A stretch of 64,000 nucleotides of DNA from an uncultured delta proteobacterium (GTDB lineage: Bacteria; Myxococcota_A; Polyangia; Polyangiales; Polyangiaceae), in assembly GCA_963782055.1 (NCBI GenBank), contig CAWAIF010000003.1:6496001-6560000 (forward strand), written 5' to 3'. The notes below the pieces were generated by a model that was not told the origin of the DNA, made no database searches, and was given only the letters and a program-made list of their open reading frames with translations. Shown piece after piece: positions 1-64,000 of this stretch (position 1 is the stretch's first letter; the number at the start of each line of letters is the position of its first letter). Both the position numbers and the translations under genes were made by a program.

Positions 1-301
1 GAGCGGACCCGTGGGGGCCAGCTTCTTGCGGTCGGCGTGGTTGTCCTTCGGCGTGGTCTTCGTGGCCGAGTGGGGGGACCTCACGCAGATCGCGACGGCC
101 GCGCTGGCCGCGCAGACGCGCGCTCCGCTCACCGTCTTCGCCGGCGCGACGCTCGCGCTGTGGCTGGTCACGTCCATCGCGGTGGTCCTCGGTCACCGCG
201 CGGCGAGGTACCTCAACCCCCGCACGACCCAGCGCGTCGCGGCGGTCCTCTTCGCCGGGATGGGGCTCTTCATGCTCGGGCGCGCCGCGAGAATCTTCTG
301 A
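1..301 (+). CDS. TMEM165/GDT1 (UPF0016) family Ca2+/Mn2+ transporter, C-terminal part (probably truncated by window start)
   Basis: Family motif in VFVAEWGDLTQIAT followed by hydrophobic helices; stop at 301. Confidence 0.85.
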   Translation, partial: SGPVGASFLRSAWLSFGVVFVAEWGDLTQIATAALAAQTRAPLTVFAGATLALWLVTSIAVVLGHRAARYLNPRTTQRVAAVLFAGMGLFMLGRAARIF

Positions 302-308
302 GCTTCGG

Positions 309-674
309 CTACTCCTCCAGCGGGGGCGGGTCGGAGATGACGTCCAGCTCCATCGGCTTGCGCAGGGCCATGAAGGCCTGGATGCCCCTCTTCGCCTGGG
401 TCGAGAGGTGCACGAAGTGGACGCCGACCCCCACCACCCGGCCGTGCTCGACGAGCTGCCAGGCCACCTCCGCCTCCACCGTGGCCTTCTTCTTCAGGAA
501 GGTCAGGTTGACGGTAATGGGCGCGCCAATCTCCAGCGGGATGTCGCTCTCGATGAAGAGGCCCCCCAGCGAGATGTCGCGGGTGCGGCCGGCGTAGAAG
601 TTGTGCGTCGACTTGAAATCGACGGCAACAGCTACGGAAAGGCGTGGGTGCTGTCGTCTCTCGGGGGTCCTCAT
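309..674 (-). CDS. Stand-alone PilZ domain protein (myxobacterial type)
   Basis: ATG at 674 after GAGGAAG; RxxxR (ERRQHPR) and DxSxGG (DISLGGLFI) motifs. Confidence 0.85.
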   Translation of the reverse strand: MRTPERRQHPRLSVAVAVDFKSTHNFYAGRTRDISLGGLFIESDIPLEIGAPITVNLTFLKKKATVEAEVAWQLVEHGRVVGVGVHFVHLSTQAKRGIQAFMALRKPMELDVISDPPPLEE

Positions 675-797
675 GGCTTCCTCTTGGAGTGATACGGCCT
701 GCCCCCCTGCCACCGAAGGCCTGCGCTTCACTTTTCGGCGCGACGCCTGGGGGCGGCCGGCCTCGGCTTCGACGGCGGCCTGTGGTACTGCCGCCCC

Positions 798-2360
798 ATG
801 ACCACCGGAGGCGGCGCGCCGGCCGCCGAGCAGGAGAAGCGGGCCCCCGTCCTGCAGCAGATCAAGGAGTTCGCCGCGCCCTTCTGGGCCGCGAACGTGA
901 TGGAGCTCATCGAGCGCCTCGCCTACTACGGCGTGCGCGTCGTCATCCCCATCTACATCGCCAGCTCGGAGGACCCGACCGGCCTGCACTTCACCAACAC
1001 GCAGAAGGGCACCATCCTCACGGCGTGGGCGCTCGTGCAGACGCTGCTGCCCATGTTCACCGGCGGCTTCGCCGACAAGTACGGGCGCAAGCCGACCATC
1101 GCCGTCTCCATCGCCATCAAGATGGCGGGCTACCTCTTGATGGCCACGCAGCGCAGCTTCTGGGGCTTCTTCCTCGGCTGCCAGGTGCTCGCGGCTGGCA
1201 CCGCGATCTTCAAACCGGGCGTGCAGGGCACCCTCGTGCGCGGCACGACACGCAGCAACTCCTCTGTCGGCTGGGGGCTCTTCTACCAGATCGTCAACAT
1301 CGGTGGGTGGCTCGGCCCGCCGCTCGCCGGGTACCTGCACCACTACGCGTGGAAGTGGGTGTTCCTGGCGTGCGCGGGCATCGTCTCGCTGAACTACATC
1401 ACGCTGATGATGTACAAGGACCCGCCGGACACGCCACCCGCGCCGGACCTGATCGAGCGGGAGACCGCGGGCTACCGCGACGCGGCGAAGGAAGAGACCG
1501 CGCTGCCCATGACGATGAGCTCGCGCACCGGCTGGCAAGTCTTCGTCTACTCCATCAAGAACCTCTTCAAGCCACGCCTCATCAGCTTCATCCTGGTGAT
1601 GAGCGGCTTCTGGGTGATGTTCATGCAGCTCTTCGACGCGCTGCCCAACTTCATCGAGGAGTGGACCGACAGCCGCGGCGTGGTGGCGGCGCTCCACCTG
1701 AAGGAGGGCATGCTCGCGCAGGCCACCACGCGCGGGCTGCAGATCCCGCAGGAGTGGATGATCAACCTGGACGCCACCGCCATCGTCTTCTTCATGATCC
1801 CGGTGGCGGCGCTCACCGCGCGCACCAAGCGGCTGCGCGCCATCTTCATCGGCATCTTCGTCTCGGTGCTCGGGCTCGCGATGGCCGGCCTCACCATGAG
1901 CGGCGGCTTGTGCCTCGCCGGCATCCTCGTCTTCGCCTTCGGCGAGATGACGGCCTCGCCCAAGATGAACGAGTACCTCGGCGTCATCGCGCCCAAGGGG
2001 GAAGAGGCGCTCTACATGGGCTACGCCAACGTGCCCTTCGCCATCGGCTGGACGTCCGGCGCCTTCGTCGCGGGCATCCTCTACGACCACCTCGCCGACA
2101 AGGCGAACCTCGCGATGCGCTACATGGCCGCGCACCACCTGGCCACGCCGGAGGCGCTGAAGGCCATGAAGCGCACGCAGGCGATGGACGCGCTGCAGGC
2201 CGCCACGCACCTGGACGCGACCGCCGCCACCAAGCTCCTCTGGACGACGTACCACCCGTACAGCTTCTGGTACCCGTTCATGGCGGTGGGGCTGCTCAGC
2301 GCGGTGGGGATGGTGATCTACGCGCAGATCGCCAGGCGCTGGACGCACGAGAACGCCTGA
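798..2360 (+). CDS. MFS transporter, POT/PTR-like peptide transporter
   Basis: ELIERLAYYG motif, MFS motif A GGFADKYGRK, many TM segments. Confidence 0.85.
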   Translation: MTTGGGAPAAEQEKRAPVLQQIKEFAAPFWAANVMELIERLAYYGVRVVIPIYIASSEDPTGLHFTNTQKGTILTAWALVQTLLPMFTGGFADKYGRKPTIAVSIAIKMAGYLLMATQRSFWGFFLGCQVLAAGTAIFKPGVQGTLVRGTTRSNSSVGWGLFYQIVNIGGWLGPPLAGYLHHYAWKWVFLACAGIVSLNYITLMMYKDPPDTPPAPDLIERETAGYRDAAKEETALPMTMSSRTGWQVFVYSIKNLFKPRLISFILVMSGFWVMFMQLFDALPNFIEEWTDSRGVVAALHLKEGMLAQATTRGLQIPQEWMINLDATAIVFFMIPVAALTARTKRLRAIFIGIFVSVLGLAMAGLTMSGGLCLAGILVFAFGEMTASPKMNEYLGVIAPKGEEALYMGYANVPFAIGWTSGAFVAGILYDHLADKANLAMRYMAAHHLATPEALKAMKRTQAMDALQAATHLDATAATKLLWTTYHPYSFWYPFMAVGLLSAVGMVIYAQIARRWTHENA

Positions 2361-2500
2361 GGCCTCACCCACGCCCCCCCTCTCCGCCTCACCCCCCCCC
2401 TGCCCCCCTATCCCTACGAGGGAGAGGGGGAGAGGAGAAGGAGAGCGCGGGGGTTGCGGAGGGGCGCGGGGGTTGCGGGGGGGGACGGGAGCGGGGGCTC
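2361..2500. repeat. REP-like palindrome with C-rich/G-rich tracts
   Basis: CCCCCTATCCC-TACGA-GGGAGAGGGGG imperfect inverted repeat; GCGGGGGTTGCGG occurs twice; CCTCACCC occurs twice. Confidence 0.45.
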
Positions 2501-2523
2501 GGCAACGGCCGCGCGAGGGGGGC

Positions 2524-2539
2524 CGGCACGGGGCGTGCT
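2524..2539 (+). promoter_or_regulatory. Candidate sigma54 promoter for CBS-acs-pdh operon
   Basis: CGGCACG-GGGC-GTGCT, exact GG-N10-GC spacing, ~45 bp upstream of ATG 2585. Confidence 0.45.
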
Positions 2540-2584
2540 CTTCAGGTGTTGCCGGCGCGTGGACGCGCCGCCCTGGAGGTCGTC

Positions 2585-3034
2585 ATGGACGTCGGGAAGG
2601 TGTGCACGCGTGAGGTCGAGACCATCCGCAAGAGCGATTCGGTGCTCGAGGCGGCACGGCGGATGCGCGAGCGCCACGTCGGGGACCTCGTCGTTCTGGA
2701 CGGCACCGGCGGAGGTCCCGCCGGCGTCCTCACCGACCGCGACATCGTCATCGGCGTGCTCGCTCAGGATGTGACCCACATCTCGCGGCTGTCGGTGGGG
2801 GACGTGGTCACCGCGGAGGTGGTCGTCGCGAAGGAGACCGACGAGGTCGCCGACGTGCTGGAGCGCATGCAGAAGGAAGGCGTGCGGCGCGTGCCGGTCG
2901 TCGACGACAAGGGCCTGCTCGTGGGCATCTTCGCGCTGGACGACGCGGTGCGGCTGCTCGGGAGCGAGCTCTCCAGCGTCGCGTCGCTCATCACCGGCCA
3001 GCGCGAGCGTGAGAAGGCGCGCCGGGGGGCGTGA
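2585..3034 (+). CDS. CBS-pair domain protein
   Basis: [18 protein letters not shown] and [24 protein letters not shown] motifs. Confidence 0.9.
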
Positions 3035-3035
3035 C

Positions 3036-4795
<1,760 letters not shown>

Positions 4796-4799
<4 letters not shown>

Positions 4800-5824
4800 G
4801 CACCGACGACGTCACTCGCGATCAGGGCGCGGCGCCAGCTGCCGCGGGCTCCCTCATCAAGGAGCACGCGCTCGGGCTGCTGCGGCAGATGGTGCGCATC
4901 CGGCACTTCGAGGAGAAGTGCGCCGAGCTCTACAGCGCGGGCAAGATCCGTGGGTTTTTGCACCTGTACGTGGGGCAGGAGGCCGTCGCCGCCGGCGTGA
5001 TGCCCTCCCTCGGGCCGGAGGACGCCATCGTCTCGACGTACCGCGAGCATGGCCACGCCCTCGCGCGCGGCGTGCCCATGAACGCCATCATGGCGGAGAT
5101 GTTCGGCAAGGCGCAGGGCTGCAGCCGCGGCCACGGCGGCTCGATGCACCTGTTCGACGCATCGCGCCGCTTCTACGGCGGCAACGCCATCGTCGCCGGC
5201 GGGCTGCCCATCGCGGTCGGCCTGGCCCTCGCCGACAAGATGCAGCGCCGGCCGCGCGTCACCGCCAGCATCTTCGGCGACGGCGCCACCGCGGAGGGCG
5301 AGTTCCACGAGTCGCTCAACCTCGCCGCGCTCTGGAAGCTGCCGGTGCTGTTTCTCTGCGAGAACAACCGCTACGCGATGGGGACCGCGCTGGAGCGCTA
5401 CCAGTCACAGACCGACCTCGCCGCGAAGGCGCGCGGCTTCGCCATGCGCGCCGACAAGGTGGACGGCATGGACGTGGAGGCGGTCGAGGCGGCGGCGCGG
5501 CGGGCGGCGAGCCACGTGCGCTCCGGGGAGGGCCCCTACTTCCTCGAGATGCTCACCTACCGGTTCCGCGCGCACTCCATGTTCGACCCCGAGCTCTACC
5601 GCCCCCGGAGCGAGGTAGCGGAGTGGAAGAAGCGCGACCCCATCGACCTGTTCCGCGCGCGCCTGCTCGAGGGGCGCTGGGTGGACGAGCGGGAGTACTT
5701 GGACATCGTGAAGGATGTCGACGAGGAGATCGAGCGGGCCGTCGCCTTTGCCGACGCCGGGACGCTGGAGCCCACCGCCGACCTGCTGAGGGACGTCACC
5801 ACGCCGAAGCAGGCCGTGCAATGA
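4796..5824 (+). CDS. pdhA: Pyruvate dehydrogenase-like E1 alpha subunit
   Basis: [19 protein letters not shown] motif GDGA...[14 protein letters not shown] overlap with acsA. Confidence 0.93.
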
Positions 5825-6834
5825 GCGCCGCCGCGACCCTGAGCCCCGCGGTGGTGCGGTTGACGTACCGCGACGCCGTGCGCTCCGCGCTGCGCGAGGC
5901 GATGCACGCCGACCCGCGCATCTTCCTGATGGGCGAGGACGTCGGCCGGTACGGCGGCTCGTACGCATGCAGCAAGGGCCTGCTGGAGGAGTTCGGGCCG
6001 GAGCGCATCCGCGACACGCCGCTCTCCGAGTCAGCGTTCGTGGGCGCGGGCATCGGCGCCGCGCTGGGCGGCATGCGACCGATCGTGGAGATCATGACCG
6101 TCAACTTCAGCCTGCTCGCCCTCGACCAGATCCTGAACAACGCGGCCACGCTGCGGCACATGTCCGGCGGGCAGGTGAGCGTGCCTCTCGTGGTGCGCAT
6201 GGCCACGGGCGCCGGTCGGCAGCTCGCGGCGCAGCACTCGCACAGCCTGGAGAACTTCTACGCGCACATCCCCGGCCTGCGCGTCCTCGCGCCGGCGACG
6301 GTCGAGGACGCGCGCGGCATGCTGCTCGCGGCGCTCCGGGAGCCGGACCCGGTGATCCTCTTCGAGCACGCGATGCTCTACAACCTGGAGGCGGAGATCG
6401 ACCCCGACGCCGGGCCGGCGGACCTGGACCGGGCCGCGGTGCGGCGCACCGGAAAGGACGTGACGCTCGTCGCCTACGGCGGCACCGTGGGCAAGGCGAT
6501 GGAGGCGGCCGGCGTGCTCGCCGCGCGCGGCGTCGAGGCGGAGGTCGTGGACATGCGCACCCTCCGCCCGCTCGACGGCGAGACGATCCTGACGTCGGTC
6601 CGCAAGACCCGGCGCGCGGTGGTCGTCGACGAGGGGTGGAAGACGGGGAGCATCGCCGGGGAGGTCAGCGCGCGGATCATGGAGGGCGCCTTCTACGACC
6701 TGGACGCGCCCGTCGCGCGGGTGTGCACGCAGGAGGTGCCCATCCCCTACGCCAAGCACATGGAGGACGCCGCACTGCCGCAGGTGCCGGAGATCGTCGA
6801 CGCCGTCATGGCGATGGTGGGGTCCCATGGGTGA
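5821..6834 (+). CDS. pdhB: Pyruvate dehydrogenase-like E1 beta subunit
   Basis: [32 protein letters not shown] overlap. Confidence 0.93.
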
Positions 6835-8017
6835 CTTCCTGATGCCTTCCCTGGGCGCCGACATGGACGCCGGCACCCTCGTCGAGTGGCGGGTCAAGCC
6901 CGGCGACCACGTGGCGCGCGGGGACATCGTCGCGCTGGTGGAGACGCAGAAGGGCATCGTGGAGGTGGAGATCTGGGAGGCGGGCGTCGTCGAGTCGCTG
7001 GTGGTGAAGCCGGGCACCAAGGTGCCGGTCGGCACCGTGCTGGCGACGCTCCAGGGCGGGCCGACAGCCGACAAACCCGCCGCGGCGCCCGCCGCGGCGC
7101 CGGCCCCGACGCCGCGGCCGCCGGTCGCCCCGGCGCCCTCGCCCCCGGTGGTGCTGCTGTCGACCGAGACTCGCGTGCGCGCGTCCCCCGCGGCGCGCCA
7201 GCTCGCACGGGACCGAGGCGTCGACCTCGCCGCCGTGCACGGCACCGGACCGCACGGCGCGGTCACGCGGGAGGACGTGGAGCGTGCGCCGCCCGCGCGG
7301 GTCGCGGAGCCGGTCACCCCTCGTCCCCCCGCCGCGGTGGAGGCCGCCGGCACGCAGGCCGCGATGCGCAGGGCCATCGCGGCGGCCATGTCGCGCTCCA
7401 AGCGCGAGATCCCGCACTACTACCTGGCCACCGACATCGAGGTGACCCGCGCGACGGCGTGGCTCGAGCGCGAGAACGCCGCGCGCACGGTCAACGAGCG
7501 CGTGCTCTTCGCGGTGCTGCTGCTCAAGGCCACCGCGCTCGCGGTCCGCGACGTGCCGGAGATGAACGGCTTCTACTCCGACGGCGCCTTCCGGCCGTCG
7601 GAGGCGGTGAACGTGGGGGTGGCGATCTCGCTGCGGCAGGGCGGGCTCGTCGCGCCCGCCATCCACGACGTGGACCAGAAGCCGCTGGTGCGCGTCATGG
7701 CCGACCTGCGGGACCTGACGACGCGCGCGCGGGCGGGCTCGCTCCGAAGCTCGGAGATGAGCGATCCCACGATCACCGTCACCAACCTGGGCGACATGGG
7801 CGTCACGTCGGTGTTCGGGGTCATCTTCCCGCCGCAGGTGGCGCTGGTCGGCTTCGGCAAGGTCACCGAGCGCGCCTGGGCGGAGGGCGGGATGGTCGGC
7901 GCCCGGCCGGTCGTCACGGCGAGCCTGGCGGCGGACCACCGCGCCAGCGACGGCCACCGCGGCGCGGTCTTCCTCGCCGCGATCGCGCGACACCTGCAGG
8001 AACCGGAGAAGCTGTGA
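6827..8017 (+). CDS. pdhC: Dihydrolipoamide acyltransferase (E2)
   Basis: Lipoyl domain (VETQKG), E3/E1-binding domain ([10 protein letters not shown]...GTGPHG), catalytic DHRASDG. Confidence 0.92.
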
Positions 8018-8274
8018 TGGACCCGACGCAGATCCGAGAGGCGGTGGTGCGGGCGCTCAAGCGCGTGGCGCCGGAGGCCGACCCGGCCACGCTGGACGAC
8101 GCGGCCCCGCTGCGCGAGGAGCTGGACATCGACTCGATGGACTTCCTCAACTTCGTCGTCTCCCTCCACGAGTCGCTCCACGTCGACGTCCCGGAGGCCG
8201 ACTATCCCAGGATGCAGACCCTGGGCGGGGCGGTCGCCTACCTCGCGAGCAAGCTGGACCGCGGCGCGGCGTGA
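8017..8274 (+). CDS. Acyl carrier protein
   Basis: 85 aa, acidic; LDIDSMDF phosphopantetheine Ser motif; TGATG overlap with E2. Confidence 0.88.
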   Translation: MDPTQIREAVVRALKRVAPEADPATLDDAAPLREELDIDSMDFLNFVVSLHESLHVDVPEADYPRMQTLGGAVAYLASKLDRGAA

Positions 8275-8328
8275 GGTGCGAGAGCGCGCGGCTGGCCCCG
8301 GGCCGCTCGTGATAAGGATGAGCGGGAG

Positions 8329-9096
8329 ATGAGCCAGCACCAGCTTGATGGCGTCAACGACATGCTGCGGCAGACGGTGGACCACATGCGCGAGGGCATT
8401 CAGGTCCTCGCGCCCGACTGGCGCTACGTCTACGTGAACGAGGCGGCGGCGCGCCACGGCCGCAAGCCGCGGGAGGAGCTGGTCGGCAAGACGCTGCTGG
8501 AGTGCTACCCCGGCATGGAGAAGACCGAGGTCTTCGGGGTGATGGAGCGCTGCATGAAGGAGCGGCGCGCGGCGCAGCTGGAGACCCCCTTCACCTTCGA
8601 CAGCGGCGAGACGGCCTGGTTCGAGCTACGCGTGCAGCCGTGCGAGGCAGGCATCGTGGTCCTGTCGCTGGACGTCACCGACCGCAAGTCCGTGCAACGC
8701 AAGGTGCGCGAGGAGCACGACCGCACCCTGCGCAACATGTCCACGCCGGTCGTGCGGGTGCACGAGGGCGTGCTCCTGCTGCCGCTCGTCGGCACGCTGG
8801 ACACCGAGCGCGCGGAGCGCCTCATCACCACCGCGCTCGAGCGCGTCGCCGACGACCACGCGCGGGTGCTCATCCTGGACGTGGCGGGCGTGCCGACGAT
8901 GGACACGGCGGTCGCCGGGCACCTGGTGCAGACGTCCGCGTCGGTGAAGCTCCTCGGGGCCACGACGGTGCTCACGGGGATCTCCGCCGACGCGGCGCGG
9001 ACGCTGGTTCACCTGGGAGTGGACCTCTCGACGATGAAGACGGTGCGCGGGCTGGAGGAGGGGATCGCGCTGGCGATGGAGCTGGCGAAGGCGTAG
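8329..9096 (+). CDS. PAS-STAS (RsbR-like) sensor protein
   Basis: PAS (YVYVNEAAARHG...ELVGK); STAS with STPV, LPLVGTLDTERA, DVAGVPTMDTAVA. Confidence 0.88.
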   Translation: MSQHQLDGVNDMLRQTVDHMREGIQVLAPDWRYVYVNEAAARHGRKPREELVGKTLLECYPGMEKTEVFGVMERCMKERRAAQLETPFTFDSGETAWFELRVQPCEAGIVVLSLDVTDRKSVQRKVREEHDRTLRNMSTPVVRVHEGVLLLPLVGTLDTERAERLITTALERVADDHARVLILDVAGVPTMDTAVAGHLVQTSASVKLLGATTVLTGISADAARTLVHLGVDLSTMKTVRGLEEGIALAMELAKA

Positions 9097-9148
9097 CCCT
9101 TCGTCGCGCCATGCTCCGGCCGATCCCCCGGCTCGGTGCGGGACGCGA

Positions 9149-9622
9149 TCACCGCGCGGCGGTGTCCCGGAGCTTCTCCAGGATGCTGCCCCAGCCGCCG
9201 GCGGAGCCCACGCTGTCGCGGACCTTCTCCCAGCCCTCGCCGTGGCAATCCAGCTCGGAGTGGACCAGCTCGACGCGCGTCTTGCCGTTGCCCTCGTCGT
9301 GGAAGGTGACCTCGACGCGACTCGCCTTCGCCGGGTCGGGGTCGTACGCGAAGGTCGCCCCGAGGTGCCACGAGAGCGCGACGCGCGTGGGCGGCGAGTA
9401 GAGGAGCACGCGGCCCCAGTCGCACTCCGTGCCGTCGTGCCCGCGCTCGAACCAGCGGCCACCCTCGCGCGGCTCCAGGATGGCGGTGTAGGGCTCCACC
9501 TTGCCGATGTGGTGGGAGCGCGGCCACCACGTGTCGAACCTCTCGGTGAAGACCTTGAAGACGTGCGCGACCGGCGCGTTGACGAGGACGGACTTGCGGA
9601 CGCTGGTCTCGGGGCTGCTCAT
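9149..9622 (-). CDS. SRPBCC/AHSA1-like ligand-binding protein
   Basis: VNAPVAHVFKVFT, EPREGGRW, SRVEVTF...TRVELVH...GW; overlaps ArsR stop. Confidence 0.88.
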   Translation of the reverse strand: MSSPETSVRKSVLVNAPVAHVFKVFTERFDTWWPRSHHIGKVEPYTAILEPREGGRWFERGHDGTECDWGRVLLYSPPTRVALSWHLGATFAYDPDPAKASRVEVTFHDEGNGKTRVELVHSELDCHGEGWEKVRDSVGSAGGWGSILEKLRDTAAR

Positions 9623-9990
9623 CGCTTCTTCTCCTTGCGGCGTGTCTTGACGGTGGCTGGGCCGCGGGCTTGCTCCGCGGCGTGGCTCTCTTCCGCGGCG
9701 CGGCGCAGAGCGTCGAGCGCGCCGTCCCAGAAGCGGTCGAAGTAGTCGCGGACGGCGGCGAGGCCCGCGCGGTCGATCGCGTAGAGCCGGCGCGTCCCTT
9801 CGGCCCGCGACGTGACGAGCCCCACGTCCCCGAGCACCTTGAGGTGCTGGGAGACGGCCGGCCTGCTGACCGGAAGGCCCCGCGCGATCTCCACGACCGC
9901 GAGCGGGCCGCCGGCGAGGCGCTCGAGGACCGCGCGGCGGGTCGGGTCGCCGAGGGCGTCGAGCTGGCGGGCGGCTTGGTAAGTCACCAC
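9619..9990 (-). CDS. ArsR/SmtB family regulator (SRPBCC-associated)
   Basis: ALGDPTRRAVL...VSRPAVSQHLKVL...FWD; GTG start at 9990 or 9987. Confidence 0.9.
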   Translation of the reverse strand: MVTYQAARQLDALGDPTRRAVLERLAGGPLAVVEIARGLPVSRPAVSQHLKVLGDVGLVTSRAEGTRRLYAIDRAGLAAVRDYFDRFWDGALDALRRAAEESHAAEQARGPATVKTRRKEKKR

Positions 9991-9994
9991 GAAC

Positions 9995-10025
9995 GGTAAG
10001 CTAACACTAACCATCGGCCCGTCAA
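9995..10025 (-). promoter_or_regulatory. Promoter and overlapping operator for ArsR-SRPBCC
   Basis: TTGACG-16nt-TAGCTT with TGn extension; imperfect inverted repeat GGTAAG-N6-CTAACC at 9995-10012; geometry implies a leaderless mRNA. Confidence 0.55.
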
Positions 10026-10141
10026 GGGCTCGCGGGCTCCCGAAATGACGAACGCGCACCATGACCGGAGTCGGTCGTGGTGCGCGTCCGTGGGCCGCCC
10101 GCTCTCGCGCGCCGGCGATGCCGGCTAGGCGTGCGGGTGCG

Positions 10142-10366
10142 TCACTGGCACTTGCCGCCGCTGCAGTGGCCGCCGTTGCACTCGCTGTCGAAGTTGCACG
10201 AGCCGCCCGGGGCGTCGGAGCAGGTGCCGCCATGGCACTTGGCGTTGCCGCGACAGTCGCTGTCGAAGTTGCACTTGCCGTACGGGTCCGCGCTCGCGCG
10301 CGGGGGCGTGACGGAGAGGAGGGCGAAGATGCCGAGGCCGGCGAAGAGGATGACGAGTTTGCGCAT
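10142..10366 (-). CDS. Small secreted Cys-rich peptide (74 aa) with two CNFDS[DE]C repeats
   Basis: GGGAG RBS, signal peptide ending ASA, 8 Cys in two 4-Cys repeats. Confidence 0.8.
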   Translation of the reverse strand: MRKLVILFAGLGIFALLSVTPPRASADPYGKCNFDSDCRGNAKCHGGTCSDAPGGSCNFDSECNGGHCSGGKCQ

Positions 10367-10472
10367 GGTGGTGATCTCCCGGCCGTCACCTACGGCGCGA
10401 CGCGTGGAATGCTTCCCGCGGGCAGACGCACGATGCGCGTCCCACGGCAGGAGTCTTTCACGGCGAAGACAG

Positions 10473-10493
10473 GGTCGGGGAGGCGGGATTTGA
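10473..10493. repeat. att site, distal copy (displaced tRNA-Pro 3' fragment)
   Basis: GGTCGGGGAGGCGGGATTTGA identical to 19205-19225. Confidence 0.95.
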
Positions 10494-10607
10494 CACCCCC
10501 CTCTCCCGACCAGGCGGCCACACACGCGCGGCGGCTGTTTCTCGTGGGGTTCGCGGTCGGGGGTGTGACGAGGTGGGACGGGATGCACCAGGAAAGCACG
10601 TCGCGTT

Positions 10608-10627
10608 TGGTAACGGGGTGGAAACGG
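10608..10627 (+). repeat. Putative integrase arm-type site pair (distal end)
   Basis: TGGTAACGGGGTGGAAACGG matches 19132-19151 at 18/20. Confidence 0.7.
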
Positions 10628-10649
10628 GGCGGCACCCCGAGGAGGTTGG

Positions 10650-12191
10650 TCAGAACGAGAACCGCGCCGCGACCAGCCTCGACGCGTTTTGCACCGGATC
10701 CACCGTGACCCAGACCGGGAAGAAGGAGCCCGGCCGCGTGCAGCTCTGCGCTATCGGGGGAGGCACCGTGGCCACCGTCGCCTCGTGCTCGAGCAGCAGG
10801 CCACCGTCCGGGGCGAAGTCGTCGGGCAGGATCACAGGAGCCTTGATCGGCAGCCACGCTTCGTTGGCAGAGCGAGGCGCCACGTTGCCCTTGATCGCGG
10901 CGTGGAAATCCGTCGGAGAGACGCCCTCGTAGTAGAGCACGCTGACCCGGTTCAGGCCGTCTGCGGCGAGCGTTGGGAACATCGCGGCGAAGGGGGCCGA
11001 GACGAAGGGCTTCGCACAGCTACTCAGGGGTGCAGTCCAGCTCGCGGTGGGACCGCCGTCGACGTTGGACGTGGGCGAGCGAAGGCAGTACTCGCTCCAG
11101 GTGCGCCGCTCGACGTCGAGGGCGAGCCCGGACGCGGTGCTCATGAAGACGCGGACGGTCTGCTGGCTGTCGTTGATCGCCGCGTAGTAGGTGCCGTCAG
11201 GGGTGCGGAGAAAATCGAAGGCGCGCAAACCGTTCTGGATGTGCGCGGGTCCTGGCGCCTGCCGCAGGCACGATTGAAACTTTGTCGTCGTGTAGATCAC
11301 GGAGTGATCCGTCCAGTCGATGCCCTGGTTGAACGAGGTCACGGTCCCCCAGGACACCTTCAGCGGGGCCTTGCTCGGACAGGCGTGGAGGGCGTCGCTG
11401 TTCGAATATGCCACGGTGAGGGCACCGTCGCCCGCCTGCACGCGCAGCCCGCCTTGGCCGAGGTTGATGTCGTCATGCTCTCTGTCCATGTTCTCGATGG
11501 TCCTCGAGCCATCGAGGAATGTCAGCGTGCCGTCCTTCACCATCGCACGCCTGACGCAGCCTCCGTAGGAGCTCGCTCCCTTGTGGCGCCACGCGAACCA
11601 CGCCGTCGGGGGTGCCGTCGTGTAGTCGAAGGTGACGTCCGGAAGGTCTTCGTCCCCCGGATCGCACTCGCCGCCCGGCGCGTTGACCTGGAATGCCTGG
11701 TCGAAGGACACGCCATGATTGGTCGACAGGAGGGCGACCACGAGCCCTCCGGTGCCATGGCCGGTGTCGTTCGCGAGCGTGACGTAGACGACGCCGCCAC
11801 GCCCGTCGGTGGAGAGGGCTCCCTTGCCCACCCAGCCCGTCTGCCCGGCGATCATGGGGACGGGGTTTGGGTTGTTGCAGCCCGCCGCGGGGATGGCGGC
11901 GTTACAGACGGTCCAGAACGCGCCACTGGCATTGGCGTAGGCCCAGCCGACGCGCGCGTGGGTACCGCCGGCCCAGTCGGTGAAGCTGACGACGAGGAAC
12001 TCGCCGGTGAAGACGGCGGAGGGGTTGTTGGCGTTGACCGTGATCGTGTGAGGCGCCCCGGCGTCGAGCGCCTGGGAGGTCGTGTTCACCTTCTCGCCGC
12101 CGCTGCGCGAGCACGCGGCGCCGAGGGCACCTGCAGCGCCGAGCGCCGCGATGGCTCCGAGGGCAAAGATTCGTGCCGCGACGGTGTTCAT
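10650..12191 (-). CDS. Lipoprotein with Asp-box/BNR-like repeats (sialidase-like beta-propeller)
   Basis: GGAGG RBS; signal peptide with lipobox GAAC; STNHGVSF and SFNQGIDW Asp-box-like motifs; paralogue of 12841-14161. Confidence 0.72.
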   Translation of the reverse strand: MNTVAARIFALGAIAALGAAGALGAACSRSGGEKVNTTSQALDAGAPHTITVNANNPSAVFTGEFLVVSFTDWAGGTHARVGWAYANASGAFWTVCNAAIPAAGCNNPNPVPMIAGQTGWVGKGALSTDGRGGVVYVTLANDTGHGTGGLVVALLSTNHGVSFDQAFQVNAPGGECDPGDEDLPDVTFDYTTAPPTAWFAWRHKGASSYGGCVRRAMVKDGTLTFLDGSRTIENMDREHDDINLGQGGLRVQAGDGALTVAYSNSDALHACPSKAPLKVSWGTVTSFNQGIDWTDHSVIYTTTKFQSCLRQAPGPAHIQNGLRAFDFLRTPDGTYYAAINDSQQTVRVFMSTASGLALDVERRTWSEYCLRSPTSNVDGGPTASWTAPLSSCAKPFVSAPFAAMFPTLAADGLNRVSVLYYEGVSPTDFHAAIKGNVAPRSANEAWLPIKAPVILPDDFAPDGGLLLEHEATVATVPPPIAQSCTRPGSFFPVWVTVDPVQNASRLVAARFSF

Positions 12192-12217
12192 GGATCCCCT
12201 CCAGGTTAGGCGGCGCC

Positions 12218-12844
12218 TCATGGAGACACCGGCGTGCATGGGGGCTCGCAGGAAGTGGTGCTGCCCCGCGTGACACACAGCGTCGGTCCGCCGAGCGAAC
12301 AGTGATCGTCGCACGTGAGATCCATCACGCATCCGGCCACGTCAGGTCCAAGCGTGCAGCCGCCGTCATCTCCGACGCGTTCGTAGTTGCAGACAGCCGC
12401 GCAACGGACCGGCACCGACGCGTCGCCGAGGACGAACTGCTGGAAGAAGGCCTTGCAGAACGCGTCGCCCGACGGGCCGGGATGACAGGTCACGTGGAGG
12501 CGTTGCGCGGGATCCGTCGGATCACCTGTGTTGGTCGGGACCCGAGCGCTGCACGGAGCCCCCCCGCAATCCGAGCGTAGCGGAAGACCCGGCGGTACGC
12601 GCTGCGCTGCCCAGTCCTGGCACCCGTTCGGATCGCAGTCGCCACCGGGCTGCAGTAGGTTGAAGCTCGCCGGGGCGTAGCCGTTGCAAGCGCTGCCGGG
12701 CGAGAAGATGGGTTTGCCATCCTTGCCGTAGAATGTGCCGTCGGGAGCGAGCGTCCCGTCGTCCTGCGAGAGATCGGCCACCTTGCCGCCGCACACCGCC
12801 GCGAGGAGCGGCAGGACCAGAAGCACGGCCACCCGCCGCCTCAC
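12218..12844 (-). CDS. Cys-rich putative lipoprotein
   Basis: GTG overlapping the upstream TGA (GTGA); RRR-hydrophobic-LAAVC leader; many Cys. Confidence 0.65.
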   Translation of the reverse strand: MRRRVAVLLVLPLLAAVCGGKVADLSQDDGTLAPDGTFYGKDGKPIFSPGSACNGYAPASFNLLQPGGDCDPNGCQDWAAQRVPPGLPLRSDCGGAPCSARVPTNTGDPTDPAQRLHVTCHPGPSGDAFCKAFFQQFVLGDASVPVRCAAVCNYERVGDDGGCTLGPDVAGCVMDLTCDDHCSLGGPTLCVTRGSTTSCEPPCTPVSP

Positions 12845-14161
12845 GGCGTGACCTCGGTCGTCTGCAAGGTCGGGTTGCCCGCGTTGTCGCTGGGGTTGTC
12901 CAGGAACGTCCAGACGGGGAAGAAGGTTCCCGCGGCCCCGCACGCAGGGGCGCCGGTGCCCCCTCGTACTGTCATCGCCTCATAATCGCCCAGCACGCGG
13001 TACTTCGCCCATGGCCCAAGGTTCTCATCGTTCGGCGTGAAGTCGGCCGTGAGCATCGCCGTGTCCCAGGTGCTCGTCGGGCTGCGAGGCCAGACGTTCG
13101 ACCAGAAGCGTACATGGAACTTGAGGTCCGTAGGATTGGTGGAAAAGGCGGATCGAGCTCTTGTCGCTCTGCGCCGCGACGTAGAGTGTGCCTTCCGACG
13201 CGCGCACCACGTCGAAGATGCGGTTGCGGTCTTCCACCGTGCCCGCTGCCACGCACGAGTGCCAGTCGGTCGTCTTGAAGAGTCGCGTATGCTGGAACCA
13301 CGTCTCCCCGTCGTCGATGGACGTGACCGACTCGATGGCGACGCTGTCGGTGTTGTTGGTCGGGCACTTGATGACCTTGTTGTTCGCGTACAGCACCGTG
13401 ACCGCTCCGTCCCCTGCGACGACGCGCATACCGCCCTGCCCGTTGAACGCCACCTCCGTGCTCATGTGGTCCACGGATCTGCTGGTATCCAGCCAGTGGA
13501 TCGCGTCGTCGTTGCCGACGTAGCCTCGACGGACACAACCTCCGTACGCGTTGGGCCCGAAGTGGCGCCAAACGACCCAAAGCGTCGGTGGCGACGTGGT
13601 GTAGTCGAAGGTGGCTCCCGGCTGGTCCTGCACGCTGTCGCCGCAAACCCCGTCGTTCACCTGGGTGAGGCTCTGCGGCAAGAAGGTCTGTCCGCTGTCG
13701 TTCGACACCAGTGCGACGACGCGCCTGCCGCCCTTCGTCCCTGACGTGCCATCGTCGGTGAGCGTGACGAAGACCACGTGGCTACCCCTGGGCAGGTCCG
13801 TGCGGTGATCGGAGACGACCGTCGTGTCGCCGATGAAGCTCCAACCGGCGCCCGCGTCGACACCGGCGTCCGTACCGTTGCACGACGTACTCCCCAGGCT
13901 GCAGGGCGTCCATGTCTGGCCGCCATTCGGCGACCATGCCCACTGGGTGCTGTTGGACGATGTGCAGAGGATCTCGCGGCCCGCGGACGGTGGCGACCAG
14001 CAGCTCGATGGCTCCTGGGTGCCACCTGAGATCGTGACGACGGTGCCGGCCTCGAGGGCTTCGGAGATGGTGCCGGTGACCTCCGTCTCCGGCGAACTCG
14101 ACGCGCAGTGCACGGCCCACACAGTGAGCGGCACGACAGCGAGAAACCGAATGACCCTCAT
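12841..14161 (-). pseudogene. Asp-box beta-propeller exported protein with internal deletion and frameshift near 13140
   Basis: SPNGGQTW, SNDSGQTF, SIDDGETW; homology to the 10650-12191 protein resumes in another frame (NVWPRS...DFTPND...GTFFPVW). Confidence 0.75.
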
Positions 14162-14309
14162 CGCGCCCTCCCTGCTTCCCACCAAACGGTACCACCGAGG
14201 CACTTGCGGATGGACCTCTTCGCTCACGCCCCCACCAACTCGTGCGCGCGTGTGCCGCAGTGTGGGCGTTCGCAGCGCGGGCAACGCTCACGCCCGCCAC
14301 TTCGCTCGT

Positions 14310-14621
14310 TCAGATCTTCCTTCGCCCCAGCGGCTTGTTGCGCCCGCTGGATGGCTCGCCATGAATCGGTCGTCCAGGTCGACGGGGCGCGCGTGAACGC
14401 GGTGCCTCGAAGAGCACGCGCAGCGGGACCCCCAGAGCATTCGCAACGGTCAGCGCCGTCCGGATCGTGATCGCCCGGCGGCCATTCTCTATCGCCTGAT
14501 AGTCCTTCTCCGGCATTCCTACTGCAACGGCCGCCTCGGCCTGTGTCCAGCCGCGGGCTCGGCGCAGCTCGGCAACCTTGCGGCCCAAGTCGTCCAACAC
14601 GGCCGTGAGGTTCTGGCGCAC
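14310..14621 (-). CDS. XRE-family HTH regulator
   Basis: LGRKVAELRRARGWTQAEAA...YQAIENGRRAITIRT...ANALGVPLRVLF. Confidence 0.88.
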   Translation of the reverse strand: MRQNLTAVLDDLGRKVAELRRARGWTQAEAAVAVGMPEKDYQAIENGRRAITIRTALTVANALGVPLRVLFEAPRSRAPRRPGRPIHGEPSSGRNKPLGRRKI

Positions 14622-14651
14622 CCGGCGACGATTGCGGTTGCGTCAAGGCAT

Positions 14652-14677
14652 AAACACCTGTGATACTTCTGGTGTTT
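14652..14677. promoter_or_regulatory. Inverted repeat between divergent XRE and lipoprotein genes (candidate operator)
   Basis: AAACACC-N12-GGTGTTT in an AT-rich gap. Confidence 0.5.
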
Positions 14678-14692
14678 CTTCGGGAGGTGCCC

Positions 14693-15370
14693 ATGGTTCC
14701 GCGAACGCTGATGGTTGCTGGCCTTCTTGCCGCTGCGTGCTCCTGCTCAAGCACGGTCACCCAGCCGCCCGACTCCACCGCCGACGCGGGCGCGGACGCG
14801 GAGGCGCCCGCCGACGCGGGCGGGGACAGCGCGGCGAGTTGCAGCGCGGCCAACTGCACGGGCTGCTGCTTGAACGGCGCGTGCCAGGCGGGGACAACCT
14901 CGGCGGGCTGCGGGAAGAACGGCGCGGCGTGCGTGGTGTGCTCCTCCCCGCAGGTGTGCGGCGCGGACCAGACGTGCGGGATCGATCCCGCGAGCACGTG
15001 GACGATCCAGCCGGTGAGCGCGAGCATCAGCACCACGAACCAGGGGGCCGACTGGGACCTCGGCGGCGGAGCGCCGGACCCGTACGTGAGTCTGTGGTGC
15101 CCGCCCTCGGCCTCCACGCCGGTCAGCACGCCGGCGGTGCAGGACTCCTTCTCGCCCACGTGGTCCACCGGCGGGTGCTCGATGAAGGCGAAGGATCTCC
15201 TCTCCGTGGGCTTCGCGCTCGCCGTCTTCGATCAGGACGTCTCGTTCGACGACACCATCGCCTCGAAGGGCACGATCGTCCCGAAGGAGCAGGAGTTGAT
15301 CCAGGGCAGCAAGAACCTGACGAACAACGTCACCCTCCTGAGCCTGAAGGTGACCTTCACGATGCAGTAG
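14693..15370 (+). CDS. Lipoprotein with Cys-rich region and C-terminal C2-like domain
   Basis: GGAGGT RBS; lipobox AAAC; CTGCC...CG...CVVC; PDPYV...QDSFSPTW...VFDQDVSFDD. Confidence 0.75.
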   Translation: MVPRTLMVAGLLAAACSCSSTVTQPPDSTADAGADAEAPADAGGDSAASCSAANCTGCCLNGACQAGTTSAGCGKNGAACVVCSSPQVCGADQTCGIDPASTWTIQPVSASISTTNQGADWDLGGGAPDPYVSLWCPPSASTPVSTPAVQDSFSPTWSTGGCSMKAKDLLSVGFALAVFDQDVSFDDTIASKGTIVPKEQELIQGSKNLTNNVTLLSLKVTFTMQ

Positions 15371-15401
15371 CCCCGGCGCCGCCTTGCCGTGGGCGCGGGC
15401 G

Positions 15402-15800
15402 CTAGCGCATCGCCTCTACCTCGATCACCACGTCGGCCTCGTGGCGCAGCTCCTCCGAGCCGCGGAGGTCCCCGCTCTTGTTGATCTGGGACGTGGCGAG
15501 GAGCAGCGACAGCGACGGAAGCGTGAGGAGCAGGTGCCGGACCTCGCGCGGCTCGAACATGCTGCGCTGGAGGCTGTCCACGCCCAGCGCGGTGACCTTG
15601 CGCTCCCGCACGATCGTAGCGACCTGGTCCACGCTCGCGTGCGAGGCCACGAGCAAGTCCTCGCGCTTGATCGCGAGCCGAGCGAGGCGGGCAGCCAAAC
15701 TCGGGCCGCCCGGCTCTTCGATGCTCAACAGGAGGGCGGTCTCCTGCATCGCGTCCAGCGCGCGCGCGCGGGCGTGTAGCCGTCGTCCGAAATCGCCGCT
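15402..15800 (-). pseudogene. Fragment of RecA-superfamily (RadA/DnaB-like) ATPase
   Basis: Walker B ALGVDSLQ and SQINKSGDLRGSEELRHEADVVIEV; no Walker A before the in-frame upstream stop. Confidence 0.6.
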
Positions 15801-16051
15801 GAGTTAATCGATCGGTCTGTGGCGCCACCGACCGTCACGGCCCCGGGTCGCGCTCGCGCACCTCGACGACATGCTCGTCGTGCAGCGCGTCGGCGGGGGC
15901 GAACGGATCCGCACCCAGCCCCCGTCGATGGTGAGGAGGGCTCACGACGGTGGACGACGACTGAAGGGTAGGCGTTCACGTCGGCGCACCGCATCGCACA
16001 ACCTCACCTCTACGTGCGCCTCCATGGGCCGGACCATTACCCCGGATCCTC

Positions 16052-17576
16052 GTGACGGCGGAGACCGCCCGCGTCGTCGAGGAGTCGATCACGCACTTGG
16101 CGGCGGCCGGTCCGAACGTCTACACCCGCGGCGGCGCGCTTGTCCGGATCGTTTGTGACCAGACGCCGGGTGTCATCACCCGCGAATCCAATGCACCAAC
16201 CATCCGGCTGCACACACCAGCCACGCTGGACGTCGAGCTCTCGCGCAGCGTCGTCTACAAACGCGAGCGTCGCGGTCAGAGCGGCGGCGCACAACTCGAG
16301 ACGTGCTCGCCGCCGATGCGCGTGCTCGCCGCGCTGCTGGAGACCGGCGAATGGCCGGGGCTGCGATGCCTCGACCGGGTAGCCAGCGCCCCGATCCTTC
16401 GCGCTGACGGAACCGTCGCCTGCAGGCCGGGCTACGATGCGCGGAGCCGCACCGTCGTGGCCTACGAGGGCGGCTTCGATGTCTCGGAGCCGCTGCAGCG
16501 CAGCGTCGCAGTCCTTGCATGCGACGACCTGCTGGACGTTGTTCGCGACTTTCCGTGGCAGCAGAAGGCCGATCAGTCCGCGTGGCTGGCGCTCGTGCTT
16601 ACCCTGCTCGCGCGCAGCGCCATCTCCGGGCCGGTTCCGATGTGGACCGTGACAGCCAACGTCCGTGGTGCGGGCAAGTCGCGGCTGGTTGACGTCGCAG
16701 CCATCATCGCAACCGGCCGCACCGCAGCACGGGCGACGCAGCCTGCCGACGATGCCGAGGCCGGCAAGGTCATCACGTCCATCGTGATGGCGGGCGACGA
16801 GATCGTGTTGCTCGACAACGTGGACCGCGCGCTCGGCGGCGCCAAGCTCGACGCCCTCCTCACCGGCGAGCGCTGGAAGGACCGGCTTCTCGGGACCAAC
16901 ACCACGATCGATCTCCCGATCCGCACCGTCGTGTGCGCCACCGGCAACAACCTGGACTTTCGTGGCGACACGCTCCGCCGCGTCCTGCCGGTGCGCCTCG
17001 ACTCGCCGCTGGAGCGGCCGGAGGACCGTACCGACTTCATCCAGTCGGACCTCCTCGGGTACGTGCGCGGCCACCGCCTGGAGCTCGTCAGGGTCGCGCT
17101 GACGATGCTACGGGCGTGGTTCGTCGCCGGCCGGCCGCAAGTTGCGGATGTGCGCCGGTGGGGATCGTACGAGGCTTGGTCGGGGCTCGTCCCGCACGTC
17201 CTGGCGTGGGTCGGACTCCCTGACCCGCAGCTCACCCGCGAGGGGCTGGAAGCGGACGACCCGCGCATGCGCGCGCTCGGCGTGGTCATGGAGCACTGGC
17301 ACCGGCTGGAGCAGACATGCGGCAGCGTCTCGGGCATCACCATCCGCCAGGCGCTGGACAAGCTGTACCAGGACTGGTCGTCCTCGACGCGACGGCGAGT
17401 ACGACGAGCTGCGCGAGGCCCTGGAGATCCTTGCGCCGGGGCGCGCCGGCCAGCGTGTTTCCGCCACGGCGCTCGGCCACGTGTTTCGTCGCGCGCACCG
17501 CCGCGTCTTCGGTGGCCACCGCCTCGTGGATCTGGGCGCTGGCCACGCGAACGTGGCGCGCTGGGGGGTGCGGTGA
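16052..17576 (+). pseudogene. Primase-associated P-loop helicase/Rep protein, lacking primase domain, frameshifted near 17375-17395
   Basis: APILRADG...PGYD, Walker A GAGKS, Walker B VLLDNV, ATGNN, DTLRR; plausible C-terminus continues in the +1 frame to TGA 17576; frame open upstream only to 15965. Confidence 0.72.
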
Positions 17577-17582
17577 TGCTCC

Positions 17583-17698
17583 GCGAGGGATGCGAGGGAT
17601 GCGAGGGACGCGTCCAGCTCCGTGCGCGCGAGAGGGGAGAGTTCCCAATCCTGCTAACGCGACAACAACCCTCGCATGACTCGCATGACTCGCATCCC
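17583..17698. repeat. Convergent 9-bp iteron arrays (candidate origin of replication)
   Basis: GCGAGGGAT x2 plus GCGAGGGAC at 17583-17609; inverted copies ACCCTCGC, ATGACTCGC x2, ATCCC at 17668-17698. Confidence 0.7.
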
Positions 17699-17729
17699 GG
17701 CCTCGACGACCGGAAGAAGGAGACCGACC

Positions 17730-17990
17730 ATGGCTGACTCCGCGACCACGCTGCCCCTCGCCCACCGCGCCCGACGGCCTCCGAAGCTTCCGGCGCCGAC
17801 CGCCGGCGCCGTCCCGACCTTGCAGACAATCGAGGAGGCTGCACGCACGCTGCGCGTCACGACGACTGCCCTCCGGGCCCGCTGCCGGCGCGCGGCGGCG
17901 ACCCCCGACCCCCAGGGCAACATCGTCCTCGCCCCCGGCGTCTTCGCCGTGAAGCTGGGACGGCACTGGCGCGTGCGCTTCGCGACGTGA
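17730..17990 (+). CDS. Excisionase-like winged-HTH protein
   Basis: AAGGAG RBS; TIEEAARTLRVTTTALRAR...KLGRHWRV; directly upstream of the integrase. Confidence 0.7.
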   Translation: MADSATTLPLAHRARRPPKLPAPTAGAVPTLQTIEEAARTLRVTTTALRARCRRAAATPDPQGNIVLAPGVFAVKLGRHWRVRFAT

Positions 17991-18060
17991 CGTGACCTGA
18001 CGACGCGCCACCGCGCGTGCCAGCGTGCTGTGCGTGTGCGTGGTCGCCATGGAGGTTCCC

Positions 18061-19122
18061 ATGGCCAAACGCAACAACGGAGACGTCCGCCGCATCAAGC
18101 GCAACGGGCGCGTCCACTGGGTCGTTGATTTCTTCTGGTTCGATCGATCGGGGCGCCAGCACCGCTACCGACGCGACGCGCGCGTGCAGACGCGCGATGG
18201 CGCGCTGGTGGAGGCCCGGGCGCTTCAAGAGCGCGCGTGGCGCGAGGGGACGCTCTCCGAGCGGCCCGCCGTGCCCACGGTGCGCGAGTTCGTCGAGGGG
18301 CTGTTCCGCTCGACGCGCATGCCGACGTTCCGGCCGGCGACGCGCACGCGGTACGAAGCCCTGCTCAGGCAAGGGTTGCTCGCCCACTTCGGTGGCCTGC
18401 GGCTCGACGAGCTGGGCCCGCACAACGTCCACGCGTACGCCGCGAAGCTCGCGGAGCGTGGCGTGCAGGCGAAGGGGCCGGTGGTGCTCCTCCGCACCAT
18501 CGCGCGTGCGGCGCTGGACCTCGGGCTCATCGACGCGATGCCCACCATTCCTCGCGTGTGGAAGGACAGCCGCAAGCTGCCCGACGCTCCGCCGCGCGAG
18601 GAGGTGGAGCGCCTCATCGCGTCGGCGACGAAGTGGCTCCGCACCGCCATCGCCCTCGCCGCGTTCGCCGGGCTCCGCTCCGGCGAGGTGCGCGCCATCG
18701 AGGTGGGCGACGTCGACCTGGCCCCCGGGCGCATCGTGGTCCGGCACGCCATGTCGGATCGCGTGATCACGACGCCGAAGTCCGGGCACGAGCGCATCGT
18801 GCCCATCGCGCCGGCGCTGCGGCCCATCCTGGAGGACGCGCTGCGGGGCAAGCTCCCGAAGGCGAGGCTGCTGACCACGGCGCACGGGACGACGCCCCCG
18901 CGGCAGCACGTGCTCATACGGCTGAACGCGCTGGAGGATCGGCTGGGCATGAAGCGCTGGACGTTCCACCAGCTCCGGCACCACTTCTGCACCTCGCTGC
19001 TCCAGGGCGGCGCGCACCTCGAAACGGTACGCGTGCTGGCGGGCCACTCCTCGGTGACCATGACGCAACGCTACGTGCATGCGACCAGCGGCGAGCTGGA
19101 GCGCGCCATCGCGCGGATCTGA
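18061..19122 (+). CDS. int: Tyrosine recombinase/integrase
   Basis: R (GLRSGE), K (TPKSG), HxxR (FHQLRH), H (LAGHSS), Y (TQRYVH) all present; GGAGG RBS. Confidence 0.95.
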   Translation: MAKRNNGDVRRIKRNGRVHWVVDFFWFDRSGRQHRYRRDARVQTRDGALVEARALQERAWREGTLSERPAVPTVREFVEGLFRSTRMPTFRPATRTRYEALLRQGLLAHFGGLRLDELGPHNVHAYAAKLAERGVQAKGPVVLLRTIARAALDLGLIDAMPTIPRVWKDSRKLPDAPPREEVERLIASATKWLRTAIALAAFAGLRSGEVRAIEVGDVDLAPGRIVVRHAMSDRVITTPKSGHERIVPIAPALRPILEDALRGKLPKARLLTTAHGTTPPRQHVLIRLNALEDRLGMKRWTFHQLRHHFCTSLLQGGAHLETVRVLAGHSSVTMTQRYVHATSGELERAIARI

Positions 19123-19131
19123 CGCGGCGAC

Positions 19132-19151
19132 TGGTAACGAAGTGGAAACGG
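19132..19151 (+). repeat. Putative integrase arm-type site pair (tRNA end)
   Basis: TGGTAACGAAGTGGAAACGG, partner of 10608-10627. Confidence 0.7.
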
Positions 19152-19204
19152 CGTCCACCCCCGATCGCCAAATCCCAGAGAATCAAGCCGTTTTTGAGTA
19201 CTTC

Positions 19205-19225
19205 GGTCGGGGAGGCGGGATTTGA
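19205..19225. repeat. att site, tRNA-proximal copy
   Basis: Identical to 10473-10493; covers the T-arm and acceptor 3' strand. Confidence 0.95.
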
Positions 19226-19280
19226 ACCCGCGACGACGAGCACCCAAAGCTCGTGCACTACCGGACTGTGCGACTCCCCG
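19207..19280 (-). tRNA. tRNA-Pro(TGG), CCA not encoded
   Basis: CGGGGAG/CTCCCCG acceptor stem, anticodon loop TTTGGGT, GGTTCAAATCC T-arm. Confidence 0.95.
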
Positions 19281-19376
19281 GTGCCCCGTGATCTAGCACG
19301 GCGGCCGGCGGGGCGCGTGGCCGAGCACGAGGGGGGGACGCGGAATACCTGGGCCGGCGCGGCGGTTCGGCCTCCG

Positions 19377-20495
19377 ATGAAGGCGGGGTCCCTCGCGCGC
19401 GCGCTGCTGGTCACCTCCGGGCGCGCGGTCGCCCTGCGCGCGGTGCCGCTGGCGTGCGGGGTGGGGATCGCCGCCACCGTCCTCTTCGCCGGCAACGGGC
19501 TGCGCGCGGCGGACGTGGTCGCCATGATGCACGGCTCCCTCGCGGTGCGCGCCGCCCTCTGGGCCGCCTGGACGGCGGCGGCGACGACCGCGATCGCGCC
19601 CGCCTACGACGCGCCGGGCACCCGCACGCTGCGCTCCTCCCGCCCGCCGCCTGCGCTCCTCGCCGCCATGCTCCTGCTCCTCGCCGTCGCGGCGCAGCTC
19701 CCGTGGAGCCTGCTCTTCCTCCGGGGCGGCGGGGCGGCCGCGGGCGCGCTCGCGGCCCTGCTCGCCGCGGCGGCCTCCGCGTCCGCGTTCGCCGCGTCCC
19801 GCGCGCGTGCGGGCGCGCTCCTCCTCCTCGCCGTCGCGGGCCTGATCGCCGCCGACCTCCCGCCCGCGGTCGCGATCGCCCCCGCCGCGGCGCTCGCGAT
19901 CACCTCGGCGCGCGTGGCGTGGCGGTCCGCGCTGCAGCAACCTGGTGCGCTCCGCCTGGTGCGGCGCGCGCCGGCGCCCGTGGCGCTCGCACTGGCCTAC
20001 CTGGCGCGCATGACGCGGGCGGCGCGCGGACGCCTGCAGTCCGCCGCGGTGCTCGTCTTCGCCGCGGGCGGCGGCCTCGCCCTGTCCCTCCGTCACGACG
20101 CGGAGGCACGCCCGGTTCCGCGGGCGCTCCTCGTCTTCGCCCTCCCCCTCAGCGTCGCGTGCGGGATGCTCGCCGCGCCGGCGGTGGAGACGGAGGCGCG
20201 GTTGCGGCCCGTCCTGCGCGCCACGCGCACCCGCGCGCTCGTCCTCGGCGCCGCGATGACGCTCGCGCTCGCCACGCCGTCGACCGCCCTGGCCGCGGGT
20301 GCCGGCGCGATGGCCGCGACCGTGTCGCACACGCCCCACACGGTGACCCTCGCGTCCGCCGCGTGGGCGGTGCTCATCGCCGCGTCCGTCGCGTGGTGGG
20401 CGCGGCGGGCGGCACGCGCGCGCCGGCCCTCGGTGTTCCTCGCCGGCGTGGTCGCCATCGGGGCGGCCTTCACCGCGGCGGCGGCGTCATGGTGA
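19377..20495 (+). CDS. Ala-rich polytopic membrane protein, probable ABC permease
   Basis: Many hydrophobic segments; overlaps the ABC ATPase start. Confidence 0.6.
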   Translation: MKAGSLARALLVTSGRAVALRAVPLACGVGIAATVLFAGNGLRAADVVAMMHGSLAVRAALWAAWTAAATTAIAPAYDAPGTRTLRSSRPPPALLAAMLLLLAVAAQLPWSLLFLRGGGAAAGALAALLAAAASASAFAASRARAGALLLLAVAGLIAADLPPAVAIAPAAALAITSARVAWRSALQQPGALRLVRRAPAPVALALAYLARMTRAARGRLQSAAVLVFAAGGGLALSLRHDAEARPVPRALLVFALPLSVACGMLAAPAVETEARLRPVLRATRTRALVLGAAMTLALATPSTALAAGAGAMAATVSHTPHTVTLASAAWAVLIAASVAWWARRAARARRPSVFLAGVVAIGAAFTAAAASW

Positions 20496-21055
20496 GGGCG
20501 CGCGGGCTCGGCAAGTGGTTCGGCGCGCGCCGCGTGCTGGAGCACCTCTCCCTCGACGTGTGCGCCGGGGACCGCGTGGTCGTCGTCGGGGAGAACGGCT
20601 GCGGCAAGTCCACGCTGCTGCAGCTCGTCGCGGGGGTGCTCGAGGGGCACGAGGGGACGCTGAAGACCCCGCGGTCCATCGGCTACGCGCCGGAGAAGCC
20701 GGACATCCCCGATCACCTGCTCGCCGTGGAGTGGCTGGACCTGATCGCCTCCCTCAAGAGCGCGCGATGGAGAGAGGAGCTCGGCGTGGGCGCGCTGCTC
20801 GGACGCAAGGTGGCGGCGCTCTCCCTCGGGCAGCGGCAACGCCTGTCGCTGGTCGCCGCCTTCACCGGGGCTCCGCCGCTGCTGGTGCTGGACGAGCCGA
20901 CCAACGCGCTCGACGAGGACGCGCGGGAGGCCGTGATCGCGCGCGTCCTCGGCTCGACCGCACTCGTCGCCACCCACGACCGCGACTTCGCCGCCCGCGT
21001 GGCGACGCGCGTGGTGACGATCCCCGAGCTGTCGGATCCCGGCGCCGTGGCCTGA
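20489..21055 (+). CDS. ABC transporter ATP-binding protein
   Basis: GENGCGKST, LSLGQ, VLDEPT, THD. Confidence 0.9.
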   Translation: MVRARGLGKWFGARRVLEHLSLDVCAGDRVVVVGENGCGKSTLLQLVAGVLEGHEGTLKTPRSIGYAPEKPDIPDHLLAVEWLDLIASLKSARWREELGVGALLGRKVAALSLGQRQRLSLVAAFTGAPPLLVLDEPTNALDEDAREAVIARVLGSTALVATHDRDFAARVATRVVTIPELSDPGAVA

Positions 21056-21092
21056 AGCCTGCGCGCTCCGCGGCCGGCGGCGCGCCGGTCCT

Positions 21093-21527
21093 TCAGCCGG
21101 AGCCGCCGGGTCGCAGCCAGCCGCGCTGCCGGAGCAACGCACGCACCCGCCGCTCCACGTCGTCGCGGATCTCCCGCACGCGAGCGGGCGGCTTGCCCTT
21201 CGGGTCTTCCAGCGGCCAGTCCTCCCGCTCCGCGCCCGGGACGACGGGGCACGCCTCACCGCAGCCCATCGTCACCAGCAGGCACGCCCCCGCGGCCACC
21301 TCGCCGGTGAGCTTGCGCGGCGCGACGCCCGCGAGCTCCACGCCGAGCTCGCGCATGACCTCCACCACCTCGGGGTGCACGCGCCCGGCAGGCTCCGTCC
21401 CGGCGGACACGGCGGCGGCGGCGGACGGGTCGACGAGGCGGTTGAAGAGCGCCGCCGCCATCTGTGAGCGACCCGCGTTGTGCACGCAGGCGAAGACGAC
21501 GGTCAGCCAATCAACCGCAGCAGCCAC
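21093..21527 (-). CDS. arsC: Arsenate reductase (LMW-PTP fold); start uncertain
   Basis: CVHNAGRSQMA, SAGTEP, TMGCGEACP, DWPLEDP. Confidence 0.88.
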   Translation of the reverse strand: MAAAVDWLTVVFACVHNAGRSQMAAALFNRLVDPSAAAAVSAGTEPAGRVHPEVVEVMRELGVELAGVAPRKLTGEVAAGACLLVTMGCGEACPVVPGAEREDWPLEDPKGKPPARVREIRDDVERRVRALLRQRGWLRPGGSG

Positions 21528-21981
21528 CGGACTTGGTGTCCTTCGCCGGCTCCGCGCCCGCGACCTTCGGCACGCAGCAGCCGGCCTTGGCCGTCTGGTT
21601 CGTCATGACCGACGCCTCGCCCTTGACCACGAAGACCTCCCACGAGTTGCCGTCGGGATCCTCCACCCACACCTTGTCTTGGAGCGCGTAGCAGCACTCG
21701 GTGTTCTCCTCGGTGAGGGTCTTGAGGCCGGCCTCCTTGAAGCGCGTCCACGCGGCCGCGACGTCCTCGCTACCGGCGACCTGGATGCCGAAGTGGCTGG
21801 CGTTGACGCCGGTGCGCGGCGCCTCCTGCATGCTCAGGTTGAGGGAGGGCGACGCCAGATCGAACTTGGCGTAGCCGGGGCGGCGCTTGGTGGCGGGGAC
21901 GCCGAAGACCTTCTCGTAGAAGGCGACGGAGGCGTCGATGTCGGAGACGTTGAGCGAGACGTGGGGCTTGAGGACGTTCAT
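21511..21981 (-). CDS. arsI: ArsI/CadI family VOC metalloenzyme
   Basis: PHVSLNV, SHFG, ECCYALQDKVWVEDPDGNSWEVF. Confidence 0.88.
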   Translation of the reverse strand: MNVLKPHVSLNVSDIDASVAFYEKVFGVPATKRRPGYAKFDLASPSLNLSMQEAPRTGVNASHFGIQVAGSEDVAAAWTRFKEAGLKTLTEENTECCYALQDKVWVEDPDGNSWEVFVVKGEASVMTNQTAKAGCCVPKVAGAEPAKDTKSGGCCG

Positions 21982-22007
21982 GAACTGGACCTTCCGGTGA
22001 TTCGTGT

Positions 22008-22325
22008 TCAGCAGCAGCTCTCTGGTGAGGCCTTGCCGCACTTGCAGCAGTCCTCCCAGAGGAAATCGGTCAGGGCGCGCAGGACCTTGTAGTCCGCGGT
22101 GTGGAAGACGGACCGGCCCTCGCGCCGCGCGACCATCAGGCCCGCGCCGACGAGACGCTCGATGTGGTGGCTGAGGGTCGCCCAGGGAATGCCCAGCTTG
22201 TCCTGCAGCTCGGTGGCCGTGGTCCCCTCCGGCCCGGCCTGCACCACGTGGCGGAGGATCCCCAGGCGCGCGGGATGCCCCAGGGCGCCGAACTGCTCGG
22301 CGTGATGGTCCAGCTTGGAACTCAC
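22008..22325 (-). CDS. arsR: Arsenic-responsive ArsR regulator (C-terminal Cys type)
   Basis: ALGHPARLGILRH...TLSHH...LWEDCCKC; heads the arsI-arsC operon. Confidence 0.88.
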   Translation of the reverse strand: MSSKLDHHAEQFGALGHPARLGILRHVVQAGPEGTTATELQDKLGIPWATLSHHIERLVGAGLMVARREGRSVFHTADYKVLRALTDFLWEDCCKCGKASPESCC

Positions 22326-22361
22326 ATCGATATATCTAGATCATTCGATACGACCCGTCAA
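22326..22361 (-). promoter_or_regulatory. ars promoter/operator
   Basis: TTGACG-17nt-TAGATA; AT-rich imperfect palindrome ATCGA-TATATC-TAGAT next to the start codon. Confidence 0.5.
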
Positions 22362-22498
22362 GCGCAGCGACGTCCGATCGCGAGCAGGCGAACGATCGCG
22401 CGACGCGTCGTGGGTGACGCGCCCCCCGGGCCGTCGGGGACCTCCGGGCGCGTCGGCGCCGACGCGGGCGGCACGCGCTTGTCGCGAGATACAGGCGA

Positions 22499-22514
22499 CG
22501 GCCCATGGATTGCT
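22499..22514 (+). promoter_or_regulatory. Candidate sigma54 promoter
   Basis: CGGCCCATGGATTGCT, GG-N10-GC, ~27 bp upstream of ATG 22541. Confidence 0.5.
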
Positions 22515-22540
22515 ATGGTGGTGCCCGGAGGACCACCACG

Positions 22541-22900
22541 ATGCCCATCGCCCGATCGCTCGCCGCCTTCCTCGCCGCCGCCGCCTCGGTGCTCGCCGTC
22601 GCCTGCAGCTCCGGAGCCGGAGACATCTGCCGGACGTACTGCAAGGACGCCCAGGCGCGTCAGTGCACGACGATCAAGGGCGACTGCAACACCTTCTGCT
22701 CTGCCGTCGACACGGTGGCCGGGGAGGGCTCCTGCACCTCGCAGGAGGACGCCTACACCTCGTGCCTCAACCAGGGCGACACGTGCACCGGCGACGCCCG
22801 CTGCGGCAGCCAGAAGAACGCCTTCAGCAACTGCGCGACCGCCTACTGCGTCGGGCACCTCAGCGAGGCGAGCTGCCAGACGATCGCCGCCTCCTTCTGA
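22541..22900 (+). CDS. Small Cys-rich lipoprotein
   Basis: GGAGG RBS; lipobox AVAC; repeated CxxxC pairs. Confidence 0.78.
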   Translation: MPIARSLAAFLAAAASVLAVACSSGAGDICRTYCKDAQARQCTTIKGDCNTFCSAVDTVAGEGSCTSQEDAYTSCLNQGDTCTGDARCGSQKNAFSNCATAYCVGHLSEASCQTIAASF

Positions 22901-22958
22901 GTCGCCCTCGGACGCCCGCGGTTGATCGCCGCGGCGGAGACGCCTACAAAAGGCCCCG

Positions 22959-24602
22959 GTGCATCGTCCGGGTCTTCTCGCCGTCTTGGTGCTGCTGTCG
23001 TGCAGCAAGGACAACGCCGCCCCGGACGCGGGGGCGCGGCCGACGGGCGCGATCGACGCCGCCGTCGACGCACCCGACCTGGACGCGCAGGCCGCGGCCG
23101 CGCGGGCGCGCGCGCGGGAGAAGGCGCGTGCCGAGCTGGACGCGGGCACGTTCAAGGGCCCCGAGCTCTACGCCGCCGCCACGCGGACCTCCGTGATGAA
23201 CGTGCCGGCCTGGCCGGCGACGGACGCCGACGGCGGCGCCCTGCCCTCCCCCGACGTCTACCGCCTGGGCTACCTGCGGCACGGGTCGCACGTACCGGTG
23301 CTCGCCGCCCCCATCGTCAACGACGACTGCCACGAGGGCTGGTACGAGCTGGTGGAGGGAGGCTACGTGTGCGGCAAGTACGCGTCGCTGGACCCGAAGG
23401 ACCCCGCGGTGCGCTTCGCGGCGCACCCGCCCGACCTCTCCAGCCCGATGCCCTACCGCTACGGCGTCGCGCTCGCCGACGAGACGCCGGTCTACCGGCG
23501 CGTGCTCTCGCACCACGACCGCATCAGGTACGAGCCGTGGCTCGCCCCGCCCGACCCACGGAAGCTCGACGGCGGCGTGGCGGACGGCGGCGCGCCCGAC
23601 GAAGACGCCGGGGAGGAGGAGGAGGCCGACGGCAAGTCGAAGGACGCCGGCGCGCCCGACGCCGCGCCCATCAAGCTGCGCGATCTGCGGGGCCACGGCG
23701 TGCTCGCCCACCGCATCATGAAGGGCTTCTACGTGGGGCTGGACCGCGACTTCCACGCCGCCAAGGCGCACTGGTGGCGCACGACGGAGGGCTTCGCCAT
23801 CCCGTACGAGCGCATCATGCTGCAGAAGTGGACGCCTCCCTTCCACGGCGCGTGGGTGCGCGCGACGGGCGCCGACCTCGACGGCGGCCTGCCCGAGGCC
23901 GGCGCGATCGAGGGCAACGGCACCGCGGTGCTGGTGCACACGACCTACGCCATGCGCTACCGGGACGACGACAAGGGCCACCTCAAGCCGTACGGCCGGC
24001 CCATGCCGAAGTGGAGCGCGCTCGAGCTCGCCGGCGATCCGCGCATGGTGGGCGGCGTGGCGTTCCAGCAGACGACGGCCGGCTTCTGGGTGCGCGTGAC
24101 CGACATGAAGGTCGCCCACGCCCAGGTCCCCGACGACCTCGGCCCCGGCGAGAAGTCGATCAACGTCGACCTCGGCGACGAGGTGCTCGTCGCCTTCGAG
24201 GGCAAGCACCCGGTGTTCGCGACGCTGGTGTCGTCGGGCAAGCGCACCCCGTGGGACCCCATTCACGATCACCCCACGCCCACCGGGACCTTCCACATCT
24301 ACGAGAAGCACGTCTCGGCGACGATGGACGGCGACGTCGCGGCGACGGGGCCGTACTCGATCGAGGACGTGCCGTGGGTGATGTACTTCCAGGGGAGCTA
24401 CGCGCTGCACGGCGCCTTCTGGCACAACTACTTCGGCTCGCCGTTCAGCCACGGGTGCGTGAACCTCTCGCCCACCGACGCGCGCGAGCTCTTCTTCTGG
24501 ACCGAGCCCCGGCTTCCGGTAGGCTGGCATGGCGTGTTCCAGACAGCACAGAATCCGGGTACGCGCGTGGTGATCCACGGGCCGCCGGAGAAGAAGAAGT
24601 GA
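22959..24602 (+). CDS. L,D-transpeptidase (YkuD domain) lipoprotein
   Basis: Lipobox LLSC; TPTGTFHI; ALHGAFWHNYFGSPFSHGCVNLS catalytic motif. Confidence 0.9.
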   Translation: MHRPGLLAVLVLLSCSKDNAAPDAGARPTGAIDAAVDAPDLDAQAAAARARAREKARAELDAGTFKGPELYAAATRTSVMNVPAWPATDADGGALPSPDVYRLGYLRHGSHVPVLAAPIVNDDCHEGWYELVEGGYVCGKYASLDPKDPAVRFAAHPPDLSSPMPYRYGVALADETPVYRRVLSHHDRIRYEPWLAPPDPRKLDGGVADGGAPDEDAGEEEEADGKSKDAGAPDAAPIKLRDLRGHGVLAHRIMKGFYVGLDRDFHAAKAHWWRTTEGFAIPYERIMLQKWTPPFHGAWVRATGADLDGGLPEAGAIEGNGTAVLVHTTYAMRYRDDDKGHLKPYGRPMPKWSALELAGDPRMVGGVAFQQTTAGFWVRVTDMKVAHAQVPDDLGPGEKSINVDLGDEVLVAFEGKHPVFATLVSSGKRTPWDPIHDHPTPTGTFHIYEKHVSATMDGDVAATGPYSIEDVPWVMYFQGSYALHGAFWHNYFGSPFSHGCVNLSPTDARELFFWTEPRLPVGWHGVFQTAQNPGTRVVIHGPPEKKK

Positions 24603-26560
24603 TCGGGCGGGGGGGGCGCTTCGGCGTGCTGCTCGCCGGGGCGCTCGCGGTGGGCGCGTGTGCGCCGGCGTCGCGGACCTCGGTGGACGTGCACGCGCGC
24701 GTGGCGGTGTCCATCTCCCCCACCCCGGACAAGATGCCCTTCGACCCGCGCAGCGCGCGGCTGGTGCAGGCGAGCGGGCAGCTCACCGAGCTGGTCGGCC
24801 ACACGGTGTCGCTGCAGGTGGACGCGGCGATGGTGCCGGCGTTTCGCTCCGGCTTCGAGGAGGCGCTCGTCGCCTCCTTCGAGAACGTGGTGCGCGACCT
24901 GACGGCGCTGCAGAAGGACGAGCCCGCCGCCTTCGATCGCGGCGCGCCGCTGCTGGAGCACATCGAGCTGCGCTACGACGTGACCGCCTCCCGCGACGAG
25001 GCGGCGCTGGAGACCGCGTCGCACACGCTGCGCATCCGCGGCCCGGCCCGGCGCGGCGCGCTGGTGGCGGAGGGCGAGGTGGCTCGCGCCTTGTCTGTAG
25101 AATACACGCAGTTTCTGACGGCGCGGTTCGCGTCGGCCACGCCGGACTCGGTCGCCCCGGCGGACCGGCGCGCGTATTTGCAGTACCTGACCGGACACCT
25201 CCCGGGGCGCGGCTACCCGAGCGACCCGCGCGCGACCACCCCGGCGGAGCTGGGCGCCTCGAAGCGCGCGGCGCGCATCCTGGCGGTGCTGCGGCTGGAG
25301 GCGCTGGACCCCTCGCTCTCCGCCGAGACGCACCGGTGGCTGATGCAGCAGCTCTCGTGGTTCGTCGACCTGTACGCGAACGACACGCTGACGGTGCGCG
25401 ACGTCCCCGCCCGGACGACCTTCCGCGCGGCGGAGCGCGCGTACGTGGCGTGGCTGACGAAGGCGCTGCCGGCGATGGACGACGCGGCCCAGGCGCGCGT
25501 GATGGGCTCGCTCTTCGTGCGCACCTCCACGGCGAACCGCGCGGCGCTCGGCGGAGCGAGCTACGTGCCCTTCGCCTTCCCGGGCGTGGACCTGTTCGCC
25601 ATGGGCCTGCGCGTGGTGGACGCGTGGCGGGCCGCGGGGCACCCGACGCAGCTCTCCCCCGGCGGGACGAAGCAGACGTTCGAGCTCATCGCCTGCCCGC
25701 GGCCGAAGGGCCGGCGCGGGTCGCGCTCGCTGGCGCCGCACTGCGACGAGGACTGGTACCGGCTGGCGCTGGGGTCGTCCGCGGGGCGCGCGCGGCTCGC
25801 GCGGGCGCTTCTCGATCGCGACGATCCGGTGTTCACCGAGATGACGTTCGTCAACGTGCCGTACGCCAGCCGTGACGGCGTGGACGACACGCTGGCGCTG
25901 CTCCGCGCGGTGGAGGCGAAGCCCTCGGTGTGGACGGGCGCCGTGCGGGTCTTCGCCGACGAGCGCGGCGAGACGGTGCACGACCGCACGGTGCTGGAGG
26001 AGGCGCAGCGGTGGTGGCTGGAGCACCCGGACCGGCGGGGGGTGGTGCTGTACCTGCTGGCCCAGATGGACCGCTACGATCACGGCGACGTCGACTGGCG
26101 GGGTTTCGGCAACGCCTTCTCTGCGGTGAGCGCCGGCGAGCTCGCGAGCTACCTCGCGCAGGGACCGCGGGCGATGTCGCTGGTGCCGGTGGTGTGGCGG
26201 GCGCTCGCGCCGGGCTACTCGCGCGCGGCGATCGTCCTGCCGAAGCTGGACGCCTTCCTGGGCGATCCGCACGTGCGCGACTACGACTCCGCCGACCCGT
26301 ACCGTACGCTACGCGGGATCGTCGGGCGGCTTTGCGCGGAGAAGAACACGAAGGACCTCGCCGCGGTCCGCGCGTACCTGGAGCAGCGGGTGAGCGCGCA
26401 CCCGGGCGAGCCGTACGCGGCCATCGCCGACGAGGCGACGAGCGCGCGGTGCAAGCCGCCGCCGCCGAGCCCGCCGCCGCACAGCACGGTGCGGCTGGCG
26501 CCGGCGAGGACGAGGCTGCGGATCATCCAGCAGCAGCACCAGGGGCCGGAGACGCCGTGA
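24599..26560 (+). CDS. Uncharacterised ~650-aa lipoprotein (paralogue A)
   Basis: GTGA overlap; lipobox VGAC; full-length similarity to the next gene. Confidence 0.75.
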   Translation: MIGRGGRFGVLLAGALAVGACAPASRTSVDVHARVAVSISPTPDKMPFDPRSARLVQASGQLTELVGHTVSLQVDAAMVPAFRSGFEEALVASFENVVRDLTALQKDEPAAFDRGAPLLEHIELRYDVTASRDEAALETASHTLRIRGPARRGALVAEGEVARALSVEYTQFLTARFASATPDSVAPADRRAYLQYLTGHLPGRGYPSDPRATTPAELGASKRAARILAVLRLEALDPSLSAETHRWLMQQLSWFVDLYANDTLTVRDVPARTTFRAAERAYVAWLTKALPAMDDAAQARVMGSLFVRTSTANRAALGGASYVPFAFPGVDLFAMGLRVVDAWRAAGHPTQLSPGGTKQTFELIACPRPKGRRGSRSLAPHCDEDWYRLALGSSAGRARLARALLDRDDPVFTEMTFVNVPYASRDGVDDTLALLRAVEAKPSVWTGAVRVFADERGETVHDRTVLEEAQRWWLEHPDRRGVVLYLLAQMDRYDHGDVDWRGFGNAFSAVSAGELASYLAQGPRAMSLVPVVWRALAPGYSRAAIVLPKLDAFLGDPHVRDYDSADPYRTLRGIVGRLCAEKNTKDLAAVRAYLEQRVSAHPGEPYAAIADEATSARCKPPPPSPPPHSTVRLAPARTRLRIIQQQHQGPETP

Positions 26561-28467
26561 AGGTCGCGGCCGTCCTGCTCGTGCTCGCGCTCGGTGCCGG
26601 ATGCGGCGGCGGCGCGGTCACCGCCGTGCACGTGGAGAGCTCGGCGACGATCGCCATCACCCCGGCGCCGGACGAGCTGCCGTTCGATCCGCGGGGCGCG
26701 CGCCTGCACGAGGCGACGGAGCAGCTCTCGGCGCTCGCCGGGCACGCGGTGTCCTTCCAGTTCGACGCGGCGCTGGTGTCGGAGCTGCAGTCGGGCTTCG
26801 AGGATCAGCTCATCGCCTCGGTGGAGGCGGTCGCGCAGGGACTGGCGGCGTGGAAGAAGGACGAGCCGGCGGCGTTCGCGCGCTCGGCGTCGGCCCTGCA
26901 GCACGTGGTCTGTCGTTACCGTGCGGCGCTCCGAAGCGCGCGCGCCACGCTGGACGCGGCCACGGGCGTGTTGACGGTGGACCTGCCCTCGCGCATCGAC
27001 CGGCTGATCTCCCGCGGGCTGGTCTACGTGGCCCTCCAGGATGAGAGCGACGCCTGGGCGGACAAGGCGTACGGCGGCGCGTCACCCGATTCGGTTCCGG
27101 CGGCGCAGCGCCGCGCGTACTTCGGCTACCTGATCGCCACGCGCCCGGGCTACGGCGCCCTCTACGAGCGACGGTTCCGCGCGGCGCAGAGGTCGCTCTC
27201 GCGCGCCGACCGGCTCGCGCAGTCCCCGCACGCCGACGTGATCCTGAAGGTGCTGCGGCTCCTGGAGCTTGCCAAGGGCACCGACGCGGGCCTGGAGCGC
27301 GACGCGAGCGCGTGGCTCTGGGATCAGCTCGACTGGTTCGGGTACCGCTACGCCGGCGACCAGAAGGAGCTCGCGCAGGTGGGCGCGGGCACGCCGTTCC
27401 GCCACGCGGAGTCGGCGTACATGCGCTGGCTCGCCGCGCAGCTCCCGCACGCGACGCTCGCCCAGCAGCGCGTCGCCGCGCGCCGCTTCTTCGCGCACGA
27501 CATCGCCGGCTGCACGCGGGAGGGCTGCACGCGGCAGGCGGGCGCGTTCCCCGGCATCGACACCTTCGCCTTCGGGCTCGGCGTGGTGGACGCGTGGGCG
27601 CGCGCGGGCCACCCCGCGGCCAAGGAGCACGACGCGCGGACGGACCTGCTCGACAGCGTGGTGTGCCCCTACGAGCGCGACGCCGATGGCAAGCTCTCCT
27701 ACTGGCGCGGCTGCTCCGCGGGCTGGGTGATCGGCTCGGTGGTCGACGACGCGACGCGCGCACGTCTGGCCCGCGCGCTCGATCAGCGCAAGGACGCTGT
27801 GCTCGTCGCCGACGTCTTCATGAGCATGAAGTACGCGCCGGCCGGCCCGCTGCTGGCGCTCTTTCGCGCGCTCGACCCGAAGGGGCCGGCGTGGCGCACC
27901 GCCGCGGGGGTGCTGGGCGGAGAGCTCTTCGACGACCACTCGCACGAGCTGGTGGAGGAGGGGCAACGCCTCTGGAAGGCGCACCCGGAGCACCGCGGCA
28001 CCGCGCTCTACTTCGTGGCGCGCTCGAAGCGGGGCGAGCCGCAGTACTACGTCGACAAGTTCTTCAAGGGCTTCGCGCGGAGCTGGGGGGCAGGCGTCGA
28101 CGAGCCGATGCTCTCCGAGATGCTCGGCTACGGCCTGCCGGCGATGGAGCTGGTGCCGAGCGTGTGGCCGGCGCTGACGCGCGGTTTCTCGCACGCGGGC
28201 GTCGTGGTCTCGCGGCTGGATGCGCTGATCCCGGACGCCGCCGCGCCCTCCGCCGGGCGTGCCCTGCGCGCGCTGTCCGCGGTGGTCGGGCGCCTCTGCG
28301 AGGACGCCGACGCCGCAGGGCTCGGGACGGTGCACGCATACCTCGCCCGGCGCTCCGGCGCGAAGCCGGCGGAGACGAAGGCGCTCGCGACGCTCACGCG
28401 CGACACGGCCCCGGGCGGCTGCAAGGCACGCAAGCGCGAGCCGGCGGACGCTACGACCGACCCGTGA
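26557..28467 (+). CDS. Uncharacterised ~635-aa lipoprotein (paralogue B)
   Basis: GTGA overlap; lipobox GAGC; shares PFDPR.ARL and FPG.D.FA.GL.VVDAW..AGHP blocks with paralogue A. Confidence 0.75.
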   Translation: MKVAAVLLVLALGAGCGGGAVTAVHVESSATIAITPAPDELPFDPRGARLHEATEQLSALAGHAVSFQFDAALVSELQSGFEDQLIASVEAVAQGLAAWKKDEPAAFARSASALQHVVCRYRAALRSARATLDAATGVLTVDLPSRIDRLISRGLVYVALQDESDAWADKAYGGASPDSVPAAQRRAYFGYLIATRPGYGALYERRFRAAQRSLSRADRLAQSPHADVILKVLRLLELAKGTDAGLERDASAWLWDQLDWFGYRYAGDQKELAQVGAGTPFRHAESAYMRWLAAQLPHATLAQQRVAARRFFAHDIAGCTREGCTRQAGAFPGIDTFAFGLGVVDAWARAGHPAAKEHDARTDLLDSVVCPYERDADGKLSYWRGCSAGWVIGSVVDDATRARLARALDQRKDAVLVADVFMSMKYAPAGPLLALFRALDPKGPAWRTAAGVLGGELFDDHSHELVEEGQRLWKAHPEHRGTALYFVARSKRGEPQYYVDKFFKGFARSWGAGVDEPMLSEMLGYGLPAMELVPSVWPALTRGFSHAGVVVSRLDALIPDAAAPSAGRALRALSAVVGRLCEDADAAGLGTVHAYLARRSGAKPAETKALATLTRDTAPGGCKARKREPADATTDP

Positions 28468-29146
28468 CCCGCCGAACCAGCGCCTTCTGCAATCGGCTCA
28501 TGCGCACGCCGGGCCTCACGTCGGTCATCAGGCGCTCGGCGTCCTCCGGCGACGCCGCTCGGCCCTCGGCCACGAGCACGCAGGCGACCACGGCGGCGGA
28601 ACGGCCGTGGCCCGCCGCGCAGTGCACGTAGCTCACGCCATCATGCGCGCGCACCCTGTCCACCGCGCTGGCGAACGCGGCGTCGTCGGGCACCGACCCG
28701 TCCAGCGTGGGCACCGCGACGTACTCGCCGGAGACCGGCGCGAGTCCGGGGAACTCGGCGGTGAGGTCCACCACGAGGCGCACCCCCGGCGGCAGCTCGT
28801 CGCGCCCCAGCGGCTTGCGCCCCAAAAACAGGCCGGGCCGGATCTCGTGATGAGCTGCCTCGCGGCGCAGCCGGAGCAGCAGGAGCACCAGCCACGCGCC
28901 GGCGAGGTAGGGGGCGGTGAGTAGCATGGCGGCCGGGCTCAGCCGCCCGCGCGCGCTCTTGCCGAAGACGCGGGGCCCGACCCCCGCGTAAGCGAGCGCG
29001 ACGACGCCGAAGCTCACCGCCGACCAGATGAGCGCGAGCTCGGCAGCCGTCACGGGCGCCATCCTCGCGCGCAGTGCCGCGGAGCAGGCCAGCATCACGG
29101 AGAGCAGCCCGAACGCGACGCTGAACTTCGGCTCCGAACGCCCCAT
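28451..29146 (-). CDS. Membrane-anchored dual-specificity/PTP-like phosphatase
   Basis: YVHCAAGHGRS (CX5R), VVDLTAEF, PTLD; N-terminal TM helices. Confidence 0.85.
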   Translation of the reverse strand: MGRSEPKFSVAFGLLSVMLACSAALRARMAPVTAAELALIWSAVSFGVVALAYAGVGPRVFGKSARGRLSPAAMLLTAPYLAGAWLVLLLLRLRREAAHHEIRPGLFLGRKPLGRDELPPGVRLVVDLTAEFPGLAPVSGEYVAVPTLDGSVPDDAAFASAVDRVRAHDGVSYVHCAAGHGRSAAVVACVLVAEGRAASPEDAERLMTDVRPGVRMSRLQKALVRRVTGRS

Positions 29147-29395
29147 GACCGCCCGTAGTCCTACCCGACACGCCACCCCCCCGCCATGCTCCCCGCCGCA
29201 TCACTGCCACCCTCCCTGCCATCTCACTGCCCCGCCAGCCGCCAGCCCCTCCCCTGTCCCCCCTGTCCCCTTCCCCTGTCCCCGGACACCAAACGTCCCA
29301 TTGCAAGCACGCTCGCACTCCGACGTTTCGCCGGGAAATCGTGGAGGAGGGGGGGGTGGGGGGCGGATGGCATGGAGGGTGCTCTTGGGGGTGGG

Positions 29396-29986
29396 ATGGA
29401 CCCCATCTTCTTCACCATAAAGCGGGCTTACTACGCGACGCTGCGGCTCACGCGGCGGGCGCTGGCAGCCATGGGACTCACGGCGGCGCGCTTCGACCTG
29501 CTCGACGCGCTCTATCGACTCGGGACGGGCGCGGTGAACCTCCAGAGCAACCTGCGGCGCGGGCTGGGCGTGGCACGCTCCACCATCAGCCGCATGCTCG
29601 GCTCGCTCGAGCAGCTCGGGCTCGTCACGCGGCGGCGCGACGGGCGCGAGTGCATCGTCGCGCTCACGCCGGAGGGTCGCCGCCTGATCCGGCGCGCGTT
29701 CTACGGCCTGGTGCTCGTCGGGCACGTGGGGCTCGTGCTGGACAGCGCTCTCACGCCGAGCAAGCGCGGCTGGCCCGTTCCCGAGGCGTGCGCGCGGGCG
29801 CGGGAGCACCTCAAGACGCTCTGCATGCGCATTCGCGTCGGGTTCGGCGACCAGGCCTCGCTCGATGTGCACGGTGAGTACGGCTTCTGGGTGCTGGCGG
29901 ACATCTACCGCAAGCAGCGCGCGCAGCGGCACCGGGAGCGCCGACGCGAGCTGGAGCGCGCATGCGATGGATGCGGCGAACGGTGA
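29396..29986 (+). CDS. MarR-family regulator
   Basis: GLTAARFDLL...LGVARSTISRMLGSLEQLGLVTR...VALTPEGR. Confidence 0.8.
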   Translation: MDPIFFTIKRAYYATLRLTRRALAAMGLTAARFDLLDALYRLGTGAVNLQSNLRRGLGVARSTISRMLGSLEQLGLVTRRRDGRECIVALTPEGRRLIRRAFYGLVLVGHVGLVLDSALTPSKRGWPVPEACARAREHLKTLCMRIRVGFGDQASLDVHGEYGFWVLADIYRKQRAQRHRERRRELERACDGCGER

Positions 29987-30054
29987 GGACGACCTCGCCG
30001 CGACGACCACGACGACGCCAGGACCGACTGCGGCGTCGCCCGCCGACTCCTGCG

Positions 30055-30720
30055 CTACGCGCCGAGCGAGGCGGCCAGCTCCTTGCCGCGCTCGTCGAGC
30101 GCCTCGGTGCGAAGAGCGACGTCGAAGCCCCCCTTGCCGACGGCCTTCTCCAGCGTGGCGAGCACGTGCTTCGCGTCGTCCTCCGGCTCGGCGACGTAGA
30201 CGGGGCGCGCCGGCTTCGCGAGCGGCGTGTCCTCCAAATCCGTGTCCGGACCGATGAGCGCCATCGGCAGGTCGCGATGCGGCGAGAACCCGAGCGAGCC
30301 GGCGAAGCCGATCGCGTGGTGCACGATGGATCGCGCCGTACGCGGGTCGACGCGCTCGACGCCCGCGGCGTGCCCGCGCTTGAGCTTGCTCACCAGGTAG
30401 TCGAGGTCCTTGTCCTTCATCGGGCCCTGCACGTGCGCCGACTTCACGCCCAGGCACGTGCGGTCGACGAGGGCGACGACCGCCACCGTCGAGGCATCGG
30501 GCAGCACGCGCGTCAGCACGACCGAGACGAGCGCGGGGCGCTCCGTGCTCGCGTCGTGCCACTCGGCGGAGACGTACGCCGGTCCGAACGGCGCCTTCGC
30601 GGCTCGCTCGATCAGCAGGCGCAGCTGCTCGTTTCTGCCCGGCGCGACGCCGCGGCTACGTGCGTCTTCCCGTTTCTTCTTCTGCTTGGCGAGTCGATTC
30701 TGGTGTCCGCGGTGGCTCAT
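30055..30720 (-). CDS. Hypothetical protein
   Basis: Basic N-terminus, LVDRTCLGVKSA, AGSLGFSPHRD; coding-like composition. Confidence 0.7.
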   Translation of the reverse strand: MSHRGHQNRLAKQKKKREDARSRGVAPGRNEQLRLLIERAAKAPFGPAYVSAEWHDASTERPALVSVVLTRVLPDASTVAVVALVDRTCLGVKSAHVQGPMKDKDLDYLVSKLKRGHAAGVERVDPRTARSIVHHAIGFAGSLGFSPHRDLPMALIGPDTDLEDTPLAKPARPVYVAEPEDDAKHVLATLEKAVGKGGFDVALRTEALDERGKELAASLGA

Positions 30721-30839
30721 GAGAGAAGACGCGTACCCGCGCGGGCGCCCAGCCGCAAGCGCGGCGAAGCGCGCGCGGGGCCGCTGGGCGAGCGGCACAC
30801 CCTCCGGTCCGCCGTGCCCGTGCTAGCATCCAGAGCGCA

Positions 30840-31169
30840 ATGCTTTGGTACCTGCTCGCCTCCGAACAGCGCTCGACCTGGGAGCACCGCATCGGCTCGT
30901 ACATGGGGCCGTGCAACGCGTGCCGCCAGCAGGCCTGGCAGCTCGCCTTTCGCATCTACCAGACCAAGGGAACGCCCGCCTCGCCGGGCACGCCCTACGG
31001 CTTCGCGATGAACGAGCGCTACCAGATCCGCTGCTCCGCCTGCGGCGCCGGGAGCCTCACACAGCACCCGTCCACGTGGACGCAGACCGTGCAGTTCGTC
31101 CAGGAGTACGGGCCCGTCGCGCCGGCCACACCCGCGTACGTGGCGATGGCGTATCCCGCCGGCCTCTGA
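30840..31169 (+). CDS. Zinc-ribbon-like small protein
   Basis: CNAC and CSAC pairs ~33 aa apart. Confidence 0.55.
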   Translation: MLWYLLASEQRSTWEHRIGSYMGPCNACRQQAWQLAFRIYQTKGTPASPGTPYGFAMNERYQIRCSACGAGSLTQHPSTWTQTVQFVQEYGPVAPATPAYVAMAYPAGL

Positions 31170-31253
31170 GGCGACCGCCGGGCCGGCCCATTGTAAGCGT
31201 GCTGACAGTCCGACGCGTGGCACGAACGCGCGGGGGAGGCCCGGGCGGCCGGG

Positions 31254-32120
31254 TCAGCCCGCCGCGGCGCACGTGACGAGCGCGCCGGCGACCCACGTCG
31301 GGCGCGGCGTCCGCAGCACGTCGGAGTAGTCGACGAGCACCAGCTCCCGCAGCGCCGGACGCCACCCGCCGGTCGCATGCAGAATACACGCAAGCGCGGG
31401 CCCCACGTCGCGAAAGTCCGACCGATGCTCGGCGCATGCCCGCGCGAAGCCGCCGTAGTCAGCCGACGCCAGCGCGGCGAGCTGCGCTTCGACCCAGCCG
31501 CGCGCCGCGTCGCGCGTGGCAGCCTCGCGCTCGTCCTTCGCCTCCCCCGCCGGCGTGCCGTACCCGACACCGTGGTGCACGGGGTCCGTCGTCGCGACGA
31601 GCGCGGCGCGCCCGGCCACCGCGTGGAGCTCGTCCATACCCGGGAGTGAGGCGGGATCCTGCCCGGAGAAGAAGGGGTAGCGCGCCACCACCCGCGGCGG
31701 CCGCGCACCCGCACGCCGCGCCGCGAGGTCGATCAGCGCGGTGAATCCGTCGAGGGAGAACTCCTCCGACCACCGCCCACCATCGCCCGACACCCCCGGT
31801 CCGTGCACCCTCCGCAGCGCGTCCAGCGCGTCGCGGTCCCCCGCGCGCGCACGCCCGACCACCGCGGCGTCGGCCTCGCGCGCCCCGTGCAGCACGCCGA
31901 GCGCGAGCACGGTGTCCGCGCCGCTCGCCACCACCGCGGCGGCGACCGCCGCCACCAGCTCCCCCGAGGAGGACAGCCGCGTGTGCGGGAACACGAGCGC
32001 GCCGCCCGCCGGGAGCGCCACCCGCGGCGCGCGCTCCAGCAGCGCGGCGAGCCCCGCCTCCCCGAGCGACGCCCGCTCGGCGGCGTAGAAGCGCCTCCAC
32101 TCGGCGGCGCTCATCGTCAT
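31254..32120 (-). CDS. Divergent MEMO1/AmmeMemoRadiSam-B-like protein
   Basis: FPH...SG, LGVLH, EEFSLD, TTDPVHHG in the order of MEMO PH/GPxH/EHSxE/SDxxH motifs. Confidence 0.5.
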   Translation of the reverse strand: MTMSAAEWRRFYAAERASLGEAGLAALLERAPRVALPAGGALVFPHTRLSSSGELVAAVAAAVVASGADTVLALGVLHGAREADAAVVGRARAGDRDALDALRRVHGPGVSGDGGRWSEEFSLDGFTALIDLAARRAGARPPRVVARYPFFSGQDPASLPGMDELHAVAGRAALVATTDPVHHGVGYGTPAGEAKDEREAATRDAARGWVEAQLAALASADYGGFARACAEHRSDFRDVGPALACILHATGGWRPALRELVLVDYSDVLRTPRPTWVAGALVTCAAAG

Positions 32121-32123
32121 CGG

Positions 32124-32375
32124 TCAGGACGTCGCCTTCTGGACCGCCTTCACCAGGTCGTCGCAGCACGAGTCGTAGCGAAGGTCCGCGTCGCCCGAGG
32201 CGCCGACAGCCACACGCACCTCCGTAGGGCCCTTCCCGTGCTTCGGACACTTCACACCCTCGAGCTTCTGCCCGAGGTCGCGCCCCAGCTTCTGCAGCGC
32301 GGCGGCCACGCCCTTGTCGGGCACCTCAGCCGCGGGGACGTCACCGCGACCGCGAATCCACATCGTGACCTTCAC
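32124..32375 (-). CDS. Small protein with CPKH...CC motif
   Basis: 83-aa ORF with typical codon use, ends 3 bp before the MEMO-like gene; alternative ATG at 32363. Confidence 0.6.
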   Translation of the reverse strand: MKVTMWIRGRGDVPAAEVPDKGVAAALQKLGRDLGQKLEGVKCPKHGKGPTEVRVAVGASGDADLRYDSCCDDLVKAVQKATS

Positions 32376-32474
32376 CGGCAGCACCCCGCGAGGATACCCG
32401 AGGTCGACGCCGCCGGGCGAGCCTCCTTCCGGAATCGCGGGCGCGCGGCGTGTGCCGTTATACACTGCTCCCCG

Positions 32475-35400
32475 ATGCACGCGGGCCAGCTCGTCGCCGA
32501 ACGCTTCGAGGTCGTCGAGCTCGCGGGGTCCGGTGGCATGGGGAGCGTGTACCGCGCCCGCGATCGCCTCACCGGCGCGCCCGTCGCGCTGAAGGTGCTC
32601 CACACCCCCGACCCCGCCGAGGCCGCGCGGCTCATGCGGGAGGCCAAGGTCCTCGCGTCCTCGCAGCACCCGCGCATCGTCCGCTACGTGGCGCACGGCA
32701 CGTCGGACGGGCAGCCGTACCTCGCCATGGAGTGGCTGGAGGGCGAGACGCTGGAGAGCCGCCTCGTGCACGGTCGCTCTCTCACCGTCGCCCAGACCCT
32801 GACCCTCGGCCGCCGCCTGGCCGACGCGCTCGCCTTCCTGCACGAACGCCGCATCGTCCACCGCGACATCAAGCCGTCCAACATCATCCTGACCCGCGGC
32901 GACATCGGCTCCGCCAAGCTCCTCGATCTCGGCATCGCGCGCGTCCCCACCAGCACGCGCCCCACCACCCGCACCGGCACCACCGTCGGCACCCCGGGGT
33001 ACATGCCTCCGGAGCAGGCGCGCGGCCTGTCCACCCTCGACGCCCGCGCCGACGTCTTCTCCCTCGGCTGCGTGCTGTACGAGTGCGTCACCGGCCGCGT
33101 CGCTTTCTTCGGCGACAACATCATGGCGGTGCTGGCGAAGATCCTCATGGGCGACTCACCCCGCGCGAGCGAGGCCCTCGCCGACATCCCGCCGGAGCTC
33201 GACGACCTGCTCTTTTGCATGATGACCAAGTCGCCCGACGCCCGGCCGAAGGACGGCGCGGAGGTGCTCGCCGCGCTGTCCTCCATCGCCGTCGAGCACG
33301 CGCCCCCCAGCCGCGCCGTCCCGGGCCCGCGCTCCCTCACCACGGGCGAGCGCCGCCTGGTGTGCGTCATCATGGCGCGACCCACCGGCGACACCATCGA
33401 CGTGTCGAGCGCACCCACCGTCGCGGCCGCCGCCTCCGGCGCCGGCGTGGGCGATCGCCTCCTCGCCGCCGTCGCCCCCTTCGGCGCGAAGCTGGAGTAC
33501 CTCGCCACCGGCCTGCTCGTCGTCACCCTGGCCGACCGCGTCGGCGCGTCCGTCCTCGTCTCGCGGGCCGCGCACTGCGCCCTCGCGCTCGCCCGCGAGC
33601 TGCCCGAGCACCGCGTCGCGCTCACCACCGGCTTCGGCGAGCTCTCCGGGCGCATGGCGATGGGCGACGCCATCGACCGCGCCGCGCGCCTCGTCTCCGG
33701 CAAGGACGCCGACACCGACGTCGTCTCCTGGCACTCCCGCGCGAGCGAGCGCGTCCTGCCGGAGATCGATCTCTCCAGGAGCGCCTCCCTCCCCATCGCG
33801 CCGAGCGCCGACATCCGCCTGGACGACACGACGGCCGGCTTGCTCGGCGCCACCTTCGACATCGGCGGCGACGACGCCGGCCTCTTCCTGCGCGGCACCC
33901 TCTCGCGCGAGGCCCGGCGCACCCTGCTCGGCAAGCCGTCCCCCTTCGTCGGGCGCGAGCGCGAGCTCGCCACGCTCACCGGCCTCTTCGCCGATAGCCG
34001 CGAGGAGCGCGTCGCCCGCACCGCCCTCGTCACCGCGCCGCCCGGCGTCGGAAAGTCGCGCCTTCGCCGCGAGACGCTCCAGGCCATCGCGGCGGCGGAC
34101 GAGACGGCGGAGGTCTGGCTCGCGCGCGGCGACCCCCTCAGCCAGGGCGCGCCCTTCCAGCTCCTCGGGCAGGCCGTGCGGGCGGCGGCGGGCATCCGCG
34201 ACGCCGAGCCGCTCGTCGTTCGTCGCAAGAAGCTCGCCGCGCGCGTGGCGCGTCACCTCCCCCGCGAGGCGGCCGCCCGGCTCACGCGCTTCCTCGGTGA
34301 GCTCGCCGGCGTCCCCTTCGAAGCGCAGGGCGACGCCGGTGCGCGCGCCGCGCAGAGCGACCTGCTCCTCATGGGCGACCGCATGCGCTCCGCGTTCGTG
34401 GAGTGGATGGAGGCGGAGTGCCGGGCGCACCCGGTCGTCCTCGTTTTGGAGGACCTGCAGTGGGGTGATCTCCCCTCCGTCCACTTCGTCGATCTCGCGC
34501 TCCGCACGCTCGACGCGGCGCCGCTGCTCGTGCTCGCCTTCGCGCGGCCCGAGGTGCGCGAGAGCTTCCCCGACCTCTGGTCGGAGCGCGGCCTGCTGGA
34601 GCTGCGGCTGGCCGCGCTCGGCAAGCGCGCCAGCGAGAAGCTCGTCCGCGCGATGCTCGGCGACGGCGTGGAGGACGCCCGAGTGGGGCGCCTGGTGGAG
34701 CACGCCTCCGGCAACGCCTTCTACCTCGAGGAGCTGGTGCGCGCGGAGGCGGAGGGCCGCGACGACCTACCGGAGACGGTGCTCGCCATGATCCACGCCC
34801 GGCTCGAGCGCCTCGACCCGGAGACCCGCCGCGTGCTCCGCGCGGGCTCCGTCTTCGGGGCCGCGTTCACCGAGGAGGGCGCGGCCGCCCTGCTCGGCGA
34901 GGAGGCCGACACCGCCGAGGCCATCGACGAGCTCGCCCGCGCGGAGCTGGTCGGCCGCCGCGGCGTTGACGTCGTCTTCCGCCACGCGTCGGTGCACGAC
35001 GCGGCGTACGCGACCCTCACCACCGAGGATCGCGTGACCGGGCATCGCCTGGCGGCCGCGTGGCTGGAGCGGCGAGGCGACGCGGACGCGGCGCTGCTCG
35101 CCGAGCACTTCGAGCGCGGTGAGGAGCCGGCGCGCGCGGCGTCGGGCTACCTGCAGGCGGCGGCGCAGGCTCTCGAGGGCAACGACTGGGCGGCGACCGT
35201 CGCGCGGGCCGACCGCGCGATCGCGTGTGGCACCTCCGGCGACGCCCTCTCCCGCGCGCACGCCCTCGCGTGCGAGGCCCTGCTCTGGCGCGGCGAGCCC
35301 ACCGCGGCTGGGGCCCGCGGCCGCGCCGCCCTCGAGGCCGCGGGCCCCGGCGGTGACGCCTGGTTCACCGCCGCCGGCCTGCTCGCGCTCGCCAGCTACC

Positions 35401-36392
35401 GCGAGAGTGACGTCGCCGCCGTACGCCGCGTGGCCGAGGCGGTGCGCGACGCGCCCGCGGGCGACGTCACCCTGTTCCGCATGGTCGGCACGGCGCGCGT
35501 CGCCTCGCGCGCCCTCGGCACGGGCGCCGTCGAGCTGGGCGACGCGCTGCTGGCGAGCATCGAGCCCCACGCCGCGAGCGAGCCCGTGGTCGCCGCGTGG
35601 GTACACAGCGCGCGCGCAATGCGCGGCGCCTGGCTCGCCGACGTCGAGGCGGAGGTCGACGAGCTCGTGCGCGCCATCGCCCGGTTCGAGGAGGTCGGCG
35701 ACCTTCGCAACGCCTGCATCTGCCGCATCAACGCGAGCGTGCCCCTGTCCCTCGTCGACTTCGCCGAGTCGGAGCGCATGCTGCGGGGCGCCCTGCAGAT
35801 CGCCGAGCACCTCGGCCTGCAAGGGGCCGCGCTCTCCGCGCGGCAGAACCTCGGCGTCGCCGTCGCGCGGCAGTTCCGCGTCGAGGAGGCGCTCGAGCAC
35901 CTGCGGGCGGCGGCGACGGGCTTCCGCGCGCGCGGCGACACGGCGAACGAGGGCGCCTCCCTCGTCTACCTCGGCGTCATCGGGCGCCGCGCGGACCTGC
36001 AGGAGGCAGAGCGTGCCGTCCGCGCCGGCGTCGAAGCGCTCGGCGATCGCGACAGCCTGCTCGCGGCGGGCCTCGGAGGCCTCGCGCGCGTCCTGCTCGA
36101 TCGGGGGGACGTCGCCGGCGCCCTGCAAGCCGCCCGGCGCGCCGCCGACCTCGCCGCCCGCGCGGGCGGGATCCCCGAAGGCGACAACATCGTGCGGGTC
36201 GCCCTCGCCGAGGCGCTGTGGGCGGCGGGCGAGCGCGAGGAGGCGCGCCGGGTCGTCGAGGAAGCGCGCGACTGCATCCTCTCGCGCGCGGCCACCCTCC
36301 GGCGCGAAGCGTGGAAGCGCACCTTCCTGGAGGGCGTCCGTGAACACGCGGACGTCCTCGCCGACGCGCGCGCGTGGCTGGAAGAGGAGTAG
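32475..36392 (+). CDS. Ser/Thr kinase fused to degenerate cyclase-like, P-loop ATPase and TPR-like regions
   Basis: GSGGMGSVY, VALK, HRDIKPSN, DLG, GTPGYMPPE; FVGREREL, PGVGKS, LEDLQW, GNAFYLEE. Confidence 0.9.
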   Translation: MHAGQLVAERFEVVELAGSGGMGSVYRARDRLTGAPVALKVLHTPDPAEAARLMREAKVLASSQHPRIVRYVAHGTSDGQPYLAMEWLEGETLESRLVHGRSLTVAQTLTLGRRLADALAFLHERRIVHRDIKPSNIILTRGDIGSAKLLDLGIARVPTSTRPTTRTGTTVGTPGYMPPEQARGLSTLDARADVFSLGCVLYECVTGRVAFFGDNIMAVLAKILMGDSPRASEALADIPPELDDLLFCMMTKSPDARPKDGAEVLAALSSIAVEHAPPSRAVPGPRSLTTGERRLVCVIMARPTGDTIDVSSAPTVAAAASGAGVGDRLLAAVAPFGAKLEYLATGLLVVTLADRVGASVLVSRAAHCALALARELPEHRVALTTGFGELSGRMAMGDAIDRAARLVSGKDADTDVVSWHSRASERVLPEIDLSRSASLPIAPSADIRLDDTTAGLLGATFDIGGDDAGLFLRGTLSREARRTLLGKPSPFVGRERELATLTGLFADSREERVARTALVTAPPGVGKSRLRRETLQAIAAADETAEVWLARGDPLSQGAPFQLLGQAVRAAAGIRDAEPLVVRRKKLAARVARHLPREAAARLTRFLGELAGVPFEAQGDAGARAAQSDLLLMGDRMRSAFVEWMEAECRAHPVVLVLEDLQWGDLPSVHFVDLALRTLDAAPLLVLAFARPEVRESFPDLWSERGLLELRLAALGKRASEKLVRAMLGDGVEDARVGRLVEHASGNAFYLEELVRAEAEGRDDLPETVLAMIHARLERLDPETRRVLRAGSVFGAAFTEEGAAALLGEEADTAEAIDELARAELVGRRGVDVVFRHASVHDAAYATLTTEDRVTGHRLAAAWLERRGDADAALLAEHFERGEEPARAASGYLQAAAQALEGNDWAATVARADRAIACGTSGDALSRAHALACEALLWRGEPTAAGARGRAALEAAGPGGDAWFTAAGLLALASYRESDVAAVRRVAEAVRDAPAGDVTLFRMVGTARVASRALGTGAVELGDALLASIEPHAASEPVVAAWVHSARAMRGAWLADVEAEVDELVRAIARFEEVGDLRNACICRINASVPLSLVDFAESERMLRGALQIAEHLGLQGAALSARQNLGVAVARQFRVEEALEHLRAAATGFRARGDTANEGASLVYLGVIGRRADLQEAERAVRAGVEALGDRDSLLAAGLGGLARVLLDRGDVAGALQAARRAADLAARAGGIPEGDNIVRVALAEALWAAGEREEARRVVEEARDCILSRAATLRREAWKRTFLEGVREHADVLADARAWLEEE

Positions 36393-36407
36393 CCGGGTCG
36401 GGGCGCG

Positions 36408-36836
36408 CTACACCGGGACGGGGCCTCCGAAGAGGCCGCCCATCCGCAGGAGCCACAGGACCACCATCGCCGCGAAGAGGCTCAGCGCGCCGATCGCCGC
36501 CGCCCGCCCGAAGCGCGTGCGCCAGAGCTCCCACGGGACGCCCGTGAGAAGTGTCGTGCGCGTGGCGGCGAGCGCGACCAGCGCGTACGCGAGGATCGCC
36601 GGCACCGCGAGCGGGTGCATGTGGAGTGATCCGGAGACGTCCCCGTGGAGCAGCATCCACGTGGCCCGCGTCATTCCGCACCCGGGGCAGGGGCGGTGCA
36701 GCACCCGCGCGAAGGAGCACGTCTGCTCACCCGTGAGCGTGGCGATCGGCGAGAGCCCGAACACTCCCAGCACCGCGAGGGCGCGTAGCCACCGCGGGAA
36801 GCTTCGTGATGACGGCGACGTAGCTCTGATTTCCAC
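36408..36836 (-). CDS. DUF2752 family membrane protein; start uncertain
   Basis: C...PCPGCGMTRA...HPL motif. Confidence 0.8.
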   Translation of the reverse strand: MEIRATSPSSRSFPRWLRALAVLGVFGLSPIATLTGEQTCSFARVLHRPCPGCGMTRATWMLLHGDVSGSLHMHPLAVPAILAYALVALAATRTTLLTGVPWELWRTRFGRAAAIGALSLFAAMVVLWLLRMGGLFGGPVPV

Positions 36837-36858
36837 TTGACCGTGACAATCTGCAAGG

Positions 36859-37422
36859 ATGGATGACACGATGCAACCCATGCTCCAGACGCAGACCGAA
36901 GCGCGCCCCGAAGCCTGGGCTCCGTCGACGTGCCCTTCGGCCGGTCGGCCCACGCGAAACGCGGGACCTCAGGGGTACGGGCCGCCCGGCGGCTACGGCC
37001 CCCCTCCCGGCGGCGGCGGCTACGGCCCCCCTCCGGGCGGCGGCTTCGGTGCGCCCCCGCCAGGCTACGGCGCCCCGCCCGGCGGCCCCCCTCCCGGCGG
37101 CTTCGGCGGCCCGCCGATGGGCCCGCCCGGCATGCCCGGCATGTTCCCCGGCCAGCGCAACAGCGGCCTCGCCATCGCCTCGATGGTGTGCGGCATCCTG
37201 GCCATCGTGCCGGGCTGCTGCTGCGGCCTGTTCGGCCTGCCGCTGTCGATCGCCGCGCTCGTGATGGGCGGCATCGCCATGTCGCAGATCAAGAACTCTG
37301 CCGGCCAGCTCAAGGGCGGCGGCTTCGCCATCGCCGGCCTCTCGTGCGGCGGCGTCGCCATCGCGCTGGACATCGCCGCGGTCTTCTTGAACGTGGCCCA
37401 GCAGGTCTCCAACAGCGTCTGA
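36859..37422 (+). CDS. Pro/Gly-rich DUF4190 family membrane protein; start uncertain
   Basis: GYGPPPGG repeats; NSGLAIASMVCGI...GGGFAIAG. Confidence 0.75.
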   Translation: MDDTMQPMLQTQTEARPEAWAPSTCPSAGRPTRNAGPQGYGPPGGYGPPPGGGGYGPPPGGGFGAPPPGYGAPPGGPPPGGFGGPPMGPPGMPGMFPGQRNSGLAIASMVCGILAIVPGCCCGLFGLPLSIAALVMGGIAMSQIKNSAGQLKGGGFAIAGLSCGGVAIALDIAAVFLNVAQQVSNSV

Positions 37423-37451
37423 CTCGTGTCTTCGCCCTTCGGGCGAGACGA

Positions 37452-39125
37452 TCACTCGGCCATCAGAGCGCGTGCGTCGTCCGGGCCGAGATCGTCCTCG
37501 ATGAGATCCACCCCGGCGCGCGCGAAGATGCGCGCGGCGGCGGCGAAGCGCGCGTCCTTCTGCGTCTGTAGCGCCCACTGCGCGTGGTCGACCATGAGCG
37601 CGAGCTGCAGCGCGCGCCCCAGCGTCATCGCGAAGCGGCGCGCCCCCTGCTCCACCGCCGCGGGGCTCTCCGCCATCGCCTTGCCGAGCCACGCCTTGGC
37701 GTGTCGCAGCGCCGCGCGCGCGGCCTCGCCCGCCTCCCGGAGCGAGGCGTCGCGTGCATTCTGCACGCATTGCTCCACCTCCGCCTCCAGCGGCGCGAGC
37801 GAGCCCCCGCGCGAGAGCGCGCGCAGCACGTCGAGCGACAGCACGTTGGTCGTCCCTTCCCAGATGGGGAGCACCTGCGCCTCGCGCAACAGGCGCGGCA
37901 GCCCGGTGTCCTCCACGTAACCCGCCCCCCCGAAGGACTCGAGCACCTCGCTCGCCACCGCCACGCCCTGCTTGCCGGTCACCAGCTTCGCCAGCGGCAC
38001 GACCAGCCGCAGCAGCGCCATGTCCTCGTCCGTCGCCGCCTTCGCCTCCTCGCGGCCGATGAGCTCCACCGCGCGGAACGCCAGGAAGAAGGCAGCCTCG
38101 TACTCCGCTTCCGACCACGCCAGGGTGTCGAAGTGCAGCGGCTTGTCGGCGAGCGGCGCGCCGAAGGCCACGCGCTTCTGCGCGTAGTCGCGCGCCAGTG
38201 TCAGGCCGCGCCGCATCCCGGCGGCGGCGCACACCGCGTTCCACGTCCGCGTCGTCGCCAGCATGGGCGTGATGTTCTTGATGCCGTCTGTCGTGCCGGC
38301 GACGGCGGTGGCGAGCGCGCCGTCCATCGTGAGCTCCGCCGTCGGCACCATCCGCGTGCCCAGCTTGTCCTTGAGGCGATTGACCTGCAGGCCGTTCATC
38401 ATGCCGTCCGCCTGCCTCGTCTCCAGGTAAAAGAGCGCCAGACCCTTGCCGCCCGGCGGGTTGCCCTCCGGCCGCGCCAGCGTGAGCGCCATCTGCGAGG
38501 TCGTGGCCGAGGTGAACCACTTGGTGCCGTACAGCTTGTAGCGGTCGCCGCCCTCCGCCTTCGCGACCGTCTCCGAGATGGCCACGTCGGAGCCGCCGGT
38601 GCGCTCGGTCATCCACTGCCCGCTCGTCCACGCCTGCTCCGGGTCGCGCGACGTCAGCCGCGGGACGGCGTGGTCGATGAGCGCCTTGTTGCCCATGGCG
38701 CGCAGCGTGCGCGCCGCGCCGTCGGTCATCGCCAGCGGGCACGAGTAGACGTGCCACGACGGGTCGATCACGTACACCAGCGCGAACTGGTGCACGCGCG
38801 AGTGCTCGCCGTGCTTGCGCTCGTACGCCGCGGCGACCACGCCCTTCTCGGCGGCGATGCGCGCCGCCTCTTCCCAGAGCGGCGAGACCTCGATGCGGTC
38901 CACCCGCCGCCCCCAGGGGTCCCACTGCACCAGCTTGGGTTCGTCGCGCACCTCTTCCACCGAGCGACGGTAGAGCCGCCCCCCGGCGAGCTCCCCCAGC
39001 TCGCGCAGCTCGCCCTCGATGTCGGAGAGCACCTCCGGCGGTAGCCGGCGCTTCAGGTAGCTCTTGAGGACACGGTCGGAGTCGTACTGGTTACCGAGCT
39101 CGGGCGGGGTCTGGTAGAAGGCCAT
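37452..39125 (-). CDS. Acyl-CoA dehydrogenase (AidB-like)
   Basis: CPLAMTDGA, GQWMTERTGGSDV, KWFTS, LKDKLGT, IWEGTTN. Confidence 0.92.
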   Translation of the reverse strand: MAFYQTPPELGNQYDSDRVLKSYLKRRLPPEVLSDIEGELRELGELAGGRLYRRSVEEVRDEPKLVQWDPWGRRVDRIEVSPLWEEAARIAAEKGVVAAAYERKHGEHSRVHQFALVYVIDPSWHVYSCPLAMTDGAARTLRAMGNKALIDHAVPRLTSRDPEQAWTSGQWMTERTGGSDVAISETVAKAEGGDRYKLYGTKWFTSATTSQMALTLARPEGNPPGGKGLALFYLETRQADGMMNGLQVNRLKDKLGTRMVPTAELTMDGALATAVAGTTDGIKNITPMLATTRTWNAVCAAAGMRRGLTLARDYAQKRVAFGAPLADKPLHFDTLAWSEAEYEAAFFLAFRAVELIGREEAKAATDEDMALLRLVVPLAKLVTGKQGVAVASEVLESFGGAGYVEDTGLPRLLREAQVLPIWEGTTNVLSLDVLRALSRGGSLAPLEAEVEQCVQNARDASLREAGEAARAALRHAKAWLGKAMAESPAAVEQGARRFAMTLGRALQLALMVDHAQWALQTQKDARFAAAARIFARAGVDLIEDDLGPDDARALMAE

Positions 39126-39255
39126 GCCCGGGAGCCTAGCGCATCGAGCCCGCAGATCGATTGCCCTCCGTCAACGGCGGCCCCGGCGTCGGACTGTTGG
39201 CACGCGCACCCTAAGGCGCCGGCCCAGCGAGCCGCGGGGGAGCATCCGCCCCGGC

Positions 39256-39870
39256 TCAGCCCGCGGACCACATCTTGTCGGTCTGGCCCATGTGGAAGAA
39301 CCCCGACAGCGCGCGGCGCATCTCCGACCACCGGCGCGTGCGCACGTACCGGCGCTCCAGCCCGCGCACGAACCTGTGGGCCGCGCGGTTCGCCACGCGG
39401 TAGCGCTGCCCCAGGTCGGAGCCCTCCTCGTGCACGAAGCGCACGTGCTCGTAGAGGCGCTCGCGCAGCCTCCGGCTCCTCGGCTCGTCCAGGTCGTCGA
39501 GCTGCGCGGCGAGCACCACGTACTTGTCCACCTCCGCCTGCAGCTCCATCTCCAGCGCGGTGGTGGCGCGGTCCGCCGAAGCGCGGTGCGCCAGGTACAC
39601 GAAGTGGCTCACCCCCTCGATCACCTGGCACAGGACGTCGAAGCCCCGGTGCTCCACCTGCGGCAGCCGCAACCCCATCTCCAGCGTGCCGTCCTCCGAC
39701 TCGCGCACGAAGAGCGTCTCGCGCTCGCCCTCCTCCGCCGGGAGCACGAACGCCTCCACGTCGGCGACGCGGTCGAGACGGTAGGCGCGCTCCAGCAGCC
39801 GCTGCACACTCGCCGCGAGGGCACGCTCCCGGACCAGCGGTGCGCCATTGCCCTCCAGCAGGCTCGTCAC
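39256..39870 (-). CDS. Hypothetical protein (IEGVSHF/ELQAEVDK motifs)
   Basis: GTGA overlap with the upstream gene; coding-like composition. Confidence 0.72.
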   Translation of the reverse strand: MTSLLEGNGAPLVRERALAASVQRLLERAYRLDRVADVEAFVLPAEEGERETLFVRESEDGTLEMGLRLPQVEHRGFDVLCQVIEGVSHFVYLAHRASADRATTALEMELQAEVDKYVVLAAQLDDLDEPRSRRLRERLYEHVRFVHEEGSDLGQRYRVANRAAHRFVRGLERRYVRTRRWSEMRRALSGFFHMGQTDKMWSAG

Positions 39871-40493
39871 TGTACTCCCCGGACCGGGCGCGTGGGGATG
39901 AGGCCGTGCTCGGTGAGCGACACCGCCAGCCGGTCGCTGCCCGTCTTGAGCCAGCGCTCGTAGACACGCAGCAGCCCCTGCGAGCCGGCGGCGCCGCCTG
40001 CCAGCGTCACGTCGGCGATCTCCCGGAGCACCGACACGAACGCCTCGAAGCGCTCCGCCAGCTCGGCGAACAGGTCGATGCTCTGCGCCTGCTGCTCGAG
40101 GGAGGTCGTCGACGACGAGGTGCGCAGCATCGCGCTGGCGGTTCCGTACGCCCGCGTCCCGATACCCAGCACGTAGCGGCGGTCGATCCCGCGGGCATCG
40201 AAGTGGTCGCCGAAGAAGCCCGTCGCGTACAGGACCGTGTCGCCCAGCACGCGCAGCCGCTCGAACCGGTCGGCCGGCTCGGGGGTCGTCAGCGCGGCCT
40301 CGAGCTGCAGGGTGAGGGGCTGGTGCAGGGCCTCGTCCTGCTCCTTCTGCGGCCGCGTGTAGTCGGCCAGCAGCTCCACCAAATACGAGGTCGCGACGAT
40401 CGAGGCCTCCAGCTGCCGCGCCCGCAGGGCGTCGCCCACCATCTCGTCGAAGAAGCCCCGGACCGATCCCGTCGCGACGATGCCTGCCGTCAT
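39867..40493 (-). CDS. Hypothetical protein
   Basis: 208-aa ORF with LRVLGDTVLYATGFF and YERWLKTGS; divergent from groES. Confidence 0.75.
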   Translation of the reverse strand: MTAGIVATGSVRGFFDEMVGDALRARQLEASIVATSYLVELLADYTRPQKEQDEALHQPLTLQLEAALTTPEPADRFERLRVLGDTVLYATGFFGDHFDARGIDRRYVLGIGTRAYGTASAMLRTSSSTTSLEQQAQSIDLFAELAERFEAFVSVLREIADVTLAGGAAGSQGLLRVYERWLKTGSDRLAVSLTEHGLIPTRPVRGVQ

Positions 40494-40593
40494 GGCGTCT
40501 GTCCGATCGCTCGCATGCTGACGATCATTTTACGCCCGCCGAAATAGAGCGGCAATTTCAGGCACTTGGAGATGGCGAGCCGGCGCCCCCGCG

Positions 40594-40620
40594 CTGGCAC
40601 TCCCCCCGGACCCCTGCCAA
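40594..40620. promoter_or_regulatory. Degenerate second CIRCE element
   Basis: CTGGCACTC-N9-CCCTGCCAA. Confidence 0.5.
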
Positions 40621-40719
40621 TCCGCTCAGTGCTGCGAAAGTGACGAGATTTCCACAGGTTGGAAACGACGCGCTGCCCCTTGACGTCACGGCGTGGCCGC
40701 TTATCTTCCCCGCGCGCTG

Positions 40720-40746
40720 CTAGCACTCTCCCCTGGTGAGTGCCAA
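40720..40746. promoter_or_regulatory. CIRCE element (HrcA operator)
   Basis: CTAGCACTC-N9-GAGTGCCAA, downstream of a candidate promoter TTGACG(40680)...TATCTT. Confidence 0.92.
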
Positions 40747-40876
40747 GAATCGACCTGCGGTCGAGCCGCAGCGCCCTCGACGCTGCTTCGGCGGGGTCGG
40801 TGTCGTCACTTCGAGCCGCCCACGGGCGGCTCGGCTCCGCCACCCGGCGCGAGCCCAAACGAGAAGGAGAGCAACC

Positions 40877-41170
40877 ATGGCCAACATTCGCCCGCTTCAG
40901 GACCGGGTCATCGTCAAGCGCATCAAGGAAGAGGAAAAGACCAAGGGCGGGATCATCATCCCCGACTCGGCCAAGGAGAAGCCGGTCGAGGGCGAGGTGC
41001 TCGCGGTCGGCAACGGCAAGGTCAACGAGGACGGCTCCGTCCGCAAGCTGGACGTGAAGGTCGGCGACCGCGTGCTCTTCGGCAAGTACAGCGGCACCGA
41101 GGTGAAGATCGACGGCGAAGAGCGCCTGATCCTGCGCGAGGACGACATCCTCGGCGTGCTCGAGAAGTGA
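40877..41170 (+). CDS. groES: Co-chaperonin GroES
   Basis: [39 protein letters not shown]. Confidence 0.98.
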
Positions 41171-41189
41171 CCGGAACCCCAAGGACTAG

Positions 41190-42824
<1,635 letters not shown>

Positions 42825-42844
42825 TCGCCGCTCCCGCACGGAAG

Positions 42845-42886
42845 GAGGCCCTCGGGTTCGCAAGGACCCGGGGGCCTCGTCTTTTT
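42845..42886 (+). terminator. Rho-independent terminator
   Basis: GAGGCCCTCGGGTTC-GCAA-GGACCCGGGGGCCTC stem-loop followed by a T-tract. Confidence 0.85.
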
Positions 42887-42958
42887 GTTCGCGGGAGGGG
42901 CGCAGCATGCGCGTGCTAACGGTCCGAGCGCGGCCCGATTTCGTGCGACGCTGCGCGC

Positions 42959-43792
42959 ATGCGACCCGACGCGCTGGAGCGGCGCGACCCCGAGTTCATC
43001 CGCGAGGTTCTCCCCGCCTTCCTCTTCCTCGCGCGGCGCTACCACCACACCACCATCACCGGCCTGAAGAACGTCCCCGACGGCCCGGCGCTGATGGTCG
43101 GCAACCACAACGGCGGGTACCTGGTGCCGGACATGTTCGCGTTCATGGCGGAGTACTGGGACCGCTTCGGCGTGCAGTCCCCGTCCTACGGCCTGATGCA
43201 CGACTTTCTCTTCGGGGTCCCCGCCCTGGGCACGCTGATGGCGAAGGTCGGCGCGGTGCCAGCCGACCCGCAGAACGCGGCGACGCTGCTGGGCCGTGGC
43301 GCGCGCGTGCTCGTCTACCCGGGTGGCGACATCGACGCGTACAAGCCGTACGCGCGCCGGCACGAGGTGGTGTTCGGCGAGCGCACCGGCTTCGTGCGGG
43401 TGGCGCTGCGCGCCGGCGTGCCGATCGTTCCGCTGGTCTCCTGCGGCGCCCACGAGGCGCTGCACGTCTTCACCGATGGGCGCGCGCTCGCCCGGCGTAC
43501 GCACTTCAAGCGCGTGATGCGGGTGGAGGTGCTGCCGGTCGCCTTCTCCCTGCCCTTCGGGCTCAGCTTCGGGCCGGCCTTCCTCTACCTGCCCGCGCCG
43601 GTGCGCATGAAGCTGAGGGTGCTCCCGCCCATCCACTTCGATGGGCTCGGGCCCGAGGACGCGAAGGACCCCGCGGTGCTGCGCCGCTGCCAGGAGCAGG
43701 TGCGCGGCGTGATGCAGCGCGCCCTCGACGAGATGGTCGCGGAGGGCGGCTGCGGACGCCGCAAGCTCACCGACGTGCTGCGGGGGCGCTGA
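42959..43792 (+). CDS. Lysophospholipid/DAG acyltransferase family protein
   Basis: VGNHNGG...D, VYPGG, GFVRVALRAGVPIVP. Confidence 0.88.
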   Translation: MRPDALERRDPEFIREVLPAFLFLARRYHHTTITGLKNVPDGPALMVGNHNGGYLVPDMFAFMAEYWDRFGVQSPSYGLMHDFLFGVPALGTLMAKVGAVPADPQNAATLLGRGARVLVYPGGDIDAYKPYARRHEVVFGERTGFVRVALRAGVPIVPLVSCGAHEALHVFTDGRALARRTHFKRVMRVEVLPVAFSLPFGLSFGPAFLYLPAPVRMKLRVLPPIHFDGLGPEDAKDPAVLRRCQEQVRGVMQRALDEMVAEGGCGRRKLTDVLRGR

Positions 43793-43795
43793 CGA

Positions 43796-45271
43796 TCAGC
43801 GGCGGCGACGGCGGCGCGCGGCGCCCGCGAGGGCCAGGCCGAGCAGGCCGATGACCGAGACGCCGAGCGAGCCGCGCGTGCCGGAGGTGTCGCAGCCGTC
43901 GCCGGACTTGGCGCCCGGCGTGGAGCCCGGCGCGTACGGCGTGGTCTGCCCGCCCGGGCACGGGTTGTAGCTCGGGTCGGTGAAGTCCTTGGTCTGGATC
44001 TGGTTGGAGACGACGGCCTGCGTCGGCTCGGCGCCGACGACCAGATCCGTACCGAGCGCGGTCGCTGGCAGGTTGGTGCGCAGGCGGGTGATGGTGATGT
44101 CGGAGGGGTTCATCCCGGCGGTGGCGCGGTCGAAGTCGTCGAAGACGTCGCACGCGGGGACCTGCACGGTGCAGTTGCCGGCGTCGGGCGGGCCGCCCGC
44201 GTCGAGCACGCCGCCGTCGTCGCCCGCGTCGGGGGAGCCGGCGTCCGGCGTGCCGGCGTCGGGCACGTCGCACGGCACGTCCACCGGCGGCGCGATCTGG
44301 CAGGCGTTCTGGTAGACGTTCTCGGCGACGGGCACCGCGCCCTTGCCGGCGTACTCGGTGACCCACACACCCTTCGGGTCGCCGTCGGTCGTCTGCGCGA
44401 ACAGGGTGGTGTAGTTGGAGCGCTGCGCGTTGCCGTCCCACTTCACGTTCGCCGGATCGATCACCGCGTTGTCGAAGGTGGTGGCCTGATAGCGCCCCTC
44501 GCTGATGACGAAGAGCTCGATGCCCACGCTCTGGCCCACGCCCGCCGCCACCATGCGCAGCGGCAGCGTGCCGTCGGCGCCGGGAGAGACGACCCGGAGC
44601 GGCTGCATCGCCCGAACGCCCTGGTTGGGGCGCAGGCGCACCGCGACGAAGTCGAACTTCAGGTTGTTGTAGTAGTCCAGCACCGGGGTGATGGACGACG
44701 GGATGGCGAAGTTGTGCTGCTGCAGCCAGTCGGTGATGGCCTGGCCCTGCGACGCGCGCAGGATGACCGCCTCGTACGGGCCGACGACGTTGTCGCTGAC
44801 GACCTGCACGCCCGCGTCGTAGGCCGCCCCTGCGTCCGCGCCGCGGTAGGTGCCGCCGGCGTTGGGCGTCTGCAGCGAGCTGTCCGCCGCGGCGCCGCAC
44901 CCGAACCCGCCGCCACCCCCTGACCCTTGCGGGTAGTAGCAGGTGACCTGCGGCGGGGAGATGGTCGGGGCGGTGGCGTTCTCCAGCGCGGTGAGGAACT
45001 CGTCTCGGGCGAGCTCGATCACCGTGCCGGCGCGGACGGGCAGCACCCAAGCGAACTCGGTCGGGTTGCCGGAGTAGCGCACCTGGTCCCACAGGATGGT
45101 CTGCGTCTGCGAGACGGAGAAGGCCATCCGGTGGTCGGTGATGACGCTGGGGGTCTCGTTGGGAACCTGCTCGTGAAAGCAGCCGCCGCAGGCGCGCGCC
45201 GGCGCCTCGTGCCAGACGGCGCAAGCCGCCATCGCCACCAGACCCAGTCCAACCTTCGAAAACGCGCGCAT
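43796..45271 (-). CDS. DUF2330 family exported protein with MYXO-CTERM-like tail (copy 1)
   Basis: ARACGGCF, FAWVLPV, VGPYE, LPLRM; C-terminal GC...TM...RRRRRR. Confidence 0.85.
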   Translation of the reverse strand: MRAFSKVGLGLVAMAACAVWHEAPARACGGCFHEQVPNETPSVITDHRMAFSVSQTQTILWDQVRYSGNPTEFAWVLPVRAGTVIELARDEFLTALENATAPTISPPQVTCYYPQGSGGGGGFGCGAAADSSLQTPNAGGTYRGADAGAAYDAGVQVVSDNVVGPYEAVILRASQGQAITDWLQQHNFAIPSSITPVLDYYNNLKFDFVAVRLRPNQGVRAMQPLRVVSPGADGTLPLRMVAAGVGQSVGIELFVISEGRYQATTFDNAVIDPANVKWDGNAQRSNYTTLFAQTTDGDPKGVWVTEYAGKGAVPVAENVYQNACQIAPPVDVPCDVPDAGTPDAGSPDAGDDGGVLDAGGPPDAGNCTVQVPACDVFDDFDRATAGMNPSDITITRLRTNLPATALGTDLVVGAEPTQAVVSNQIQTKDFTDPSYNPCPGGQTTPYAPGSTPGAKSGDGCDTSGTRGSLGVSVIGLLGLALAGAARRRRRR

Positions 45272-46410
45272 CGAGGCCTCCCTACGTGCCAGCCCGCGCC
45301 GACCATGACGCGGATGTCACACCCGGACCAGGCTCCTGCCACCGGCTGGCGGGGGATCCTGGTCGCTGGGGTTTCTATCGCAAGGGGGATGCCATCGACG
45401 CGTCACCGCCGGCGGCGGCGGATGGCGCCCGCGAGGGCCAGGCCGAGCAGGCCGATGACCGAGACGCCGAGCGAGCCGCGCGTGCCGGAGGTGTCGCAGC
45501 CGTCGCCGGACTTGGCGCCCGGCGTGGAGCCCGGCGCGTACGGCGTGGTCTGCCCGCCCGGGCACGGGTTGTAGCTCGGGTCGGTGAAGTCCTTGGTCTG
45601 GATCTGGTTGGAGACGACGGCCTGCGTCGGCTCGGCGCCGACGACCAGATCCGTACCGAGCGCGGTCACCGGCAGGTTGGTGCGCAGGCGGGTGATGGTG
45701 ATGTCGGAGGGGTTCATCCCTGCGGTGGCGCGGTCGAAGTCGTCGAAGACGTCGCACGCGGGGACCGTCACGGTGCAGTTGCCGGCGTCGGGCGGGCCGC
45801 CCGCGTCGAGCACGCCGCCGTCGTCGCCCGCGTCGGGGGAGCCGGCGTCCGGCGTGCCGGCGTCGGGCACGTCGCACGGCACGTCCACCGGCGGCGCGAT
45901 CTGGCAGGCGTTCTGGTAGACGTTCTCGGCGACGGGCACCGCGCCCTTGCCGGCGTACTCGGTGACCCACACACCCTTCGGGTCGCCGTCGGTCGTCTGC
46001 GCGAACAGGGTGGTGTAGTTGGAGCGCTGCGCGTTGCCGTCCCACTTCACGTTCGCCGGATCGATCACCGCGTTGTCGAAGGTGGTGGCCTGGTAGCGCC
46101 CCTCGCTGATGACGAAGAGCTCGATGCCCACGCTCTGGCCCACGCCCGCCGCCACCATGCGCAGCGGCAGCGTGCCGTCGGCGCCGGGAGAGACGACCCG
46201 GAGCGGCTGCATCGCCCGCACGCCCTGGTTGGGGCGCAGGCGCACCGCGACGAAGTCGAACTTCAGGTTGTTGTAGTAGTCCAGCACCGGCGTGATGGAC
46301 GACGGGATGGCGAAGTTGTGCTGCTGCAGCCAGTCGGTGATCGCCTGGCCCTGCGACGCGCGAAGGATGACGGCCTCGTAGGGGCCGACGACGTTGTCGC
46401 TGACGACCTG
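43820..46410. repeat. ~0.99-kb near-identical direct repeat (43820-44806 vs 45424-46410)
   Basis: Constant offset of 1604 bp; about a dozen substitutions counted by eye. Confidence 0.9.
45379..45394 (-). promoter_or_regulatory. Sigma54 promoter for DUF2330 copy 1
   Basis: TGGCAT-CCCCC-TTGCG, near-consensus -24/-12. Confidence 0.65.
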
Positions 46411-46878
46411 TACTCCGGCGTCCTTGGAGATCCCTGCGCCGGCGTCCCGCGCGGAGGTCGGGGCGGTCCCGCCGAAGTCGGCGGTGTTGGACGACGCGCC
46501 GCAGCCGAAGCCGCCGCCGCCGCCGGCGGAGCCGGGCGGGTAGTAGCAGGTGACCTGCGGCGGGGCGATCGTCGGCGCGGTCGCGTTCTCCAGCGCGGTG
46601 AGGAACTCGTCGCGCGCCAGCTCGACGACGGTGCCGGCTCGGACCGGCAGCACCCACGCGAACTCGGCGGGATCGCCGGAGTAGCGCACCTGATCCCAGA
46701 GGATCGTCTGCGTCTGCGAGACGGAGAAGGCCATGCGGTGATCGGTGATGACGGTGGGCGTCTCGTTCGGGTTCTGCTCGTGGAAGCACCCACCGCAGGC
46801 GCGCGCCGGCGCCTGGTGCCACACGGCGCACGCCGCGAGTGTCGCCACGGCCACTCCCACCTTCGAGAAACTACGCAT
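45403..46878 (-). CDS. DUF2330 family exported protein with MYXO-CTERM-like tail (copy 2)
   Basis: Same motifs as copy 1; GGAGG RBS before ATG 46878. Confidence 0.85.
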   Translation of the reverse strand: MRSFSKVGVAVATLAACAVWHQAPARACGGCFHEQNPNETPTVITDHRMAFSVSQTQTILWDQVRYSGDPAEFAWVLPVRAGTVVELARDEFLTALENATAPTIAPPQVTCYYPPGSAGGGGGFGCGASSNTADFGGTAPTSARDAGAGISKDAGVQVVSDNVVGPYEAVILRASQGQAITDWLQQHNFAIPSSITPVLDYYNNLKFDFVAVRLRPNQGVRAMQPLRVVSPGADGTLPLRMVAAGVGQSVGIELFVISEGRYQATTFDNAVIDPANVKWDGNAQRSNYTTLFAQTTDGDPKGVWVTEYAGKGAVPVAENVYQNACQIAPPVDVPCDVPDAGTPDAGSPDAGDDGGVLDAGGPPDAGNCTVTVPACDVFDDFDRATAGMNPSDITITRLRTNLPVTALGTDLVVGAEPTQAVVSNQIQTKDFTDPSYNPCPGGQTTPYAPGSTPGAKSGDGCDTSGTRGSLGVSVIGLLGLALAGAIRRRRR

Positions 46879-46994
46879 TCGAGGCCTCCGTCCTTGCGCG
46901 CGCCCCACGACGCGCACTCCCCACCTGATCCGCAATCATGCCACTTCGGGCGGCGACGATCCCGAGCAAAGTGATCGGCGGCGAACCGGCGAGC

Positions 46995-48077
46995 TCAGCC
47001 GCCCTTCTTGTGGGGCGGAGGCTTGAACAGACCCAGCTCGGTGCGGACCTCCAGGCCATTGCCGTACTGCCAGACCTTGAGGACCTTGCCGTCGCGGAGC
47101 TGGAACACCTGCGCGGTGTGGATGGCCACGTTCTTGCCGGTGGCGGGGAAGCCCTCCCAGCGGGCGCTCTGCTTGCCGGTGAGGGTCGTCTCGGCGATGA
47201 CCCAGCTCCCGAAGCCCCACGCCCCGGTGACGTTCACCTTCGGGCCGGTGAGCGCCTTCTGGAGGGTGTCGAACGCCTTCTTCATGTCGACGGTCCCCAG
47301 GTAGCTCTCCTGGCGGGTCACGTCGTCCCACACGATGGAGTTGTTCATCGCGCCGATGAAGTCGGCGTCGTTCTTCTTCTCCACCGAGCCCCAGAGCTTC
47401 TTCACCACCTCGACGTTCTTGTCCTCTTCGGGCGTACCCGCGCTCTGCACGGTGCGCATGGAGGCGGGGGCGAGCGGCGGGGGTCGGACCTTCTTCGTCT
47501 TGAGCGCGCCAATCTGCTCGAGCACGTTGGCCATGTCGAAGTAGCGGCGCTCCTTGGTGACCAGGCCGTCGTCGCCCACCTCGAGCACGCTGAGGCCGCG
47601 GACGCCGATCTGCTTGTCGGTGCGCTTGTGGCCCATGAACTCGCCCTGCTGCCGGGCGGAGAGCACCCACTCCAGCGCGGCGACCTTTCCCTTGGAGTAG
47701 AGGTGCGCGCCGGACATGCGCGTGTCGGGGAAGGAGGCGAGGAAGGCCTTCTGCTGCGCCACGATGGCGTCGTTGCCCTGGAGCATCGGCTGGCCGGGCA
47801 TGGAGAGCGTGGCGTCCTTCGCGTAGGCGGTGCCGTAGCGGGTGAGATCCTGCGTGTTGAAGCCGTCCAGGATGGCGTGGATGGCGTCGGTGGCGTCGGG
47901 CCCTGGCGGCGGCGTCTCCACGGCGGCGCTCGCGGAGGGGGCGGCCGACGCGCTGGGCGCAGGTGCCGTGGGCGGGGGAGGCGGTGCAGGTTTCGGCTGC
48001 TCCACCGGCTTCTCCGTCTCACCGCCACCACCGCAGGCCACCAGCAGGCCCAGAAGAACGAATGCCCTCCGCATCAC
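46995..48077 (-). CDS. Lipoprotein with tandem SnoaL/ester-cyclase (NTF2-like) domains
   Basis: Lipobox LVAC, Pro/Ala linker, FLASFPD...RRYFD and PATGKNV...DGKV...QYGN. Confidence 0.82.
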   Translation of the reverse strand: MMRRAFVLLGLLVACGGGGETEKPVEQPKPAPPPPPTAPAPSASAAPSASAAVETPPPGPDATDAIHAILDGFNTQDLTRYGTAYAKDATLSMPGQPMLQGNDAIVAQQKAFLASFPDTRMSGAHLYSKGKVAALEWVLSARQQGEFMGHKRTDKQIGVRGLSVLEVGDDGLVTKERRYFDMANVLEQIGALKTKKVRPPPLAPASMRTVQSAGTPEEDKNVEVVKKLWGSVEKKNDADFIGAMNNSIVWDDVTRQESYLGTVDMKKAFDTLQKALTGPKVNVTGAWGFGSWVIAETTLTGKQSARWEGFPATGKNVAIHTAQVFQLRDGKVLKVWQYGNGLEVRTELGLFKPPPHKKGG

Positions 48078-48120
48078 AACACCTCCTGTCGGGGCGGATA
48101 CTACACCGTCGACAGGAGGG

Positions 48121-48264
48121 GCGGCACGCGCCGCCCCTCCCCGCCCAAGTGAATTGGGCAGGGCCCCTCCTCACGCGGGCCCTCCGCTACGCGTCGGGGC
48201 GTGGCTACCCGCACCAGGTTCCCAGACGGCTGCGGCACGCGCCGCCCCTCCCCGCCCAAGTGAA
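48121..48264. repeat. 33-bp direct repeat pair in a structured intergenic region
   Basis: GCGGCACGCGCCGCCCCTCCCCGCCCAAGTGAA at 48121-48153 and 48232-48264. Confidence 0.85.
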
Positions 48265-48286
48265 ATCCTCCGAGACTTCGAGGGCC

Positions 48287-49006
48287 TCAGGAGAAGACGT
48301 GCACGCCGGGGTGGACCTGGTAGGTGCCGATGGTGCTGCCCTCGCGCGCCGGCTGGCGGGAGCGGACGCTCACGATCTCCCAGTCGGGCAGGACCACGGC
48401 GGTCAGGGTGAGACCGAAGACGCACCCAGTGTCGATGCCCACCGCCCACTCGGAGACCAGCGGCCTGTCGACCACGGTGTGGCCGAAGATCAGGCGCTCC
48501 GGGCCGCGCCAGTGGTTCGTCCAGAAGGTGTGCGTCGCCGGCGCCCTGGAGGGCCAGTAGCTCTTGCGCTCCGGCGGGCGGATGCACTGCGCGTGCAGCA
48601 GGTGATACGGATCCTGCGAGGCGAGCGGAACGCCGGGCATCGCGCCGGCGTGGACGACGGCGGCGCCGTACTCCGGGAGCGGGACGAGCGCGGGCAACGT
48701 CTCGAACCAGGCGTAGTGCTCCGGACCGAGCGCCCGCCGGGTGCGCAGGTGATCCGGGGAGAGGTGCTGGTCCTCGCGGCGGCGGATCTGCAGGTGCTTC
48801 TCCTCGTGGTTGCCGAGGATGCATTCGTGGCGCATGGCGAGCTCGACGCACTCCCGCGACTTCGGGCCGCGGTCGACCAGATCGCCGGCGAAGATGACGC
48901 GGTCCGACGCCGTGACGGCGAGCCGGTCGAGCAGGTCGACTGCCTCGTCGTGGCAGCCGTGGAGATCGCCGACGACGATCGTTCGCCTGGGGTGCCGATT
49001 TTCCAT
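48287..49006 (-). CDS. Calcineurin-like metallophosphoesterase (PPP/ApaH/PrpE-like)
   Basis: GDLHG, GDLVDRG, GNHE, HAG, FGHT, IDTG. Confidence 0.9.
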   Translation of the reverse strand: MENRHPRRTIVVGDLHGCHDEAVDLLDRLAVTASDRVIFAGDLVDRGPKSRECVELAMRHECILGNHEEKHLQIRRREDQHLSPDHLRTRRALGPEHYAWFETLPALVPLPEYGAAVVHAGAMPGVPLASQDPYHLLHAQCIRPPERKSYWPSRAPATHTFWTNHWRGPERLIFGHTVVDRPLVSEWAVGIDTGCVFGLTLTAVVLPDWEIVSVRSRQPAREGSTIGTYQVHPGVHVFS

Positions 49007-49098
49007 GGTGCGAGGGACGCGGCGAGGCATCCGGCCCTGACAGGGTAGCGCGCGGCGTCGGCCTCGGCTTCCGGCGCCCGTTCCGCTAGGCTGCGGCC

Positions 49099-50109
49099 AT
49101 GAGCGACCCCACGCGGTTCTTCCTCCCGCTCGAGATCGTCGCCTCCGGCACGACCGACATCGGCACGGTGCGGCGGCACAACGAGGACGCGGTCCTGCTC
49201 CGGCCGGACCTGGACCTCTACATCCTGGCGGACGGCGCGGGCGGGCACAACGCGGGCAACGTGGCGAGCGCGCTGGCGACGACGGCGATCGCCAACTTCT
49301 TCGAGGCGACGAAGGTGGGCAAGGAGGAGGAGCCGGACCTGGACTCCTTCGGGCTGCCCATCGCCGCGCGCCGCCTCGCCGCGGCGCTGCAGCGCGCCAA
49401 CGAGGACATCCTGGAGATCGCCAAGACCTCCAACAAGCTCAACGGCATGGGCACGACGGCGGTGGCCATCTCCTGCTTCAAGAAGACGGGGGTGATGCAC
49501 GTCGCGCACGTGGGCGACAGCCGCTGCTACCGCTTCCGCGACGGGATCCTGGAGCAGCTCACCCACGACCACTCCCTCATCAACGACGCGCTGGAGATGC
49601 GACCCAACATCGACGACAAGGCGCTCGCCAAGCTGCCGCACAACGTGGTGACGCGCGCGCTCGGCATGGAGCCCAACGTGCGCGTCTCGGTGCGCAGCTA
49701 CCGGATGCTCGCGGGGGACAAGGTCCTGCTCTGCTCCGACGGCCTGTCCGACACGCTGGACGACGACCTCATCGGCGACATCATGGCGACCGACCGCACG
49801 CCGGACGAGACGGTGCGCGCCCTCATCGCCAGGGCGAACGACCTGGGCGCGCAGGACAACATCGGCGTCATCATCGCGCAGATCAAGCTGGCGCCGGACG
49901 CCGTCGCGGTGCCGACGGTGCCGCGCTACACGCCGCGGCGCCCCGCGTCGGTGCCGCCGCCCAACGCCGGTGCGCGCAACGAGGACCCGGAGATCATCAT
50001 CCTGTCGGTGGAGCACGAGGGGGAGCCCCCGCAGTTCCACGTGGTGCCCGCCGAGAGCGCCGACGACGAGGTGATCGAGGCGCTGGAGGACTTCAGCAAG
50101 AACCGGTGA
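49099..50109 (+). CDS. PP2C-family Ser/Thr phosphatase
   Basis: RRHNED, ADGAGGH, MGTT, HVGDSRCY, TRALG, CSDGL, QDN. Confidence 0.93.
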   Translation: MSDPTRFFLPLEIVASGTTDIGTVRRHNEDAVLLRPDLDLYILADGAGGHNAGNVASALATTAIANFFEATKVGKEEEPDLDSFGLPIAARRLAAALQRANEDILEIAKTSNKLNGMGTTAVAISCFKKTGVMHVAHVGDSRCYRFRDGILEQLTHDHSLINDALEMRPNIDDKALAKLPHNVVTRALGMEPNVRVSVRSYRMLAGDKVLLCSDGLSDTLDDDLIGDIMATDRTPDETVRALIARANDLGAQDNIGVIIAQIKLAPDAVAVPTVPRYTPRRPASVPPPNAGARNEDPEIIILSVEHEGEPPQFHVVPAESADDEVIEALEDFSKNR

Positions 50110-50152
50110 GGGGCGTCACCGGTGACGGATCACCGGGTGGGCCGCCCCCGCG

Positions 50153-51736
50153 TCAGGCCCGGGAGCGTGCCGCCGGCGGCGCCGGGAGCCGGGCCGCGAC
50201 GGCGCGCGCGAGGCGCTGGAGCGGCGAGCGCCTGCGCAGCGGCTTCACGGCGAAAGGCTCCAGGCCGCGCTCGACGAGCAGCGCGTTCGCGGCGCGGAGC
50301 CCGGTGACGACGGCCTTCTCCATGTCGTGGACGGCCTCGTCGGTCCGGATCCAGCTCCCGCACAGTACGAGGTTCGGGACGGCGGTTCGCATCCGCGGCT
50401 GGTAGCGCGCGTGGCCGACAGCCTGCTTGTCGAACGTCCGCTCGTTGGCGGCATGCTCGACGTGGACGACCGCGCCGGCCAGCTCGGGCCACGCGCGCAC
50501 GAGCTCCCGCTCGACGAGCCGTCGCACGACGTCGGGCGGCGCGGCCGCGAGCTCGCGCGACGCGAGATAGCTGTGGAGCTCGATCACCTCGCCGCCCGTG
50601 GCGGCGCGAAAGGCCATGAACTCGTCCTGGTAGTGCGACAGCACGAAGTAGGTGTCGAGCATGCGGAACTGCCCCGTGAAGATGCCCATCCACGGGTCGT
50701 CTGCGCGGATCTGGCGCGAGGTGATCACGCGGATCGCGACGCTGCCGACCGCGTCGAGGTTGGCGGCGGCGCGAACCTCGTCCACGTCCGCGAGCGCCGG
50801 CAGCAGCCACCGCTGGAAGCCGGGGATGTCGGTCGCGCCGACGACCGCGGCGCACGGCAGGCGCACGGGGTCGCTGAGCGTCTCGAGGTCGCCCGGACGC
50901 CGCTCGGTCGGCTGCAGCTCGACGGCGACAATCCTGCCGTCGCGACGCTCGATGCCGACGGCCGTCGCGTTGCGCAGGATGCGGCCGCCTCGCTCACGGA
51001 GCGCGGCGGCGAGGGGATCGATCAGGTTGGTGCCCAGGTTGCCGCGGAAGCACCACATCTTGTGGTCCTCCGGGTGCCCGATCATCGTCGTCTCCATCAT
51101 CGACAGCGCCCACGAGGCGCTGATCTCGGTGTGGGGGTGGAAGGTGCTCGCCTTGCACATGGCCTTGAACATCTGCTCCATCTGCGGTGGCAAGCCAATC
51201 CACGCGAACATCTCGTGAACGGACAGGTCGTCCCAGCGCTCGTAGGCGCGACCGTGCTCGAACGACCACGTCACGCAGAGCCGCGGGAGCGCGGCGACGA
51301 GGCGACGCGTGTCGGAAGCGGTCCAGCCCGGCATCCGCATGGCGGTCGTCATGTGCGCGAGGAAGTGCAGCAGCGAGGCCGGAGGCCTCGCCGGGTTGAC
51401 GTCGAACGGGACGAGCCGGTGGACGGTGGTGCCGTCATCCACGAGATAGCGCGTGCGATCGCAAGGTCGCACGTGCAGGTCGAGGACGCCGAGGCGGGCG
51501 AGGAGCGCCTTCATGTTCCAGTACTGCGACCACATGCAGTGCTGGCCGTGATCGAAGGAGTGCGTGTGGCGCGTGCCTCGCCACTCGAACGTGTACGGGG
51601 CTCGGGCTCGGGTCCGACCCCCGAGAAAGTCGGGATGTGCCTCGCAGAGCATCACGTCGACGCCGCGCTCCGCGAGATGGATGGCCGCTGTGAGGCCGGC
51701 GAGGCCGGCGCCGACCACGAGTACCTGGTCGCTCAT
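50153..51736 (-). CDS. FAD-dependent oxidoreductase, CrtU/isorenieratene-synthase-like
   Basis: VVGAGLAGLTAA...LGGR, DHGQH...QYWN, NLVLCGSWI...MEKAVVTG..AAN. Confidence 0.75.
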   Translation of the reverse strand: MSDQVLVVGAGLAGLTAAIHLAERGVDVMLCEAHPDFLGGRTRARAPYTFEWRGTRHTHSFDHGQHCMWSQYWNMKALLARLGVLDLHVRPCDRTRYLVDDGTTVHRLVPFDVNPARPPASLLHFLAHMTTAMRMPGWTASDTRRLVAALPRLCVTWSFEHGRAYERWDDLSVHEMFAWIGLPPQMEQMFKAMCKASTFHPHTEISASWALSMMETTMIGHPEDHKMWCFRGNLGTNLIDPLAAALRERGGRILRNATAVGIERRDGRIVAVELQPTERRPGDLETLSDPVRLPCAAVVGATDIPGFQRWLLPALADVDEVRAAANLDAVGSVAIRVITSRQIRADDPWMGIFTGQFRMLDTYFVLSHYQDEFMAFRAATGGEVIELHSYLASRELAAAPPDVVRRLVERELVRAWPELAGAVVHVEHAANERTFDKQAVGHARYQPRMRTAVPNLVLCGSWIRTDEAVHDMEKAVVTGLRAANALLVERGLEPFAVKPLRRRSPLQRLARAVAARLPAPPAARSRA

Positions 51737-52153
51737 GGATGCTCCGTGTGCTTGCTGGCTGCCTGCTCCGGCGCACCCGGCCTGACAGAGGGGCGCGGGC
51801 GCACACACGCGGCGCATCCTAGGCGACGCCGTCGGCGTCCGTCCACGGCGCCGTTGCCGCTCGCAGCGGGGCGCGCGGGCCCATCGACGGGCGGTCCCAC
51901 GCGCCACGAGCAATCCGCAGCGGCTCGCTCTGGCCCGCCTCGCCGCCTTCGCCGGCGCCACGGAGCTCGCGGAGCGCTGGCTCTCCGGTCGCGCGGTGCT
52001 GCCCTGCGGTTCGGGGCGACGCTCCGCGCCTTCGACCTCCGCCCGCGACGCGGCGGGCCATCGCCACGCGGGGCTTCGTCGCGCTGGGCATCCTGATCTT
52101 GCCCGTCGGCTCGCTCGTCCTTCTTGCGCGCGGGGATCTCCTCGCGGCGATGT

Positions 52154-52209
52154 CGCCGCCCAACGCCGGCGCGCGCAACCGAGGCCCCGGAGAGCATCAT
52201 CCTGTCGGT
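52154..52209 (+). repeat. Degenerate copy of a 55-bp PP2C gene segment (49955-50009)
   Basis: Aligns with 3 mismatches and 1 insertion. Confidence 0.8.
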
Positions 52210-52298
52210 CCTGGTTGGTGGAGAGTACGTATCGCCGTAGCAGAGCGGCCATGCCGGGTCGCTCGTGATGGGGACCTGAGTGCCCCGGCCGGTCCCCA

Positions 52299-55997
<3,699 letters not shown>

Positions 55998-56006
55998 GGC
56001 GGGTTC

Positions 56007-56927
56007 CTACTTGGTGGCGAAGGCGGTGACGACGGGGAAGTGAGGCGGGCGGCGCTCGCGGGAGGTGGCCTCGCAGCGGGTGACGCGGAGCTTTGCGCGA
56101 GAGAGGAGCTTTTCCAGCGCGGCGGGGGAGAAGCCGGGCCGGACGTGGCCGTAGCTCTTCACCACGCCCTCCTGCTTGTGGGCGCCCAGGGTGACGACGA
56201 CCAGATCGCCGCCCTTGCGCAGCACGCGCGCCGCCTCGGTCACGGCGCGGGCGGGGGCGTCGGAGTGGACGAGCACGTTGAAGAGGAGCACGGCGTCGAA
56301 GGATGCGTCGGAGAGCGGCAGCTCGTGCATGTCGCCGAGCATGGCGCGGGCGCGCGGGACGCGGGCGAGGCGCTTCTTCGCGGCCTCCACCATGCGCGCG
56401 CTCCTGTCGATGCAGGTGACGCTGCGCGCGCGGGGCGAGAGCAGCTCGCTGACGGTGCCGTCGCCGGAGCCGATGTCCAGCACGTCCCCGAGGCGCACCA
56501 GGCCGACGAGGCCGTGCGCGAGCGACTCCCAGGTGCGACCCGGCGAGTAGTGGCGCTCCATGCGGCCGGCGAGGGCGTCCAGGCCGCCTGACGCGCGGGC
56601 GCGCAGCAGGTCGGCGCAGCGGCGGGCGTCGCCGTCGAGGACCGCGTCGTCCACCTGGCCGCGGACGAAGGCCCAGAGCTTCTTCGCGTCGTCGGCCAGG
56701 TCCTCGCGAAGGGCGTAGAAGGCGGAGGCGCCGTCCTTGCGGTCGCGCACGATCCCGGCCTCCCGCAGCTTGCCGAGGTGCATGGACACGCGCGACTGCC
56801 CGAGGTCGGTCACCGCCGTGAGCTCCGCCACCGACAGCTCGTGCGCCGCCAGCAGCGCGAGGAGGCGCACGCGCGTCGGCTCGCCGAGCAGGGCGAGGAG
56901 GGTGGAGGTGGAGGCCAGCGTCGCCAT
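56007..56927 (-). CDS. sahR: ArsR-HTH plus SAM-binding methyltransferase domain regulator (SahR/SamR type)
   Basis: EPTRVRLL...QSRVSMHL, YSPGRTW, VLDIGSGDG; directly upstream of metH. Confidence 0.8.
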   Translation of the reverse strand: MATLASTSTLLALLGEPTRVRLLALLAAHELSVAELTAVTDLGQSRVSMHLGKLREAGIVRDRKDGASAFYALREDLADDAKKLWAFVRGQVDDAVLDGDARRCADLLRARASGGLDALAGRMERHYSPGRTWESLAHGLVGLVRLGDVLDIGSGDGTVSELLSPRARSVTCIDRSARMVEAAKKRLARVPRARAMLGDMHELPLSDASFDAVLLFNVLVHSDAPARAVTEAARVLRKGGDLVVVTLGAHKQEGVVKSYGHVRPGFSPAALEKLLSRAKLRVTRCEATSRERRPPHFPVVTAFATK

Positions 56928-56954
56928 ATATCAACCCATCAATATATCATGATG
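56928..56954. promoter_or_regulatory. Candidate SahR operator(s)
   Basis: Overlapping ATATC-N8-AATAT and CATCA-N8-TGATG next to the start codon. Confidence 0.6.
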
Positions 56955-57078
56955 ACCATCCCCGCCACCCCTCCGGCCCCCTTTCCATGTGCCTGCTAAC
57001 GGTCCCCCCAACCCCGCGAAATCAGCCGGGACCTGCCGCCCCTGGCGCCCGCCACCAGCTCGGCTATGGTGCGCCGCC

Positions 57079-57585
57079 ATGTACTACGAGACGTTCTCCC
57101 AGATGCAGAAGATGCTCGGCAACCTCGACACCTGGCTCGAGAAGGCGACCGCCCACGCCGCGAAGAAGCCGTTCGACGTGAACCTGCTCATGACGGCTCG
57201 CCTCGCGCCGGACCAGTTCCCCCTCGCGCGGCAGGTGCAGTCCTCGTGCGACAACGCCAAGCTCGCCGCGGCGCGCCTGACCGGCAAGGAGGCGCCCTCG
57301 CACCCCGACACCGAGAAGACCGTCGACGAGCTCCGCGCCCGCATCAAGGCGGTGCGCGCGTGGCTCTCCGCCCTCACCCCGAAGGACTTCGAGGGCGCCG
57401 CCGAGCGCACCATCAGCCAGCCGCGCTGGGAGGGTAAGTGGATGAGCGGGGCCGACTACTTCGTCGAGTACGCCGTGCCCAACTTCTACTTCCACCTGAC
57501 GCACGCGTACGCGATCCTCCGGCACAACGGCGTCGAGGTCGGCAAGCGCGACTATCTGGGCTCACTCTCGATGCGCGACGCCTGA
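57079..57585 (+). CDS. DUF1993 family (DinB-like) protein
   Basis: ARLAPDQFPL..QVQ, PNFYFHLTHAYAILRHNGVEVGKRDY. Confidence 0.9.
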   Translation: MYYETFSQMQKMLGNLDTWLEKATAHAAKKPFDVNLLMTARLAPDQFPLARQVQSSCDNAKLAAARLTGKEAPSHPDTEKTVDELRARIKAVRAWLSALTPKDFEGAAERTISQPRWEGKWMSGADYFVEYAVPNFYFHLTHAYAILRHNGVEVGKRDYLGSLSMRDA

Positions 57586-57609
57586 CCCGCGCGCTCATCC
57601 AAGGGGGCG

Positions 57610-59046
57610 ATGCGCACCCTCGTCTGGTTCCGCGGCAAGGACCTGCGCGTCGCCGACCACGAGCCCCTCGCCGACGCGGCGTCGCGCGGGGAGGTCATCC
57701 CGCTCTTCGTCGTCGACCCGTACTTCTTCGACCCGGCGCGCGCGCGGGAGCTGCCCCACCGCATGCAGTACCTGGTGGAGTCGCTCGCCGCGCTCGCCGC
57801 GTCGGTCGGGCGGCTGGGCTCGCGTCTGGTGCTGGTGGAGGGCGAGAGCGTGGAGGTGGTGCCGCGCCTGGCCGCCGCGTGGCGCGTGGACCGGGTCGTC
57901 GGCTACCGGTGGAGCGAGCCCTTCGGCGTGGAGCGCGATCGGCGGGTGGCCGCGGCGCTGCGCGTCCCCTTCCAGCGCTTCGAGGGTGAGACGCTCGCGT
58001 CGCCGGGGCAGGTGCTCACCGGCAAGGGCACGCCCTTCGCCGTCTTCACGCCCTTCGCGCGCGCCTTCGACGCCACCGTGCGCGTGGGGGAGCCGCTCTC
58101 CGCGCCGCGCCGCCTGCCGCCGCTGCCGCAGGACGTGAAGACCAGGGAGACCCCGCTGCCGACCCTCTCCAGCCTGGGTCTCGTGCGCAACGAGGGGCTG
58201 CTCGCCGCCGGGGAGAAGGCGGCCCGCGCGCGCTTCCTCGCCTTCCTTCGCCGCCGCGCGCCGCGATACCACGCCGAGCGTGACCGGCTGGGCCTGGACG
58301 GGACGAGCCGCGTCGCGCAGGACCTGAAGTTCGGGACGCTCAGCGCGCGCGCGGTGTTCTGCGGGGCGCGCGCCGCGCTCGCGCGTCACCCCGCCGCGCG
58401 GCGCGCCTTCCAGAAGGAGCTCGTCTGGCGAGAGTTCGCCCACGACGTCCTGCGCCACCGGCCCCAGGCGCTCACCGCGCCGTACCGGGCCGACTTCCGC
58501 GGCTTCCCCTGGCGCGAGGACGAGCGCGCCTTCCGCGCGTGGGCGGAGGGCTGGACCGGCTACCCCGTCGTCGACGCCGCCGCGCGGCAGCTCCTCGCGA
58601 GTGGCTTCGTCCACAACCGCGCGCGCATGATCGCCGCGAGCTTCCTCGCCAAGGACCTGCTCGTCGACTTCCGCCGCGGCGAGGCCCACTACATGCGCTG
58701 GCTCACCGACGGCGACTGGGCGAACAACGACCTGGGCTGGCAGTGGTCGGCGGGGTGCGGGTGCGACGCGCAGCCCTACTTCCGCGTCTTTCACCCGGTG
58801 ACGCAGGGCGAGCGGTTCGATCCCGGCGGCGCGTACGTCAAGCGCTGGGTCCCCGAGCTCGCGCGTCTCGACGCGCGGTGGGTGCACCGGCCCTGGGAGG
58901 CGCCGGCGGCAGCGCTCGCGGCGGCGGGCGTCGTGCTCGGCAAGACGTACCCGCGGCCCATCGTCGACCACGCCGCTGCGCGCCGGCGCTTTTTGGCGCT
59001 CGCCGAGGAGCACCTGCGCGGCGCGCCCGCGGACGTCAGCGCTTGA
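57610..59046 (+). CDS. phrB: DNA photolyase/cryptochrome family protein
   Basis: [51 protein letters not shown]. Confidence 0.9.
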
Positions 59047-60019
59047 CCGACGCCATGCTCCGCTCGGGGTAGCGCGCGCCGGCGGCGACACCCTTCGGGG
59101 CGATGGCGTCCAGCGCGGCGAGATCCTCCTTCGAGAGCCGGACCTCCAGCGCGCCCACGTTCTCCTCCAGCCGCTTGCCGTGCTTGGTGCCCGGGATGGG
59201 CACCACGTCGTCGCCCTGCGCCAGGACCCACGCGAGGGCGAGCTGCGCGGCGCTCACCTTCTTCTGCTTCGCCAGCTCCTGCACCTTGTCCACCAGCGCG
59301 AGGTTCTTCTTGAAGTTCTCGCCCTGGAAGCGCGGCGAGATGCGGCGGAAGTCGTCGGCGGCGAAGTCCTCCGGCGAGCGGATGGTGCCCGTGAGGAAGC
59401 CGCGACCGAGCGGGCTGTAGGCGACGAAGCCGATGCCCAGCTCGCGGCAGGTGGCGAGCACGTCGTCCTCCGGCTCGCGCGTCCAGAGGGAGTACTCGCT
59501 CTGCAGCGCGGTGATGGGGTGCACCTTCTGGGCACGGCGGATCGTCTCCGAGGACGCCTCGCTCATACCGAGGTGGCGCACCTTCCCCGCGCGCACCAGC
59601 TCCGCCATCGCGCCGATGGTGTCCTCGATGGGCACCGTCGGGTCGACCCGGTGCTGGTAGTACAGGTCGATGTGGTCGGTGCCGAGCCGCTTCAGGCTCG
59701 CCTCGCACGCCGACCGCACGTACTCCGGCTTGCCGCTGATGCCGCGCATCGCCGCGTTCTGCTCGTCGCGCAGCAGGCCGAACTTGGTGGCGAGCACGAA
59801 GTCGTCGCGCTGCCCGCGCAGGAACTTGGCGAGGAGCTCCTCGTTGTGGCCGATGCCGTACATGTCGGCGGTGTCGAGGAAGGTGACGCCCAGCTCCTTC
59901 GCCCGGGCGAGGGTGGCGAGCGACTGCTTCTCGTCGGTGGGGCCGTAGAACTCGCTCATCCCCATGCAGCCGAGTCCCAAAGCCGAGACCTCCAGCTTCC
60001 CCAGCTTGCGCATCTGCAT
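59036..60019 (-). CDS. Aldo/keto reductase
   Basis: [37 protein letters not shown]. Confidence 0.95.
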
Positions 60020-60073
60020 CGTCTTCCTCCTGTCGGATCGCCTTGGATGCCTGGTGGGTGCGGGTGGTTGTTG

Positions 60074-60547
60074 CTAGCGCACCTGCAGCTCCTTGCACGA
60101 GCTGCCGATCTCGATCTCCTTCGTCGTCGGGCCGACCGTCGTGCTGGTGATCCCCTTCTCCGAGTCGTCGATGATCCAGAACATGTCGCCGGGGCTGAAG
60201 GTGTGGCTCGACACCGAGTTGGAGTCCACGCTGGATTTCGTGCCGCTGCCGAAGCCGGGGTCCTTGCCGTAGAACACCGGGACCGTCTTCGGGCAGCTGC
60301 TGCGGATGGTCACCGAGACCGGCCCGGGCGCCGGGGCCGCGCCGCCCGAGCCGGTCGCGCCCGAACCGCCGGAGGACGGGTCCGCCGCGCCGGAGGTGCC
60401 CGACGAGCTGGGATCGCCGGCGCCGCCGGAGGAGCCGTAGGACCCACCCGAGGAAGGCGAGCCGGCGCCGCCGCCGGGCTGCGCCATCGGCAGGCACGCC
60501 CCGAGGGCGACGAGGAAGGGGACGAGCGCGAGGCGGGAGGTCTTCAT
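60074..60547 (-). CDS. Lipoprotein with Gly/Ser-rich linker and small beta domain
   Basis: Lipobox LGAC; low-complexity linker; Cys-bracketed C-terminal domain. Confidence 0.72.
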   Translation of the reverse strand: MKTSRLALVPFLVALGACLPMAQPGGGAGSPSSGGSYGSSGGAGDPSSSGTSGAADPSSGGSGATGSGGAAPAPGPVSVTIRSSCPKTVPVFYGKDPGFGSGTKSSVDSNSVSSHTFSPGDMFWIIDDSEKGITSTTVGPTTKEIEIGSSCKELQVR

Positions 60548-60619
60548 GGCGGATCCTTTCGGCGGCTCCTACGGCTACGTCACCGCGCACCTTCCCGGCA
60601 AGCGGGTATGCTCGCGGCC

Positions 60620-61468
60620 ATGCGCGAGGGCACCGCGAGCCGCACCGCCATCTGGGTCGCGGTGCTGCGCGGTCTCGGTGGACTGGACGCCCCGGCGGTC
60701 GCCGGCGATCCCCTCGCCGCGGCGCTCGTCCCCTTTCCGTACCGCACGCTCCTGCAGGCGGCGGAGCGGGCGCCGCGGGTGACGCGCGCCGTGCTCCGCG
60801 GCGCCGCGCGCGTCTCGCGCAACCTGTCGCGTCACATGTCCCTGCGCACCCGCGCCATCGACGACGTGGTCTCGGAGGAGGCGCGCGCCGGGTGCCGGCA
60901 GCTCGTGCTCCTCGGTGCCGGCCTGGACGCGCGCGCGTACCGGCTGGAGGCGCTCGGCGAGTCCGTCGTGTTCGAGGTGGATCACCCCGCGACGCAGCGC
61001 CACAAGCGCCGCGCGGCGGAGAGGCACGCGCCGATCGCGAGGGAGGTCCGCTACGTCGCCATCGACTTCGCGCGAGAGTCGCCGGGCGACGTGCTCCTGG
61101 AGGCAGGTCTGGACCCGGCGGCGCGCTCGACCTTCGTCTGGGAGGGCGTCACCATGTACCTCGAGCGCGCGGCGATCGACGCGACGCTGGCGGCGGTGGC
61201 GAGCGTGGCGGCGCCCGGCTCGTGCCTGGTCGCCACCTACTACGACGCGCGCCCCAAGCTCGCGCAGGCGCTCGGCCTGGGCCTGATCGTACGCGCCGCC
61301 GGCGAGCCCTTCCGATCTCGCATGACGCCGGAGGAGATCGCCGGACGCTTGACGCGTCAAGGGTTCGAGGTGGTGTCGGACGAGGGCATGGACGCGTGGG
61401 GGGACCGGTACCTGGGCGAGGCGACGCCGGGGAGCGGCGAGCGCATCGTCCGCGCACGGCGGACGTGA
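60620..61468 (+). CDS. Class I SAM-dependent methyltransferase (LCM-like)
   Basis: SRTA, RTRAIDD, QLVLLGAGLDARAYR, FEVDHPAT, WEGVTMYL. Confidence 0.9.
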   Translation: MREGTASRTAIWVAVLRGLGGLDAPAVAGDPLAAALVPFPYRTLLQAAERAPRVTRAVLRGAARVSRNLSRHMSLRTRAIDDVVSEEARAGCRQLVLLGAGLDARAYRLEALGESVVFEVDHPATQRHKRRAAERHAPIAREVRYVAIDFARESPGDVLLEAGLDPAARSTFVWEGVTMYLERAAIDATLAAVASVAAPGSCLVATYYDARPKLAQALGLGLIVRAAGEPFRSRMTPEEIAGRLTRQGFEVVSDEGMDAWGDRYLGEATPGSGERIVRARRT

Positions 61469-61484
61469 CGGCGCACGTGCGCCT

Positions 61485-63431
61485 TCACCCCCCGAAGACG
61501 CGGGCGACCTGGAACACCACGATCGCCAGCACGAACGCCGCCGCGTAGCTGTACGCCAGCACGAACGCGGGCCACTTCCAGCTCCGCGTCTCCCGCCGCA
61601 GGGCTGCCACGGTGCTCATGCACTGACAGGCCAGCACGAAGAAGGCCATCAGCGCGAGGCCGGTCGCGGCGGAGTAGGCCCGCAGGCCGTCGGGGCCGCG
61701 GGCGTCGCGGATCTTCTCCGCCAGCGGCGCGGCGTTGTCGTCGGCGTGCTCGATGCCGAAGATGATGCCCATCGTGCTCACCATCAGCTCGCGCGCACCG
61801 AAGGAGCCGATGAGCCCCACGTCGATGCGCCAGTCGAAGCCCGCGGGCCTGGTGATGGGCTCGAGCGCGTGCCCGACGTGCCCGGCGATGCTGTTCTCCA
61901 TCTGCACCATCCCCGCCGTCGCCCCCGGCGGGCCGGCCTGGTGCGCGGCGAAGGGCGCGGGGACCTTGAGCAGCACCCAGAGCGCCACCGAGGCGAGCAG
62001 GATGAAGGTGCCGACCTCCTTGACGAAGCGGCCGGCCCCGCGCCGCGCCATCGCCCACACCACCCGCGCCTGCGGCATGCGGTAGGCCGGCATCTCCAGC
62101 ACCAGCGGGAGCGCGCGGCCGGTGTGCTTCACCGTCTTGCCGATGACGAGGGAGGCCACCAGCCCGGAGAGGATGCCCGCGAAGTAGAGGCCGACGAAGA
62201 GGAGCGACTGCAGCCAGGGGCTTCTCTTGCCGAAGAACGCCGCGATGAGCAGCGCGTACGTCGGGATGCGCGCGGAGCAGGTCATCAGCGGCAGCACCAG
62301 CAGCGTGCGAAGGCGCTGGCCTGGATCCCGGATGATGCGCGTGGAGGTGATCGCCGGCACCGCGCACGCGTGAGCGGTCAGCAGCGGCACGAAGGACTTG
62401 CCGCCCAGGCCGGCGAAGCGCAGCACGCGGTCGACGAGGAACGCGCCGCGCGAGAGGTAGCCGGACGCGTCGATGATCTCCATCGCCACCGTGAGGATGA
62501 CGATCTGCGGCAGGAAGGCGAGCACCGTGCCGGCTCCTCCGAGCACCGCGTCGGCGAAGAAGGAGGAGAGCCAGCCCACACCGAGCAGGTGCACCACCCG
62601 CGCTCCGAGCCAGCCCATCAGGGCGTTCATGGCGTTGGACGCGGGGTCGGCCACCAAAAAGACCGCGGCGAAGAGGGCGGTCATCAGACCGAGGAAGACG
62701 ACCGGGCCCACGACGGGGTGCAGCAGCACCGCGTCGGCGCGGGAGGACCACGCGCGGCGGGCGCGCTCGCGGGCGCTCGCGTGATCCGTCACGGCCGCGC
62801 GGGCGAGGGAGGCGGCGTCGATGTCCCGCGGCTCGGCGGGGGCGAACCCCGTCGTTGCGGCGTCGCGGATGGCGGCGGCCACGCGCTCGCGCACGTCGGC
62901 GTCGCGCGCGCTGACGATGAGCACCGGGACGCCGAGCGCCTCGCGCAGCGCGCGCTCGTCCACCTTCTTGCCGGCCTTCTCCAGCACGTCGCGCTGGGTG
63001 ACGAGCACCACCAGCGGCAGGCGCCGGCGCAGGAGGTCCAGGGTGAGGCGCAGGCCGAGCGCGAGCTGGCTCGCGTCCACCACCTGCGCGATGCAGAAGG
63101 GCTTGCCCCCCTTCTCCAGATCCTCGATGCACGCGAGCGCCTGCGCCTCGTCGCAGTCGGGGTCGAGCTCCGACGAGAGCGCGTAGACGCCGGGCAGGTC
63201 GAGCACGCGCGCGCGGCCGCCGCCGGGCAGGGGCATCGTGGCCTCGAGCACGTCGACGGTGACTCCGGGGAAGTTGCCCACCTTCGCCGACCCGCCGGTG
63301 ACCGCGTTGTAGAGCGAGGACTTGCCTGCGTTGGGGCGGCCGACCAGCGCGACGTCGACGTCCCCGACGACCGGCGCCCGCGGCGCGTCGTCGTGGCACG
63401 AGGCGACCGCGGCGCGCGAGCCGGGAATCAC
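61485..63431 (-). CDS. feoB: Ferrous iron transporter FeoB
   Basis: GRPNAGKSS, NFPGVTVD, DLPG, SGYLSR..F..DR, CSARIP, LEMPAYRMP, ARE. Confidence 0.93.
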   Translation of the reverse strand: MIPGSRAAVASCHDDAPRAPVVGDVDVALVGRPNAGKSSLYNAVTGGSAKVGNFPGVTVDVLEATMPLPGGGRARVLDLPGVYALSSELDPDCDEAQALACIEDLEKGGKPFCIAQVVDASQLALGLRLTLDLLRRRLPLVVLVTQRDVLEKAGKKVDERALREALGVPVLIVSARDADVRERVAAAIRDAATTGFAPAEPRDIDAASLARAAVTDHASARERARRAWSSRADAVLLHPVVGPVVFLGLMTALFAAVFLVADPASNAMNALMGWLGARVVHLLGVGWLSSFFADAVLGGAGTVLAFLPQIVILTVAMEIIDASGYLSRGAFLVDRVLRFAGLGGKSFVPLLTAHACAVPAITSTRIIRDPGQRLRTLLVLPLMTCSARIPTYALLIAAFFGKRSPWLQSLLFVGLYFAGILSGLVASLVIGKTVKHTGRALPLVLEMPAYRMPQARVVWAMARRGAGRFVKEVGTFILLASVALWVLLKVPAPFAAHQAGPPGATAGMVQMENSIAGHVGHALEPITRPAGFDWRIDVGLIGSFGARELMVSTMGIIFGIEHADDNAAPLAEKIRDARGPDGLRAYSAATGLALMAFFVLACQCMSTVAALRRETRSWKWPAFVLAYSYAAAFVLAIVVFQVARVFGG

Positions 63432-63730
63432 GTCTCGACCTCGATGGCCTCCGCGAGGCTGCGGTCGATGGCGAACTCGCCGCCGCTGCCGGTGCGGACG
63501 TGGATGGGACCGCCGAACGCCGCGCGGCGGAGCACGCAGACCTCCTCACCCTCGAAGATGCCGACCGCGCGGACCCACTCCGTCTCCGCCTCACCCAGGA
63601 CGATGCGGCGCACGCGCGCCGGCGCGCGCAGGTCGAGCTTCTCCAGGGTCGCGGCCCGCGCGATGCTCGCCGGCCGCGCGGGCGCGCGGGGCGACTCGTC
63701 GGAGAGCTCGGGGAGGATCGCTTGACTCAT
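63428..63730 (-). CDS. feoA: FeoA
   Basis: VGIFEGEEV..LRRAAFGGPI...FAI...A..IEV; overlaps feoB start. Confidence 0.88.
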   Translation of the reverse strand: MSQAILPELSDESPRAPARPASIARAATLEKLDLRAPARVRRIVLGEAETEWVRAVGIFEGEEVCVLRRAAFGGPIHVRTGSGGEFAIDRSLAEAIEVET

Positions 63731-63746
63731 CTGGGGTTCGGCGGGA

Positions 63747-63765
63747 TATGAATGTGATTTTCAAT
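63747..63765. promoter_or_regulatory. Candidate Fur box upstream of feoAB
   Basis: Minus strand TGAAAATCACATTCA resembles 7-1-7 TGATAATNATTATCA; AT-rich patch. Confidence 0.6.
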
Positions 63766-64000
63766 TTCAGATTACCACACCCGCCGGCCGGGACAAGTCC
63801 ATGGAAATCAGGCAGATCACGCCTCTGCGGTGGTATCCGGTGGGCTTCGAGGGCCGGTATCCGTAGGCTTGGACCCACGGCCGGCGTCGATCGCTGAGCA
63901 TGCTAACGATCGACCGTCCGCCGCTGGTCTCGGCCAGCGGCCCCGGCTCCGGAATCCCCCCTCCTCACGATGCCTCGCGATGATCCCTTCGGCTGGGTAG

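Follow-up and report, generated by a model that had tools for sequence, protein, structure and literature searches.

The island at 10473–19225 of the window, the 64,000-nucleotide stretch of an uncultured myxobacterial genome that was analysed, is best explained as a tyrosine-integrase element in a tRNA-Pro gene that has been stripped of most of a putative transfer module; it is likely still excisable and, because most of the likely transfer module is lost, likely unable to spread alone. We give this reading a probability of roughly 0.55.

Table 1. Features of the tRNA-Pro island (positions in the window).
Feature	Position	Strand	Remark or basis
Distal att core (21 bp) repeating the tRNA-Pro 3' end	10473..10493	.	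exact repeat
Arm-like site copy 1 (putative integrase arm site)	10609..10625	+	genome-wide motif count
Cargo A, intact; predicted lipoprotein of 513 aa with an Asp-box beta-propeller	10650..12191	minus	fold model and motifs
Cargo B, Cys-rich, predicted lipoprotein of 208 aa	12218..12844	minus	family in 9 genomic copies
Cargo C, paralog of A, broken	12841..14161	minus	~75-84 codons missing
XRE-family regulator	14310..14621	minus	HTH_3 E 9e-13
Cargo D, Cys-rich, predicted lipoprotein of 225 aa	14693..15370	+	weak C2-like C-terminal domain
RadA-like ATPase remnant	15402..15767	minus	profile positions 94-213 of ~240
Stand-alone helicase, primase-helicase type	16052..17576	+	lacks a primase domain; SF3-like motifs seen on visual inspection
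Likely replication origin with three 9-bp repeats and, facing them, three inverted copies	17583..17697	.	repeat scan
Xis-like HTH gene	17730..17990	+	HTH matches weak
Tyrosine integrase, 353 aa	18061..19122	+	PF00589 E 9e-25, catalytic motifs present
Arm-like site copy 2	19133..19149	+	genome-wide motif count
tRNA-Pro(TGG), intact	19205..19280	minus	19205-19225 = proximal att core

The island is a real mobile element of ~8.7 kb, integrated in a tRNA gene. At its ends stand two exact copies of a 21-bp repeat, as an earlier sequence-only reading had claimed; the window has no others, and they match the 3' end of tRNA-Pro(TGG). Taken with the 19 bases that follow it, the distal core makes up an inverted repeat that surrounds the T-loop sequence. 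Across the 7.58-Mb genome an arm-like motif has just two occurrences, one at each end of the element, so placed that the two sites flank the cargo and the left one lies inside the att pair. A motif similar to copy 2 is present 3' of three related integrases. A search for a related integrase at tRNA-Pro with other cargo was successful, returning the element G001 (68% identity, different cargo), and none of 11 relatives' tRNA-Pro loci carried the cargo, so that the proposed counter-evidence, cargo at this locus without the integrase, did not arise. No empty site with both flanks was found among the relatives searched, where synteny between the flanking genes and tRNA-Pro is absent, and no attP or attB joint was listed for soil run X1, a low-depth set represented by contigs only and 6% of words.

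The recombination genes were largely as first described. All catalytic residues of the integrase are in place (motifs of R206, K240, H303, R306, H329 and Y338), and in a tree it groups in a clade with module-bearing elements. The Xis-like gene has only weak HTH matches, yet it is 67% identical to the gene preceding the related G001 integrase, and the XRE assignment was confirmed by profile search. The order helicase-origin-xis-integrase, first suggested as perhaps distinctive, is the ordinary layout of the element family, in which replication gene, xis and integrase point toward the tRNA.

The proposed primase-type helicase was confirmed in its helicase part; a primase domain is absent. Loss of the primase by deletion was suggested by the longer helicase homologs, all of which (120/120) align only from ~15990 on; this was dropped because the closest homologs (62-67% identity, 534-545 aa) stand alone too. 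Judged by these homologs, the stand-alone helicase is native and not a mark of decay. Its reading frame is broken near 17375, which may be an assembly error; one 97%-identical soil record has no frame break, and as many as 7 gaps were counted over 65 kb of IS copies. The predicted iteron array was recovered as facing 3+3 nine-base repeats. A strict scan for exact 3+3 repeats missed it, the copies differing, and a looser facing-repeat rule was applied instead, which 2 of 3000 random genome windows pass. Nothing informative among the fetched loci matched the gap at 15768-16040.

Between cargo D and this gap lies a dead stretch of RadA-like ATPase sequence that had not been listed before. It is without the zinc finger, the Walker A and the K-x-R motif, and is placed as sister of the ATPase of element G516 (support 98/99). 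Whole ATPases of this family match RadA over residues 7-238 only (E 3e-13), have RadA as their top Foldseek match, and score 22 with TIGR00416 against a cut-off of 403. Their relatives form 111 clusters at E<=1e-30, mostly of 220-260 aa, and the host genome also encodes its own full RadA. By comparison with RadA/Sms as set out in the accessible part of PMC11612176, intact members share the C4 zinc finger, the RecA-type domain and a K-x-R motif, invariant among whole copies, at the KNRFG position; they differ in having no C-terminal Lon-like domain, in their length of ~230-250 aa, and in the separate zinc-ribbon gene that always stands behind them. A RadA paralog naturally without the Lon domain is also a useful probe of that domain's role.

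In related loci the zinc-ribbon gene directly follows the whole ATPase in 20 of 20 cases, 9 of which lay outside the training set, and it is absent only at the two loci with ATPase remnants. An ORF with a hydrophobic C-terminus follows the zinc ribbon in 13 of the 20 (one doubtful), a count that has no chance baseline, the hydrophobic-tail rule having been applied without a shuffled control. An integrase lies within a few kb of the whole ATPase at 9 of the 20 loci, and 9 of the other 11 are on contigs of <=10 kb. The ATPase and zinc-ribbon pair also occurs in two other families within the phylum. The module lies between exact att pairs in the elements G282, G516 and G364 and in a second element of this genome. 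Related elements measure 4-23 kb, and their replication genes vary (D5, AAA_25, DnaB-N, VapE, and rolling-circle Rep, G2P-like in one member); one NikA-like RHH and one HUH Rep were found among relatives. The cargo varies too and is often of defence type, and the module stays constant although the elements span two integrase clades and five types of replication gene. An element of the same integrase clade with an att pair and no module, G006, indicates that module-less elements may be viable.

From the whole set of ATPase, zinc ribbon and anchored small proteins, the window keeps the ATPase fragment only, and the island is a former member of a module-bearing family of Myxococcota elements. The refuting case named beforehand, a deletion remnant of a prophage or ICE, was borne out as to the remnant and not as to the parent, which is instead a module-bearing element of 4-23 kb. 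By its gene content, the module (RadA-like ATPase, zinc ribbon and small predicted membrane proteins) is likely machinery for transfer between cells. In profile searches its products matched no characterised transfer protein, an atlas search with the zinc ribbon gave only unnamed matches below 0.9, and no description of the module was found in searches of open-access full text. The parent family is apparently undescribed.

Several known systems resemble this family in part. AICE have co-oriented rep-xis-int genes directed toward the tRNA and swappable replication genes, including rolling-circle Rep, and transfer with one ATPase and small membrane proteins and no T4SS, the ATPase Tra being of FtsK type. 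The present family shares the layout, the swappable replication genes and the combination of an ATPase with small membrane proteins, whereas its ATPase is of RecA/RadA type and its host is diderm. Inoviruses possess small proteins that are anchored at the C-terminus and have basic tails, as the module does, but the module's RadA-like ATPase is not the pI/Zot morphogenesis ATPase, and no PHROG coat protein matched the module proteins. Tycheposons of Prochlorococcus, as far as presented in the part of bioRxiv 10.1101/2020.12.28.424599 consulted, share integration at a tRNA 3' end, a tyrosine recombinase, an excisionase, an exchangeable helicase/primase module, cargo, the lack of conjugation genes and many degenerated copies. 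The island has the tRNA-targeting recombinase, excisionase, replication module and cargo and no transfer genes, and is likened to tycheposons by this gene content, their membership being defined there by integrase clades and gene profiles. The host phylum differs, and the RadA-like/zinc-ribbon/membrane module is not among the tycheposon features described in that part.

Under the preferred reading, Int and Xis would excise the element as a circle, and the helicase would bind the facing repeats and replicate the circle using host primase. A Lon-less ring ATPase derived from RadA may, in intact members, translocate DNA at a membrane site made of the small anchored proteins, in analogy to Tra/Spd, the membrane DNA-translocation machinery of actinomycete elements. 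The surface cassette would have arrived as cargo or have become trapped afterwards.

Four exported or lipid-anchored proteins had been reported over about half of the element. Lipoprotein-type N-termini over ~4.2 of 8.7 kb agree with this, except that cargo C is broken, by a deletion of ~75-84 codons and a frameshift near 13135; the start of cargo B overlaps its end. The C2-like domain of cargo D is below cut-off (PF00168, E 0.0016), and a weak homolog of cargo D lies near the ATPase in G455. Foldseek matched the model of cargo A best to rhamnose-glucuronate lyase/BT3686-type propellers, propeller lectins and sialidases (E 4e-10, TM 0.43-0.48), with which it has Asp-boxes in common at only 11-14% identity; when the propeller alignment was searched against PDB sequences, nothing came in under E 0.2. 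The F/Y-R-I-P motif of GH33 sialidases is part of their arginine triad. None of 12 sequences has it, and cargo A does carry the GH33-type Asp-box beta-propeller feature. Residues H203, R202, D182 and R323 of cargo A are conserved. Receptor masking, kin recognition and prey glycan attack had been proposed as roles of the cargo; the model goes as far as a propeller fold of glycan-enzyme or lectin type for cargo A, and surface glycans are the likely substrate or ligand of the cassette. A toxin-immunity role for the A/B pair is a suggestive lead; no toxin domain was found for the pair. Of the nine B genes, four follow an A gene at a distance of 6-74 bp, others being orphans. The cassette of beta-propeller and Cys-rich lipoprotein is genus-restricted and present at 10 places in this genome, mostly outside such elements, with no ATPase remnant near 8 of the 10 propeller loci. 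The idea of a satellite or IME family that moves surface lipoproteins survives as a small tRNA-integrating family with variable cargo; a dedicated lipoprotein shuttle is not supported, because related elements often carry defence genes.

The cargo might instead never have been element-borne, the propeller/lipoprotein cassettes being spread by IS activity and duplication and landing in a dying element. The 10 propeller loci and nine B-type genes and the defence-type cargo of relatives speak for this, as does multi-copy DNA within 5 kb of 7 of 10 propeller loci compared with 21 of 100 random windows, a count that includes some duplicates of the cassette itself. We consider it unlikely, since both propeller loci of the window are among the three without neighbouring repeats, 24 bp separate the end of cargo A from the left arm-like site within the att pair, and G002, another species, provides a second case of cargo with a remnant (an A-B-A array with a frameshifted piece of the ATPase ~450 bp away). 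Those two cargo-side remnants, both in decayed contexts, also weigh against a complete, minimal tycheposon-like cargo element that moves passively by vesicles or generalised packaging and has lost a merely accessory module, such as a RecA/RadA modulator or an exclusion system. Tycheposons need no more than int, xis, helicase and origin (consulted part of bioRxiv 10.1101/2020.12.28.424599), G006 and G001 are without an intact module, and RadA-type domains of mobile elements have been proposed to handle incoming DNA (PMC5512222, in part); the module is nevertheless the only part common to both integrase clades and all five replication types, and this account seems improbable.

A functional PICI/P4-like satellite hijacking a helper phage, close to the satellite/IME identity first favoured, is quite improbable. 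The island has the size near 10 kb, integrase, regulator and replication gene of such satellites and a tRNA site, and by the consulted part of PMC10085698 a set of these three genes could reach no higher than the least reliable PICI class; the surface cargo sets it apart. A helicase is present without the primase of the P4-like alpha protein, and XRE HTH_3 and Xis-like HTH matches were obtained without an AlpA match (AlpA/MerR/Stl sought). Neither capsid, terminase, relaxase nor T4SS genes, as already noted from the sequence, nor Psu, Delta, Sid or Ash (Pfam/PHROGs) were matched among the 12 window ORFs; small terminase and capsid morphogenesis genes were likewise unmatched in these ORFs and the module proteins, and the latter gave no Psu, Sid or Delta match either. 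The host genome, 97% complete, yielded nothing for Terminase_6N, TerL_ATPase or Phage_capsid, and short-pattern scans of low sensitivity found no ATPase or helicase relative in viral_contigs. A bolder extension of the preferred reading is conceivable at low odds: Myxococcota may own undescribed small integrative elements with a capsid- and T4SS-independent four-gene machine (a Lon-less RadA-derived DNA motor, its zinc-ribbon partner and two membrane-anchored proteins) that would form a cell-to-cell conduit or a membrane or filamentous particle, with integrases and replication genes freely swapped, lineage-specific surface lipoprotein cassettes seeded, and this island a freshly stranded case.

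To our knowledge, gene movement among slow-growing soil myxobacteria without obvious conjugation systems is poorly known. The element family is a compact candidate for it, with a constant three-to-four-gene module, elements of 4-23 kb and clear att sites. The island itself is a relic whose value is mainly as a pointer to this module-bearing family, and it is also a case of surface-protein cassettes inside an excisable unit.

The island is a real but partly decayed element: it is an integrase element with defined ends and origin-like repeats, whose module (RadA-like ATPase, C4 zinc-ribbon gene and small predicted membrane proteins) has decayed and one of whose cargo genes is dead. It lies in a genome of 7.58 Mb (3 contigs, 71.6% G+C, 97% complete). 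The 21-bp att repeats of the sequence-only reading form an exact pair that matches the 3' end of tRNA-Pro(TGG) and has no further copies in the window, with a core-to-core length of 8732 bp. The cargo region has a G+C content of 67.7%, and the flanks 71.2% and 74.0%. A 17-bp motif occurs just twice genome-wide, once inside either island end, and a similar motif was found behind 3/5 related integrases checked; by analogy with tyrosine-integrase biology, these motifs are putative integrase arm sites. Because cargo gene A stops 24 bp from the left arm-like site, the cargo lies within the excisable unit.

Features of the island and of related loci (positions without prefix refer to the window, G000:C3:6496001-6560000; G000, host genome; other G numbers, related genomes; C, contigs; L, individual loci)
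Feature	Position	Strand	Remarks
Small secreted Cys-rich repeat protein	10142-10366	minus	Just beyond distal att; EB module, E 8e-6
21-bp att repeats	10473 and 19205
Inverted repeat	10473-10512		Distal att and adjoining bases; near-perfect about T-loop sequence (-13.6 kcal/mol as DNA)
17-bp motifs	10609 and 19133
Cargo A	10650-12191	minus	Propeller
Cargo B	12218-12844	minus	Cys-rich
Cargo C	12841-14161	minus	Paralog of A
ATPase fragment	15402-15767	minus	Overlooked in the sequence-only reading
Helicase	16052-17576	plus
tRNA-Gly element (L026)	G000:C3:5306000-5328900		In island array; whole module; D5 helicase split by IS; cargo pair unlike the window's, a large secreted protein (1409 aa, TSP3 match) and a lipoprotein (453 aa)
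Third whole module (L027)	G000:C2:17713-19304		No integrase match within 20 kb; an IS and predicted surface proteins with RCC1/Ig repeats lie beside it
Module in G001:C12	L072:9100-16000		Frameshifted ATPase and zinc ribbon adjoin 26-member array of called tRNA genes plus HNH-like ORF; ~50 kb from tRNA-Pro integrase
Element in G516	L073:5000-19990		Rolling-circle Rep (Rep_1/G2P-like), MmeI cargo; distal att inside integrase ORF 3' end
Possibly smallest member (G004:C7)	L077:1080-4885		Flanked by tRNA-Val and tRNA-Gln, ~3.7 kb apart; carries XRE and the module as well as a Xis-like gene and an integrase; replication gene not seen
Zinc-ribbon/coiled-coil protein of three related islands	L049:3192-4580; L075:17385-18842; L012:3391-4872		DUF2130 match (L049)
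tRNA-Pro att core copies, G002	L013:12749 and 12845		Second copy 96 bp off tRNA; earlier-insertion scar

All catalytic motifs were found in the integrase, as had been claimed. The proposed Xis-like gene gave only sub-threshold HTH matches, but in G001 the integrase at the same tRNA (68% identity) has a 67% identical gene before it. The G001 island, otherwise different, answers the search for the same integrase at tRNA-Pro with other cargo; its remainder comprises ~40 kb of low-GC genes, which by eye resemble a restriction/DISARM-type cluster. The helicase, previously described as primase-type, matched just the helicase half of primase-helicase profiles. All of the 120 longer homologs align only from ~15990, which raised loss of the primase by deletion; this was ruled out since the nearest homologs (62-67% identity) are stand-alone proteins of 534-545 aa, and the absence is therefore native. 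The helicase frame breaks near 17375, where 42 homolog alignments run on in the other frame. One 97%-identical record from a low-depth soil read run is unbroken at this position, and no more than 7 gaps were counted over 65 kb of IS copies (41 alignments, including 4 self-alignments), so that either mutation or assembly error may account for the break. The iteron array of the sequence-only reading was borne out 3' of the helicase stop codon, where a set of three 9-bp repeats is opposed by three copies in inverted orientation; a 3+3 rule was passed by 0/3000 random windows and a looser 2+2 rule by 2/3000. In 7/19 related loci the helicase is followed by repeats of this geometry but of other sequence; removal of two duplicates leaves 5/17, one of them doubtful, and another two loci were not long enough. 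Together this supports a putative origin with element-specific iterons.

The whole ATPase, of which two copies occur elsewhere in the host genome, is ~240 aa and matches RadA/Sms residues 7-238, which cover the zinc finger and the RecA domain; the Lon-like domain is absent (domain layout and KNRFG role as in PMC11612176). No variation is seen across 18 sequences in four cysteines, in Walker A or in K-x-R; the window fragment has lost the zinc finger, Walker A and K-x-R and is therefore dead. The host also encodes a separate full-length RadA. RadA domains are reported in polyvalent proteins of Bacteroidetes elements (PMC5512222), a setting unlike that of the present module.

The ATPase was present in 7/301 order genomes and 10/351 family genomes (both including the host), at 4 metagenome loci and in 111 protein clusters (E<=1e-30), with no informative name among 10 clusters sampled. 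Twenty-two loci were examined, one near-duplicate (L053) being excluded. A C4 zinc-ribbon gene lies directly behind the ATPase in 20/20 loci whose ATPase is complete or has no damage beyond a frameshift (the profile was trained on 11 of them and not on the other 9), and is absent at two, both ATPase remnants (the window and G002:C76). Searching 301 phylum genomes for the zinc ribbon brought in a further two loci, which belong to other families and both have the ATPase ahead of the zinc ribbon. Small ORFs with a hydrophobic C-terminus come next in 13/20 (one doubtful; an uncontrolled rule). An integrase lies a few kb or less away in 9/20, and 9 of the 11 loci without one are short contigs. The module lies between exact tRNA-end repeats in G282 (9.7 kb), G516 (14.9 kb), G364 (10.7 kb) and the host tRNA-Gly element (~23 kb including IS insertions); none were found in the fetched DNA of G096 C614, G002 C161, G312, G004 (two loci) and G001. 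In midpoint-rooted trees (14 and 19 rows), the window integrase clusters with G001, locus L024 and the module-bearing tRNA-Pro element of G096, and the G516 ATPase is the sister of the window's ATPase remnant. Cargo of the relatives includes MmeI, AbiJ/DUF7014, NYN, a restriction-nuclease fold, a papain-type protease and a kinase.

The window cargo proteins are predicted lipoproteins, judged by eye from their N-termini. A and C are paralogous, and C is short of 75-84 codons at its frameshift, a lesion beyond any one-base error. Protein searches returned just 7 homologs of A, whose family occurs in 3/201 family genomes, all of one genus. The structure model of A (12 sequences; pLDDT 77, pTM 0.83) is all-beta and best matches rhamnose-glucuronate lyase/BT3686-type propellers, lectins and sialidases (TM 0.43-0.48); the Atlas gave Asp-box sialidase-like clusters (0.92). 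The sialidase motif is missing from 12/12 sequences. On balance, A may plausibly bind or cut glycans.

The host carries 10 propeller (A/C-type) loci and 9 B-type lipoprotein genes, of which four lie 6-74 bp behind an A gene; the other five, orphan or tandem copies, resemble candidate orphan immunity arrays. The earlier proposal of an element family that moves surface lipoproteins is weakly supported here: no ATPase remnant lies near 8/10 of these propeller loci, nor was one found at three others fetched from G002 and G001. One A-B-A array in G002 speaks for it, as an ATPase remnant with a frameshift lies ~450 bp away; the 20 kb there gave neither a tRNA nor an integrase match. At the tRNA-Pro loci of relatives, a check proposed in the same reading, the cargo was absent in 11/11 (two stretches <4 kb). 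Alternatively, the cargo may have been trapped in the element after decay.

Int and Xis would excise the element, the helicase would replicate it using the host primase, and in intact members the ATPase-membrane module may effect transfer. This role is proposed for the module because it alone stays the same while integrase and replicon types change: it accompanies two integrase clades, and the replication genes of its bearers differ (D5, AAA_25, DnaB-N, VapE, rolling-circle Rep). A constant part amid varying integrase and replicon types is the pattern of actinomycete elements. A related integrase with an att pair and no module, in G006, counts against a strict module rule. Movement may instead be passive and tycheposon-like (10.1101/2020.12.28.424599), with the module an accessory. 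The phage-satellite reading, in which the element depends on a helper, is not supported, since every hijacking hallmark given in the accessible text of PMC10085698 is missing and the host genome has no matches to three terminase/capsid families.

No description of the module was found in a literature search of open-access full text, and the available part of 10.64898/2026.09.14.751636 does not mention RadA, inovir or filamentous. The parent element family seems not to have been described before, and it is what makes the island worth following up.
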